This document shows, one piece after another, positions 1 to 64,000 of a stretch of 64,000 nucleotides of DNA. Positions within the stretch are counted from its first letter, which is position 1, and each line of letters starts with the position of its first letter. Both the position numbers and the translations under genes were made by a program. The notes beneath the pieces were generated by a model. The model did not search any database. It saw only the letters and a list, made by a program, of their open reading frames with translations, and was not told where the DNA came from. Source of the DNA: a virus; IMG/VR virus record IMGVR_UViG_3300037067_026753; one strand, 5' to 3'.

Positions 1-44
1 ATACGGTTATGCTCTTCCGATTTCACTAAAGTACTATGGTACAT
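1..44 (-). CDS. 5' end of a minus-strand gene running off the window start (MYHSTLVKSEEHNR...)
   Basis: ATG at complement 42-44 preceded by AAAGGAGAA 7 nt upstream; open to window edge. Confidence 0.3.
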   Translation of the reverse strand, partial: MYHSTLVKSEEHNR

Positions 45-193
45 AGTATTCTCCTTTTTAGATAATATCGAATGATATCTACAACATCTGCCAATAACAT
101 TGAAATAGCTAATAAGTCATAATAAGTGATTTTTTATTTTATTATATTAGAAAAGTATAAAAATTCATTTTCAACATTTTAGAAAGGCTGTTT

Positions 194-754
194 ATGCTTA
201 AACGTTTTTTGCTTTTGCTCTTTGTTTTTTCGTTTTCTAGTTCTAGCACTCCGTTATTGTACACATTTGAAGGGAACTTATTAGGTTCTTCAGTGATATA
301 CAATATCGCTATGGATTTCGAAGCAAATGGAATTGAAAATGGTTCAATATTGTATGACTATGTAGACCCTTTTGTTTTAGATGATTATGGTAGCGCTCAA
401 CTACAAATGACAAGTAAGACTTACTATGACAATCTCATAGTATTTACAACAGCATATTGCAATCATTATGAAGGCTGGTTTTACAGTGAAACACTTTTCG
501 ATAATTACATTTCGTTTTCAGGTTCTATTGCAGAAATTTCGAGAACCTTAGAATTCAAAAACTACCAACCTGCTTTTAAAATAGGCGACATTTTCAAGAT
601 AAATGAAAGTTACAATTCTGCATCAATAAATGGAAATGTTACACTGGCATCTATAAAATCTTTTAATGAGCCTCCTGCATCAGTTCCTGAACCAACAATG
701 CTTTCTCTTTTGAGTGTTGGCTTGCTTGGGATCGGACTAAGTCGCAAAAAATGA
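194..754 (+). CDS. secreted PEP-CTERM domain protein
   Basis: N-terminal signal peptide; C-terminus ...PASVPEPTMLSLLSVGLLGIGLSRKK = PEP motif + TM helix + basic tail. Confidence 0.7.
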   Translation: MLKRFLLLLFVFSFSSSSTPLLYTFEGNLLGSSVIYNIAMDFEANGIENGSILYDYVDPFVLDDYGSAQLQMTSKTYYDNLIVFTTAYCNHYEGWFYSETLFDNYISFSGSIAEISRTLEFKNYQPAFKIGDIFKINESYNSASINGNVTLASIKSFNEPPASVPEPTMLSLLSVGLLGIGLSRKK

Positions 755-1779
755 GGTTTTTTTCGCTACTTTTTTTACTTGCCACACTTGCTTACCCGAA
801 TTTAAACCAAGGGAGTGCTTTCAAAGCATTCTTCTGGTTTTCCTATGCAAATGATAGCGTAAAAAATGGTTGTTATGGTTATGTTCAAGTCGATTCGGTA
901 AAAGACACAGAAACCGAAGAACAATGTTATGCTACTTTCTGGTTGACATACAACTGGTTTTTCTTAAAATTTAATGGTGCTTATATGCCTGTAAAAATGA
1001 CATTCAATAAGACAAGACCCAAAAAAATAACAAGGAGCCCAAATCATTTTATCAATATCCAATGGTTCTCACGTTTTGAAACGAATGACACAATAAACCA
1101 TTCTGCTATAAATTTTTCATTCCCTATTTTATCTAGACCCTCTCAGTATGGTAGATATGACTATTTTACTGTTGATGTAGATTCTCTTTTGGATTTAGAA
1201 TTTTATGGTGCAGGCGACAGTATCATGGTTGGTACCTTTGTACATAAAAAACCCAGTGGTTCTGGTATCACAAATATTTTAGGAAGAAATACATTTGTTG
1301 TTGAGTTGACAGATTCAAATCCTTTGAGAATAAAAAGCGTCAGATGCCAAAGCGCTCATGACTCACTTCTGGATCTTTATCTTAAATTTCCATTGGATTC
1401 ATTGAAGAAAAATGTTGAATGGTATGGTGTAGATATTCTAGATACTATATCAAAAATCCCAAGAATTAAAATTTATGCTCTCAATTTAAGCGGTAAAGAG
1501 CCACATATAGTCGGAACACAATCTGATATTACTTGGAAGTTAGATAATAAGCCAGGTATTGATAGTTGTCTTGTTACTGTTTCTTTTGATAGATTGACTT
1601 GGGAATCTATTGGAAAAACTCTAGTTGATACACTTATTCCATGGAATATAAATTACAGATCTACTCCTGCAACAATTTTGCAAGTTGTTGCATGTGGAAA
1701 AAATGGAGAGAGAATCTCGACTACAAGAACTGATATGAATTTTTCAAAAGCAGTTCTCCGTTCATTGCAACTTCGTTAA
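751..1779 (+). CDS. secreted hypothetical protein
   Basis: signal-peptide-like N-terminus; 4-nt overlap with upstream gene suggests operon. Confidence 0.5.
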   Translation: MRFFSLLFLLATLAYPNLNQGSAFKAFFWFSYANDSVKNGCYGYVQVDSVKDTETEEQCYATFWLTYNWFFLKFNGAYMPVKMTFNKTRPKKITRSPNHFINIQWFSRFETNDTINHSAINFSFPILSRPSQYGRYDYFTVDVDSLLDLEFYGAGDSIMVGTFVHKKPSGSGITNILGRNTFVVELTDSNPLRIKSVRCQSAHDSLLDLYLKFPLDSLKKNVEWYGVDILDTISKIPRIKIYALNLSGKEPHIVGTQSDITWKLDNKPGIDSCLVTVSFDRLTWESIGKTLVDTLIPWNINYRSTPATILQVVACGKNGERISTTRTDMNFSKAVLRSLQLR

Positions 1780-1831
1780 AATTCCTGTAAAACATTCTCA
1801 TGTTAATGTATATTTCTATTATGTTCTTGTT

Positions 1832-2260
1832 TTGTCTACTCACAAAGGAGGGCACGTGAAATATGTTGTTCTAGTTGTTTGCTTGCTCGCTTTAAGTTTT
1901 CCTGCTTATTCACAGGTTAAAAAGAATGAAGAAAGACAGACTATAACTCTTTGCTGGTATTCTCCATTTGATACAGCAGCATCATATCTAATTTATTACA
2001 ACAGGTATAATGTTGACACAGCTTGGAAATACATTGGTACTACCAAAGAAAAAACTTTTGACGTCGCAAAACAAGGTTTTAAAGGCGATATTGCTTTTGG
2101 TGTAAGGGTAATTTATTACAATGATACTTCAGCAATACACACTTCATTAGATCCAACAGCATGTTCGACGGTAAATGCTACATGTGATACAAACTGTACT
2201 TCAGGTGCCTGGTATGTTTCCTGGCATGTTGCAAAGCTTAAAAAACTTGCTGTTAAATAA
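1832..2260 (+). CDS. secreted hypothetical protein (FN3-like beta-rich)
   Basis: signal peptide; GGAGGG SD-like before start. Confidence 0.5.
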   Translation: MSTHKGGHVKYVVLVVCLLALSFPAYSQVKKNEERQTITLCWYSPFDTAASYLIYYNRYNVDTAWKYIGTTKEKTFDVAKQGFKGDIAFGVRVIYYNDTSAIHTSLDPTACSTVNATCDTNCTSGAWYVSWHVAKLKKLAVK

Positions 2261-2264
2261 AAAA

Positions 2265-2281
2265 GGGGAGCAAGTCTCCCC
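2265..2281. terminator. GC hairpin GGGGAG-caagt-CTCCCC between convergent genes; T-run on minus-strand side
   Basis: perfect 6-bp stem; minus-strand transcript reads hairpin then TTTTTTATTT. Confidence 0.45.
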
Positions 2282-2697
2282 TACCATTCTTCTTTAGTCC
2301 CGCCAAAGTAAGGTTTTGCAAGTCCCTTTTCAATAAGCATGGGCCCGAGTTCTTTTCCGTCGACAAATACTTTCGCTACAATTCTAAAGTACTTGTCTCT
2401 CAGCATATCTCTCAATTCTATTACTTTTGCTTCACGTAATTTAGCAACGGTGAACTGCTTTGCTTCCAATGCCTTTGCTTTAACAGCGCTATCCTTGTCT
2501 TTCAATTCAGGGCAATCAATACCATAGATCCTTATACCTATTCTTTCGCCTATGATCTTCGGGTAATCTGTTATGGTTCCTCTAAATGTATCACCATCAT
2601 AAATGCTCGTCACCGTTATTTTTGCATTACCATAAGTCTTTGGACCTTCAGCAAAGACATAAAATGACAGGACAAAAATTAACAAGATTTTTCTCAT
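2281..2697 (-). CDS. nuc: secreted thermonuclease (SNase-like)
   Basis: DGDTF...IRIYGIDCPE motif, signal peptide from MRKILLIF; track ORF extends to 2757 but start at 2697 likelier. Confidence 0.75.
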   Translation of the reverse strand: MRKILLIFVLSFYVFAEGPKTYGNAKITVTSIYDGDTFRGTITDYPKIIGERIGIRIYGIDCPELKDKDSAVKAKALEAKQFTVAKLREAKVIELRDMLRDKYFRIVAKVFVDGKELGPMLIEKGLAKPYFGGTKEEW

Positions 2698-2724
2698 AGT
2701 GTCCCCTTTATTATAAATAAAGAT

Positions 2725-3075
2725 ATGAACAACAAGTTTGAATTCGTTATCAATCAAAAAATAATTAAGACTGAAGATATAAAAAATGATTTTTTCAAAA
2801 TCGAGACTGAAGACTTAAATTCTTTTTCCATGGATAGAGACATTCAAACTGTTAGATCAGTAAGTGGTCTTGCAATCGATATGCTTCCAGGGCCTCTAAC
2901 CTATACATTTACTTTAATACTTTCTCCCAAAAAATTCCCAAATCTTTTAGAACGACTCACAAAGAATCAAGGTGTTCTATATCAAGACAAATTATTTTGG
3001 GTCACTCAATGGAATTACGAGCACAACACAAACGATCTAGAGTACAAAATAGTGTTAGAATGTATCGCCAGATGA
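2725..3075 (+). CDS. hypothetical protein
   Basis: ORF only; no SD. Confidence 0.25.
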   Translation: MNNKFEFVINQKIIKTEDIKNDFFKIETEDLNSFSMDRDIQTVRSVSGLAIDMLPGPLTYTFTLILSPKKFPNLLERLTKNQGVLYQDKLFWVTQWNYEHNTNDLEYKIVLECIAR

Positions 3076-3393
3076 ATCTTCTTGTGTTTTCATCTTCATG
3101 ATACCAATTTGCGCTATTAAGAACAATATACATTCTTCGAGAACAACTTCACTGTCTCTCTGCGTATCCAAAGGAATTGTAGCTGTTATAGGTACTTCAT
3201 TGGAAGTAATAAACACACTTATCTCAAAAGCAGGTTCAGATAGCAAGCCTAATGAATCCGAAGTGCAGTCTTTATGATATTCAAGCATATTAAGAGATAC
3301 CGAAGCATGCTCTCCCGTCTGCTCTAAAATAGTATCCTGTATTTCATGCATTGTATCGAAAACTGTAGACAGAAAATTGCTCGAAACGTTCAT
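3055..3393 (-). CDS. hypothetical acidic protein
   Basis: ORF in dominant gene orientation. Confidence 0.3.
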   Translation of the reverse strand: MNVSSNFLSTVFDTMHEIQDTILEQTGEHASVSLNMLEYHKDCTSDSLGLLSEPAFEISVFITSNEVPITATIPLDTQRDSEVVLEECILFLIAQIGIMKMKTQEDSSGDTF

Positions 3394-3474
3394 ATTTCCT
3401 CCTCTTTTGTTTTATATATCGCTCAAATGCGAATAGGGAGCCAAAAGACTCCCTAAATAATTACAAAAAACGAA

Positions 3475-4422
3475 TCACCAAGAAGTAATGGAACTTGTTT
3501 GAGCGCCTGTAGAGAAATCGAGAGAAACCTTTGCATGGTCTCCAAAACGAACTAAAATATCAGTATCAGCTAGATTTTGTACAACAGTAATTGATGTTGT
3601 TCTGCCAATATGTTTAGTTCCAGGTTTATTCCAGAATTTTACAGCAGCTGAACTTGCACCATAATTAGTATCTGATGTTCCTTCAAAATCAACGCCAAAA
3701 GTTACAGCTGAATGATACGCAAAGTTACTAAGTGTTTGTCCTGACGCATTGCCATTATCAATTACACCAACAGTAGCTAATTTGATTCCATACGTAATGT
3801 TGTGTGATACTGCTTTATTTCCTCTAGCAAGTACATCAGCCTGTGTTGCATATCCGTTGTTCTCAGAATAAGCACCAGTATTTACTGCAAAACTTTCAAG
3901 TAAATAAATATCACGTGAGTCAAGTAGAGCTACATGTAGATCAGGATTGAATATAGAATTCGGGTATGAAGCATCATTAGTTGTTCCGATAATATGATCC
4001 ATGTTCCATGCATTTACAAAACATTTTTTTGCATAAGTTTTTGAACGAACATGTTGAACACAGGCGTTTTGTTCGTCTCTTGTAGTACCGTAATCGTAAC
4101 CTGCTTCATCAATAAAGATACCATTGACTTGTAATGTATCCCATTGATTGACTTTCGTTTGAAAATCAGCAATGTCTTGATTAGCTGATACATACCCATA
4201 GATTTCCATGTCAGGCTTGATTGCTTTTAGCCTTGCAATAATTATTTGAGTATTGGCATAATCGGGATGTGATGAATCCTGAATGCCGTCACCAAAGACG
4301 CAAATGTCATATTTTGCCATGTCCATGGCAACATTTTCATTGTTCCAGCCGTTTGTAGCACTGTTGAATGAATTTAGATAGCCGTAATAGAACAATACGT
4401 TTTGAGGACGTGCACTAGCCAT
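3475..4422 (-). CDS. putative TIM-barrel glycoside-hydrolase-like protein
   Basis: GIFIDEAGYDY-type motif; weak family assignment. Confidence 0.4.
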   Translation of the reverse strand: MASARPQNVLFYYGYLNSFNSATNGWNNENVAMDMAKYDICVFGDGIQDSSHPDYANTQIIIARLKAIKPDMEIYGYVSANQDIADFQTKVNQWDTLQVNGIFIDEAGYDYGTTRDEQNACVQHVRSKTYAKKCFVNAWNMDHIIGTTNDASYPNSIFNPDLHVALLDSRDIYLLESFAVNTGAYSENNGYATQADVLARGNKAVSHNITYGIKLATVGVIDNGNASGQTLSNFAYHSAVTFGVDFEGTSDTNYGASSAAVKFWNKPGTKHIGRTTSITVVQNLADTDILVRFGDHAKVSLDFSTGAQTSSITSW

Positions 4423-4468
4423 AGTAACCCCCTTTTATAACTAGTGTTTATAATAACAAGTCAAAAAA

Positions 4469-4834
4469 TCAGACGTGTTCGAGAACGCCTTCAACTACTT
4501 GAACAAAACCTTCATAGGTAAAGGGTTTGTTCAAGATAGGAATGTCGGGATACAGTTCCGATAAGGGTTCTTCGCAATATGCAGTCACGAACACCGCTTT
4601 GATATTGGGATGGATAGCACGAATTTTTTCATATACATCAGAACCCGACATATGAGACTGCAAGTTCATGTCTGTTATCAGTATGTCGATATTGTTGGTT
4701 TTTGCAAGTTCGATTGCGTCATCAGGTGTGCTTGCACATAGCACATTCAACCCGCCATTGTAGTCTGAAAGAAAATCGACCATCAGGTCTTTGACCTCAT
4801 CTTGGTCGTCGACAACAAGAATTGTAAATGGCAT
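4469..4834 (-). CDS. stand-alone response regulator receiver domain (CheY-like)
   Basis: VVDD acidic pocket, ITDMNL phospho-Asp, T in AVFVTAY, K in LNKPF. Confidence 0.75.
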   Translation of the reverse strand: MPFTILVVDDQDEVKDLMVDFLSDYNGGLNVLCASTPDDAIELAKTNNIDILITDMNLQSHMSGSDVYEKIRAIHPNIKAVFVTAYCEEPLSELYPDIPILNKPFTYEGFVQVVEGVLEHV

Positions 4835-4857
4835 ATTTGCCTCCCATCAAAATGAGT

Positions 4858-5193
4858 TTAAAAAACTTTAGCAATTTCGTCGATAATTTTGAGCGAAGAG
4901 AAAACTTTAGCTCCGCTTAATTCAAGAAATTTGATCTCTACATCATCAGTAGACAATGTCCATATAAGAACATATAGAGTAGGTGCTATGATTCGGGCGC
5001 TGACACAGAAATTTAGTATAAGCGTATATTTCGATGGGTCAGCATTTACCAGAACACAGTTGATTTCATTTTTTAAAAAACATTCCATTGCATGTTCGAA
5101 ATCAGCAACGACAACCGAGTGTCCTTTTGCTTCCAAAAGGTTTGTTGTGATCTCGATAACTTCTTTACAGTCATCGACAACAAGAATGTTCAT
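4858..5193 (-). CDS. receiver-like domain protein (degenerate)
   Basis: ILVVDDCKEV N-terminus; downstream conserved positions divergent. Confidence 0.5.
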   Translation of the reverse strand: MNILVVDDCKEVIEITTNLLEAKGHSVVVADFEHAMECFLKNEINCVLVNADPSKYTLILNFCVSARIIAPTLYVLIWTLSTDDVEIKFLELSGAKVFSSLKIIDEIAKVF

Positions 5194-5406
5194 AGAATCT
5201 CCTGGTTGAACACAACATGTTCGGTGTTAAACTTTCGAAATTACATTAAATTTTAGTGAAGCAAAAATCTTGACAATAGCAACTCCTTGTAGGTGTTGTT
5301 AGATATATCGCACCCTATTTTGTAACTACCAATTTGTTTGAATCAGACGAGATAGGCTAGAACCTTATGAAAGTCCTAGCCTATATAGTTTTATGTTGGA
5401 AAACGT

Positions 5407-5622
5407 CTAGTATCTTCGTCTTCTAGGCTCGCGTTGCTCACGTTCTTCACGCAATTTGCGCCGTTTCGCAATATTCATTTTTCTTTTACGAGTTTCGCTT
5501 GGTTTCTCGTAATGTCTGTATGATTTCAGTTCTGATAGAACACCTGCACGTTCACATGTTTTTATAAATCTCCGTAATGCTTTTTCAAAAATTTCTGTTT
5601 CACGTATGTAGATTCCATTCAT
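5407..5622 (-). CDS. rpsU: ribosomal protein bS21
   Basis: ALRRFIK...YEKPSETRKRK...AKRRKLR matches S21 family; AGGAAC SD. Confidence 0.85.
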   Translation of the reverse strand: MNGIYIRETEIFEKALRRFIKTCERAGVLSELKSYRHYEKPSETRKRKMNIAKRRKLREEREQREPRRRRY

Positions 5623-5641
5623 GTATCTGTTCCTAAACTTT

Positions 5642-7003
5642 CTATTGTTTAAGTGAAAATTTTATTTCAACACGCATCTTCTTTGTCTGTTCAAATCTTA
5701 CAATATTTTCTTTTATAACATACTTCAAATCAGTTTTAATTTCGTATTTGTATTTTGCTGGTACAAAAATTTCTGTTGTGCCCGAAACAGTAGCATCATA
5801 ATCGCATTCAAAACAAAAAGTGTTATTCTTAATATACCATTTAGGATTAGAACCTGCAATTCTTTGTGGGTATATTCTTACAAGCTCTTCAAGATATTCT
5901 CTTTCATTACCATTATTATCGATCAAACCTTGCCCGCTATAAACCTCTTTATCATAACAATACCATAACCAGTTGATTTTATGTTTGTCTGCTGCTTCAA
6001 CCATATCTCTTACAAATGACATATAGTCTTTAACTGTAGTAGAAATTCCTATTTCTCCAATCAATGCTGGGCTGTTCAGTTTTCTTGCTTCTACAGTTTT
6101 AGATCTGAATGCTGTTTTTGCAAGTAATCTGTTGAACCAGTTATAATTACCTTTATTGTGACAGAAAGGAGGATAATAATGTGGCATGTGAACATTTCTG
6201 GTTCCAAACAATTTCGAATCTAAATTTGTAGGAGTACCTGTGCTTGTTAATATCCAAGATTCAAAAAACAATGTTTTAGAGAAATCTTTAACAGAAGACG
6301 TAATTTTCATTTTTGAATACAAGTCGTTCAAATACTTTTTTTCAAATCTCCAAATGAACGGGAAATTCGGGAAAGGTTCGTTTAGAACGTCAATTCCTAT
6401 CACATTCTTACAGTCTTTTAAAGAATATTGTACGAAATTTACAAGTTCAACATATTTGTTTTTCAGTTCATCATTTTTCCAGAAATATTTATAACAGTCC
6501 ATGACTGCAGGAGTAAAGTAATTTTTCCACCATGGGGTTGCTGGTTTGAATGGATGTTTTTCTGGAGGTAGAGCCCATTCAGGAAAACCATTCCCAGTGA
6601 ATTTTCTGCTATAAAGATCTTGATGCAGATCGACAATTACATCGATTCCAAGTTTTTCAAGGATTGAAATATGTTCTTTGACTTTATTAAGGTATTCTGT
6701 ATTGTATTTGTTTTTTTCAGGTTCAATAGCTTCCCAGAAAACAAGAAAACGAACAAGATTAAATCCCCAATTTTTGAGCCGAGCATAATCTTGTTCCGTA
6801 TGCCATGGTAGAAAGTCTGGTAAAGCTGTTTTTGCATAGTTGCAAATATTGACACCCCTATAAATTTTTATCCTATTATAAGAGTCTCTAAAATATGTTT
6901 CTTTTTTGAAATTGGGTAGACCTAAAAAACGCCAGACATAAAGTAGCAATTGAAAAAGGATAGGAGCAGCTAGTACAGCAACAACTAAAAAAACATAGTT
7001 CAT
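5642..7003 (-). CDS. membrane-anchored GH5 glycoside hydrolase
   Basis: NWGFNLVRF, VIGIDVLNEP (acid/base), GEIGIST (nucleophile). Confidence 0.7.
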   Translation of the reverse strand: MNYVFLVVAVLAAPILFQLLLYVWRFLGLPNFKKETYFRDSYNRIKIYRGVNICNYAKTALPDFLPWHTEQDYARLKNWGFNLVRFLVFWEAIEPEKNKYNTEYLNKVKEHISILEKLGIDVIVDLHQDLYSRKFTGNGFPEWALPPEKHPFKPATPWWKNYFTPAVMDCYKYFWKNDELKNKYVELVNFVQYSLKDCKNVIGIDVLNEPFPNFPFIWRFEKKYLNDLYSKMKITSSVKDFSKTLFFESWILTSTGTPTNLDSKLFGTRNVHMPHYYPPFCHNKGNYNWFNRLLAKTAFRSKTVEARKLNSPALIGEIGISTTVKDYMSFVRDMVEAADKHKINWLWYCYDKEVYSGQGLIDNNGNEREYLEELVRIYPQRIAGSNPKWYIKNNTFCFECDYDATVSGTTEIFVPAKYKYEIKTDLKYVIKENIVRFEQTKKMRVEIKFSLKQ

Positions 7004-7057
7004 AGAAACATCCTTTTCTGAGGTTCTATGAACTAATTTTATAATAAGATTAGAAAA

Positions 7058-7414
7058 TCAGGTTTTTCGAGTTTCCAATTTTGAATTTTTCATTCTTGTA
7101 AAGGGCAGGTATATAAAACGACAAAAAAGAATAGGCAGAATCCAGACTAATAAGAGTGTAGGTATAAAATTCATCATAGCGACACGAGCTGCAAGTAAGA
7201 AAAATGATGACATGGTAACACAAAACATATAGTCACCTATTGAAAAATCAAGCTTATTTCTTGTAGTAAACCCTAAAAACATATAGACTGCAAAGAAACC
7301 TGTGAAATAGACAAAAAACTCTAATAACATCATACTACACATCCTTGTCAAACATTTGAAGAGTTGTTGTGTCCGCATTCCATCCAGATCTAACAAATTT
7401 GCAAATATCTTCAA
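7058..7414 (-). CDS. hypothetical membrane protein
   Basis: multiple hydrophobic helices. Confidence 0.4.
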   Translation of the reverse strand: MKIFANLLDLDGMRTQQLFKCLTRMCSMMLLEFFVYFTGFFAVYMFLGFTTRNKLDFSIGDYMFCVTMSSFFLLAARVAMMNFIPTLLLVWILPILFCRFIYLPFTRMKNSKLETRKT

Positions 7415-7766
7415 CCATCTTAGGATCGACAGGATAAAGTTCTGTTGCGAATTCGAATGTTTTATCTTTAGCAGAAAATGGTAAAAGTTTCACTTCACAA
7501 TTTTGTTGATCGATTGTAATGAAAAAAATTCCTGTCTTCTCATTTATAGCTGAAACTTGTATAATCAAAATTGTTTCTGAATTTGTAAGTTTTGCTCGGA
7601 CACCTGATTTAAACCAAGAAAAAGTTGATAAAAAAGGAGTGTCATATTGTAACATAAGAGGATCTAGAGCGACATCTTTCAAAAAGAAATTTGCAACAGG
7701 GCACAAATAATTATACTGGGTTAGCATGAACTTTGCACCACGTATGTATAATTCCATATCAATCAT
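7335..7766 (-). CDS. hypothetical protein
   Basis: ORF in operon orientation. Confidence 0.4.
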   Translation of the reverse strand: MIDMELYIRGAKFMLTQYNYLCPVANFFLKDVALDPLMLQYDTPFLSTFSWFKSGVRAKLTNSETILIIQVSAINEKTGIFFITIDQQNCEVKLLPFSAKDKTFEFATELYPVDPKMVEDICKFVRSGWNADTTTLQMFDKDV

Positions 7767-8032
7767 TGATAGACTCTCGATCTCCCTTTAGGTACTGGTG
7801 TGCCTTGTTCATCAAGATCGTCTTTTTCGATCAGTTTCCCGCAAATCTGACAAGCACCACGAACATAAGCACATTTCGGACATGGAACAGCTAGATTTTT
7901 ATGATACAAAACATGTCGTCCATGTTTGTCGCATATACCTTGAGCAAGGAAATCAGATTTTTTCTTGATCTGAGTTCTATGCTCTTTGCATACAATTAAA
8001 GTCGTTATGACATTGTATTTTATCATTGGCAA
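7763..8032 (-). CDS. zinc-ribbon protein
   Basis: CPKC...CQIC cysteine pairs. Confidence 0.45.
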   Translation of the reverse strand: MPMIKYNVITTLIVCKEHRTQIKKKSDFLAQGICDKHGRHVLYHKNLAVPCPKCAYVRGACQICGKLIEKDDLDEQGTPVPKGRSRVYQ

Positions 8033-8205
8033 CGTTTTTCTAAAGCTTCTTTGAAAGTTTGGGTCATTTCTTCTATTGTAATTTCACCAGATTTTACTGC
8101 TTGTTCTATTACTCCCAACTCCAGACCTTCATCGTCTTTCCTGTCATAATATAAAAAATCAGCAACCAAGTCGCCAATTACACCAAGAATATGTTGTTTC
8201 AACAT
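8023..8205 (-). CDS. small hypothetical protein
   Basis: 60-aa ORF overlapping neighbours by a few nt. Confidence 0.3.
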   Translation of the reverse strand: MLKQHILGVIGDLVADFLYYDRKDDEGLELGVIEQAVKSGEITIEEMTQTFKEALEKRCQ

Positions 8206-9479
8206 AAAGTAAGTCCCATGTGAAGATCCTGTCTGTAAGCAGAAAAAGTATCTCTACAGATTTTAACCATTGAAGGATCACCTGTGTTTTTACCATAGTC
8301 ATCTGATAATTTGATTGCGGGAATTTCTAGACCCCCATAAAGTCTCGATACTAGCTTGATAACCATGTTCAAAGGCTCAAGCCCTGGAATATCATGAGAG
8401 AAATAAGTTCCAATACAATAATAGTTAATATCAGAGTTTCTTCCCATTGCTGTCAATTGCTGTTGAATTCTTATCGCTTTTTCGTCATTCAAAGAATCTG
8501 AGAAGAGCATTATTTTTGATTGATGTTGGATTCCCAATTCACTATAATGATGCATAAATTTAGTGGCAAAGTCTATTGGATTACCGCTATCTTGTCTGGG
8601 ACCATCAAAAAGCTTTGCCCATTTATACGTGAAGGAGTGCAAGAATGTGTCAGTAGTAAAAGTATCAGGCAGAACAATACCTAATTTTCCATTATAAACT
8701 TCATACCATTTTTCCATGGCAACAGTATTTGCATAGATGAATCCATAGATTGCAGCCATGAGAGAATAAAGTTCGTGAGCTTTTGTGCCAATTACAGGTA
8801 AATCATAAGTCATAGCAAAATATGGATTGCTTGTTCCCAAGAACTGAGAACGAATGCCAGGAATCGAAAGAAAGTCTTCAATAACTATTTGTTGATTTTG
8901 GAAAGAGTGACGTCTCCGAGTTCCCATGTCGACAAATTTAAGTCCATTATTGGAAAGATTCTTTGCTTTTTTGATATTGATCGCTTCCAGAATATCTCGA
9001 CAAGGAAATGGCATTTCTTGAAAAAATAATTCACTTATGGTTGCCATCAGAGGAACTTCCCAGAGAATTGTTCTGTGCCAGTAACCTTCAATTTCAAGCA
9101 TGATTCCGTCTTCGCCAATCGCGCCAACAGTTACTTCAGTCGGGTCATACCGATAGTTTTTCAGAAAATCAAGATAGACTCTATCGAAATAGGTACATTT
9201 TGTTTGAAGGAAAGCATATTCTGCTTCTTTGAGATAGAGCTCCCGCATTTGATCGATTTCTTCACTCAACTTCCTGACAAAAGTTCGGGATGTTGTGTCA
9301 CCAAACAACGCGAAGTTTCTCGGTTTCCGGATGAAAAGTTTGTATTTTACTCTTTCTCTGGGGAATAATTTCAACGCAAAATTCTGCATCGAAAATTTAT
9401 ATAAATCTGAGTCACATAGCGACGTAATTATTGTTTTTCTTTTTTCCATAATTATGATTTGCCCTTCTTTTTGAGACAA
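8199..9479 (-). CDS. pncB: nicotinate phosphoribosyltransferase
   Basis: DLYKFSMQ, ILWEVPLMATISE, FVDMGTRRR, GTSN, LRQDSGNP, MVIKLV motifs along whole length. Confidence 0.85.
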   Translation of the reverse strand: MSQKEGQIIIMEKRKTIITSLCDSDLYKFSMQNFALKLFPRERVKYKLFIRKPRNFALFGDTTSRTFVRKLSEEIDQMRELYLKEAEYAFLQTKCTYFDRVYLDFLKNYRYDPTEVTVGAIGEDGIMLEIEGYWHRTILWEVPLMATISELFFQEMPFPCRDILEAINIKKAKNLSNNGLKFVDMGTRRRHSFQNQQIVIEDFLSIPGIRSQFLGTSNPYFAMTYDLPVIGTKAHELYSLMAAIYGFIYANTVAMEKWYEVYNGKLGIVLPDTFTTDTFLHSFTYKWAKLFDGPRQDSGNPIDFATKFMHHYSELGIQHQSKIMLFSDSLNDEKAIRIQQQLTAMGRNSDINYYCIGTYFSHDIPGLEPLNMVIKLVSRLYGGLEIPAIKLSDDYGKNTGDPSMVKICRDTFSAYRQDLHMGLTLC

Positions 9480-10185
9480 TCTTGTTAATTGTTTCTTGTG
9501 AAACTTTATGTCCTAACATCCCTTGCGAAATTTTTAACCTTGTTTCTAAAGACGCTTTTCTACCTGACATTATGGATTTTAATTTATTTTTTTGTTCTTG
9601 CGACATTATTTTACCTTTATTTTTCCCAATCATAGACTTTCGCATTTTTTCTTTTGTCGCATCTGACATAATTCTTTTCTTTCTTGATTTACTTAAATTT
9701 CTTCTATGTTCTTCTGAAAATTTAACTCCTTTTCTTGCTAGACTCATTTTCTTTTTTGTTTCGTCAGAGTGAGGACCTATTTTTTTTCCAGTTTTACTTT
9801 TACTAATTTTTAACTTTGACTCTTGAGAAAGAATTTTACCTGCTGGACCTTCTCCTCCATCTGTGAAATTTAATAAAGGCCCTTTCTTGCAATCTAACCT
9901 GCCAATTTGAGCTATTACTTCTTTTTCTAAGAGAAAAGCTTCATTTTCAAGTAACTCATCTTTAATTTTTAAAATAATAGGCTTGAGACCATTCTTATCA
10001 AGTTTTCTTATTTTATTGTTAAGATAACCGCTTTCAGTTTTAGAAACAGATGAACGTTGTTTGAAACGTTGTCCTTTACCTTTCCCAACATAAAAAGGTT
10101 CATTTGAAAACGAATATTCTCCATATTTGAACTCCCCATTTTTAGAAGGATCAAGATAAATATAAACATAAAAAATTTTATTCAT
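9412..10185 (-). CDS. GIY-YIG homing endonuclease with NUMOD3 repeats (Seg-like)
   Basis: VYIY...YVGKG motif; repeated SKS(K/R)..G..HSEE(T/H)(K/R)..S modules. Confidence 0.8.
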   Translation of the reverse strand: MNKIFYVYIYLDPSKNGEFKYGEYSFSNEPFYVGKGKGQRFKQRSSVSKTESGYLNNKIRKLDKNGLKPIILKIKDELLENEAFLLEKEVIAQIGRLDCKKGPLLNFTDGGEGPAGKILSQESKLKISKSKTGKKIGPHSDETKKKMSLARKGVKFSEEHRRNLSKSRKKRIMSDATKEKMRKSMIGKNKGKIMSQEQKNKLKSIMSGRKASLETRLKISQGMLGHKVSQETINKIVSKRRANHNYGKKKNNNYVAM

Positions 10186-10561
10186 TTAAAATTGCAACTT
10201 CAACAGCTTGTATAAATTTAGGGTCTGGAATTATTTCGAAAGTAGCAGCCACAAGAATTGTTGGATCATAACTATTGCTGCTCGTAATAACAGCAGGTTT
10301 GAACATCTTTATCGGGCCACCGAGCCATGAGAAAACTCTCGTACCGTTATTAGATTTATATGAATCAACTTCTCCGAGGTCGTCTCCTGACAAAGGAACT
10401 TGCTTCAAAAGCTCAAGTGCATCAGGGGAGATGTCGACGAAATCTGCATTGACGACAAAGCCGAGTTGGCCTTTGTCTAAGGGTTTATTGAGAAGACCTT
10501 CTGCATTAACATTAGATTTAATTCCGATCCAACCTTTGTGGGCAAAAATTTGTGTTCTCAT
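10178..10561 (-). CDS. hypothetical protein
   Basis: ORF. Confidence 0.45.
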   Translation of the reverse strand: MRTQIFAHKGWIGIKSNVNAEGLLNKPLDKGQLGFVVNADFVDISPDALELLKQVPLSGDDLGEVDSYKSNNGTRVFSWLGGPIKMFKPAVITSSNSYDPTILVAATFEIIPDPKFIQAVEVAILNE

Positions 10562-10565
10562 TGTT

Positions 10566-11060
10566 TCACCATGAAGGATTGATTGAAGAAGAATAAAAAG
10601 GACCTTCTTCTATATCAAGAAGTTTTTTGATTTCATTTGAACGCTCTCTTTTACCTTTTTCAAAAGCTTCTACTTTCGACTTTTCAAGGAGAGCATATAC
10701 AGTTTCAACATCAAGTTGCTTTAACACACAAAAATCAATGTAATACTTGAGTTCACTTAATGGACATTTGCTTTCAATCATTGAAAGCAATTTTTTACCT
10801 TCAAATGTTTCTTTGTGGATCTTGCAATTTAAGCCGAAAATGCACTCATGAACCCAAAAACTTGTTTTATTTGAATAAATATCTTCATTACCTTCAATAT
10901 CGAAGTCCTTCATAGAACCAGTACCAAACGTACCGCCTTCGATATTGATAATAACTTCGCGTGTAGAAAGTACATTATTCATAAATAGCTTTAAAAAGAA
11001 TAGAGTATTCTTTGGAAGAAAAGTTCGATTGGGCTTCTTTGCGAGTTTTGCCAATACCAA
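10566..11060 (-). CDS. hypothetical protein
   Basis: ORF. Confidence 0.45.
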   Translation of the reverse strand: MVLAKLAKKPNRTFLPKNTLFFLKLFMNNVLSTREVIINIEGGTFGTGSMKDFDIEGNEDIYSNKTSFWVHECIFGLNCKIHKETFEGKKLLSMIESKCPLSELKYYIDFCVLKQLDVETVYALLEKSKVEAFEKGKRERSNEIKKLLDIEEGPFYSSSINPSW

Positions 11061-11153
11061 AGAACCCAGGAGAACTTCTTCTATAGCACTTGAAGTTCTC
11101 TCTTTCTTTTACCGTCACTATTTCGTTTACAGGTTTTTCTGTTATGTCCTTCA

Positions 11154-11468
11154 TTATTCCACCACGAGTTCACAGTTTACGCTAGATATTAACCCATTGA
11201 CATAAACCATAATGTCAAGTTCGCCTTTTTCTGAATGTACTAAAAGTGTTTCGGGCCAATTATGAACAACATATACTCTGGGCCGTTTTTCTTTGATTTC
11301 TTTGAGAACAGCAGCAACTTCAAAGTATTCACAAAATGTCAAACATTCGAGGCAGGCTTCAATGGACTGTTCCAAGAACCATTCTTTTGTTTTCTGTGGT
11401 ACTCCATCATTAATCATAACACGCCTCCCGGTAATGATTATATCTAATGGAGCTAAATAAACTACCAA
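11154..11468 (-). CDS. hypothetical protein
   Basis: ORF. Confidence 0.4.
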   Translation of the reverse strand: MVVYLAPLDIIITGRRVMINDGVPQKTKEWFLEQSIEACLECLTFCEYFEVAAVLKEIKEKRPRVYVVHNWPETLLVHSEKGELDIMVYVNGLISSVNCELVVE

Positions 11469-11750
11469 CTATTTTGCTCGAATATGCGTAGCCTATAGGA
11501 AAGTAGGAATGATATGTTCTATTGACCTTGGTCCTTGGGTGTGCTCGTCGGGACGCGAGCAGGCTTCTTTTGGGTTAAAGCCTGTGCTATAGAATTGAAC
11601 ATGGGAGTGCAACTTAGACAAATAGCTTGTACTATTTTGACAATACCTGAAACGATAATTAAGACAATCAATAAAGCCGATGAGAAAAATGCAAAGAAGA
11701 TAAGAACTTCTTGCCAAGTTGCCCCATCAATTATCATTTTGTTTGCAATG

Positions 11751-12041
11751 TCAAGCAGATTGATGTCCATCAAAAAGTCCTTTTACTATTTCGACAATGT
11801 GATCGGGCATATAAACCTTGCCCTCAAAATTTTTTATGGGATAAGTATTGTTTCTAAATACAAAACCTAAACCGTCAGGGTGCAGGTAAATCCCATTATA
11901 GTCGTCAAACTTGACACATACGGAGTTGTTTTCAAAAACCAAGTGTTTCTTTTCAAGCAAATGTTGTTCTACACGCGCCCAAATTTTTTTGGTTACCCAC
12001 ACTTGCATTGATACTCCCATAAAAAAGAAGATGACGCACAC
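11751..12041 (-). CDS. hypothetical protein
   Basis: ORF. Confidence 0.35.
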   Translation of the reverse strand: MCVIFFFMGVSMQVWVTKKIWARVEQHLLEKKHLVFENNSVCVKFDDYNGIYLHPDGLGFVFRNNTYPIKNFEGKVYMPDHIVEIVKGLFDGHQSA

Positions 12042-12118
12042 ATGCCGGACGCTTCGGGGCCTACCCTAACGTAAGGACTTTTTAAGGCCGTCCATTTTAC
12101 GGTAATTGTGCGCCATCT

Positions 12119-13117
12119 TCATACCATGAGTTTTCTGCGTTTATTAGGCCGTTTGAAAAAGAATTGTCCCGTTAAACTATCAAAAAACCATCCTTGATCA
12201 TCAGTGTTATGTGTGAGTTGTAGATTCATATAATTTGTGTCGGCATCGAGGTTATCTGCAAATGCAACTATTTTTGCTTCTAACGTCATAGGAACTATAA
12301 CAGCAGACTGTTCTCTTTTGCCATGGTGGCTTAAAATTATATGCCCTACATCTTCGACAAGAGACTGATCTGTCTCTCCAACAATTGATCTAAATTTAAA
12401 ATAACTAAGTACAGTATGTTCGTGCAATCTTCCTATATCTGTCATTGTTGTCTTGAGTTGCGTGTAATTATAAGCATCTATTTTCCCGACATCATGAAAT
12501 AGAGCACCAATCAAGATCTTATTCAAGTCTATACCCTGATCTAAAGAAGATAGAATATAGAGTTGTTTTGCGAAATTGATGACAGAAAGCGTATGTTCAA
12601 GTAGCCCATGTTGATAAGCATGATGAACTGTACCCTTACCACCTGGCCATAATTTGAATTTGTCTAAAATATTTGATGACTCAAATTTTTCCCATGCTAG
12701 TTTGTAGGGGGCCAAAGATAAATTAGCTTCCATGATTCCTTTTATTTCTGTCCACATTTCTTCAGGATCTTTTGAAGCTATTTTCATTAAATCTTTCAAG
12801 TTGTAACTGTCAGCTTTTTTGATTTTTTCTACAACAACTTGCATTTTTTCGTTGTAGATGTTTGTTCTACCTTTGATTGTCACAACTTGTATGTCTTTGA
12901 GTTGTTCTGCTATACTTTCAGCATTATCCCAAAGTTTTGCCCAGACAATCCCTGTTTTGTCTGACAAACTGAAAGTAAGGAAATGGCCGTCTCGTTCGTT
13001 GAAAGGTTTGAGCTTTATGTCTGATAAAGCAAATGTCCCTTCGACAAGAACATTATTTTGCAGTTTTAAAATTTCAGTAACGTTCATTTTTTTAATCCTA
13101 ATCTTATTTGAATACAT
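12119..13117 (-). CDS. YhaM-like 3'-5' exonuclease (OB-fold + HD domain)
   Basis: N-terminal OB-like region; HHAYQHGLLEHTL and FHDVGK HD motifs. Confidence 0.7.
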   Translation of the reverse strand: MYSNKIRIKKMNVTEILKLQNNVLVEGTFALSDIKLKPFNERDGHFLTFSLSDKTGIVWAKLWDNAESIAEQLKDIQVVTIKGRTNIYNEKMQVVVEKIKKADSYNLKDLMKIASKDPEEMWTEIKGIMEANLSLAPYKLAWEKFESSNILDKFKLWPGGKGTVHHAYQHGLLEHTLSVINFAKQLYILSSLDQGIDLNKILIGALFHDVGKIDAYNYTQLKTTMTDIGRLHEHTVLSYFKFRSIVGETDQSLVEDVGHIILSHHGKREQSAVIVPMTLEAKIVAFADNLDADTNYMNLQLTHNTDDQGWFFDSLTGQFFFKRPNKRRKLMV

Positions 13118-13183
13118 TTTCGATAATAAAAGTTAATGCTATTAGCACTATAGCGCTAATAATCCACTCTTTTAAAGACAACA

Positions 13184-13759
13184 TCAATCTTCTTTCTTCA
13201 AAAGACTTGCAAGGGCATCTTCAACTTGAGCTAAATTATGCCCTGTGTACCTTATCACCTGTTCATGTTTAAAATTTTCATTTGTCTTACTTGCGGGCAT
13301 AATGACTAAACCACGTGGTCTCCATTCGAGCCACCGCAATATATAATCAGGCCAGTCGTCGACTAAGACTTTACCATAGACTAAGTCTTTGTCGCGAGTA
13401 ATAGTAATGTCTGTATTTGTACCAAGGTTGCCGTCAATCCAGATTTTTTTGCCTGACCAAGCATTTGGGTTTCTCTTGGGTCCTGCTGTAAGGATCATTC
13501 TTCTAAAACCAAGATCATTGGTAAGTTCCCAGATATCAAACCCTAGTTGAAATTTGGGAAGTGTCGCCCACCATTCAACGGAACTACGTATTAGATCGAC
13601 TCTTTTTCTCAAATACAAAGGAGCGTCATCGTCAGGAACACGATCTATATATTGCTCTTGTGGACTGTTCAGATCATTCAAATCGGCAATCAATCTGCTC
13701 TCGTAGTCGCATAAAGTGCCGTCCATGTCAAAGAGGGCAATTCTTTCTTGTTCTTTCAT
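13184..13759 (-). CDS. HAD-family 5'(3')-deoxyribonucleotidase-like
   Basis: FDMDGTLCDY DxDGT motif. Confidence 0.7.
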   Translation of the reverse strand: MKEQERIALFDMDGTLCDYESRLIADLNDLNSPQEQYIDRVPDDDAPLYLRKRVDLIRSSVEWWATLPKFQLGFDIWELTNDLGFRRMILTAGPKRNPNAWSGKKIWIDGNLGTNTDITITRDKDLVYGKVLVDDWPDYILRWLEWRPRGLVIMPASKTNENFKHEQVIRYTGHNLAQVEDALASLLKKED

Positions 13760-14010
13760 CTTGGCTTCCTTGGCGTAAACACACTTAATGACGGTGGTTT
13801 TCTGAAAACAATTTTTTTATTTGGGTCTTGAGAAGCTTCAAACATGATATCAAGCGAATTATAATATTTCGCTTTAAGTTTTTGTAACGTAAAAGAATCT
13901 AATCGAGCAAGGGCACTGTGAAGATCGTTTAGAGCTGCAACAATTGGAGGAATTCTTGTTTCGGTAAGTCCGACATCAGAAAGCTGTTGATAGAAATCTT
14001 TTGTTTTCAT
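13756..14010 (-). CDS. small hypothetical protein
   Basis: ORF, 4-nt overlap coupling. Confidence 0.4.
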   Translation of the reverse strand: MKTKDFYQQLSDVGLTETRIPPIVAALNDLHSALARLDSFTLQKLKAKYYNSLDIMFEASQDPNKKIVFRKPPSLSVFTPRKPR

Positions 14011-14047
14011 ACTAGATTTCTATTTAAAAACTTGTTTGTTTGAAAAT

Positions 14048-14317
14048 TTATTTTTGGGTATTAGAAAACCAGATATGATCGAATTCAACTTGAGGTATTG
14101 CGACTGACTTCATGCATGCCGAGCACATACCAAAAGTTTTATCACATTCTGCTAAGTCAACTTCATCACAAGCAACACATTTGCCAGCTTCTAAATTCTT
14201 CCTGTAGTCCGCAAAGAAAGGTGAAGTAGATTTCTTTAAGTATTCTATTCCTTGCATAGTGCTTATGTTACTAATTGAAATTCTTTCCAGAAATCTGTTC
14301 CATTTACATTGCATCAA
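14048..14317 (-). CDS. small Cys-rich protein
   Basis: CVACDE...CDKTFGMCSAC. Confidence 0.4.
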   Translation of the reverse strand: MMQCKWNRFLERISISNISTMQGIEYLKKSTSPFFADYRKNLEAGKCVACDEVDLAECDKTFGMCSACMKSVAIPQVEFDHIWFSNTQK

Positions 14318-14502
14318 ACCTCTTTTATTTTGTAAATTTGATACTGATCGTCTTTGGCCCTGTTTATTTCATCCCTGATTATGTTTCCAGCTCTGCGCAT
14401 TATTTCTGAATCTGTGGTATTAGAATTACAACGTATTTTAATGTGTATTTTTGCATTCCCCTCAAAATTTTCACTAAGAGTAAGAGATACAATTTTAATC
14501 AT
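14314..14502 (-). CDS. small hypothetical protein
   Basis: ORF. Confidence 0.3.
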   Translation of the reverse strand: MIKIVSLTLSENFEGNAKIHIKIRCNSNTTDSEIMRRAGNIIRDEINRAKDDQYQIYKIKEV

Positions 14503-14511
14503 AATTACTCC

Positions 14512-14880
14512 TTATATAAGTTCTGCGATTTGTCCCTGTTTTGGGAATATGACTGTAATACCACAGTCATGGCCCTGAAAAAATGCGCGTGTTATGCAAG
14601 CAGCTCCGTTTGGGATTTGAACTTCTTCATTTTCAGGTCGTTTCCAGGGAGCAAAATCTGGGACATTAAATATTTTTCCATTATCTAAACGGACAAATTT
14701 GTAGTAAGTTTTAGTTCCACCTTCCCAATTTGCATTCCATCCCGTGTCAACAGATTCTTTGTAGTCAAGATAGATTTTCCTACCCTTATAATCAGGATAG
14801 ACAAATCTAGCTATCTTGACAATTTCTGGGTGAGTTTTTTTCGTGACTTTCATAGGTATCTTATTCAAAGAAAAAAACAC
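14512..14880 (-). CDS. hypothetical protein
   Basis: ORF. Confidence 0.45.
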   Translation of the reverse strand: MFFSLNKIPMKVTKKTHPEIVKIARFVYPDYKGRKIYLDYKESVDTGWNANWEGGTKTYYKFVRLDNGKIFNVPDFAPWKRPENEEVQIPNGAACITRAFFQGHDCGITVIFPKQGQIAELI

Positions 14881-15337
14881 CTTGTTTATGAACCCAACGA
14901 TTCTTGGGTATAGCTTCAGTTCTACAAGAATAATTGAATTCTTTCAAAAGTTTTTCTCGATCCATTTCGATTGAATGATACCAGGGAGAAAAAATGCTCG
15001 AAATTCGATCTTTGTTTGCATCGATCACAGCTTGCACACCATCCTCACGCCAACATGAATCATGATGAGCAGCAAGCATCCAACATGTAGAACCTTTTGT
15101 ATAGAGTGTTTTACTATGTTTTAGACAAACGTGCCAGTCTTCTTTGACATAGACTGACACATAATTCTGGTGTCCATATAACAGAAGATTAAGATGTCTA
15201 AATCCTTCTTCTTTGGGATCCAAAGCAATATTAAAAACTACAACCATTGCTTGAGAAGGCGCTCTATACGCCTGTCCCCTGCCAAAGACTGTTTCAAATG
15301 TCTCGCAAATGATTTCACTTAGAATATTGTTTGACAT
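14861..15337 (-). CDS. hypothetical protein
   Basis: ORF. Confidence 0.45.
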   Translation of the reverse strand: MSNNILSEIICETFETVFGRGQAYRAPSQAMVVVFNIALDPKEEGFRHLNLLLYGHQNYVSVYVKEDWHVCLKHSKTLYTKGSTCWMLAAHHDSCWREDGVQAVIDANKDRISSIFSPWYHSIEMDREKLLKEFNYSCRTEAIPKNRWVHKQGVFFFE

Positions 15338-15343
15338 AGTACC

Positions 15344-15886
15344 TCAGTCATTTCTTATAGTGACTAGTTCATTACGCCCTATTGGATTTATACCTTTGCT
15401 CAGCAATTCTGCTGCGGCTTTGACAGCAAAACAATTGTCGCTTGAATGAATAGTTTTATAAAAAGTTAGAAGCTGTTCGGGAGCAACGACATGCCATCCG
15501 AAAATACTAGTTATTTGAAGATCTTTTCTAACAAAAAAGTCAATGATTAATTTTTTACCAGTTTGCATTGGTTTTTCATAACGTCGGAAATCGTCGTTGT
15601 CTTTAAGTCTGTCGAATCTTGTTGATACTCTTTCAAACCCTAGGGAATTTAAAATTGTTAGAACATATTGGATGTTATGTGGTAGAACAAAAATGTCGAC
15701 GTCTTTATGATCATGAGCATGTTTTAATTCGACATGATTGAGAGGAGACATGAAATGCCATGCCCAGCCACCTGAAAATACAACCAGTTCTTTTAGATAG
15801 ACCAGCTCTTTCAAATTGGCGATGAGAGTCGGGTCCCATACTTCACCGTATCGTTTTTTATCGTGTGGATCTGCCATAATGCCCAT
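15344..15886 (-). CDS. hypothetical protein (possible nucleotidyltransferase fold)
   Basis: SGGWAWHF...KDVDIFV GS/DxD-like. Confidence 0.4.
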   Translation of the reverse strand: MGIMADPHDKKRYGEVWDPTLIANLKELVYLKELVVFSGGWAWHFMSPLNHVELKHAHDHKDVDIFVLPHNIQYVLTILNSLGFERVSTRFDRLKDNDDFRRYEKPMQTGKKLIIDFFVRKDLQITSIFGWHVVAPEQLLTFYKTIHSSDNCFAVKAAAELLSKGINPIGRNELVTIRND

Positions 15887-15915
15887 ATATCATTAATTTA
15901 GAACTAAGATGCCAA

Positions 15916-16344
15916 CTATTTATAAGCTGCTGCTTTTTGTTCATTCCATAATTGGAACAATGGATCTACAGGTTTTCTTGGTATCCAACAAGATTCCCAT
16001 TCTTCTTTAACAGTTTCGAGATACATATCAGTGTAATTGATGATAATTATAACATCATAAATATCGCCTACAATGACATTAAAATTTACTCTTAATTTGG
16101 CTCTGAATAAAGCACCAAAACCTGAGGGTCTGCCTTGTAAACTACAAGCATATTTGTCAGCTCTTTCTTGACATTCTGGGCTCCTACAACAGCCTGTAAC
16201 GTCTAAAAACTCGATATCGCTCGGGACTCTATCTCCAATTTTATATCTTTTGCACTGTTTCTCAAGTGCACTAAATTGAAATTCCATCATACTTTTTTGT
16301 CCGCAATATGGGCAATTAAATACAAGATAGATGTGATCGAACAT
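15916..16344 (-). CDS. hypothetical protein with N-terminal zinc ribbon
   Basis: CPYCGQ... Confidence 0.45.
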   Translation of the reverse strand: MFDHIYLVFNCPYCGQKSMMEFQFSALEKQCKRYKIGDRVPSDIEFLDVTGCCRSPECQERADKYACSLQGRPSGFGALFRAKLRVNFNVIVGDIYDVIIIINYTDMYLETVKEEWESCWIPRKPVDPLFQLWNEQKAAAYK

Positions 16345-16416
16345 AATACCTCTGTCTGTTTAGTTTTCTACGGTTTTTATATAACATTAAATCTAAACTT
16401 AAAAAAGGATTTGACA

Positions 16417-17697
16417 ATGCAACCTAGTTTTAGAAAATATTTCATGAAAAAAGCAAGTGAAACTCCTGATCCAAATGCAATTTGTTCTAAAGTTGATCCA
16501 GAGACTTGGAGCATATTTTCAGATATCTACAAAGATGAAAATGGTTTTAGACCGAGAATGCCTTTGACATGCAAAGAAGTCAATGAATGGCTCGACAAAA
16601 GAAGAAAACAAGCTGACAAAAAAGACAATTGGAAAGTCCCTTTTGCAGAATTACTTGATGGTACAAAGATCTTTATTGTTGATGGTGATTTTATAAGAGA
16701 CAATATCTATGTCGATTTTGTTCTTGGTGGTCATGGATATGTATATGATTTCGTCCCGAAAGATGAAATTTGGGTAGAACAGGTACAGGACCATAAAGAC
16801 GAACAATATAATCTTACTCACGAAATTATTGAGTATTTGCTCATGAAATTATGCGATAAAGATTACGACAGTGCCCATGAGTTCACTGCTCATGTAGAAG
16901 ATATCTTGAGGCGATATGACAACCAAAAAACTGTTTCGAAAGCTACAAAGTTTTTTCACATGCCTCAAGTTAGACAAAATACTGATAATACGTGTGGTGC
17001 TGCTTGTGCAAGTTCTATCATGGCTTATTACGGCAATGACATTGTTGAGTCTGATATTTCTAAAGCCATGAATACTACAGATGAGGGTGTTGATCCTGAT
17101 GCCATAATTGAGTATTTCAACAATAACAAACTGACTGCAACAAAAGAAGAACTTACACCAGAAACATTGAAGTCTCATATAGATGAGGATGTTCCTGTCA
17201 TTGTCGAACTGCAAGCATGGGGAGACAAAAATGATTACTCTAAAGATTATAAGAACGGGCATTATGTCGTGGCTATCGGATATGATGATAATGGATTCTT
17301 TTTCATGGATCCTTCTCAGTTTGGGTATACTTACCTTGAAACTGACGACTTGAACTCACGTTGGCATGACGAAAACAATGGCGAAAAAGATCAGAACCTT
17401 GGAATCATTGTCAAGGGAGAAAAACCAGACTTTACAATTGAAGACGCTAAAGTTATGGGAAGTAAAAGACCCAGTTCGTTAGAAGCTCAAATCAAAGAAC
17501 TAGATATTAAAAGAATCGTTCGCCGTGGTAATACAGCAATAACAATTTATTTCAAAACAAAACCGACAATAAATGTTTTAAAAAACTTAAGAGCTCCATA
17601 TGAAGTTTCTAAATCATATCCTGTCGATTGTTCCTATTTAAGTTTGCAATTCGAAACAGACGGTCAAGCTGAAGATTTTTTCAATAAAATAAAATGA
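16417..17697 (+). CDS. peptidase C39-like (papain-fold) domain protein
   Basis: NTCGAACASSIMAYYG and HYVVAIGYDDNGFFFMDPS; start moved to ATG 16417 with AAGGA SD. Confidence 0.65.
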   Translation: MQPSFRKYFMKKASETPDPNAICSKVDPETWSIFSDIYKDENGFRPRMPLTCKEVNEWLDKRRKQADKKDNWKVPFAELLDGTKIFIVDGDFIRDNIYVDFVLGGHGYVYDFVPKDEIWVEQVQDHKDEQYNLTHEIIEYLLMKLCDKDYDSAHEFTAHVEDILRRYDNQKTVSKATKFFHMPQVRQNTDNTCGAACASSIMAYYGNDIVESDISKAMNTTDEGVDPDAIIEYFNNNKLTATKEELTPETLKSHIDEDVPVIVELQAWGDKNDYSKDYKNGHYVVAIGYDDNGFFFMDPSQFGYTYLETDDLNSRWHDENNGEKDQNLGIIVKGEKPDFTIEDAKVMGSKRPSSLEAQIKELDIKRIVRRGNTAITIYFKTKPTINVLKNLRAPYEVSKSYPVDCSYLSLQFETDGQAEDFFNKIK

Positions 17698-18695
17698 CAA
17701 AAATACAAATTATCCCATGGGCAAATGGCATGGGCGATTTACTTCGTCTTGAGCCAATGATAAGGGGTCTCAAAGAACGATACCCTGATAGCCATATAAG
17801 CATTTTTTGCAATAAAAACTCCGAAATTCTTTCAAGGAATCCTTTTATAAATCAAGTCTTTTCTATCTGGTGTAGTCGTTGCGATTACATAGTCAATTGC
17901 AACTGGGGAATGGATGAACTTTTGCAAAAAATATTGGGAGAAGACAAAGGAAAATATAAAGAATTGCTCGGTTTCCATTCACGTAATACAGGCACAAATC
18001 AGCAAGCAATAAACGAGTTTCTAAAACTCCAAGAATGGGAATTAGGGTTTGATGCTATCTATGAAAGAAGAAAGCATTACAACACAAATCTCGCTTCTTG
18101 GTTTTGTAAGTTCACTGATATCTATCCTTCAGATCCAAAAACAAGATTTTATTTCAAAGAAGAAGATGAACAATTTGCAACAGACTATATTGCTAAATTA
18201 GATAAGCCCTTGGTTGTAGTTCATCCAACGTCAGAAGGAAAAATAGGGCTCCATGTTACTTATACCGACTACAAAATTTCAAAACTTTTAGAGCAAGGAA
18301 ATAAAGACTGGCAAGCCGACAAATTTATTGCTCTTATAGATATGATCAAAGAAAAATTTCACGTCATAATAATAGGAAGTCAAAAAGATAAAGAAATTTT
18401 ACAATATATTTCGAGTTCTACTGGTTGTGATATTGGCTTGAATTCTCTATTTCAAAATCTTGCTTTAGTAAAACATGCAAAGTGTTTTATAGGAGTGGAC
18501 TCATGTCCAGCTCATGTAGCATTGACATGCGATACGCCATCGCTTTTGATTATGTGTGAAATATTGTACCATGTATGTTACCCTATAGATCCTAAAGTCA
18601 AACATCAGTATATCTGCGAACCAGAAACTGTGAAACGAATAAGTATTGATACGGTTTACAAAGCATTTTTAAAATTAATTACTGAAAATAAATGA
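17694..18695 (+). CDS. glycosyltransferase family 9 (heptosyltransferase-like)
   Basis: GVDSCPAHVALTCDTPSLLI GT9 C-terminal motif. Confidence 0.6.
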   Translation: MTKIQIIPWANGMGDLLRLEPMIRGLKERYPDSHISIFCNKNSEILSRNPFINQVFSIWCSRCDYIVNCNWGMDELLQKILGEDKGKYKELLGFHSRNTGTNQQAINEFLKLQEWELGFDAIYERRKHYNTNLASWFCKFTDIYPSDPKTRFYFKEEDEQFATDYIAKLDKPLVVVHPTSEGKIGLHVTYTDYKISKLLEQGNKDWQADKFIALIDMIKEKFHVIIIGSQKDKEILQYISSSTGCDIGLNSLFQNLALVKHAKCFIGVDSCPAHVALTCDTPSLLIMCEILYHVCYPIDPKVKHQYICEPETVKRISIDTVYKAFLKLITENK

Positions 18696-18702
18696 GGACA
18701 TT

Positions 18703-18975
18703 ATGAGAGTTTATTACAATGGTAATGGTAGCACGGGTGGAACGCTTCCAACAGATCTTACGAATTATGTTTTGCAAGATACTGCTGAACTGCTTGATGT
18801 TGGTACTTTAGTAAAAGAAAATGCAACATTTTATGGCTGGGCACCAGAAAATAATTATGAATTCTATCAATCTGGAGATTTCTACAGGATTTTAGTCGAA
18901 CAAGACGTGACATTTTATGCTATTTGGGAAAACGATCCAACAATAGGCGGATTTTTGGGAAGAGAAGAAACTTAA
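18703..18975 (+). CDS. small hypothetical protein
   Basis: ORF. Confidence 0.4.
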   Translation: MRVYYNGNGSTGGTLPTDLTNYVLQDTAELLDVGTLVKENATFYGWAPENNYEFYQSGDFYRILVEQDVTFYAIWENDPTIGGFLGREET

Positions 18976-19917
18976 ATGAAACCAAGTTTTTTTAGACAGA
19001 CACAGTATAGAGAACCAGATAAAATCGAATTGAAAGAAATTCATGGTTACAATTTGTCTGCTATCCAATTGATGCAGGGGTTGGGTTATGCGATTATTGG
19101 GAGAGGAATTAGAAGAGAAATCGAACAACAAAGAATAACCAATGCATTAAAAAATTTGATCGCTATAGATCCAAATAATTCGCAATATAAACTTGCTCTA
19201 CAAGAAGAAGAAAATAAAAGAGATTTCAAAATAACACATTTAATTGGTATGCTGCCAGACAACTACCAATACAAACACTTCGGATGTGATATTTATGTCT
19301 TTTTTCCAAAAACATTGTCACGTACTAGAGTTCTTATTGTTGGGGGCATACATGGAGATGAACCTGCAGGGCCTTTAGGGTTAATGGAGTTTCTAAGACA
19401 ACGAAACTCTAAAGAAATATTAGATAGATTGAGCGTTTCCTTTTTGCCAGTAATGAATGTTTACGGGTATATTCATAACACAAGAGACAATGAAGGAAAT
19501 AAAGATATAAACAGAAATTATGACAATGGTTCGCCTTCAAAAGAAGCACAAGCTATTAAAAACAACAAAGATTTTATTTTCAATTTAGCTTCAAAAGGTT
19601 TTTTGACTTTACATGAAGATATCACGAAAGACAAGTTTTATTTATACACATGCGGCAAAAATCGAAAACTATTTGATTCATTACGTGCTGTGGGCAAAAA
19701 AGCTTTTGGGCTTGCTACCGGTGAAGCAAATGACAAGTATCCGATAGATAACGGATTTGTCAAAGATGTTCTTGATGATGGGTCTTTTGAAAGTTTTCTT
19801 GGGAACAATGGAATTATAGGTGTTACAACAGAAACGCCTACGATAGAGAAAATTGACAAACGGATTGAAACAAATAGATTATTGGTTAATGCTTTTCTCA
19901 GGCATTTTGTTTTATAA
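18976..19917 (+). CDS. M14 zinc carboxypeptidase / AstE-AspA-like
   Basis: VLIVGGIHGDEPAGP. Confidence 0.6.
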   Translation: MKPSFFRQTQYREPDKIELKEIHGYNLSAIQLMQGLGYAIIGRGIRREIEQQRITNALKNLIAIDPNNSQYKLALQEEENKRDFKITHLIGMLPDNYQYKHFGCDIYVFFPKTLSRTRVLIVGGIHGDEPAGPLGLMEFLRQRNSKEILDRLSVSFLPVMNVYGYIHNTRDNEGNKDINRNYDNGSPSKEAQAIKNNKDFIFNLASKGFLTLHEDITKDKFYLYTCGKNRKLFDSLRAVGKKAFGLATGEANDKYPIDNGFVKDVLDDGSFESFLGNNGIIGVTTETPTIEKIDKRIETNRLLVNAFLRHFVL

Positions 19918-20406
19918 CTTGCCTCTTTGCCTCCAACGACAAATTGTTGATTTTGACATACCGTATTTTTTTGCTAATTTAATTATTGTTCCTCTTTTTA
20001 CTGTCCATGAAGAACCAGGTTTTGCGCCACGGACTCTATCTGTTTTGATTTTTCGTTCTGGTAAATCTATGGGTTCAAGGTAGACAAGTGTGTCAGCATA
20101 AGGTCGTGTCCAGCCGGGCACCCAGCGAAATGTTTTTCCACGGATAATTGAGAGAGCGGCTGATTGAGATATGTTATAAAGCTTTCTTGCTTCGGAAGCA
20201 GTAATGCCTTTGGGGACTCTGGCTCTTATTTTTTTGACGTTTGCAATAGATATTTTTGCTGTATTCATTGCCCATTTTGATTTGACGGGAGAGAAATTCG
20301 AGTGAGGAGAAAGGTCGAAAACATTGTTCCAGACAGCAACAGGCCTACAATCAAATTTCCGAGCAATGAAACTAAGAGCGTAGTTTTGCTCGAACATTGA
20401 GCGCAT
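19912..20406 (-). CDS. HTH DNA-binding protein
   Basis: two HTH-like segments incl. MSKSTICRWRQRG. Confidence 0.45.
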   Translation of the reverse strand: MRSMFEQNYALSFIARKFDCRPVAVWNNVFDLSPHSNFSPVKSKWAMNTAKISIANVKKIRARVPKGITASEARKLYNISQSAALSIIRGKTFRWVPGWTRPYADTLVYLEPIDLPERKIKTDRVRGAKPGSSWTVKRGTIIKLAKKYGMSKSTICRWRQRGKL

Positions 20407-20467
20407 TTCTTGTCGTTACAGGTGCGAAAATCTTTTACCATTTGATTTCTTTTTTCGCAATTGAACC

Positions 20468-20746
20468 TCAAGGAATAATCTGAATTTGTTTATATGAACA
20501 AGTATTGCATCTCATATATTTTTTCGTGATACCATTTTTATTCTTTCTAGAAGAACGTACGTGTAATGGTGTTTTGCATTTAGGACAACACGAAGATTGA
20601 GTGGGGAAAATCTTTGTGATTATTTTTTCTGTCAGTTTCTGAGCAAGATGGTGTCCGTTTCTGACAACAGTTCTATTACGTTCCAGGTCTTCACAAATCG
20701 TAATACATCCTTCATAGATTTGATTTCTTAAATAGGAAGTTTTCAT
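20468..20746 (-). CDS. zinc-ribbon protein
   Basis: CCPKC...CNTC. Confidence 0.4.
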   Translation of the reverse strand: MKTSYLRNQIYEGCITICEDLERNRTVVRNGHHLAQKLTEKIITKIFPTQSSCCPKCKTPLHVRSSRKNKNGITKKYMRCNTCSYKQIQIIP

Positions 20747-21162
20747 AGGACTCGGACATTTCTATAAGAAGTTTTGTTTTTCTTGTGATTATTACAAGGA
20801 TGACAAGCAATTGTACAGTTGCTTTTATCCCATTTCGAACCACCAAGCGACAGAGCAACTATATGATCAATAGTGGCAAGTGTCTTCAACTGAGCTTTGT
20901 CACATGGGTCTAGAATTTCACGAACTAGATGTTCTGCACCGCAATACTGACAAATTAGTTCACCATGTATTGCTTCAAATTCGTCAAAAATTTCATTTCT
21001 AAAAGTTTCCCATTCTTCCATTACTATTTTTTGCATCTGATCTCTCAAAAAAAGATAAGACGCTCTTGATTGTACAAAAGGTTCTTCAACAAAAACTTTA
21101 TCAGCATTAGTACTCAAATACAACATATAGTTAATAACAAACGGGTTAGAATATTCTGCCAT
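20743..21162 (-). CDS. HNH endonuclease
   Basis: CQYCG...HIVALSLGG...CHPCNNHK. Confidence 0.75.
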   Translation of the reverse strand: MAEYSNPFVINYMLYLSTNADKVFVEEPFVQSRASYLFLRDQMQKIVMEEWETFRNEIFDEFEAIHGELICQYCGAEHLVREILDPCDKAQLKTLATIDHIVALSLGGSKWDKSNCTIACHPCNNHKKNKTSYRNVRVL

Positions 21163-21229
21163 TAGATAGGGTTATTTTAAGCACATTAGCATAGGTGCTA
21201 ATGAATTCATATAGACATGGTATCAATAA

Positions 21230-21266
21230 TATGCTAGACGGTCCGCGAGCTTAGTCTTTCCAAAAC
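21230..21266. repeat. copy A of ~37-bp direct repeat (TATGCTAGACGGTCCGCGAGCTTAGTCTTTCCAAAAC)
   Basis: 34/37 identical to 28096-28133; spans stop codon of gene 21251..23812. Confidence 0.7.
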
Positions 21267-23812
21267 ATTTTAGGTGTAATAATCACACCATTTGACCATC
21301 CCCAACTATTTTCTCTTCTTTCACTCGTAAATTTTCTGTGGTCTGTTTCGTATAAAAAATCACTATAAGGAGATTCAGACCAATGTACTCCATAAATACT
21401 ACCCTCAATAAGCAATGCAGTATGTTGCCCGTATTCCGCTATCAAAAAAGCAAATGGGAGTTTCATTACTTTTTCTAATTTCTCTTGGTCTTGTTTAGAA
21501 AATTTTGTCGGGTTCCTGATAGGTTTTTTATCGACATCATACATTGTAGGTTTATAGTTGATTACCAAATCTTCAACGGGCAAAATCGGTTTTAAAATAT
21601 TAGTGCCATATATCTTTTCTTTAGATGCCATTTCATAAATGAGTTTAAGTATGTCTGCGTCTTTACCATAAAAGTTGTTCGAATCGGGCGTATAAAAAAG
21701 AGCTACCCAGTTTAATTTGAGTAATTCAAAAGCAAGTTCATGTCCAGTTACGCTTGCAAAAGCTTTTTTACATTTTTTCCAAGTTTCACCAAAACAGGTT
21801 TTATTAAATCCAATTTCCATGACTTCTAAGATGAAAGTTATGCAGTCGGTTTTCTTTAACTTGTATTGTTTTTTATGTACTTCAAACTTGTTTTTTATTG
21901 ATTGGTCCCAGGTACCTTTGAATCTATCAGCACTTAAACTAAAGCCACCCCTTCTAGCAGCTTCTAAATATTCTGCTTCATTTTTAAATGAGTATGGATA
22001 GAGACCTCCATAATGAGTCCCGCATGATCTTTCAAGAACATTTTTATAATGATTACCTATAATGAAAATTACTGCATCTCTAAGATTATCAATTAAAATC
22101 TTATTGCAATCTATTGAATGAAGTGGATTATCTTCTTTTGAATTAAATGCCATATCCCCATCTAACTCGATTACGTATCTTATCGTGTAGACTGCAAAAG
22201 CTTTATTTTCGGGCTCAAATGGCATGATTATTACAAATTTCTCTTTTTTATCTGAGTCAAAAGTCAAGTAAAAATGAGAGGGTTTGTATTTGAGGGGCTC
22301 TAAATATTTATTACCTTCTTTATCTTGTGTGTCGGGTGCGGGTAGCTGATGTTGAAATTCGTCAATACGTACAACTTCGCTAAAACAATAAGAATCTTTA
22401 CTTTTTTCTTTTATAATTACTTCAAATTTAGCAATTATTTGCGGGTTTGAATCTTCATAAATATTCACTATACATTTTTTGCCGACCAACAATGTGTCAG
22501 TTTTTAAGTAATCGACGTGTATTTGTACGTTGCCACCGCCAAAGGTGTCCCCATCAATAATAAAATTGTTTTTCCTGAACTCTATTTTTTGAATTTCTTT
22601 GTCGTTTTGTTGCCATTCAACTGGTGAAGTATAATTTTCACCTTTATATTTTACAGAAAGAGTATAAGAATCTTTTGAGACTTTCCATAAAACATCACCT
22701 TTGTTGTCGGTTCTTGAAGAATATTTTTTCCCTTTTTCATTACTTATAATACAAATTATGTCTTTTTCAAAATTACCACTATTATAGAAACCTAAATTGA
22801 CGTGTACATAACCAAAAGGCAATGCAAGTGTATCGCTTTTAAAATTGTCATTTGATGCAGCTCTATTTTCAATTACTGCAAAATATTCGACAGCATCTCC
22901 TTTTATATAATTTGTTGGAGTAGACAGTTTGAAATCTGTTGTCCAGCTATTTTCAGCAATAAGACGTCCTTCTGCTATTTGACTTAGATCTTCGGTTTTG
23001 CCTTTGTACACACAAAACAATTTTGCAAAAACTTTATTTTCTGTGTTGTCTAATCTCCTGTTGTTCTTAAAAGAAAATTTGATTTTAATTCTTTTATTGA
23101 AAACAATGTCTTGACTGTCATCGAACTCACCTGAAATAAATTTTAGTTCTAGCGGTGCTATTTGAGCAACTGGTTCTTCTGGGTCTTCTTCTTTGAAGTA
23201 ATCATCGTCATATAGTTCACCGAAAGCATCATTCCACACATCTGTATAACTTAAATGCCCTTTAAAATAGAGCCAGTTTATTTTTCTGAATTTGAATTGA
23301 ACTTCTTCAAGGTGGTTATATCTTTCGAACCGTGGGTCTTTGACATCAGGCATTGTGTGATGAACTTTATGAAGACGCACATTTTCTAAGGTCATCCTGA
23401 AATATTCTTCTTGTTTTCCTTTTTTGCTGCTATATTGGTACCACCTGATCTCAATTTTACTTAAAAAAGCACCAGTTTTCATGTAATTCAAGAGATAAGG
23501 GCTTATTTGGTCAATATTTTTTACAAACATCATTGGTTCATGTTTTCTCACAAAATCTTGACCATGGAGCAAAGCATAGAAATAATCTTTGGAAACTGTA
23601 TAAACATGATGAGTGAATTCATAAATGTAACAACCAGAAAGGCCAGTAAATTCATCTTTTAATTGGTCCAAAGACGAAAGGCCTGTAAATTTATCTTTTA
23701 ATTGCTTCAAAGACGAAATTGCATAAATAGAATCTAGCTCTTTGATTTTTACTGGCCCAGGTATTACGTTCCCTTTAGAATCGTAAAATATAACTATAGG
23801 AGCAATTGCCAT
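21251..23812 (-). CDS. large hypothetical protein (853 aa) with N-terminal tandem 13-aa repeats
   Basis: long ORF; ends FWKD* inside the repeat. Confidence 0.6.
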   Translation of the reverse strand: MAIAPIVIFYDSKGNVIPGPVKIKELDSIYAISSLKQLKDKFTGLSSLDQLKDEFTGLSGCYIYEFTHHVYTVSKDYFYALLHGQDFVRKHEPMMFVKNIDQISPYLLNYMKTGAFLSKIEIRWYQYSSKKGKQEEYFRMTLENVRLHKVHHTMPDVKDPRFERYNHLEEVQFKFRKINWLYFKGHLSYTDVWNDAFGELYDDDYFKEEDPEEPVAQIAPLELKFISGEFDDSQDIVFNKRIKIKFSFKNNRRLDNTENKVFAKLFCVYKGKTEDLSQIAEGRLIAENSWTTDFKLSTPTNYIKGDAVEYFAVIENRAASNDNFKSDTLALPFGYVHVNLGFYNSGNFEKDIICIISNEKGKKYSSRTDNKGDVLWKVSKDSYTLSVKYKGENYTSPVEWQQNDKEIQKIEFRKNNFIIDGDTFGGGNVQIHVDYLKTDTLLVGKKCIVNIYEDSNPQIIAKFEVIIKEKSKDSYCFSEVVRIDEFQHQLPAPDTQDKEGNKYLEPLKYKPSHFYLTFDSDKKEKFVIIMPFEPENKAFAVYTIRYVIELDGDMAFNSKEDNPLHSIDCNKILIDNLRDAVIFIIGNHYKNVLERSCGTHYGGLYPYSFKNEAEYLEAARRGGFSLSADRFKGTWDQSIKNKFEVHKKQYKLKKTDCITFILEVMEIGFNKTCFGETWKKCKKAFASVTGHELAFELLKLNWVALFYTPDSNNFYGKDADILKLIYEMASKEKIYGTNILKPILPVEDLVINYKPTMYDVDKKPIRNPTKFSKQDQEKLEKVMKLPFAFLIAEYGQHTALLIEGSIYGVHWSESPYSDFLYETDHRKFTSERRENSWGWSNGVIITPKMFWKD
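23643..23718. repeat. 2 x ~38-bp intragenic tandem repeat
   Basis: encodes LKQLKDKFTGLSS/LDQLKDEFTGLSG. Confidence 0.5.
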
Positions 23813-23815
23813 ATA

Positions 23816-26116
23816 TTAATCCTTCATAAGACAACATCTAAAACCTGTTTCATCATTTGCACCTTCAGGCATACGCATATCTCTGAAAGTTACATTGACT
23901 TTGTCGAGCTCAGTATAAAAACTCCCACCCCTAAGTATTATCCCAGTATTGTACTGGTCTTTTTCGTGGAAAGGATCAACCAAGGGAGTAGCAGACTCGA
24001 CATATTTATAAAACCAGTCATTTGTCCATTCTTCAACATTCCCAAACATATCAAATAATCCATATCCATTACTATTTTTCTGAGCAATTTTTTGTGGTGC
24101 ATTACAGTCATCAATGTACCAAGCTATTGCTTTCAACTGGTCTTCTCCAAAATAAAGAACACTCGAATTGCCCTTTGCGGCAAATTCCCACTCAGCTTCT
24201 GTAGGAAGCCTGAAACCTTTTTTATTAAAATCAATTTGGAGATTGAGCAGGATTAATTTAGAACTTTCAGGAATCTCTCCAAAAGTCCCTTGCATTCCAT
24301 TATAAGAGTAAACTGTATCAGTACTTCCAGCAGCTTTTGTTCGAGCATTGCAATATAGAATTGCTTCATACCAGTTGATACCGAAAGCAGGAAGATTGTC
24401 ATCCAATGGATATGATGACCACATGTCTGGTGTTTTATAAATGCTTGGGTATGCTACCGACATGATTGCAGCAAATGATTTTTGTGTTACTTCCGTCTTA
24501 TCATACCATAAATCGTGAGTCAACATTACAGGGTGCATTGGCTTTTCAGTACTGTATGCAGAATCACCTCTGCCTCCCATATCAAAAACTTTATCTTTTG
24601 AATTGATGAAAACCATGTTAGCAGGATCTTCCCATTGAGCATTAAATGTCACATTACCTGCACCCAATTTATATGTATCATCAGGTTTGTACAAAGTTTT
24701 CGTACTGTCTATCCAACCTTTGAATGTATATCCAGTCTTGACTAGAGAAGAAACTGGTATTTTTACTAGAGTTTCATATTCATAAACATTTTCTTCAGGA
24801 ATTTGTCCAAAATCGTAGTCTGAGCAAATAAATGTTACCTTATAGCTATTTTTTTCCCATTTAGCATATAATGTAAGGTTATCAACGATTTTCACCTGTG
24901 ATTCAGAAAAATAATCTATTCCTTTACCCAAACTATCTGTATTCCAGCACAAAAATCTATGGCCTTTTTTCGACAACAGATTGTTTGAAGAAATTTTTGT
25001 TTCGGTTCCTTCTACAAGTCTTGTTTCACTGGGCACTGCGCCTTCAGTACCATAACTTTTGTAGGTTATTGTAAAAACTGGTTTTGCTTCCCATTTAGCG
25101 TATAGAACTAAAGAATTGGCTACAATTATTTTGTCGCCTACAAGATAGTCGGTTCCCTTCCCTGTACTGTCTGTATTCCAGCACAAGAAATTATAACCCG
25201 ATTTAGAAACAGTGGCATTTGAAATTTTTGTTTCACTCCCCCTTAGGTATTCTTTTATTTCAGGTAATGTCCCATCTATTCCACTTGTCCGTTTATATGT
25301 TATTGAAAACATGGGAATTGATTGCCATGTGGCCACCAATGTCAAGTTTGTGTCTATTTTAAATTTTTCTCCAGGTTTCAAAATTGTGTCTTTTTGAACT
25401 ATAAACCACCCTGAAAAATCACAATCTTTTTTAGATGCTAAGGTGTCCATAATACTAACATCTTGTCCTGTTAGATAATTGTTAGTGTCAACAGGAACAA
25501 TACGGCTATCATCTTTATAGACAACCATGAACTTGACAATTATTGGTTCTACGGTATCTTGTGTAACTACGGTGTCCTGCCTGGTAGTATCTTGGGCAAT
25601 AGTGTCTTCCGTGGTAGTATCTTGAGCAATAGTATCACGTGTGGTAGTGTCCTGGGCAATGGTATCCAGAGTAGTAGTGTCTTTAACAACGGTCGTCGTG
25701 CAAGGTATGTCCAAAGTGTCCAAGGTTACAACAGGTGTTGTGTCGGCATCTTTTTTGAAATTTGCAAAGATATAAAGACTGTCATAATAAATTGCGTTTC
25801 CACCGCTATATCGTGTACTTATCCTTATAATATTTTCACCTTCAACCAAGTCTTTTAAAATCAAGGTGCTTTCAGGCGACCATTCGTCAGACCAGTCACC
25901 ATTATTGATCCTGAACTTAAATCTGCTCTGTGGTTTATTTCCAAAGACAGAAAGAACTGCACTATCTACTTTAACCGTATCACCATTGTTTATTGAATTT
26001 TGGCTTAACAAGATGACAGGCGGATCGTAACTTGTTCCTTTTTCATCAAAAGGATTGTCATTATTAGCAAAATTGCAAGAAAGCAATAACACTAACAATG
26101 CTAACAATCTGTACAT
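23816..26116 (-). CDS. secreted protein with Listeria-Bacteroides repeats and C-terminal FGE-sulfatase (SUMF1-like) domain
   Basis: signal peptide; ...GYTFKGW..YKLGAGNVTFNAQWE repeats; GFRLPTEAEWEFAAKG...GNVEEWT...RGGSF. Confidence 0.7.
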   Translation of the reverse strand: MYRLLALLVLLLSCNFANNDNPFDEKGTSYDPPVILLSQNSINNGDTVKVDSAVLSVFGNKPQSRFKFRINNGDWSDEWSPESTLILKDLVEGENIIRISTRYSGGNAIYYDSLYIFANFKKDADTTPVVTLDTLDIPCTTTVVKDTTTLDTIAQDTTTRDTIAQDTTTEDTIAQDTTRQDTVVTQDTVEPIIVKFMVVYKDDSRIVPVDTNNYLTGQDVSIMDTLASKKDCDFSGWFIVQKDTILKPGEKFKIDTNLTLVATWQSIPMFSITYKRTSGIDGTLPEIKEYLRGSETKISNATVSKSGYNFLCWNTDSTGKGTDYLVGDKIIVANSLVLYAKWEAKPVFTITYKSYGTEGAVPSETRLVEGTETKISSNNLLSKKGHRFLCWNTDSLGKGIDYFSESQVKIVDNLTLYAKWEKNSYKVTFICSDYDFGQIPEENVYEYETLVKIPVSSLVKTGYTFKGWIDSTKTLYKPDDTYKLGAGNVTFNAQWEDPANMVFINSKDKVFDMGGRGDSAYSTEKPMHPVMLTHDLWYDKTEVTQKSFAAIMSVAYPSIYKTPDMWSSYPLDDNLPAFGINWYEAILYCNARTKAAGSTDTVYSYNGMQGTFGEIPESSKLILLNLQIDFNKKGFRLPTEAEWEFAAKGNSSVLYFGEDQLKAIAWYIDDCNAPQKIAQKNSNGYGLFDMFGNVEEWTNDWFYKYVESATPLVDPFHEKDQYNTGIILRGGSFYTELDKVNVTFRDMRMPEGANDETGFRCCLMKD
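25571..25700. repeat. ~4 x 30-bp imperfect tandem repeat inside CDS
   Basis: encodes (D/Q)TIAQDTTT(R/E) repeats. Confidence 0.55.
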
Positions 26117-26127
26117 AACTCCTCCTT

Positions 26128-26991
26128 TTAAAAATCTATTACTAAAGAAAAACTCATTTCTTCGGATGTCGAATTTAAAACGATTTTATCTTTTATCTTT
26201 TTCCCTTTGTCAAAGATGGTTATACCAATACCTGCAACAAAGAAGACAGAACCTAAAATCCCAGAGGTTTTAGTCCACTGAAGTAGATTGTTTCTGTCAT
26301 TTTTTAATGCATCAATATCAGCCTGCTTGTCAGCAGCTTTATAGCGTTGATACTTGTTTTTTGTTGCTATCAAAAGACCACCAGAAGCGACAAAAGACGT
26401 AGCACTAATTACAAACACGCTGTTTCTCAAACTATTGTCTTTTTCTTTGACGGAATCTTGTATTTCGGGTTCTTTAGATTTATATGTGTAAGGGTAATCG
26501 TCTTGAACAGGTTGTATTTGGCCATTTATTGTAAAATGGAATTGTCCATTGTTTCTAAAAACACCTTTATCTACTCTGATATCAACTTTTTGAGATTTGA
26601 TACCATAAACAGAGTAACAAAGCCTAAAATTTGATAAATGCACTTTATACGGACTTCTTTTAATATCTATTCCATTCCAGTCAAATAAACTTGGGAAAGT
26701 ATCACTTTTGGGGTTGTACAAGTTATCACTTATTGACGTAAATACAACAGGAGTTGTTACTTCCCCAGAAACTACTAAGGGTCCTCTTACAATTATGCCA
26801 GTAAAAGGTTTAAAAAACAGAACACAACCCTCTTTAAAAATTGTTGGTTTTTTACCGATAATTTGGATTGTGTTCAGGACAATATAAGGATTACCTGTAG
26901 AATCAAATGTCTTCTCTTTAATGTCACCTGACAAATGAGTTTCCGAAACACTTATATTGAATAAAACAAAAATTATCATGAAGAATTTCAT
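26128..26991 (-). CDS. secreted/membrane hypothetical protein
   Basis: signal peptide, C-terminal TM helices. Confidence 0.5.
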   Translation of the reverse strand: MKFFMIIFVLFNISVSETHLSGDIKEKTFDSTGNPYIVLNTIQIIGKKPTIFKEGCVLFFKPFTGIIVRGPLVVSGEVTTPVVFTSISDNLYNPKSDTFPSLFDWNGIDIKRSPYKVHLSNFRLCYSVYGIKSQKVDIRVDKGVFRNNGQFHFTINGQIQPVQDDYPYTYKSKEPEIQDSVKEKDNSLRNSVFVISATSFVASGGLLIATKNKYQRYKAADKQADIDALKNDRNNLLQWTKTSGILGSVFFVAGIGITIFDKGKKIKDKIVLNSTSEEMSFSLVIDF

Positions 26992-27674
26992 TTATAACTC
27001 TCCGATCTAATCCAATTGTCAACCATCGGATCTGAAAATAATTTACTGATTACTCTATATTTTGAATATCTAAAAGGATTGTTTGTAGTAATACTTTCGG
27101 ACATAACTCCTGTATCAGGAAAATAGTAATTAGAATGTATAAAACTTACACTGTTATTTTGAACATAGAGAAAACCAACATGACAATCTAAACCTGTCAA
27201 ATAAAGACCTTCACCTTGTTTTAACAGATAGTTTTCGACATCTGCAAGCGGTTGGTTTTTAAACCGTTTTACCTTATAAGGAGAAAATTTTAAAATCATT
27301 TCTTCAGAAGCAAGTTGTGCCCATTTTATTGGCACTCTAAAACCTACGTCATTTAAAATCGTTGTAACAAAATAACCACAAGCTATTTTTCCCTGCCTGG
27401 GAATTCTTGTAGTACCATAAAAATCCCAAGGTGTTCCATACCAATAAGGAATAAGACTATCTCGTATCATAGTCAACAAATACTTACGGGTTTGTTTGAT
27501 TATTTGCTGTCGGATGGTATCGTTTGCCTGAGTGTATATACAGTTAATTGAGTATCTGTCAAGTTTAATTCTATTAACCATTTTGGTATATTGTTCTGCT
27601 ATACCATTCGAAAAACATATATTTGTGGCTATTAATATGATTATGAAGTAGATATGTAGTTTCATAATGTACAA
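26988..27674 (-). CDS. secreted hypothetical protein (possible Cys-His papain-like/NlpC-like)
   Basis: signal peptide; IACGYF...DCHVGFLYV. Confidence 0.4.
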   Translation of the reverse strand: MYIMKLHIYFIIILIATNICFSNGIAEQYTKMVNRIKLDRYSINCIYTQANDTIRQQIIKQTRKYLLTMIRDSLIPYWYGTPWDFYGTTRIPRQGKIACGYFVTTILNDVGFRVPIKWAQLASEEMILKFSPYKVKRFKNQPLADVENYLLKQGEGLYLTGLDCHVGFLYVQNNSVSFIHSNYYFPDTGVMSESITTNNPFRYSKYRVISKLFSDPMVDNWIRSESYK

Positions 27675-27680
27675 AATATT

Positions 27681-27974
27681 CTATAGTTTACCGGGTTTCC
27701 GCTGTTTTCTGGTGTGTATTATGTTTAAATAATCTTGTATAGCTCGAATTTGTTCCAAACATTTCCTGCATGTCACCCTGCCGCCATCAATTTTCGACAT
27801 TTCATGAGAATTGCGATTTGAAGGATCTTTTTCTGTGCAATCACCATCCCAGGCATCCCCACATAACATATATTCAGAATTCGTCGTCGATGCCATGTGA
27901 ACTCCGTTATTATTTTTCCACAATTCCATTTTGACTTTCACACCGAGCTTCAGAGTCCGGCGAATTGAAAACAA
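27681..27974 (-). CDS. small Cys-rich protein
   Basis: CGDAWDGDC...CRKC. Confidence 0.4.
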   Translation of the reverse strand: MFSIRRTLKLGVKVKMELWKNNNGVHMASTTNSEYMLCGDAWDGDCTEKDPSNRNSHEMSKIDGGRVTCRKCLEQIRAIQDYLNIIHTRKQRKPGKL

Positions 27975-28095
27975 TTTTCACATTTCATTCATTCCCTTAT
28001 ATCTAAAATTATACACACTCTGCCAATTAAATACAGGTATTATAAGCAAATTAATGGGTAGAGTTAATAAAACTATATAAGCTATATAGGAGTAG

Positions 28096-28133
28096 TATGC
28101 TAGTCGGTCAGCGAGCTTGGTCTTTCCAAAAAC
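28096..28133. repeat. copy B of ~37-bp direct repeat
   Basis: TATGCTAGTCGGTCAGCGAGCTTGGTCTTTCCAAAAAC; spans stop of gene 28108..28824. Confidence 0.7.
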
Positions 28134-28824
28134 AATAAAGGCATTTGTGTGGGCATCTGTCTCTATGCTTCAGTAATTCTGTTTTCAAAGAAATACAGGC
28201 ACATGTTTTGGGCCGTTGACGCGCGAAACTGTGTTTAAATCCCTGGCCCAAAATTTCACAATCTTTTGCTGACACACAACCTGTACACTTGAAATCGGGC
28301 TCACCACAAATTTCAACTGTTGTTTTGGCTTCTCTCTGTATAGCGAGCAAAGCCTTTTGCCGAAACTCAAGTGGTGCATGGAACGTATCCCAGGGAAGCG
28401 AAATATCTTCTTGTTGGAATCTATATTTTACATGTTCGTAATAATCAATAAAAGAAACTCTAATTCTAAATCTCCCTATTTCTTGAGCCAACCGTACAAC
28501 ATTGACAGCTGTTTCAATTCCTCTTTCCGTTGGAATTACTGGATCGACTCTGATTGTCACTCTTTCTTGTCCCAAAACATCTTTTAGACATTGAACACCT
28601 TTCATTGCTTCTTCAACAGGCATTACATTTGGTTCGAGAATAGTACTACCATACCCTGTTATTGTTGCATGAGCAATAACATTGGGCTTGTCAAACAATT
28701 TTATATTATCACACAATTTGCATGGGTTTTTAGAAAGCAATATTGCTGGTTTTCCTTTTCGAACCCAGTCAAACCAGTCCGTATCTAAACCTGCATCACC
28801 GCGTTCTGTTATTCCTATCGCCAT
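28108..28824 (-). CDS. radical-SAM-like protein with C-terminal CX3CX2C
   Basis: DRCPHKCLYCFW near C-terminus; ends FWKDQAR*. Confidence 0.5.
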   Translation of the reverse strand: MAIGITERGDAGLDTDWFDWVRKGKPAILLSKNPCKLCDNIKLFDKPNVIAHATITGYGSTILEPNVMPVEEAMKGVQCLKDVLGQERVTIRVDPVIPTERGIETAVNVVRLAQEIGRFRIRVSFIDYYEHVKYRFQQEDISLPWDTFHAPLEFRQKALLAIQREAKTTVEICGEPDFKCTGCVSAKDCEILGQGFKHSFARQRPKTCACISLKTELLKHRDRCPHKCLYCFWKDQAR

Positions 28825-29080
28825 TTTGCAAACTCCGTATTTTAGACTTTAGAGACCAATCAATTATAAGACTTACAGGAAACCAAAATATCCCTATATA
28901 ACACGGTAACATACTTGGTATTACCGTAGCAATATGCAATAATACAAAGACAAGTAAAACAGTAGAAAAAATGTTGAAGAATGCTTTTATTACTTGCAAC
29001 AAAAAAACAAGTTCAAATTTTCGAAATTCATTTAAAAAAGCAAACAAACTTAACATTTTTACCTGACTGTCGTAAAACAT
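28796..29080 (-). CDS. small membrane protein
   Basis: hydrophobic helices. Confidence 0.35.
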   Translation of the reverse strand: MFYDSQVKMLSLFAFLNEFRKFELVFLLQVIKAFFNIFSTVLLVFVLLHIATVIPSMLPCYIGIFWFPVSLIIDWSLKSKIRSLQNGDRNNRTR

Positions 29081-29258
29081 CTTCTAATTGCATTGGTAAA
29101 ATTTTCAAAACCTGTCCAAATTACCTTTAGGTCAGCAGCCGCAACAGTTTTTCCCCAGTATTGACTTTCTACATCCACCCATCCATCCTCGTCTTCAGAG
29201 CGCCATCCCGGTGAAAACCATTGGTCGCCCTGTTTAAGAACGTGTCTACGAGACAGTT

Positions 29259-29744
29259 TCAAATTTTTTCCTGCTCTGGCTCTGGGAAATCATACACATA
29301 CGTATCGACATTCATGTGTTTCAGGATTATGGGTTCGATTTCTTCCCAGGTTCCACCTGCTAAACCGCAACCTATCCTGGGCATATGAACCGTAATTTTC
29401 TCACCCTCGGTTGCCTGGTATACTTGTTTCAAGCACATATTGAGTGCTTTCAAATGCAAGGGTTTGAAATTGTTTTCTTTTGTACCATATCCGTCCTGGG
29501 CAATCATGTTTACGACGCTGATGTTGCTGTCAACCGTTACAATTTGTATTTTGCCAAGACGGAAACCTTCTGCTTCTCTCGACCAAAGACGGTATGAAGC
29601 TTCAGGGCCTCTGCCCAGGTTCTTGGTCACTGCTACAACGAAACCTGCACCCCACCCGCCCTTGTTATTGCATATATGGACAATATAAGCCGGTGTTTGT
29701 ACCGGCTTAGTGGCATCCCCTGTAAGGTATTTTAATTCAGCCAT
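29259..29744 (-). CDS. macro domain (ADP-ribose-binding/processing) protein
   Basis: YIVHICNNKGGWGAGFVVAV... fold-typical G-rich loop. Confidence 0.75.
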   Translation of the reverse strand: MAELKYLTGDATKPVQTPAYIVHICNNKGGWGAGFVVAVTKNLGRGPEASYRLWSREAEGFRLGKIQIVTVDSNISVVNMIAQDGYGTKENNFKPLHLKALNMCLKQVYQATEGEKITVHMPRIGCGLAGGTWEEIEPIILKHMNVDTYVYDFPEPEQEKI

Positions 29745-29836
29745 TGTTGTCCTTTCGATGTTGTTTCAAATACAGATAAGCAAGATGCATTCTGAATTTC
29801 TTCCCCCTGCGTTCTTCTTTCTTTATATCGAGTTTT

Positions 29837-29986
29837 TTACCTCCGTTCGGCCAAACGGACAGGGTCATGAATACCACAATAATGAATTCCATTTCTGCAT
29901 ACTTTTGCATTATTAGTACAATGCTTATACCTCGGGAAATTCATTTTTGTGATCAGATATTCAGCTTCACATTTTGTGTTTTCCAT
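29837..29986 (-). CDS. unannotated 49-aa Cys-rich ORF
   Basis: MENTKCEAEY...CTNNAKVCRNGIHYCGIH; below ORF-track cutoff; no SD. Confidence 0.25.
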   Translation of the reverse strand: MENTKCEAEYLITKMNFPRYKHCTNNAKVCRNGIHYCGIHDPVRLAERR

Positions 29987-30022
29987 ATTTATTATATCGA
30001 AAGAACAAACAAAACTGCCAAA

Positions 30023-37669: not shown

Positions 37670-38398
37670 TTATTTTCCTGTTATTGGGCACCACCACCAC
37701 ATCCCAAATGTTGGAGTAGGATTTGTTCTAACATTGTAGATAGGGCACGAGAGGGAAAACGAAGTCTTACCTATGGAGAAACCTATGCCCCCAGTCAGAT
37801 CAAACTCGAACCCCTTCTCGCGGACCGATGAATTAGCATAATCACCGTCATGCATATAATACCCAGGATTAAATTCGATAAAAACATCTATGCCTTTAAA
37901 TAATTTAACTATTGGGCTCAGAACAGCATAAATTGCAGGTTCTTTATAATAATCATAGGCTACTTGAACTGCAGCATTTGCTTGGAAACCAAATCGATTG
38001 TTCTCCCAAAGGAAATGATATTGAGGAGAAACATACCATTGACTTCCTCTTAATACGAGTATGTTGTTTTTTCCAAGGTCATAACGCACCATAGCTGAAA
38101 AATCGACAGATGTTCCTGTAGATGTTTTCACCATAGAAATATGTGACCAGATATCTGTATTTGCCGTCATACCATAGACAAGGTAGATGTCTTCACCGAC
38201 TGCACCTGAGCCATCAGAATAAAGATAGGGATTGAGAACAAACATTTTGTCTCCAGCCATTGAACCAATAGCCGTGTAACTATACGAAAAAATTGTAGAA
38301 ACAAATAGACAAATTAACAGAAAACTCTTAATCATGATAACCGCCTTCAGCTTGTATAAGTGCTTCATGAACTTCTTCTGAAACATAAAAGAAGTCAC
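37670..38398 (-). CDS. secreted beta-rich protein (possible outer-membrane beta-barrel)
   Basis: signal peptide; alternating-hydrophobic strands. Confidence 0.4.
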   Translation of the reverse strand: MTSFMFQKKFMKHLYKLKAVIMIKSFLLICLFVSTIFSYSYTAIGSMAGDKMFVLNPYLYSDGSGAVGEDIYLVYGMTANTDIWSHISMVKTSTGTSVDFSAMVRYDLGKNNILVLRGSQWYVSPQYHFLWENNRFGFQANAAVQVAYDYYKEPAIYAVLSPIVKLFKGIDVFIEFNPGYYMHDGDYANSSVREKGFEFDLTGGIGFSIGKTSFSLSCPIYNVRTNPTPTFGMWWWCPITGK

Positions 38399-38756
38399 CT
38401 GATATAGTTCTACAACAATAATTATCTCCTATAGGATTTCGAGAAAAACTTTCAATGGTATCTGGTGCTATTTCGAGCACGTCACTATGACAGCCATTAT
38501 CTGTTGGTCTTAAGATCCCTATTATCATCTTTTTCATAGGTCGCTACTGCCTTAGTATTTTTTCTATCTATTTTTTTAATATGGTACCCAATTGGTGCGC
38601 TTGTAAGCAAAAACATGCATTCTTACATTTGCGATATCAGGACCATAGCAGAAAACAAAAATAATAAAGACAAACAGGCAAACAGTAAAATTTTCATTTT
38701 TCGCTCCACATTTTATAAATATTGCCAGCATAAAAGTACTGGCAATATTTGTTTAA

Positions 38757-39356
38757 TCAGATAATCTGTACACCAAATGATTTAGCTGCAAGGATTGCAT
38801 GCCCGAACCAGAATTTAAGAGTTGTTTCTGGGAGCTTTTTTATAAATCTTTCAATCTCTTCATGGGTTGCAAACCTGAACTGGTTTTCGCAAAGTGTATC
38901 GTTTGTACCAAGACAGTATGTTGCTTCCTCGGCAATGCAAAACAGATCGTTTTCGATGTTATTGAATGAAGAGTTACCATACAAATCGTCGGTGTCTTGT
39001 GCTACGCACAAAACAAACTCGTCTTCATCGATGGAATTATCTCGCCGATCATCCATCTCTTTGATACAGACAAGCAACGTAAACAATCCGACTTCGAGTT
39101 TGCGCCCGACTCTGTCATCTTCTTCGTTATCAGTATCGACTTGAATTGTTTCGTTAAAAATAACAGACATAAGATCGGCAAGGATTTCTTTTGTGTCGTC
39201 ATCAACGTTAGCTCTTTCAATTTTGTTTTTGACAACTGTACCTTTTTCCGAAAGCCGCTGATCAGTATCCTGAATCATTTCCCGCCGCGGATTCATAGCA
39301 ATACTGGCATCGGTACATTGTTGTACGATTTTTACTATGGCTTCTGTCGAATTCAT
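38757..39356 (-). CDS. acidic hypothetical protein
   Basis: ORF, 4-nt overlap with tmk. Confidence 0.45.
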   Translation of the reverse strand: MNSTEAIVKIVQQCTDASIAMNPRREMIQDTDQRLSEKGTVVKNKIERANVDDDTKEILADLMSVIFNETIQVDTDNEEDDRVGRKLEVGLFTLLVCIKEMDDRRDNSIDEDEFVLCVAQDTDDLYGNSSFNNIENDLFCIAEEATYCLGTNDTLCENQFRFATHEEIERFIKKLPETTLKFWFGHAILAAKSFGVQII

Positions 39357-39799
39357 AATGCCTCCATCTTTTTAATTTTGCGTACAATAGAAGTTGCAAG
39401 CTTCTCTATATCTTTTATGCTTGCAACTGTAATTACTGTTGAAATCTTTTCAATTTTATATTGAGTATCCAAATAAGTTTGACGTAGATCCTTCAAAGTT
39501 TCAAGCGACTGAGGCGACTTTCCCGTCCTCGCTTTTGCTCTTTCAAAACAAACTTCAACTGGTGTATCTACAAAAATCGTTATTTTCGGTTTTGGAAAGA
39601 ATTTATGTGCATAAAATTCTTTTATAAAATCATAAGAGCCCGTATTGTATTTCAAACAATAAACAAGTCCACTCCAAATGTATCTATCGCAGATGAAGTT
39701 CTTCTTACTTGCTTCCCAACCAAGCTTCTCAGCAACAAGTTTCGATAGTGTAGTTTTACCACACCCATCAATGCCTTCAAATACAATAAATTTGTTCAT
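39353..39799 (-). CDS. tmk: thymidylate (dNMP) kinase
   Basis: FIVFEGIDGCGKTT P-loop and DRYIWS motif. Confidence 0.8.
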   Translation of the reverse strand: MNKFIVFEGIDGCGKTTLSKLVAEKLGWEASKKNFICDRYIWSGLVYCLKYNTGSYDFIKEFYAHKFFPKPKITIFVDTPVEVCFERAKARTGKSPQSLETLKDLRQTYLDTQYKIEKISTVITVASIKDIEKLATSIVRKIKKMEAL

Positions 39800-40000
39800 A
39801 AGATTTCCTTAAAAGGAAGCAGTAGAAAAAACAAGTATTATGACAACAAAGCTCATCGCTGTTCAACAATGGAAACAATAAATATTACCCGCCAGGAACT
39901 CTTTACAACAAAGGTGGGTAGAGTTCTACAATGGCTGGAAGTCACCATGGTTCTTGTTCTTTTCGGCATTGCAAGCAATACCTATTCTACTGCTTCTTAT

Positions 40001-40297
40001 TTACTTCGCTAATGGGGAAATCGGGCCCATAAGATCTTTGAAGTCGATCGGGAGCTCAATTTTCGTGGAAGCATTGACTTGTTTGATAGTAGCAGCAATC
40101 TCGAAAAGAGCATTGTTGATTGCTGTTATACGTTCATCGACTTTGACAACATCATAGAGTGGCCGTTTTTCTTTCTGACTTGTGTCTCTCCATGATGTTT
40201 CGGTAGCAGTTTCTTTTTCCAGCTCTTCAAGTTGCTTTTTTCTCTCTTTCAATGCTTTCTGCATCTCAAGAGCTTTACTTAAAGTCATGTTTTCCAT
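40001..40297 (-). CDS. small coiled-coil protein
   Basis: ORF. Confidence 0.4.
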   Translation of the reverse strand: MENMTLSKALEMQKALKERKKQLEELEKETATETSWRDTSQKEKRPLYDVVKVDERITAINNALFEIAATIKQVNASTKIELPIDFKDLMGPISPLAK

Positions 40298-40347
40298 ATA
40301 GCCTCCTTGTTTTACTTTATAACTAAAAAAGGAGCTATATTCACAAG

Positions 40348-41154
40348 TTATAGGTAGGATTTTACGTCGTCGACAAGCTGCTGGAAATTTTGAGATTTAC
40401 GAATTTCTGGGTTCCATGCTAAACCCATTTCTTTGAGGTCGAGTTGATGTGTTACCGTGGCGCCTTCTTTATCTTGTTCTTTAGCCATGATCCAGACTGT
40501 GTCAGCAATTGCCATAGAATTTTCAAGATCGTGACTAACTATTATAAGCGTATTGAGTTCATTAAGAGCAGAAATTCTATTGAGAAGCTCAATTACTTTG
40601 TCAACCATGATAGGATCTAAACCTGAAAAAGGTTCATCTAACAATATAAATTTATTGTCAGTGAGCACTTGTTGTATAATGCTTACGCGTTGACGTTGCC
40701 CTCCGGACAATTGAGCAGGATATTTTTGAAGATGTTCTGCAAGGCCAAAGTCTTCGGCATGTTTCAAAATCAGATCTTTCTGCTCTGCTTTGCTTCGTTT
40801 GTAAGAAGAATGTAGTATACCTTGCCTTAGATTTTCAAAGATCGTTCTATGATCGAAAAGAAAATAGTTTTGAGGGACAATTCCTACTTCTCCAGGCGAA
40901 ACTTTATGTTGATCTGGGTATACCCAAACTTGTCCTGTAGTCGGTTTGTTTAACCCAGAGAGTATTCTAAATAACTGTGTTTTTCCAAGACCTGAACGCC
41001 CTATAAGAGCTATTACTTGGCCCTGAATCGAATCTGGCCGAGTGACGTTTCTTATTTCAAAACTAATATCCCTTAGAATAAGTTTGTCTCCATATTTGAG
41101 ACTGATATTCTCAGCTTTAATCAGAAGCTCTTCAAGAGCGTAAATTTTCTTCAT
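40348..41154 (-). CDS. ABC transporter ATP-binding protein (SsuB/TauB-like)
   Basis: GRSGLGKT, LSGGQRQRV, ILLDEPFSGLD. Confidence 0.85.
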   Translation of the reverse strand: MKKIYALEELLIKAENISLKYGDKLILRDISFEIRNVTRPDSIQGQVIALIGRSGLGKTQLFRILSGLNKPTTGQVWVYPDQHKVSPGEVGIVPQNYFLFDHRTIFENLRQGILHSSYKRSKAEQKDLILKHAEDFGLAEHLQKYPAQLSGGQRQRVSIIQQVLTDNKFILLDEPFSGLDPIMVDKVIELLNRISALNELNTLIIVSHDLENSMAIADTVWIMAKEQDKEGATVTHQLDLKEMGLAWNPEIRKSQNFQQLVDDVKSYL

Positions 41155-41252
41155 TTGAACTCCATAGATAGTCCGGTAACTGGTATTGAAGGATTTATGT
41201 CATCATCACCATAGGGACCTTCAACGTGGTTCCAGTTACCGAACATAGTTAA

Positions 41253-41618
41253 TCACTTTTTGCACATGAAAATCATATGCAGGTCGTCGTTTTCCGTGAT
41301 GAACAGTTCGTGACAGATAATCCGTTCGATATTCTTGACTGCTGCCGCAATATCCTTTTCGTTCTGTTCGAAAACCAGATTGGGATCGAGCTGACCGATT
41401 TTTGCGGTATGCAGAATTACCGGATAATGTTCATCATCCCGATAACCGAGAGACATGATCAATGTCTGGGATTTCTCGAGAAATTCGACGCCGATGCTTT
41501 TGGGAGCGACCTTGTTTTCCGAGACCCATTTTTCGATGTTCCCGAGAAGTTCACGAAGGTCCGTGTCTGAAGTATAATCGGTGGCGAACAATTTGAATTT
41601 CCCATGTACCTGAATCAT
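41253..41618 (-). CDS. hypothetical protein
   Basis: ORF inside transporter cluster. Confidence 0.45.
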   Translation of the reverse strand: MIQVHGKFKLFATDYTSDTDLRELLGNIEKWVSENKVAPKSIGVEFLEKSQTLIMSLGYRDDEHYPVILHTAKIGQLDPNLVFEQNEKDIAAAVKNIERIICHELFITENDDLHMIFMCKK

Positions 41619-41649
41619 AGGATTCCTTTCATTAATGTTTTAAGGTAAA

Positions 41650-42522
41650 TCATTTTGCTTTCCCTAATCTACAATAAGGAAAAAGCCAATGACGAGATTT
41701 TGCTAGCAATAAATCGATTAACATTCCTACTATAAAAATAACGATGAGAAGAGCAAATACTTTGGGCAGGTCAAGGTACTTATTTGCCTTTAAGAGCATA
41801 ACTCCGAGCCCGCCCTCTGACATGCTAGTACCTTCAACCATAGTAATCATAAGCCAGGATATTGCAAAATTCTGCCGTTTTACTTCAATCACTTGGTCAG
41901 CTCTACCCAAAATAATTACTTCATAAACAGTCTCCCAGATCCCATAACGAAGAGTCCTGCAAAGATCATATTCATGAGTCTTGATTTCAGAAATAATAGC
42001 CGTAAGCGATGTTACAAAAAATGGAACAATACCGAAAAGTAACAGACTCATTTTCAAATCACTTCCATTTTTGGTTACCAATGTGAAGAGAAAAATAAGA
42101 CCTGTTAAAGTAAGATATCTACATTGCGTAACAAATTTCGATATTGGATTAAAAGCTGGTATGACAGAAAGGTATGCAATAAATAGAGCAATCGCCATTG
42201 AAATCAGCATGCTTGTTATTGTCAATGAAAAACTGCTCACAAGATTTCGTACAAAATCTGGCTCACATACTAAAGCAATCATGGCTTTTCCGACTACAAT
42301 GGGGCCAGGAATGAGACCTCCCCCATTAAATACATGCCATAGAATTAAAGCACCAATTGCTTCAATGACAGCAACCCCCATCCAGATGCGATGGGGGACT
42401 ATTGCTAAAGGTTCCAATAAAGGAATTCGCATGATTTTATTTACCCAGAACGATTTGAACTCTACGGTTTTGAGCCCGACCAGCAGATGAAGCATTCGAA
42501 GCAATCGGTTGCGTATCGCCAA
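41650..42522 (-). CDS. ABC transporter permease (TauC/SsuC-like)
   Basis: 6 TM helices, binding-protein-dependent permease topology. Confidence 0.7.
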   Translation of the reverse strand: MAIRNRLLRMLHLLVGLKTVEFKSFWVNKIMRIPLLEPLAIVPHRIWMGVAVIEAIGALILWHVFNGGGLIPGPIVVGKAMIALVCEPDFVRNLVSSFSLTITSMLISMAIALFIAYLSVIPAFNPISKFVTQCRYLTLTGLIFLFTLVTKNGSDLKMSLLLFGIVPFFVTSLTAIISEIKTHEYDLCRTLRYGIWETVYEVIILGRADQVIEVKRQNFAISWLMITMVEGTSMSEGGLGVMLLKANKYLDLPKVFALLIVIFIVGMLIDLLLAKSRHWLFPYCRLGKAK

Positions 42523-44206
42523 AACCCTGTGCTTCTATTTCCTCATTTGGAAGGCCCCTGTTCATAAGATAATTTTTGACTGAATATGCACGTGATTCCG
42601 AAAGAGTCATATTGGAAGTTGGATTCCCTGTGTTGTCAGTGTGTCCATAAACTCCAACTTTCAATCCCTCGGCTACAACCGCACTTCCCAGAATTTCTTC
42701 AAGCACCGAACTGGAAGCAGGACTGATAACTGCACTGCCTACCTCAAATTGAATTTGGTAGGATTTTGAAGACACTGTGGAAGTGATTTTTTCGGCATAC
42801 TGTACCGTTAATGCTTTCCCTTGTAGCAATTCAGGATGGTTTGAAACCACGGAAGCAAGGAATGATTTATCCATAACCTTTGAATATTCCGGATATGTAG
42901 GCATTATTTCGGGGTACATCTTACTCATAATGTCACCGAAAGTGGAATATACGATTTTATAACGATCAAGTCGATCTGTACCTAACCCAAAAAAATTCAT
43001 TGCATCGGAAAGGTTGAATGCCATAGAACCACCCAGAGCAACATCTAAACCTTGAGCATCTCTTTGAACGGTTCCATTATAATATTTAAGCCAATAAGCT
43101 GGATCTTGTTCGGCATATACCTTTGCAGATACTGCAGCCGCAAACTGTTTTGCTGAATTGAATGAACGTACTTGATCTCCTGCCGTACCAAGAGCAATAA
43201 TGAGGTTTTCGACATCAGTTCTGTGATCATTAGCCCATTTCTTTATAGTGATTGATATATTAGGCATTTGTGAAGAGTATTCCTTTGTCGAGGCAATAAC
43301 GGCTACACCACCCCTCTTCATTGCTGCATTTACATCGCCTGGTGTCCATGTAGCAAAAGCATCAACACCCACTATTGTATCTTTTGATGTTTTTTGTCCA
43401 TTGACAATGAGACGTCGTTTTTCTTTGTAGTCTGTTATGAATTTTGCCGGTGCATCAAGGAAGTCTGAAGCTGCAATCAAGTTGATTGCGTTCAGATCGA
43501 AAGATGTTTCGTCCGGATTGACTTTCAACGAGTTATCGCCAGCCCATTTTAAAAGGATGTTCATGTCACCATCACGGAGTACACAAGCGCATGTTTTTCC
43601 CAGAGCACTTTGTGGGTTTGTTTTCCATTCAGGTGGTCCCATAACTTTGTCTTCTCCATAGGATTTACCCATTGTGTAAAATCCTATTGGTTGATATTCA
43701 GGACCGAGTGGCTCAAGTTCTTTACAAAGAGCCATAAAGAAATAAGGCATGCCGTCGCCCATGAACGAAGTAAATGTCGCTGTCATTTGCGGATTTGCTT
43801 TATAGTCCTTTGCAAATTTCACAATGTCAGCACATGATTTGTTGCAATCATCCTGACGGAAAAGGTTGATTTGTAGACCGGCTTTGTCTATCAACGAGTT
43901 TTTCATCGTGACCTGACCACCGTTTGCATACATGAGACCGAACTGCGAATTCCATGCCATTATTTTCCAGTCGATCTTCGAACCACCATTTGCAGCCGGT
44001 TGATCTTTGGGCACTGGTAATTCTGTTGCAGCAGAACCACTGAGTGATGCTTCCGGTGCGTCAGGCAATGCAACTCTTCCGATTTCCGTAGCCTTTTTTG
44101 CTGCCGTCGGAAGCTTGTCATACCACAGAGTCTTTCCAAGAAATAATCCTGCGACTCCGACAACTATCAGCGCCATTACGCCGCCTCTCTTCATACGTAC
44201 TGCCAT
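42437..44206 (-). CDS. membrane-anchored substrate-binding protein (NMT1/SsuA-like) fused to OmpA C-terminal domain
   Basis: N-terminal TM; C-terminal GHTDNTGN...NRRVQIVL OmpA_C motif. Confidence 0.7.
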   Translation of the reverse strand: MAVRMKRGGVMALIVVGVAGLFLGKTLWYDKLPTAAKKATEIGRVALPDAPEASLSGSAATELPVPKDQPAANGGSKIDWKIMAWNSQFGLMYANGGQVTMKNSLIDKAGLQINLFRQDDCNKSCADIVKFAKDYKANPQMTATFTSFMGDGMPYFFMALCKELEPLGPEYQPIGFYTMGKSYGEDKVMGPPEWKTNPQSALGKTCACVLRDGDMNILLKWAGDNSLKVNPDETSFDLNAINLIAASDFLDAPAKFITDYKEKRRLIVNGQKTSKDTIVGVDAFATWTPGDVNAAMKRGGVAVIASTKEYSSQMPNISITIKKWANDHRTDVENLIIALGTAGDQVRSFNSAKQFAAAVSAKVYAEQDPAYWLKYYNGTVQRDAQGLDVALGGSMAFNLSDAMNFFGLGTDRLDRYKIVYSTFGDIMSKMYPEIMPTYPEYSKVMDKSFLASVVSNHPELLQGKALTVQYAEKITSTVSSKSYQIQFEVGSAVISPASSSVLEEILGSAVVAEGLKVGVYGHTDNTGNPTSNMTLSESRAYSVKNYLMNRGLPNEEIEAQGFGDTQPIASNASSAGRAQNRRVQIVLGK

Positions 44207-44233
44207 GTAACCTCCCTATGGTTAAATGTGGGT

Positions 44234-45199
44234 TTATTTTAGCAAATTGTTATAGATATCCGTATCAATTTCGCCTGCAGCAGTCAGTTTCTTGGGAAGA
44301 TATTCATCCGGTACTTCGATCAAGGAGAAGTCTTTGTCGACATCAAACTTCTCTAAGAGCTTCAGACCCTCAACCTCTGATGCAGCTTTGTCAAGGTCAA
44401 TAGACTTCATATATTCTGACGAGAGTGACATCGCCTTTTTCATATTTGCGAGTTTTGAAGAGATATCCTGACGGAAAGCATCAGCGGATTGTTCGAGTAA
44501 TGCTCTCCTTTCAGGATCGCCCTTGAAAAACTTGAGAGTAGAATTGATTGCTCTATTTCCTGACGTTGTGGATTTGTAAAGATCCATTTTCAAAGATAAC
44601 TTTGTTTTTGCGCCTTCAATATTTCTCCCTGCATTCTTATCAAATTTATCAAGAAAGGTACTGATTTTCGTAAGATTAAGGAGCATGGGCGATAACTGAG
44701 TTATATATTCCTTATACCCTTGTATTTGATCAGATATCAATCCAATTTCGTCAGTCATATTATTCTTTTTGGCTGCTTGTGCTTTAGAAACAAGGCGAGA
44801 CATTTCGTCTTGTTTCTCTTTTATTTTCGATTTAATTGCTTCTTTTTGAGTATCGACATCAATTGCCTGTTCCCTGGCTTTTTCCCGTGTTTTTTCCATA
44901 TCTTCAATATCTTGGCGCCAAAGAACAAAAGGATCCCATTGAAACACTAACCCGAACGTGTATTTCATAATAATATCCCAGATGGAATACACGAGCAAAC
45001 GTATTCTTTTATTTGTGACAAGAAACAGGAACACTGCGAGAGCAGTACATGCAATACCGAAATTCAAAGTGTTCCAGACGACGGTTGTTAAAATAGGAGC
45101 TACCCACCAGCCAAATGCTCCTATTGCTACGATAGCAACAATGGTCTTTATGGGACCCCCTGGACGATTCCAATACGCTTTTATTTTTTGTTCATCCAT
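44234..45199 (-). CDS. PspA/IM30 (Vipp1)-like protein with N-terminal transmembrane extension
   Basis: two TM helices then WDPFVLWRQDIEDMEKTREKAREQ (PspA DPxxxLxQxIxDM signature) and long coiled coil. Confidence 0.55.
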   Translation of the reverse strand: MDEQKIKAYWNRPGGPIKTIVAIVAIGAFGWWVAPILTTVVWNTLNFGIACTALAVFLFLVTNKRIRLLVYSIWDIIMKYTFGLVFQWDPFVLWRQDIEDMEKTREKAREQAIDVDTQKEAIKSKIKEKQDEMSRLVSKAQAAKKNNMTDEIGLISDQIQGYKEYITQLSPMLLNLTKISTFLDKFDKNAGRNIEGAKTKLSLKMDLYKSTTSGNRAINSTLKFFKGDPERRALLEQSADAFRQDISSKLANMKKAMSLSSEYMKSIDLDKAASEVEGLKLLEKFDVDKDFSLIEVPDEYLPKKLTAAGEIDTDIYNNLLK

Positions 45200-45210
45200 A
45201 ATACTTCCTC

Positions 45211-45876
45211 CTATAGTGATGTTTGAACTTTTTGTATATCAGTTGTTATTTTCTTAATAATAGTATCACATGCTGCTAGATAAGCTCCCTCGTTTTTACG
45301 AATCACTTGTTCAGCTTCAGAAGATTCTTGAGTAAGAGTATCTATAGAAGTTTGACATTGTTCAATTTCAGCTTTCAAAGCTTCTATTTTCTTTGTCAGG
45401 TCGTCAATTCTTGTTTTCCTTGAAGTTATTTCAGCCTGTTGTTTTGCTTGCAAAGCAGCTTCAAATTTTTTCCTGTCTTCTTGCAGGATTGTTATGTATT
45501 GTTGAGCACTATTGAGTAAAGTTTCTTTGCTTAGCCCGCTGACACAAAGACTAGCGAAAGTAGCGGCATAACGCATTTGTTCGTTGGGGATTGAAGTTTC
45601 GAGTCTTTCCGCAACCTGAAGGAATTCGAAATAATCAGGGCCGGGAAGATTTGCATCATCAAGGAGTTTATAAAAATGTTTTTCGAATTTTTCAATATCC
45701 TCGGCATTCAATCCTGGAGGTTTTTGTGCCGGTTGGATTCGAGGAACTGCGAAAGCAGGTGTTGTTGGTGTTTGGAGATTCTGTGGAGACTGTGGAGTTT
45801 TAGGTTTTTCATCAAATTCAATAAGAGGAGACAAAATCTTTTTAAGTGTATTCATAAATTGATCCTTTTTTGACAT
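45211..45876 (-). CDS. coiled-coil protein with Pro-rich linker
   Basis: ORF. Confidence 0.45.
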   Translation of the reverse strand: MSKKDQFMNTLKKILSPLIEFDEKPKTPQSPQNLQTPTTPAFAVPRIQPAQKPPGLNAEDIEKFEKHFYKLLDDANLPGPDYFEFLQVAERLETSIPNEQMRYAATFASLCVSGLSKETLLNSAQQYITILQEDRKKFEAALQAKQQAEITSRKTRIDDLTKKIEALKAEIEQCQTSIDTLTQESSEAEQVIRKNEGAYLAACDTIIKKITTDIQKVQTSL

Positions 45877-45941
45877 GAGTCATGAATCATTGACCATACA
45901 TTTCTATATCTTTTTTTTTCCAGATTATAAGAACAATTCTT

Positions 45942-46973
45942 TTAATTAGAAATTGTTTCGTGTTTTATTTCTTTGATTTTGTTAACGAAGAGTTTGAGAC
46001 CTGGTAGAGAATCTATATGGTAAGACATAATGTATTTTTCTCCATCAATATCAGTTGTCCATTGTTCAGGTGCAGGACAACCACAATGCCCGACAACCCG
46101 AACATCCTTAGCCCCGACAGGATCAGCGTAAAGGTCGTTAGCAACATCTAAAGGTACCGGCCCATTAACTACCCAATAGTACCAGGCACGTTTGAAGATG
46201 AATGGTCCCTGTTCAATAAAACCGAATTTAGTAAATGGCACTTCAGTATTACCCAATCCCACGGTTTCAACTGGAATACCTACTAATTTTAATTCCATTT
46301 CAATAAAATAATCGCAAAACACATCTCCTGCAAGGTTCCAAAATCTATTATAATCTTTTCCACCAATTTCAAAGATTTGATTTGCCTGTTGTTGAACATG
46401 TTGCTCCATACAATCTTTATGGAAGTATCTTCGTACACGACAAAAAATCTTTTGTCCCTTCTCTATGATTATGTTTTTCTCTTTCTCATCATAGTTTAAA
46501 TAATATCGACCGTCAGTTTTTTGTTTTAAAATTTCATTAAGTTCGATAATCGATAAACCGATGTACAAACCCGAATCTAATTCTATTGTTTCGTCGACAA
46601 AATGGCACTCTAAAAAATCCTGAGTTTCAATACTCCAGTTTTTTTGACAATGGAAACAATTTGTCGAAAAATGTGGTGGACTCCACATATATGTTGACAT
46701 AGAAGACTCTATATGTCGAAAATCGTCTATTGTGACAACTTTTGGCACTCTAACTCTTTTTTCAAGTTTCCATACGTTCCCACATGTATCTAAACGGAGC
46801 GCACCGAATAAAACAAATTCTTCAAGTTCTTCTTTTCTAATGTAATAAGCGTCATGTCGATTACGCAACATTGTTACAAAAGTCTCGTATGAAGAAAAAG
46901 TCTGTTCAATCCCATATATAGTGTTGTATGTCTCTTTATTGATTTTTGAAATAAAATCAAATTTTGCTGTCAT
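45942..46973 (-). CDS. hypothetical protein
   Basis: 343-aa ORF. Confidence 0.5.
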   Translation of the reverse strand: MTAKFDFISKINKETYNTIYGIEQTFSSYETFVTMLRNRHDAYYIRKEELEEFVLFGALRLDTCGNVWKLEKRVRVPKVVTIDDFRHIESSMSTYMWSPPHFSTNCFHCQKNWSIETQDFLECHFVDETIELDSGLYIGLSIIELNEILKQKTDGRYYLNYDEKEKNIIIEKGQKIFCRVRRYFHKDCMEQHVQQQANQIFEIGGKDYNRFWNLAGDVFCDYFIEMELKLVGIPVETVGLGNTEVPFTKFGFIEQGPFIFKRAWYYWVVNGPVPLDVANDLYADPVGAKDVRVVGHCGCPAPEQWTTDIDGEKYIMSYHIDSLPGLKLFVNKIKEIKHETISN

Positions 46974-47015
46974 GTTTTTATCCTTTAATATTTTCTAGAT
47001 TAGAAAGGTAAATCT

Positions 47016-47342
47016 TCACCCGGGATTTCTTTTTAAAGCAGGAGGTGGTTCTACTTCGCATTCATATTGAGAACAATCTTGTACAGGTATGTCTTCTAAT
47101 CTAGAATAAAGTTGTTCACCATCATGAGGCAAATTAGAGTGAATTAAATAGTATTGAAGTTCTTCTTCAGCTCCTATATCGCGAATCACCGTTCTTAAAA
47201 TTATATATGATATTTTTGACTTACATATTCCTGGCGTACCATCGTCAAAAAAATAAACAGGGTCACCAGGTTGAAATTTTAATTCAACATTAATCTCTCT
47301 TACAACAACATCGTCTTTTAAAAAATTGAATTTGTTTTTCAT
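47016..47342 (-). CDS. hypothetical protein
   Basis: ORF. Confidence 0.4.
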   Translation of the reverse strand: MKNKFNFLKDDVVVREINVELKFQPGDPVYFFDDGTPGICKSKISYIILRTVIRDIGAEEELQYYLIHSNLPHDGEQLYSRLEDIPVQDCSQYECEVEPPPALKRNPG

Positions 47343-47376
47343 AAATACAAAGGCTGGTTTCCCAGCCCTTCCTAAA

Positions 47377-48537
47377 TTAATTTCCGCCTTTAGGCACAGA
47401 CATATCGAGTGTAAGATCCTTTGCAGTTTTTGCCATTAAGAGATCAACAAGCGCCGTCGCTCCATTTCCCCCTTTATTTGCATCACTACCCATTATAATA
47501 GTAGGCACTAATTGATTACCCTTGAGAGCTTCAGCATAAGTACCGTTAACCTGAATCCAGGCTTGAAGTTTCTTGTCCAAAGCTCCGTCAGCAGACATGA
47601 TAGCACGTTTCTTTGCAGCTTCTCCTTCTCCCTGAAGGATGAGTTTTTGTTTCTCAAACTCAGCAGCTTCTTTTTCAAGTTTTGCAACTTCTTTCTGCTG
47701 TTCTGCTTCCGTAACTTTTTGAGCCTTGATTACTTCCTGCTCCCATTTTGCTTTTGCTGCATTGGCCTCACCTTCCTTGGCTACAGTAATAGCGTTCTGT
47801 TCAGCTTGTTTTGCTGATGCAATAGCAGTCTGAACATCCATAGCAATTTTTTGCTGTTGCTGAATTTGTTTTTCAACCGCATCATCGTATGGAAGGCTTG
47901 AAATCGCAAAGTTAAATGTACGAATTCCGAATTCTTGTAAAACCGCATGATCCTGACGCAAGAATTGTCCAGAAGAATCTTTTGCAATTTCAACAACAGT
48001 AATAGTTTTTTCAGAGCCAGTCAAAGGATCTGTTGTTTTGACATCCTTTTGCAAAGTTTTATAAACTCCATTTTGAATCTGATCTTCAACATAACTTAAC
48101 AGGTAATTCCTTTTTTCAGCGAATGATTCTTTCGAACTCATCAAAGGACCTGTCATGTAAATCGATTTATTGACGATTGTCTGGATGAGTTGCATTTCAA
48201 TAGCTTTTTGACTCCCAAAACGAACATGTAACTGAGTCAAATGTTCATTATCTATAGGCATTTCATATTGGATCGACCCGATCATTTTTCCGTGTCCGCC
48301 ATCATTGAAACGTACAGGTATTTCGAATGCGTAACTTTCGCGTTTGTCATACTTAGTCACTTTGCCGAAAAACTGAGCCTTGATTCCTGGCGTAGTGTGC
48401 CAGGTAAGTTTTCCAGCGATAGGGCTTTGAACCACCATGATCTTACTTGCGTCGAGATTTTCGGCAACATTGAACGACATGAAAATAGCAATTAGTATAC
48501 CGACAACGGCAAGTACTGCTCCCAACGTAGCACGCAT
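47377..48537 (-). CDS. SPFH/band-7 (flotillin/HflK-like) protein
   Basis: N-terminal TM, SPFH core, Ala/Glu/Lys-rich coiled coil. Confidence 0.8.
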   Translation of the reverse strand: MRATLGAVLAVVGILIAIFMSFNVAENLDASKIMVVQSPIAGKLTWHTTPGIKAQFFGKVTKYDKRESYAFEIPVRFNDGGHGKMIGSIQYEMPIDNEHLTQLHVRFGSQKAIEMQLIQTIVNKSIYMTGPLMSSKESFAEKRNYLLSYVEDQIQNGVYKTLQKDVKTTDPLTGSEKTITVVEIAKDSSGQFLRQDHAVLQEFGIRTFNFAISSLPYDDAVEKQIQQQQKIAMDVQTAIASAKQAEQNAITVAKEGEANAAKAKWEQEVIKAQKVTEAEQQKEVAKLEKEAAEFEKQKLILQGEGEAAKKRAIMSADGALDKKLQAWIQVNGTYAEALKGNQLVPTIIMGSDANKGGNGATALVDLLMAKTAKDLTLDMSVPKGGN

Positions 48538-48558
48538 AACTCCTCCTTTGATTGTGAA

Positions 48559-48858
48559 TTAATCATCATCAGCAATGGCTGACATTTTTGGATTACTTGA
48601 TGTTTCCCTTTTTTTGTTTTTAATTCTTTTTTCGATATTTTTTTCAATAGTTTCTTGTTTGAGCTCAGCTAACTCGTCCTTTAACTTTTCTTCTTTTCGG
48701 AACATTGGGAACAATTTTGTTCCTCGTATAATAGGAATACTTACTTGCGTAATCAATGTCCAGCCAAGGGTAACAACGATTAAAACTTCAAAAGCAATTA
48801 TAAGTATCATACAAGTTCCTTTTTCTTGTGTATAAGTTTCTATATTTTTCAAGTTCAA
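48559..48858 (-). CDS. small single-TM protein upstream of SPFH gene
   Basis: TM + charged tail; position equivalent to NfeD partner but too short for OB domain. Confidence 0.4.
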   Translation of the reverse strand: MNLKNIETYTQEKGTCMILIIAFEVLIVVTLGWTLITQVSIPIIRGTKLFPMFRKEEKLKDELAELKQETIEKNIEKRIKNKKRETSSNPKMSAIADDD

Positions 48859-48930
48859 GTGAAAAAAATGTTTGAAATAGTTTTTAAAACACCAGTTTAA
48901 GATATAATATTAACTGGTGGGGATTAATCT

Positions 48931-49110
48931 ATGACGGTCTTGAAAGAAGAAGTTACATCTAGATTGCAAACAATGGCGTTTTTACTTGATGCTATTTCGT
49001 CTCTCCATAATGCTGGAATAATATCAGACGAAAAAGCTTGTGAAAAAGCAAATTGTTATATTAATCACATCGATGATGTTATGAAAATAGCGGAAAGTGA
49101 AATAGAATAG
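48931..49110 (+). CDS. unannotated 59-aa ORF
   Basis: GGTGGGGA SD 8 nt upstream; followed 8 nt later by next plus gene with GGAG SD. Confidence 0.35.
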   Translation: MTVLKEEVTSRLQTMAFLLDAISSLHNAGIISDEKACEKANCYINHIDDVMKIAESEIE

Positions 49111-49118
49111 GAGCACAT

Positions 49119-49427
49119 ATGAGTAAAAGGGCAGCAGACCACGAAAGATACTTGGGAGTTATACATAGTATAGCTAGAGCAGAAGAACTTGAAGAAAAAG
49201 ATAAAAGGAAAGAATTAAACAAACCCGAAATCAAAAAGACATGCTTTAATTGCGGGAAAAAGAAAAACTGCAGGAAATTCAGTGGAAAACTTACTTATGA
49301 TGGTTCTTATTCAATTGGCGGCGATACACACAGTGAAGCTTGCGATAAATGGGAACAAGTAAAGAATATAGCAAATGACCCTAAAAAAGTCAAATCATTA
49401 TTGAAACAATTTTCGAAGCTTAGATAA
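49119..49427 (+). CDS. small basic Cys-containing protein
   Basis: CFNCGKKKNC... Confidence 0.45.
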   Translation: MSKRAADHERYLGVIHSIARAEELEEKDKRKELNKPEIKKTCFNCGKKKNCRKFSGKLTYDGSYSIGGDTHSEACDKWEQVKNIANDPKKVKSLLKQFSKLR

Positions 49428-49916
49428 GACATCTTTTGAAGACAACTCTAAAGCCAAAAAATGCTTTACTAAAGTTTGTTTTGGTTTTGAACACGTTTCT
49501 TCTTTAAATTCACTCAAATCTTCAAATCTTGCTATAGTGTTTTTACCCGCATGTCCATACTTAACAAGTAATTCTTTATAAATCTCTATTGCTTCAGAAA
49601 TTTGTTTGCTATCTGTTATAGTCGAAAAACTCCCTCCAACATTTGCATCAAATCTTACATTACCTCCACTTGGAGGATAATAACTCATAAAAAACCAAGA
49701 AATGTTTCCCGATAAGTCTCCACCACGTGCTGAAGCATCAAACCGCCAATCTTTGCTTCCTGTTAACCAACAACTATCATTTGTGATCTGTATGAACCAA
49801 ACATGATCTTCATCGTCAAATTTAATATCACAATTTTGTGTATTAGCTTCTCTTTGCATTTTGTGTAGAATAGGTAATACTTCGCCTGCTGGCATTTTTC
49901 GTATATCACACATCAT
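49398..49916 (-). CDS. hypothetical protein
   Basis: ORF. Confidence 0.45.
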   Translation of the reverse strand: MMCDIRKMPAGEVLPILHKMQREANTQNCDIKFDDEDHVWFIQITNDSCWLTGSKDWRFDASARGGDLSGNISWFFMSYYPPSGGNVRFDANVGGSFSTITDSKQISEAIEIYKELLVKYGHAGKNTIARFEDLSEFKEETCSKPKQTLVKHFLALELSSKDVLSKLRKLFQ

Positions 49917-50113
49917 GATCTATCTGCCTCGTATATTTGTTCTATATCGTAAGTTGACTTGTCGAAATACTTAATCACAATTCGTTTCCATAAACGATAA
50001 GGCATTTTTCCACGTCGAACTCCCAAACCATTACATGCACCACATTTTGGAGAATTTTTCGAGTCATAGTATCCAGAACCGCCACATGCGGAGCAGATCT
50101 TGACTCGTTTCAT
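49913..50113 (-). CDS. small DnaJ-type zinc-finger protein
   Basis: CSACGGSGYY...CGACNGLG. Confidence 0.45.
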   Translation of the reverse strand: MKRVKICSACGGSGYYDSKNSPKCGACNGLGVRRGKMPYRLWKRIVIKYFDKSTYDIEQIYEADRS

Positions 50114-50631
50114 TTATTATACCACTCAAAAGTTTTTGCTACTATAAAATCGTTATTGGATAATTCGATTTTAACAGTAACAATTTTGTGGCTTCCATCT
50201 GAAGGAAGGAAATCATTAGTATACCCACTACCCATAAAACTAGTCAAGATTTCATTTTCGACAAATGATTGCCGATACTTTTTTTGCCATTCAAGATCAA
50301 AAACATAATCATATTCTGAACGAGCAAAAGGCCCAACTCGATAAACCGAAGAATCATTTGTCTGAATAGCTACAGGGAGCAAACCATAATAAATATTCCC
50401 ATTTAAGAAAGGACATTCGTATTTTGCTGATTGTACGAGCAAATCTTGATCGCGGACGTCAAGTCTCCGTAAAGTGAGAAAAGGGTCAAAATGCCCATAG
50501 AATGTCAATGGAAACATTAACGACTTAACATCATCGAATTCAAAATAACTATGGATCAATCTCCCGTTGTCAAAAATGAAATCACCAATTTCAGGTTGAA
50601 ATTTCTCCTGTTGTTGCTTGACCGTTATCAT
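50110..50631 (-). CDS. hypothetical protein
   Basis: ORF. Confidence 0.45.
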   Translation of the reverse strand: MITVKQQQEKFQPEIGDFIFDNGRLIHSYFEFDDVKSLMFPLTFYGHFDPFLTLRRLDVRDQDLLVQSAKYECPFLNGNIYYGLLPVAIQTNDSSVYRVGPFARSEYDYVFDLEWQKKYRQSFVENEILTSFMGSGYTNDFLPSDGSHKIVTVKIELSNNDFIVAKTFEWYNK

Positions 50632-50797
50632 TTTGAATTCCTTTCTCTACATCATTTTTTCTTGCTCGAGCTTCTTGATCAGCTTTTTTCTTTGCTTCTC
50701 TATTTTCTTTGATCATTTTCATCACTTCTTTGATTGATGCGTTTATCTCTCGGTTTTTTGCTCCTTGTTTCTTCAAGTTACGCACAATTTCAGCCAT
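50591..50797 (-). CDS. small basic protein
   Basis: ORF. Confidence 0.35.
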   Translation of the reverse strand: MAEIVRNLKKQGAKNREINASIKEVMKMIKENREAKKKADQEARARKNDVEKGIQNDNGQATTGEIST

Positions 50798-50819
50798 TGA
50801 ATATCTCCTATAAAAAGGT

Positions 50820-52136
50820 TCATAAAGGATATGTCCTCTTTATATACTCAATGGCTTGATCTCGAGTAAACAGTTTCTCCTCGAGTTGTTGGTCTTGTAC
50901 GTCGTCTAACATAGTTCTAAATGACGGCCCCTTAGGATACCCCAAAGCAATCAGATCGAACCCAGTTACAAGACGAGGGAGTTTATCAAGCTTCACAGTC
51001 TCGGGTGTGGCTTCGAATTCCTTGAGCTTTCTTTGCATAAACTCGTAATGCTCAAGACCACCGTGAGATGACATACAATCGACTCGATGCAACTCGAGAT
51101 GCTCGTCGAACTTGTGTAAATTCATAAACCGCTTGAGCTTAGAGACCCTCATTTTCTCAGCTACAGGGAATTTCATATGATGCTCAACCATAGAAACAAC
51201 ATGATCTATGAATTCGTTCGAAAACTTGAGTCTTTTGAGAATCTCTTCAGCCATGTATTTTCCCTTCATATCATGACCGCTAAAACGTATCCGATCCTCA
51301 AAAGTTTGAGTCGATGGTTTGCCAATATCATGGAGAAAAACTCCCCATAATAGAGTGTCAGACACATTTTCAGGAAGTAATCCGAGAGCCAATAAGGTAT
51401 GCACCCAAACATCACCTTCTTTATGGAATTCGAGCGGTTGCTCACAACCAACCATTGCAACAACTTCTGGCAGGATTTCTGAAAGCAAACCCGTGCCAAG
51501 GAGCAGTTCAAGAGCTCTCTTTTTGTCTTTGACTCCAAGGATTTTCGTCATTTCGTCAGCAATGCGTTCAGCTGAAACCGAAAGAATTTGCTGGCTATTC
51601 TGCTGCACAGCTTGTAAAGTGTTTTCTTCGATCTCAAATCCCAGCCGAGCAGCAAACCGAACAACACGCATTAAACGGAGTTTGTCTTCCTTTATGCGGT
51701 CGTAAGGATTTCCTATAAGCCGTATTATCTTTTGCTCTAAATCAGTCTGACCACCCACGACATCAATAATTTTGTCAGTTAAGGGGTCATAAAACATACC
51801 ATTGATCGTGAGGTCTCGTCGCCTTGCGTCTTCCTCTAAGGAAGTGAATTCGATTGAATCAGGGCGCCGTCCATCGGAATAAGCACCATCAGACCGAAAA
51901 GTTGCAACTTCGAACTCTTCTCCGTCGACAATGACAACGATGACACCAAAAGCTTTTCCGACAGCTACAGTTTTGGGAAACAGAGCCTCTATTTCGTTTG
52001 GCCTTGCATTTGTGGCTATATCTATATCATTCGGCTCAAGACCAAGAATATAGTCCCTTACGCAACCACCAGCATAAACAGCCTGATAGCCTTGTTCGGA
52101 TAAAGTCTTTATTATTGAAAGTGCTTTAGAATTCAT
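50820..52136 (-). CDS. cca: CCA-adding tRNA nucleotidyltransferase (class II, HD domain)
   Basis: GGCVRDYILGLEPNDIDIAT, RFAARLGF, FLHDIGKP. Confidence 0.85.
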   Translation of the reverse strand: MNSKALSIIKTLSEQGYQAVYAGGCVRDYILGLEPNDIDIATNARPNEIEALFPKTVAVGKAFGVIVVIVDGEEFEVATFRSDGAYSDGRRPDSIEFTSLEEDARRRDLTINGMFYDPLTDKIIDVVGGQTDLEQKIIRLIGNPYDRIKEDKLRLMRVVRFAARLGFEIEENTLQAVQQNSQQILSVSAERIADEMTKILGVKDKKRALELLLGTGLLSEILPEVVAMVGCEQPLEFHKEGDVWVHTLLALGLLPENVSDTLLWGVFLHDIGKPSTQTFEDRIRFSGHDMKGKYMAEEILKRLKFSNEFIDHVVSMVEHHMKFPVAEKMRVSKLKRFMNLHKFDEHLELHRVDCMSSHGGLEHYEFMQRKLKEFEATPETVKLDKLPRLVTGFDLIALGYPKGPSFRTMLDDVQDQQLEEKLFTRDQAIEYIKRTYPL

Positions 52137-52261
52137 GTTTTCTTTCTAATTCGTAATTTGACATAAACGCAATAAAGTGTATATGATAAGAACAATAAAG
52201 CCAATCGAACCAGAAGAGACACCAAGCATGATTAAACATCCTACTTGTTTTTCTGTCAGTT

Positions 52262-52516
52262 TCATTTCATTGTCCTTAATTCTTTACTGAGTTCTTTATG
52301 AACTAAGGGTGCAATTTTCTTAAGACCTGCCATGACTAAAGCAACTCTAGTTCGTATGAACGTAATATTAACCGAAATTCCATCAAATGTTCGCTTTTCA
52401 AGCAAAAACGTCATGGGAATTGCATACTCTGAAACTCTCCAATCAGGATTTGCTTTTTCAATTTCTCTGTAAAGCCTTTTTACAAAAGCTTTAAATCTTT
52501 TTGGTTTGTCATCCAT
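52262..52516 (-). CDS. hypothetical protein
   Basis: ORF. Confidence 0.4.
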   Translation of the reverse strand: MDDKPKRFKAFVKRLYREIEKANPDWRVSEYAIPMTFLLEKRTFDGISVNITFIRTRVALVMAGLKKIAPLVHKELSKELRTMK

Positions 52517-52543
52517 TAAATCGTTATATCGATAGAAGGAATA

Positions 52544-53272
52544 TCAACTACCATAAAATCTTTTCTTATCTTTTTTTCTATAAAAAACAAGCTTTTCTTT
52601 ATATCTTCTTGCAAAACAATTCAATTGTTCATCAGAAAAAGTCAACAAATCATCTTCAGTTAAAATTTTAAAAATTAAATTGCTCTCTTTGCAAAAGCGC
52701 AAACCAACTAATTGTTTAGCAATATTAATATCATAATTAAGAAGTTTTTTTATTTTTATTTCGACAAGATATAAATTGTCGATAAGAAAATCAGGAACAT
52801 ATTTTTGATTTTGTCTTATTTTAAATTTTATCAATTCGTCTTGACTCAAGTACTGAGAAAACTTAATTTGAACGGGTTCATAAACAATTTTTTTGTTTTC
52901 AATCAAATTTTTTATAATGAAGGATAATTCATAAGTACTTCTAAATGTGATATTTTCAAATATTCCACAAATCCCCCTTCCAGATTTAGACATACTTTTG
53001 GGATTCCAATTAACATGAGGTTTTCCTGTACGGGCTAGTACTCTACATTTTTTTGAGCAAAAACTTGTTTTTCTGCTTGGAAAAACATAAAATTCTTTAG
53101 AACATTGTCCACATATTCTTTTTGATTTCCTACTGTTTCCAATTAACGCACGTTTTAAAGCGTATATTTTTTTTAATTTTTCACTTCTTATTTTTCCAGT
53201 CCGTAATGCTGCCAGTTTTGTTTTTAATTTGCCCTTTTTTGCTTTACTTATGTTCTCTCCCCTTGTCGACAT
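52544..53272 (-). CDS. zinc-ribbon + PD-(D/E)xK nuclease-like protein
   Basis: CGQC...CSKKC; VPDFLIDNLYLVEIK. Confidence 0.45.
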   Translation of the reverse strand: MSTRGENISKAKKGKLKTKLAALRTGKIRSEKLKKIYALKRALIGNSRKSKRICGQCSKEFYVFPSRKTSFCSKKCRVLARTGKPHVNWNPKSMSKSGRGICGIFENITFRSTYELSFIIKNLIENKKIVYEPVQIKFSQYLSQDELIKFKIRQNQKYVPDFLIDNLYLVEIKIKKLLNYDINIAKQLVGLRFCKESNLIFKILTEDDLLTFSDEQLNCFARRYKEKLVFYRKKDKKRFYGS

Positions 53273-53790
53273 TATCCGAGGTATTCCTTAACAATGTCGA
53301 CACAAAGATCTGATATTTTTTCTCTGTTTGGAGATTTTGGGAGTTTTGATGTTTTATAAGCAATTGCAAGTTTTTTATCTTGATCCAGAGAATACTGTTC
53401 AGCTTGTTCATAGGACCATGAACCATCTCTAATTTCTTTGAGTTCTTCAGCATCAATAAAAGTTCGATCAACAAACAAAGTTCCTTTTTCGAGGCCTTCT
53501 AAGCCCATTCGCAATAGTCTTACAAGATGCATCAGATGCTTCGTATCCATTCCGAACTTTGCTTCCAAATCGGCTCGTTTGGGATTTCGTGTCTTTTGCC
53601 AATTTAGATATTGTTTCCATTCAGACATTGCATTATGAAATTTAAGTTCTCTTTGCGCTTGTTCTACATATTCGTCTTTGATATATTGAGAACCCAAAGA
53701 AGTAAAAGCATGGCATTGAGCTTTCAATCCTGCTTGTAACCATTCCATCGCAAAGGTTTGTTCTTCAGGAATAATGAAACGAGTAAGCAA
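53272..53790 (-). CDS. alpha-helical partner/C-terminal part of the nucleotidyltransferase (TTG start; 67-nt overlap)
   Basis: R-x4-H (RELKFH) and HLVRLLRMGLEGL motifs; frame shifted relative to upstream ORF. Confidence 0.45.
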   Translation of the reverse strand: MLTRFIIPEEQTFAMEWLQAGLKAQCHAFTSLGSQYIKDEYVEQAQRELKFHNAMSEWKQYLNWQKTRNPKRADLEAKFGMDTKHLMHLVRLLRMGLEGLEKGTLFVDRTFIDAEELKEIRDGSWSYEQAEQYSLDQDKKLAIAYKTSKLPKSPNREKISDLCVDIVKEYLG

Positions 53791-54398
53791 AGGGACGACC
53801 TAAACGCCGTAAATCCGATCAAGTTCGGCGACAAACGACTCTCTTTCAGATTCGATAATAATCTCAAGAGCTGCTTGACAAACAGCTTTTGTGATGTAGG
53901 AAACATTGATTCCTCGGGTAATCCAAAATCAGACCGTTTGGGTTCTGCTTTTAGAGGATTCAAAAGGAATTTCCTATGCGTTTTAATCCTGTCGAGTTGG
54001 GCAATTGCATAACCTGAAAACGTATATCTCATTCTTTTTGATAAGAAGATCGATCTGTTTTCAATAATTTTTTCCCACACAGAGTGCATTTGGACGATAC
54101 ATCGTTCCGGCGTGAACAGTAAATCAAGCATGTTTGGGTTATTGTCAGCAACAAGTGTTAATGCTTTTCTGATTTCGAAAATAGTTTTATCAAGATCAGT
54201 ATATCCTTGGAATTGCTCTACTCTTTTTTGGCCTAGAAAGTATTCATATCCAGGGATCATGGCACCAGCGTAATCTGTGTCCGAAAACTCGTTATGGGTC
54301 CCATAAGCTTGAGACCCAACAATGCATTCAAAAATCGTATGTGCTTCTACATACTCAGGTGTCATCGTCTTCTTCTTCCTCGTTGTTATACAATTCAA
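53724..54398 (-). CDS. Pol-beta-superfamily nucleotidyltransferase (GS..D.D); C-terminal ~30 aa look out-of-frame
   Basis: GSQAYGTHNEFSDTDYAG. Confidence 0.55.
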   Translation of the reverse strand: MNCITTRKKKTMTPEYVEAHTIFECIVGSQAYGTHNEFSDTDYAGAMIPGYEYFLGQKRVEQFQGYTDLDKTIFEIRKALTLVADNNPNMLDLLFTPERCIVQMHSVWEKIIENRSIFLSKRMRYTFSGYAIAQLDRIKTHRKFLLNPLKAEPKRSDFGLPEESMFPTSQKLFVKQLLRLLSNLKESRLSPNLIGFTAFRSSLCLLVSLFLKNKPLRWNGYKQD

Positions 54399-54897
54399 AA
54401 ATTATCTTGTCGATATTGTCTATCAAAGTCTTTTTATATTCATCGCTCGAATCATGATCTAATAATGATGTAACAGTTTTTAGTTCATCAAATTTTTCAA
54501 GCTTTTTTTGAAGGATACTTTTTTGTGCAGGGTCTTCCGTTTTTTCTATTAGATCTAGTAAAATCTTTCGCTGTTTTGTATAATTTTCATGAGAAAACTT
54601 TTCGATAAGTTCGGACATTGTTTTATTATCATCTGGATAATCTTCAATTTTTATTTCGCTCAGTCGTGAATAAAGCGATCTTGCTGCAGGATTGCACAAT
54701 GCTGAAGCTACTAAGTCAAGAAGATTTTGTTGTTTTCTGAGTCCTTTTGTAAGGTACTTCAAATGCAATTGCAAATCTTCAATTGATTTTTTTTGATAAT
54801 AAACAAGAATTAAGAACAAAATCCAGATAATGCCAATCAAAACATGATCTAATACGCTCATTCTCTCCTCATAACATTTTGAAAAAATCACTTTCAC
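54355..54897 (-). CDS. membrane-anchored coiled-coil protein
   Basis: ORF. Confidence 0.4.
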   Translation of the reverse strand: MKVIFSKCYEERMSVLDHVLIGIIWILFLILVYYQKKSIEDLQLHLKYLTKGLRKQQNLLDLVASALCNPAARSLYSRLSEIKIEDYPDDNKTMSELIEKFSHENYTKQRKILLDLIEKTEDPAQKSILQKKLEKFDELKTVTSLLDHDSSDEYKKTLIDNIDKIIFELYNNEEEEDDDT

Positions 54898-56830
54898 TCA
54901 AAATCGTAATTCCAAGTTGTCTTGCTTTTTGCGCTTTACTGCTTGTTGAACTCGGATCCACCATGACAAGATAAGTCAAACCTTTGTTGACCGAATCTTC
55001 AGCAATTCCTCCATTCGCTTTGACCAAGGCCAACATATCTTCTCTAGTGTACCGTTTTCCATCGGGCTTTATTGCTTGAATTGCTCCTGTAAAACAGAAA
55101 CTCATTCCAGCAAATTTATTGGAATCAATTTTTATTTTTTCGGGTTCCTTTATAGTAATACCAACATCAAACAAATTTTTCATAAATGTCGCTTTAGCAG
55201 CCAGTCCAGCTTTAATTTGTGATGCTGTTTTTGTTCCTATTCCTTTCACTTGAATAAGAGCTTCTTCAGTTGCACTAAATAATTTCACAATGTCGTATCC
55301 AGCAACCATTAGTGCTGTTGCCGTTTCTTTAGAGAAATTAGGCATATTAAGACCAGCAATAAATTCCGGCAATGTGATTGCCATTTTTGCTCTCAGATTT
55401 GTTACGATTTTCGTAGCTGACCGTTCGCCCAAACGTTCAAGACCCGCAACCTGATTGACTGTGAGTTTATAGAAATCAGCAGGTTCTTTAACAAGGCCAT
55501 TTTCATAGAGCATTTGAATGATTTTGGGACCAAGTCCGTCAATGTCAAGAACCTGAACCCAACGTTCGAGGTTACCTGTTCCGAGCCCTGAGCAATCATC
55601 ATTGGTACACATAAGGAATTTACCTTGAATTTCAGTTTTCCCTCCGCATTCAGGACAAACACCGGGAACTACAAAATCTTCAGTTCCTCCACCATGATTT
55701 TCGAGCAGGTATGGGATCACGTCGTTTGCACGTTCAATAAGAACAGCGCAACCTTTCTTGAACTTGAAAGTTTTGAACATTTCGACATTGTGCAAACTAC
55801 AACGACGTACGGTTACACCGCCCATGGGTGTAGGTTCAAGAATAGCAATGGGTGTAACCCTCCGGCTATTTCCTATATGCCACAGGATGTCTTTGAGAAT
55901 CGTTTCTTTTTGCATTGGTTTGAATTTCCAAGCAATTTTCGCTTTAGGATTGCCGCCGAGCATCCCATGTTTCTGCTGGATGGTAATGGAATTTGCTCGT
56001 ATTACAAGCCCATCGATATCATAGGGCAAAGTCGCTCGAATTTTCGATTCGTATTCATTAAAAACTTGAATTGCTTCTACAATCGAAACCTTTTTCCAGA
56101 AGCACGTTTTGAGACCGAATCTCTCGATTGTTTGAAGTTTTTCTTCTTCTGTAAAGAAAGTAGTTCCTGCGATATCATAATAATAAATTGAAAGAAATTC
56201 GACGTTTTCACCAGTGAGAGTTTTCTGCAGACCCGTGGCAGTGTTTCTGGGATTTTTGTAATCTCTACCACTTTTTACAAGAAGTTTTTCGAAGTCATCT
56301 CTGAGGATAAAAACTTCTCCGTAAATGTTCCCTGTGAAACCAGGTATTGTTGCTCGAACATTTTGCATTTTCAAAACATTCTGCAGCATGTCTTCGCCTT
56401 CAACACCATTTCCTCGAGATATTGCTTGAATCAGATTGCTATTGTCATAAACAAGATCGATTGAGCCTCCGTCCATTTTATCAAAAATGACATAGGATGA
56501 GTCGCCAATCTCGTTTGCCCAAGTTTCAAATTCTGCCTGGGAATTTACCTTGTTGAGGGAAGTCATCGGAATACAATGACTTGCTTTTTCCCATTCGGAA
56601 GCTGCAACTATCGGTGCACCTATTTGATTAAGGTAGACTTCAACATCTTCAACGAAGCTTGGATCAATTGATTTTTTGGGGAAAAGAACACGGTTATAAA
56701 GAGTCGCTAACCGGTCTTTCTTTTGATCATATTCGGCATCTGTGATAATCGATACTCCTTCATTGTAATAGGAGTTCGATGCTTTCTGCAACAATTCTAA
56801 AATTTCTTTTGCTTCATCAAATAATCTCAT
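54869..56830 (-). CDS. ligA: NAD-dependent DNA ligase
   Basis: KMDG adenylation motif, OB, Zn finger (CPECGG..C..C), HhH and C-terminal BRCT-like region; AGGAGA SD. Confidence 0.9.
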   Translation of the reverse strand: MRLFDEAKEILELLQKASNSYYNEGVSIITDAEYDQKKDRLATLYNRVLFPKKSIDPSFVEDVEVYLNQIGAPIVAASEWEKASHCIPMTSLNKVNSQAEFETWANEIGDSSYVIFDKMDGGSIDLVYDNSNLIQAISRGNGVEGEDMLQNVLKMQNVRATIPGFTGNIYGEVFILRDDFEKLLVKSGRDYKNPRNTATGLQKTLTGENVEFLSIYYYDIAGTTFFTEEEKLQTIERFGLKTCFWKKVSIVEAIQVFNEYESKIRATLPYDIDGLVIRANSITIQQKHGMLGGNPKAKIAWKFKPMQKETILKDILWHIGNSRRVTPIAILEPTPMGGVTVRRCSLHNVEMFKTFKFKKGCAVLIERANDVIPYLLENHGGGTEDFVVPGVCPECGGKTEIQGKFLMCTNDDCSGLGTGNLERWVQVLDIDGLGPKIIQMLYENGLVKEPADFYKLTVNQVAGLERLGERSATKIVTNLRAKMAITLPEFIAGLNMPNFSKETATALMVAGYDIVKLFSATEEALIQVKGIGTKTASQIKAGLAAKATFMKNLFDVGITIKEPEKIKIDSNKFAGMSFCFTGAIQAIKPDGKRYTREDMLALVKANGGIAEDSVNKGLTYLVMVDPSSTSSKAQKARQLGITILSESDFFKML

Positions 56831-56955
56831 AGTTTATCTCCTGTTCTTCTATTATATCTAAAGCGCGCACAAAAACAACCAAAAACATAACGTGCCCAGG
56901 TATTTTCCCAGGCACATTATAGGTATTAATTAGTGTGTAATTTAATTAATATAAT

Positions 56956-57219
56956 CTAATCTGAATTTTCGAAAGAAGGGCAGGAATCTCGTAAACAATC
57001 ATAACAGTTACTTACTTTCTTGCAGGTTTTACAAAGTGAAGTTTCCCAAGCGTTTTTAAAACCACTTGCGTGTACATCGACCCATTGCAAAAAATATTGT
57101 TCGCTTGGTTTACCATCGTAATCATAGCGTAAATCGAAGTTCTCTTTTTCACTTGCTAAATAGACTGATTTATCTATTGCATGAATTTGTGCAGTAAGAA
57201 ATTTAGCAAAATCTTGCAT
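56956..57219 (-). CDS. small hypothetical protein
   Basis: ORF. Confidence 0.4.
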   Translation of the reverse strand: MQDFAKFLTAQIHAIDKSVYLASEKENFDLRYDYDGKPSEQYFLQWVDVHASGFKNAWETSLCKTCKKVSNCYDCLRDSCPSFENSD

Positions 57220-57341
57220 GATGCACTCGCTATTTTCTTATACAACAAGCTCCTAGTTTTAATCTTAATTTTACGTTTTTAATCGTAACTTAATTTTTAT
57301 ATGCTTTATTTTCTCGTATAAAAACTTTGCAAAAAATTGTC

Positions 57342-58220
57342 TTAAATTTCAATTAATGTAGCATCCACTACATGTTCGTTTTCAAGCTCGAACTTTACAA
57401 ATCTTGTTTTTGCTTCTTTATCATAGATCGTTAAAAAAGGTTGTCCGGGTTGCACGACTAAAGTTTTACCTAATATTACTTTCCATTGTTTTGTAATAGC
57501 ATAATTTTCATGTATGTGGCCATGCAATGACAATAAAGGCTGTTGTTCTTTTATCCAATTGTATATAGACACAGATCCCACACGTTCGAGTCTATCATAA
57601 CCCGTGTGTATTCTCCTTCCGCAAACATCAAGTTCTAGATTTCTGGGCGGCATATGACAGGAGAATATAAAATTCTTATGCAGTACGATTTCTTTAGCAA
57701 GATCTTCTTGTATTGTACTTTTCTTTGCTAAATACTTATCGATATCGAGTATTTCTACCCTCATACCATTTTCAGTATAATTAACTCCATCAAGACAAAA
57801 AGGTCTCATCCATCCTCTATAGTCTAATTTGCAAATTGATTTTAAAGGAAATGGATAGTCACAAACATAAGGATATGCTTTAAAAAGAAATCCTTCGATC
57901 TCGACGGGCTCTTCATCTAAAAGACTTCCATATCGCCTGAATTCTTTTTTCATTGAAACAAGATCGTCATTTCCAAATGAAGCAAGAATTTTTATTTCAT
58001 TATCTTTTGCTTTCTGATAGAATTCTCTTAAGAATTTCTTTACAAAAGTAGTTTGAACATCAGGTAGGATGTCGGCACCTAGATGAATTATTTTTATTTG
58101 ATGATCAAGAGCATAAGATAGAATTTTCTTATATTTCTCTTGATCGCCATGAAGATCTGTAGCATAAAGAAACAACATGACATTACTCCAGGGAGAAAAT
58201 TTATGCAAAAGAGAGAGCAA
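57342..58220 (-). CDS. calcineurin-like metallophosphoesterase
   Basis: ATDLHGD, IHLGADI, GNDD, GHIH motifs. Confidence 0.75.
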   Translation of the reverse strand: MLSLLHKFSPWSNVMLFLYATDLHGDQEKYKKILSYALDHQIKIIHLGADILPDVQTTFVKKFLREFYQKAKDNEIKILASFGNDDLVSMKKEFRRYGSLLDEEPVEIEGFLFKAYPYVCDYPFPLKSICKLDYRGWMRPFCLDGVNYTENGMRVEILDIDKYLAKKSTIQEDLAKEIVLHKNFIFSCHMPPRNLELDVCGRRIHTGYDRLERVGSVSIYNWIKEQQPLLSLHGHIHENYAITKQWKVILGKTLVVQPGQPFLTIYDKEAKTRFVKFELENEHVVDATLIEI

Positions 58221-58354
58221 ACAAAGGTTGAGAAAATTGCTGCCCGTGGCTACAAACGTTTAGATGATTATTATAATAAAAAAATCAAGAAGTCTAAATA
58301 TAATAACATTCCCGATTATGTAAGGGAAGTTAGATACAACGATCCGTCAAAAAC

Positions 58355-64000: not shown

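What the first reader, a model, noticed from the sequence alone, without database searches (positions are those of the whole stretch)
21230..28133. ~37-bp direct repeat at the 3' ends of two unrelated genes, flanking a 6.9-kb module of large secreted proteins
TATGCTAGACGGTCCGCGAGCTTAGTCTTTCCAAAAC (21230-21266) and TATGCTAGTCGGTCAGCGAGCTTGGTCTTTCCAAAAAC (28096-28133) are 34/37 identical and in the same orientation. Each encodes the shared C-terminus FWKD of its gene. An A/G difference turns the TAA stop of one into CAA, extending the other by QAR. The repeats are G+C-rich islands in AT-rich DNA. Between them lie five genes (853-aa repeat protein, FGE-domain protein, three secreted/Cys-rich proteins). 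Possible explanations are att-like recombination sites, a cassette boundary for C-terminal or module exchange, or a conserved 3' regulatory/homing-endonuclease target element.
Basis: seen in the sequence. Interest (0 to 1): 0.6.

Follow-up and report, generated by a model that had tools for sequence, protein, structure and literature searches.

The report
Recombination scar flanking phage gene block
The two repeats are copies of the tail end of one gene plus the spacer behind it, left when a block of accessory genes was spliced into an insertion hot spot of a probable giant-phage genome; this is an ordinary footprint of phage genome mosaicism, not a new kind of element.

Summary
The repeat is real, but it is about 116-118 nt long, not 37 (window 21150-21265 = R1; 28014-28131 = R2; genes on the minus strand). 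R2 is the native 3' end of a short-form DUF1848 gene, whose family normally ends ...CxYC[YF]WK(D), plus its downstream spacer up to a conserved promoter-like TTGGCA box. R1 is an ectopic copy of that segment, joined in frame to the end of an 853-aa Hcp-fusion gene. Relatives of that gene also end ...TPKxFW but then carry other tails, so the joint lies in the microhomology TTTTGG(A). R1 therefore donates the codons KD, the stop and the non-coding stretch upstream of an HNH endonuclease gene.

Relatives show the DUF1848-to-HTH-gene spacer empty (L101), holding only an HNH cassette (L011), or holding the block in partly deleted form (L013). The same block occurs elsewhere without any R. I found no recombinase, no third copy, no RNA structure and no Rfam match. 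The copies share at most 12 identical bases in a row.

Verdict: this is the fossil scar of illegitimate or unequal recombination at a hyperplastic site, possibly helped by the endonuclease. One point stays open: a 21-nt G+C-rich stretch is better conserved than its flanks.

The parts
28014..28131 (-). R2: the native copy. It holds the last four codons (FWKD) of DUF1848, the tail QAR-TGA, the G+C-rich stretch and the AT-rich spacer, and ends at the TTGGCA box of a conserved promoter-like element.
   Evidence: Searches give the extent. Searches show that [YF]WK(D) is the usual C-terminus of phage DUF1848. Orthologous spacers in L011, L013 and L014 hit the R profile. TTGGCA-N17/18-GATAT(T/A) is conserved.
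21150..21265 (-). R1: the ectopic copy of the same segment, fused in frame to the 3' end of the Hcp-fusion gene. It supplies codons K-D, the TAA stop (21251-21253) and the non-coding stretch upstream of the HNH gene. The first ATG of the HNH ORF (21160-21162) lies at its end.
   Evidence: Hcp-fusion homologues end FW plus unrelated tails. The R profile is absent next to this gene block or the HNH gene in other contexts (L012, L010, L100).
21230..21250 (-). G+C-rich 21-nt element in R1 (GCTCGCGGACCGTCTAGCATA). It is non-coding here.
28096..28116 (-). G+C-rich 21-nt element in R2 (GCTCGCTGACCGACTAGCATA). It overlaps the QAR-stop of DUF1848.
28108..28824 (-). Short-form DUF1848 gene (238 aa), a backbone gene and the source of the repeated segment.
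   Evidence: Pfam PF08902, E=1e-22, matched to the end of the profile. One search found 277 homologues, and those examined are about 220-300 aa long and end CLYC[YF]W....
27681..27896 (-). Small 71-aa ORF (97 aa if read from the TTG at 27974), first gene after R2. It is absent from L013.
26988..27674 (-). 228-aa protein with a hydrophobic N-terminus that looks like a signal sequence. It is the first gene of the conserved four-gene block.
   Evidence: It is 57% identical to L012 and 63-77% identical to L013. No family match.
26128..26991 (-). 287-aa protein with hydrophobic stretches at the N-terminus and near the C-terminus (read from the sequence; no predictor was run).
   Evidence: It is 45% identical to L012.
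23816..26116 (-). 766-aa protein with an N-terminus that looks like a lipoprotein signal (LLSC). It carries Listeria-Bacteroides repeats and an FGE-sulfatase domain.
   Evidence: Pfam PF03781 and PF09479.
21251..23812 (-). 853-aa Hcp-fusion protein: an N-terminal T6SS Hcp domain plus a long extension. Its C-terminal tail is a chimera: FW is native, KD-stop comes from R1.
   Evidence: Pfam PF05638. Alignment with P0009-P0011. The L012 paralogue ends ...TPKIFWKNN....
20743..21162 (-). Free-standing HNH endonuclease gene directly downstream of R1. The family's native start is MLYLST, which is the ATG at 21126.
   Evidence: Pfam PF01844, PHROGs, alignment A5. Homologues sit in other contexts (L010, L100, a JGI 8-kb contig).
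20468..20746 (-). 92-aa zinc-ribbon ORF (weak Ogr/Delta-like match). It lies upstream of the HNH cassette in L100 and downstream of the HNH gene here.
19912..20406 (-). 164-aa HTH protein, the backbone gene that directly follows DUF1848 in the relative L101.
   Evidence: 64% identity to the L101 187-aa gene and 78% to L011.

Best explanation
The two repeats are paralogous copies of one ~116-118-nt segment. That segment is the last four codons of the DUF1848 gene plus its downstream spacer, up to the -35-like box of the next promoter-like element.

R2 sits in its native place. R1 arose when the 3' end of the Hcp-fusion gene was joined by illegitimate, microhomology-mediated recombination at TTTTGG(A) to the 3' end of a DUF1848 gene. 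That second DUF1848 gene belonged to another genome copy or a close relative that carried DUF1848-spacer-HNH. 'FW' is native to both proteins, which is what provided the microhomology. The new joint lies upstream of where the first genome left the spacer, so the spacer segment is now present twice and brackets the 6.7-kb accessory block.

My preferred version, which is inferred and not shown, is a one-sided double-strand-break repair or unequal crossover in the hyperplastic DUF1848-to-HTH spacer. The HTH side would have paired by real homology and the Hcp-fusion side by microhomology. This event deleted the native tail of the Hcp-fusion gene, and the paralogue genes that follow it in relatives are likewise absent here. 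The neighbouring HNH endonuclease may have made the break.

Today the repeats are a passive scar. They are too diverged to recombine efficiently (73% identity, at most 12 identical bases in a row). R1 merely supplies K-D-stop to the Hcp-fusion gene and the upstream non-coding region of the HNH gene.
For: 1. The homology crosses the coding/non-coding boundary and runs about 116 nt.
2. [YF]WK(D) is the normal C-terminus of phage DUF1848 (26 homologues; IMG/VR loci). The downstream spacers of the orthologues L011, L013 and L014 match the R profile. R2 is therefore native.
3. Full-length homologues of the 853-aa protein end TPKAFWNTEYPEEE, TPKAFWDEEYFEEK and TPRFFWENEV, and a paralogue ends TPKIFWKNN.... 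FW is therefore native to that family, but KD-stop plus the following 100 nt are not.
4. States of the same backbone site: L101 has DUF1848-336 nt-HTH. L011 has DUF1848-R-85aa-HNH-HTH without the block. L013 has R2-block with a 5.4-kb internal deletion, ending ...FWKD-TAA.
5. The block 225/228aa-287aa-FGE-HcpF occurs in L012 and in a JGI 85-kb contig. There it is followed by 465-aa and 148-aa genes, and neither DUF1848 nor HNH is among the called genes. The R profile has no hit in L012, the only one of the two with DNA.
6. No recombinase. No third copy. No stable RNA fold (z = -0.1 and +0.4). No Rfam or tRNA hit.
7. Mosaic breakpoints coincide with the joint. L013 (about 80% identical to the window) ends exactly 31 nt after its last mismatch. 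L007, from the same sample, starts 25 nt before that end and is 99.97% identical to the window for 3.6 kb.
Against: The first 36 nt are better conserved than the rest: 33/36 against 56/81, Fisher p=0.009. This falls to p=0.17 once the 15 coding nt are left out. That difference could reflect selection or gene conversion rather than neutral decay.

R1 and R2 resemble each other more than either resembles the orthologous spacers of L013 or L011 (z=6.1 against 0.4-1.6). This needs either a donor close to this lineage or concerted evolution.

L011 is not a precise empty site, because an 85-aa ORF lies between R and HNH. The order of events cannot be resolved: the block may have been inserted into DUF1848-HNH, or HNH may have been brought to the block. 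Only five independent versions of R exist. The full 424-kb genome could not be scanned for further copies.
Confidence: 0.72

Rival explanations
1. The 21-nt G+C-rich element, with or without the FWKD codons, is a functional cis element kept by selection at both positions. It could be the recognition or cleavage site, or an immune variant of that site, for the adjacent HNH homing endonuclease. It could also be a protein-binding site upstream of the spacer promoter. The duplication would then be maintained or created because of that function. This is compatible with a recombinational origin.
For: The element is conserved in R1 (non-coding there), R2, L014 and L013. It is also conserved in L011 across a 1-nt indel that changes the reading frame, while the next ~80 nt have drifted. 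It is absent from the HNH-less relative L101. The HNH family shows presence/absence and positional polymorphism typical of free-standing homing endonucleases. There is a weak dyad, GCT[C/A]G-N8-CTAGC.
Against: Only five sequences from one clade are available. The excess conservation is not significant once the coding bases are removed (p=0.17). There are no further copies and no RNA structure. The left half of the dyad is missing in L011.
Confidence: 0.15
2. The repeats are a PeSL-like mobile regulatory cassette (promoter plus terminator) of the kind that mediates modular shuffling and mini-circle formation in T4-type phages.
For: Sigma-70-like hexamers lie at homologous positions in both copies: TTAGCA-16-TAAAAT at 21201-21174 and TTAACT-17-TATAAT at 28067-28039. 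The repeats flank a block that is present or absent between relatives. The PeSL concept is described in PMC2839356.
Against: Only two copies occur in 64 kb, and none elsewhere in 1.1 Mb of related loci. No terminator-like stem-loop with a T-run was found in R. Promoter-like hits in the region are not more frequent than in shuffles (27 against 33.5). The hexamers are not conserved in L013 (direct reading of the sequence). The element begins inside a coding sequence.
Confidence: 0.06
3. The repeats are attL and attR of an integrative cassette moved by site-specific recombination.
For: They are direct repeats in the same orientation bracketing a discrete 6.7-kb gene block. A relative has a single copy.
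Against: No integrase, recombinase or transposase lies in or next to the block. The cores are not identical (3 of 36 differ, longest identical run 12 nt). The homology tails off over 118 nt. The block occurs in other genomes without R. All near-identical contigs carry the block.
Confidence: 0.04
4. The similarity is due to chance, or to convergence of two genes that both end in FWKD.
For: FW is native to both protein families.
Against: Identity continues 21 nt past the stop codon of the 853-aa gene, and similarity continues about 80 nt further. Zero matches are expected by chance.
Confidence: 0.01

Closest known systems
Mosaic junctions of phage genomes made by illegitimate or homeologous recombination (the Hendrix/Hatfull model is cited from my own knowledge; experimental discussion in PMC2327257, seen, title and abstract only)
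   Same: A novel joint lies at a few bases of microhomology close to a gene boundary. An accessory block is present or absent between relatives. An ORF end is chimeric. The duplicated flank has diverged.
   Different: Here the joint duplicated about 116 nt of flank, so it looks like a pair of att sites. The microhomology comes from a coincidentally shared Phe-Trp at two unrelated C-termini.
PeSL promoter-terminator cassettes of T4-type phages (PMC2839356, abstract read; PMC4122927, listed)
   Same: Short repeated intergenic sequences flank non-essential gene blocks in hyperplastic regions. Promoter-like hexamers lie inside the repeat.
   Different: There are only two copies and no terminator stem-loop. 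The repeat starts inside a coding sequence, and no family of such cassettes was seen.
Intronless homing of free-standing homing endonuclease genes, with co-conversion of flanking DNA (T4 seg/mob genes; my own knowledge)
   Same: A free-standing HNH gene lies in an intergenic hot spot. It shows presence/absence and positional polymorphism among relatives. A sharp change in identity occurs at the joint next to it.
   Different: No cleavage site is known. The observed product is an ectopic, microhomology-based joint, not a clean homing event.
attL/attR of integrated elements
   Same: Direct repeats bracket a discrete block.
   Different: There is no recombinase and the cores are not identical. 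The homology is long and decaying, and no excision products were seen.

Membership tests
Segmental duplication at an illegitimate-recombination joint (phage mosaic junction) | One copy lies in its native context, as shown by orthologues. | tested here: met
   R2 follows DUF1848 just as in L011, L013 and L014. [YF]WK(D) is the usual DUF1848 C-terminus.
Segmental duplication at an illegitimate-recombination joint (phage mosaic junction) | The second copy is joined to unrelated sequence at a short microhomology, giving a chimeric ORF end. | tested here: met
   The homology starts sharply at TTTTGG. Hcp-fusion homologues share FW but carry different tails.
Segmental duplication at an illegitimate-recombination joint (phage mosaic junction) | The homology ignores functional boundaries, running from coding through the stop codon into the spacer. 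| tested here: met
   115 nt at 73% identity across the stop codon and the intergenic region.
Segmental duplication at an illegitimate-recombination joint (phage mosaic junction) | Relatives exist that lack the intervening block at the same backbone site. | tested here: met
   L101 has an empty spacer and L011 holds only the HNH cassette.
att sites of a site-specific integrative element | An identical core sequence in both copies. | tested here: not met
   33 of 36 identical; the longest identical run is 12 nt.
att sites of a site-specific integrative element | A cognate integrase or recombinase encoded in or beside the element. | tested here: not met
   Pfam and PHROGs scans of all ORFs from 19.9 to 28.8 kb find only an HNH nuclease.
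att sites of a site-specific integrative element | Excised, circular or precise empty-site forms in populations. | tested here: inconclusive
   None occurs among the contigs that carry the identical DUF1848 or HNH protein. Raw reads could not be examined.
PeSL-type mobile regulatory cassette | A strong sigma-70-like promoter inside the repeat. | tested here: inconclusive
   Hexamers matching 9-10 of 12 positions lie at homologous places. Such matches are no more frequent than in shuffles, and the hexamers are not conserved in L013.
PeSL-type mobile regulatory cassette | A stem-loop terminator inside the repeat. | tested here: not met
   No terminator-like site was found in R. Folding z-scores are -0.1 and +0.4.
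PeSL-type mobile regulatory cassette | Many copies spread through the hyperplastic regions. | tested here: not met
   There are two copies in 64 kb, and a profile search finds no third. The whole genome was not available.
Homing-endonuclease target or co-conversion tract | A free-standing endonuclease gene lies adjacent and is polymorphic in presence and position among relatives. | tested here: met
   HNH at 20743-21162. It is absent in L101 and sits in other contexts in L010, L100 and a JGI contig.
Homing-endonuclease target or co-conversion tract | The endonuclease cleaves the endonuclease-less allele at or near the repeat. | not testable with these tools
   This needs a biochemical assay.

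The most novel reading that the evidence does not exclude
The conserved 21-nt G+C-rich element behind the DUF1848 stop is the recognition site, or an immune variant of it, of the neighbouring HNH homing endonuclease. R1 would then be the product of an endonuclease-induced break repaired on one side by microhomology. If so, free-standing homing endonucleases in huge phages would not only spread themselves. They would also weld foreign cargo blocks, here a T6SS-like Hcp-effector module, into the genome and rewrite the ends of neighbouring genes.
Probability: 0.12. Interest if true: 0.45.

Novelty: new member of a known kind. Interest (0 to 1): 0.2.

Why it matters
This is a clean, base-level example of how gene blocks are stitched into a very large, probably phage, genome. 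The donor segment, the microhomology, the chimeric gene end and several alternative states of the same hot spot can all be read from metagenomic relatives. It also serves as a caution: a pair of G+C-rich direct repeats around a gene block can look like att sites while being a decayed duplication. It does not reveal a new mechanism or system. The only open point of wider interest is whether the adjacent homing endonuclease drove the event and whether the conserved 21-nt element is its site.

Tried and rejected
1. Exact and degenerate pattern scans for the core found nothing related. Scans of IMG/VR gave no hit. Of the two scans of JGI metagenome contigs, the first used a mis-set gap and found nothing. 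The second gave 4 unrelated high-GC chance hits. The scan of GTDB genomes gave 1 hit that was not examined and is presumably chance. These collections evidently do not hold the source contigs, so genome-wide copy number stays unknown.

2. Protein-seeded searches of IMG/VR with the single DUF1848 and Hcp-fusion proteins found no close relatives. Megablast against INPHARED phages found nothing.

3. Structured RNA, terminator, tRNA-fragment and Rfam explanations were rejected.

4. A truncated or interrupted DUF1848 gene, as would follow from an intron or an insertion inside the gene, was rejected. The Pfam match reaches the end of the profile, and the short form of about 220-300 aa is the norm among the homologues examined.

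5. A remnant of a second HNH copy, or of the 85-aa gene, behind R2 was rejected. There is no similarity.

6. I tested whether R1 derives from an L011-like lineage. It does not: R1 is closest to the window's own R2.

7. I tested whether the 164-aa HTH protein is the DNA-binding half of a split homing endonuclease. This is unlikely: it is a backbone gene that directly follows DUF1848 in the HNH-less relative L101.

8. The C-terminal domain of the Hcp fusion and the 228-, 287- and 71-aa proteins gave no Pfam match. PHROGs matched none of the larger three and gave only two weak unknown-function matches (E about 0.002) for the 71-aa ORF. The Hcp-fusion C-terminal part gave no PDB sequence match. 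No structure prediction was run.
Full report
OBSERVATION

All genes concerned lie on the minus strand. In register the shared block is 21230-21265 vs 28096-28131, with 33 of 36 bases identical. A degenerate 33-nt pattern with up to 3 mismatches finds only these two sites, against 0.00 expected from shuffles.

The 853-aa ORF (21251-23812) ends ...KMFWKD-TAA. The 238-aa ORF (28108-28824) ends ...CLYCFWKDQAR-TGA. The A/G difference on the plus strand converts TAA to CAA.

The same two copies occur in independent assemblies from ENA, NCBI, JGI and Logan that are 99.8-100% identical to the window. This is therefore not an assembly artefact.

THE REPEAT IS LONGER THAN REPORTED

Read on the gene strand, the similarity starts sharply at TTTTGG (the Phe-Trp codons). 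It continues through the stop codon, the G+C-rich stretch and about 80 nt of AT-rich spacer, to ...A(T)TGGCAGA.
- blastn aligns 115 nt at 73% identity, 21155-21265 vs 28019-28131 (alignment).
- The extra ~80 nt, aligned as an anchored global alignment, score 21. The null from 4000 native AT-rich windows has mean -7 and maximum 9, and none reached 21.
- In an unanchored search the extension alone would not be significant (nhmmer E=6.6).
- A profile of the two copies finds no third copy in the window. In 1.1 Mb of fetched loci it finds nothing except directly behind DUF1848 genes of the close clade.

WHICH COPY IS NATIVE

The 238-aa protein is a complete short-form DUF1848; its Pfam match runs to the end of the profile. 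One search found 277 homologues. Those examined are about 220-300 aa long, many lie on 100-590-kb contigs, and they end ...CxYC[YF]W[KR]..., often exactly [YF]WKD (IMG/VR loci). FWKD is therefore native to DUF1848.

The spacers behind the closest orthologues are recognisably the same segment. These are L014 (92% protein identity), L013 (82%) and L011 (76%). They share a promoter-like TTGGCA-N17/18-GATAT(T/A) about 107 nt after TTTTGG. This motif is also present in the more distant L101.

The 853-aa protein carries an N-terminal T6SS Hcp domain plus a long extension. Its full-length homologues (40-48% identity) end TPKAFWNTEYPEEE, TPKAFWDEEYFEEK and TPRFFWENEV. A stand-alone paralogue of the C-terminal domain ends TPKIFWKNN.... 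Phe-Trp is therefore native to this family too. The codons KD, the stop and the following 100 nt are not.

R2 is thus the original. R1 is an ectopic copy fused in frame at the microhomology TTTTGG(A).

THE SITE IS AN INSERTION HOT SPOT

Relatives show four states of the same backbone interval, which is collinear from R2K, HPr and macro through DUF1848 to the OB/HD and NAPRTase genes.
- L101: DUF1848, a 336-nt spacer, then the HTH gene. That gene is 64% identical to window 19912-20406.
- L011: DUF1848, R, an 85-aa ORF, HNH (75% identical), then HTH, with no 6.7-kb block.
- Window: DUF1848, R2, the 71-aa ORF, the 228-aa and 287-aa genes, the FGE-sulfatase gene and the Hcp-fusion gene, then R1, HNH, the 92-aa ORF and HTH.
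- L013: like the window, but a 5.4-kb deletion fuses the 228-aa gene to Hcp-fusion codon ~733. It still ends ...FWKD-TAA.

In L100 the HNH cassette (85aa-HNH) sits behind the 92-aa zinc-ribbon gene. In L010 and in a JGI contig, HNH homologues lie in yet other contexts.

Conversely, the block 225/228aa-287aa-FGE-Hcp-fusion occurs in L012 and in a JGI 85-kb contig. There it is followed by 465-aa and 148-aa genes, and neither DUF1848 nor HNH is among the called genes. The R profile has no hit in L012, the only one of the two with DNA. The window has no separate homologue of the 465-aa and 148-aa genes.

MECHANISM

No integrase, recombinase or transposase lies in or beside the block. R has no stable RNA fold (z = -0.1 and +0.4), no terminator, and no Rfam or tRNA match. 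The two copies share at most 12 identical bases in a row. The contigs that carry the identical DUF1848 or HNH protein all keep the block or break inside it.

The best reading is a fossil scar. The 3' end of the Hcp-fusion gene was joined by microhomology-mediated (illegitimate or unequal) recombination to the 3' end of a DUF1848 gene. That gene belonged to a second genome copy or a close relative that carried DUF1848-spacer-HNH. This duplicated the ~116-nt segment and replaced the native tail of the Hcp-fusion gene; the paralogue genes that follow it in relatives are absent here.

A one-sided break repair would give exactly this architecture, with homology on the HTH side and microhomology on the Hcp-fusion side. 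The neighbouring HNH endonuclease is a plausible source of the break. Both of these points are inferences, not shown.

One observation is consistent with recombination at the joint. L013 is about 80% identical to the window and ends exactly 31 nt after its last mismatch. This is the expected end of a k=31 unitig where two paths merge. L007, from the same sample, begins 25 nt before that end and is 99.97% identical to the window for 3.6 kb. A second sharp mosaic boundary lies 18 nt upstream of the DUF1848 start in L004.

WHAT REMAINS UNEXPLAINED

The first 36 nt are better conserved than the rest: 33/36 against 56/81, Fisher p=0.009. The p-value rises to 0.17 when the 15 coding nt are left out.

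The 21-nt G+C-rich stretch is kept in R1, where it is non-coding. It is also kept in L011 across a frame-shifting indel, and it is missing from the HNH-less L101.

R1 and R2 resemble each other more than either resembles the orthologous spacers. This suggests a donor close to this lineage, or gene conversion.

A cis function therefore cannot be excluded, for example as an endonuclease site or a protein-binding site. With five sequences and no assay it remains a hypothesis.

COMPARISON WITH KNOWN THINGS

The structure is an instance of phage genome mosaicism by illegitimate or homeologous recombination (discussion in PMC2327257). It resembles the PeSL cassettes of T4-type phages in flanking a variable block in a hyperplastic region (PMC2839356). 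It fails the PeSL criteria of a terminator stem-loop and of many copies. It fails the att-site criteria of an identical core and a recombinase. The adjacency and polymorphism of a free-standing HNH gene fit intronless homing, but cleavage was not testable.

CONTEXT

The window is most likely part of a huge phage.
- The longest contig carrying these exact proteins is 424 kb.
- Genes are almost all on one strand, and many ORFs have no family match.
- It encodes an NAD-dependent ligase, topoisomerase I, a CCA-adding enzyme, NAPRTase, a second HNH and a lytic transglycosylase-like protein.
- No capsid or terminase gene lies in this window.
- One NCBI MAG that carries the locus is labelled Candidatus Nanoarchaeia, probably through mis-binning.

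VERDICT

The att-site reading is rejected. The 'cassette boundary' reading is supported in the sense of a recombination scar. This is ordinary in kind and modest in interest.

Noticed in passing
window 21251-23812 (-); L012 10001-13919: The 853-aa protein is an Hcp (T6SS tube) domain fused to a ~650-aa extension. Its C-terminal ~440 aa have no Pfam or PDB sequence match. In L012 a stand-alone 465-aa paralogue of that domain follows the fusion gene. The family shares the C-terminal motif TPKxFW. The four-gene block (228aa-287aa-FGE-sulfatase protein-Hcp fusion) is conserved in several large contigs that look like huge-phage genomes.
   Followed up: partly
L013 3830-4882: This is a deletion variant of the block. 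The end of the 228-aa gene, itself frameshifted, is joined directly to Hcp-fusion codon ~733, removing about 5.4 kb. The block therefore appears dispensable.
   Followed up: partly
window 28842; L004 1-1451: In GCA_028717785.1 the sequence is 99.8% identical to the window from 28842 down to 10746. Upstream it switches abruptly to other genes (GIY-YIG endonuclease, nucleoside deoxyribosyltransferase). This is a second mosaic boundary, 18 nt before the DUF1848 start codon.
   Followed up: partly
window 28014-27990 (-); L011 ~2255-2285; L013 ~3792-3820; L101 ~10781-10810: A promoter-like motif, TTGGCA-N17/18-GATAT(T/A), is conserved in the spacer behind DUF1848 in four lineages. The R1/R2 homology ends just after its TGGCA, and R1 carries a degenerate ATGGCA-N17-TGTTAT.
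   Followed up: partly
window 29259-32917 (-): An 874-aa protein has major-vault-protein shoulder and repeat domains. Next to it lie an HPr phosphocarrier homologue and a macro-domain protein, an unusual set for a phage.
   Followed up: no
window 25572-25661 and 23637-23714: There are in-frame tandem DNA repeats inside genes: three 30-nt units in the FGE-sulfatase protein gene and two 39-nt units near the 5' end of the Hcp-fusion gene. The FGE gene varies in length between near-identical contigs (766 vs 682 aa).
   Followed up: no
window 59868-60764 (-): A second free-standing HNH endonuclease gene lies next to the topoisomerase I gene. Relatives also carry GIY-YIG genes. The genome seems rich in homing-endonuclease-like genes.
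   Followed up: no
window ~5464-5622 (-): A homologue of ribosomal protein S21 is present (75% identity to the L101 gene annotated PF01165).
   Followed up: no
L002/L004 (GCA_028717785.1, JAQUND010000026.1): The public MAG holding this locus is labelled 'Candidatus Nanoarchaeia archaeon'. Its gene content is bacterial-type (OmpA, Hcp, HPr, NAD-dependent ligase, lipoprotein-like N-termini) and phage-like, so the contig is probably mis-binned.
   Followed up: no
window 21126-21162 (-): The HNH ORF's first ATG (21162) lies inside R1. Homologues start 12 codons later at MLYLST (the ATG at 21126). The annotated N-terminal extension MAEYSNPFVINY is therefore probably not native.
   Followed up: partly
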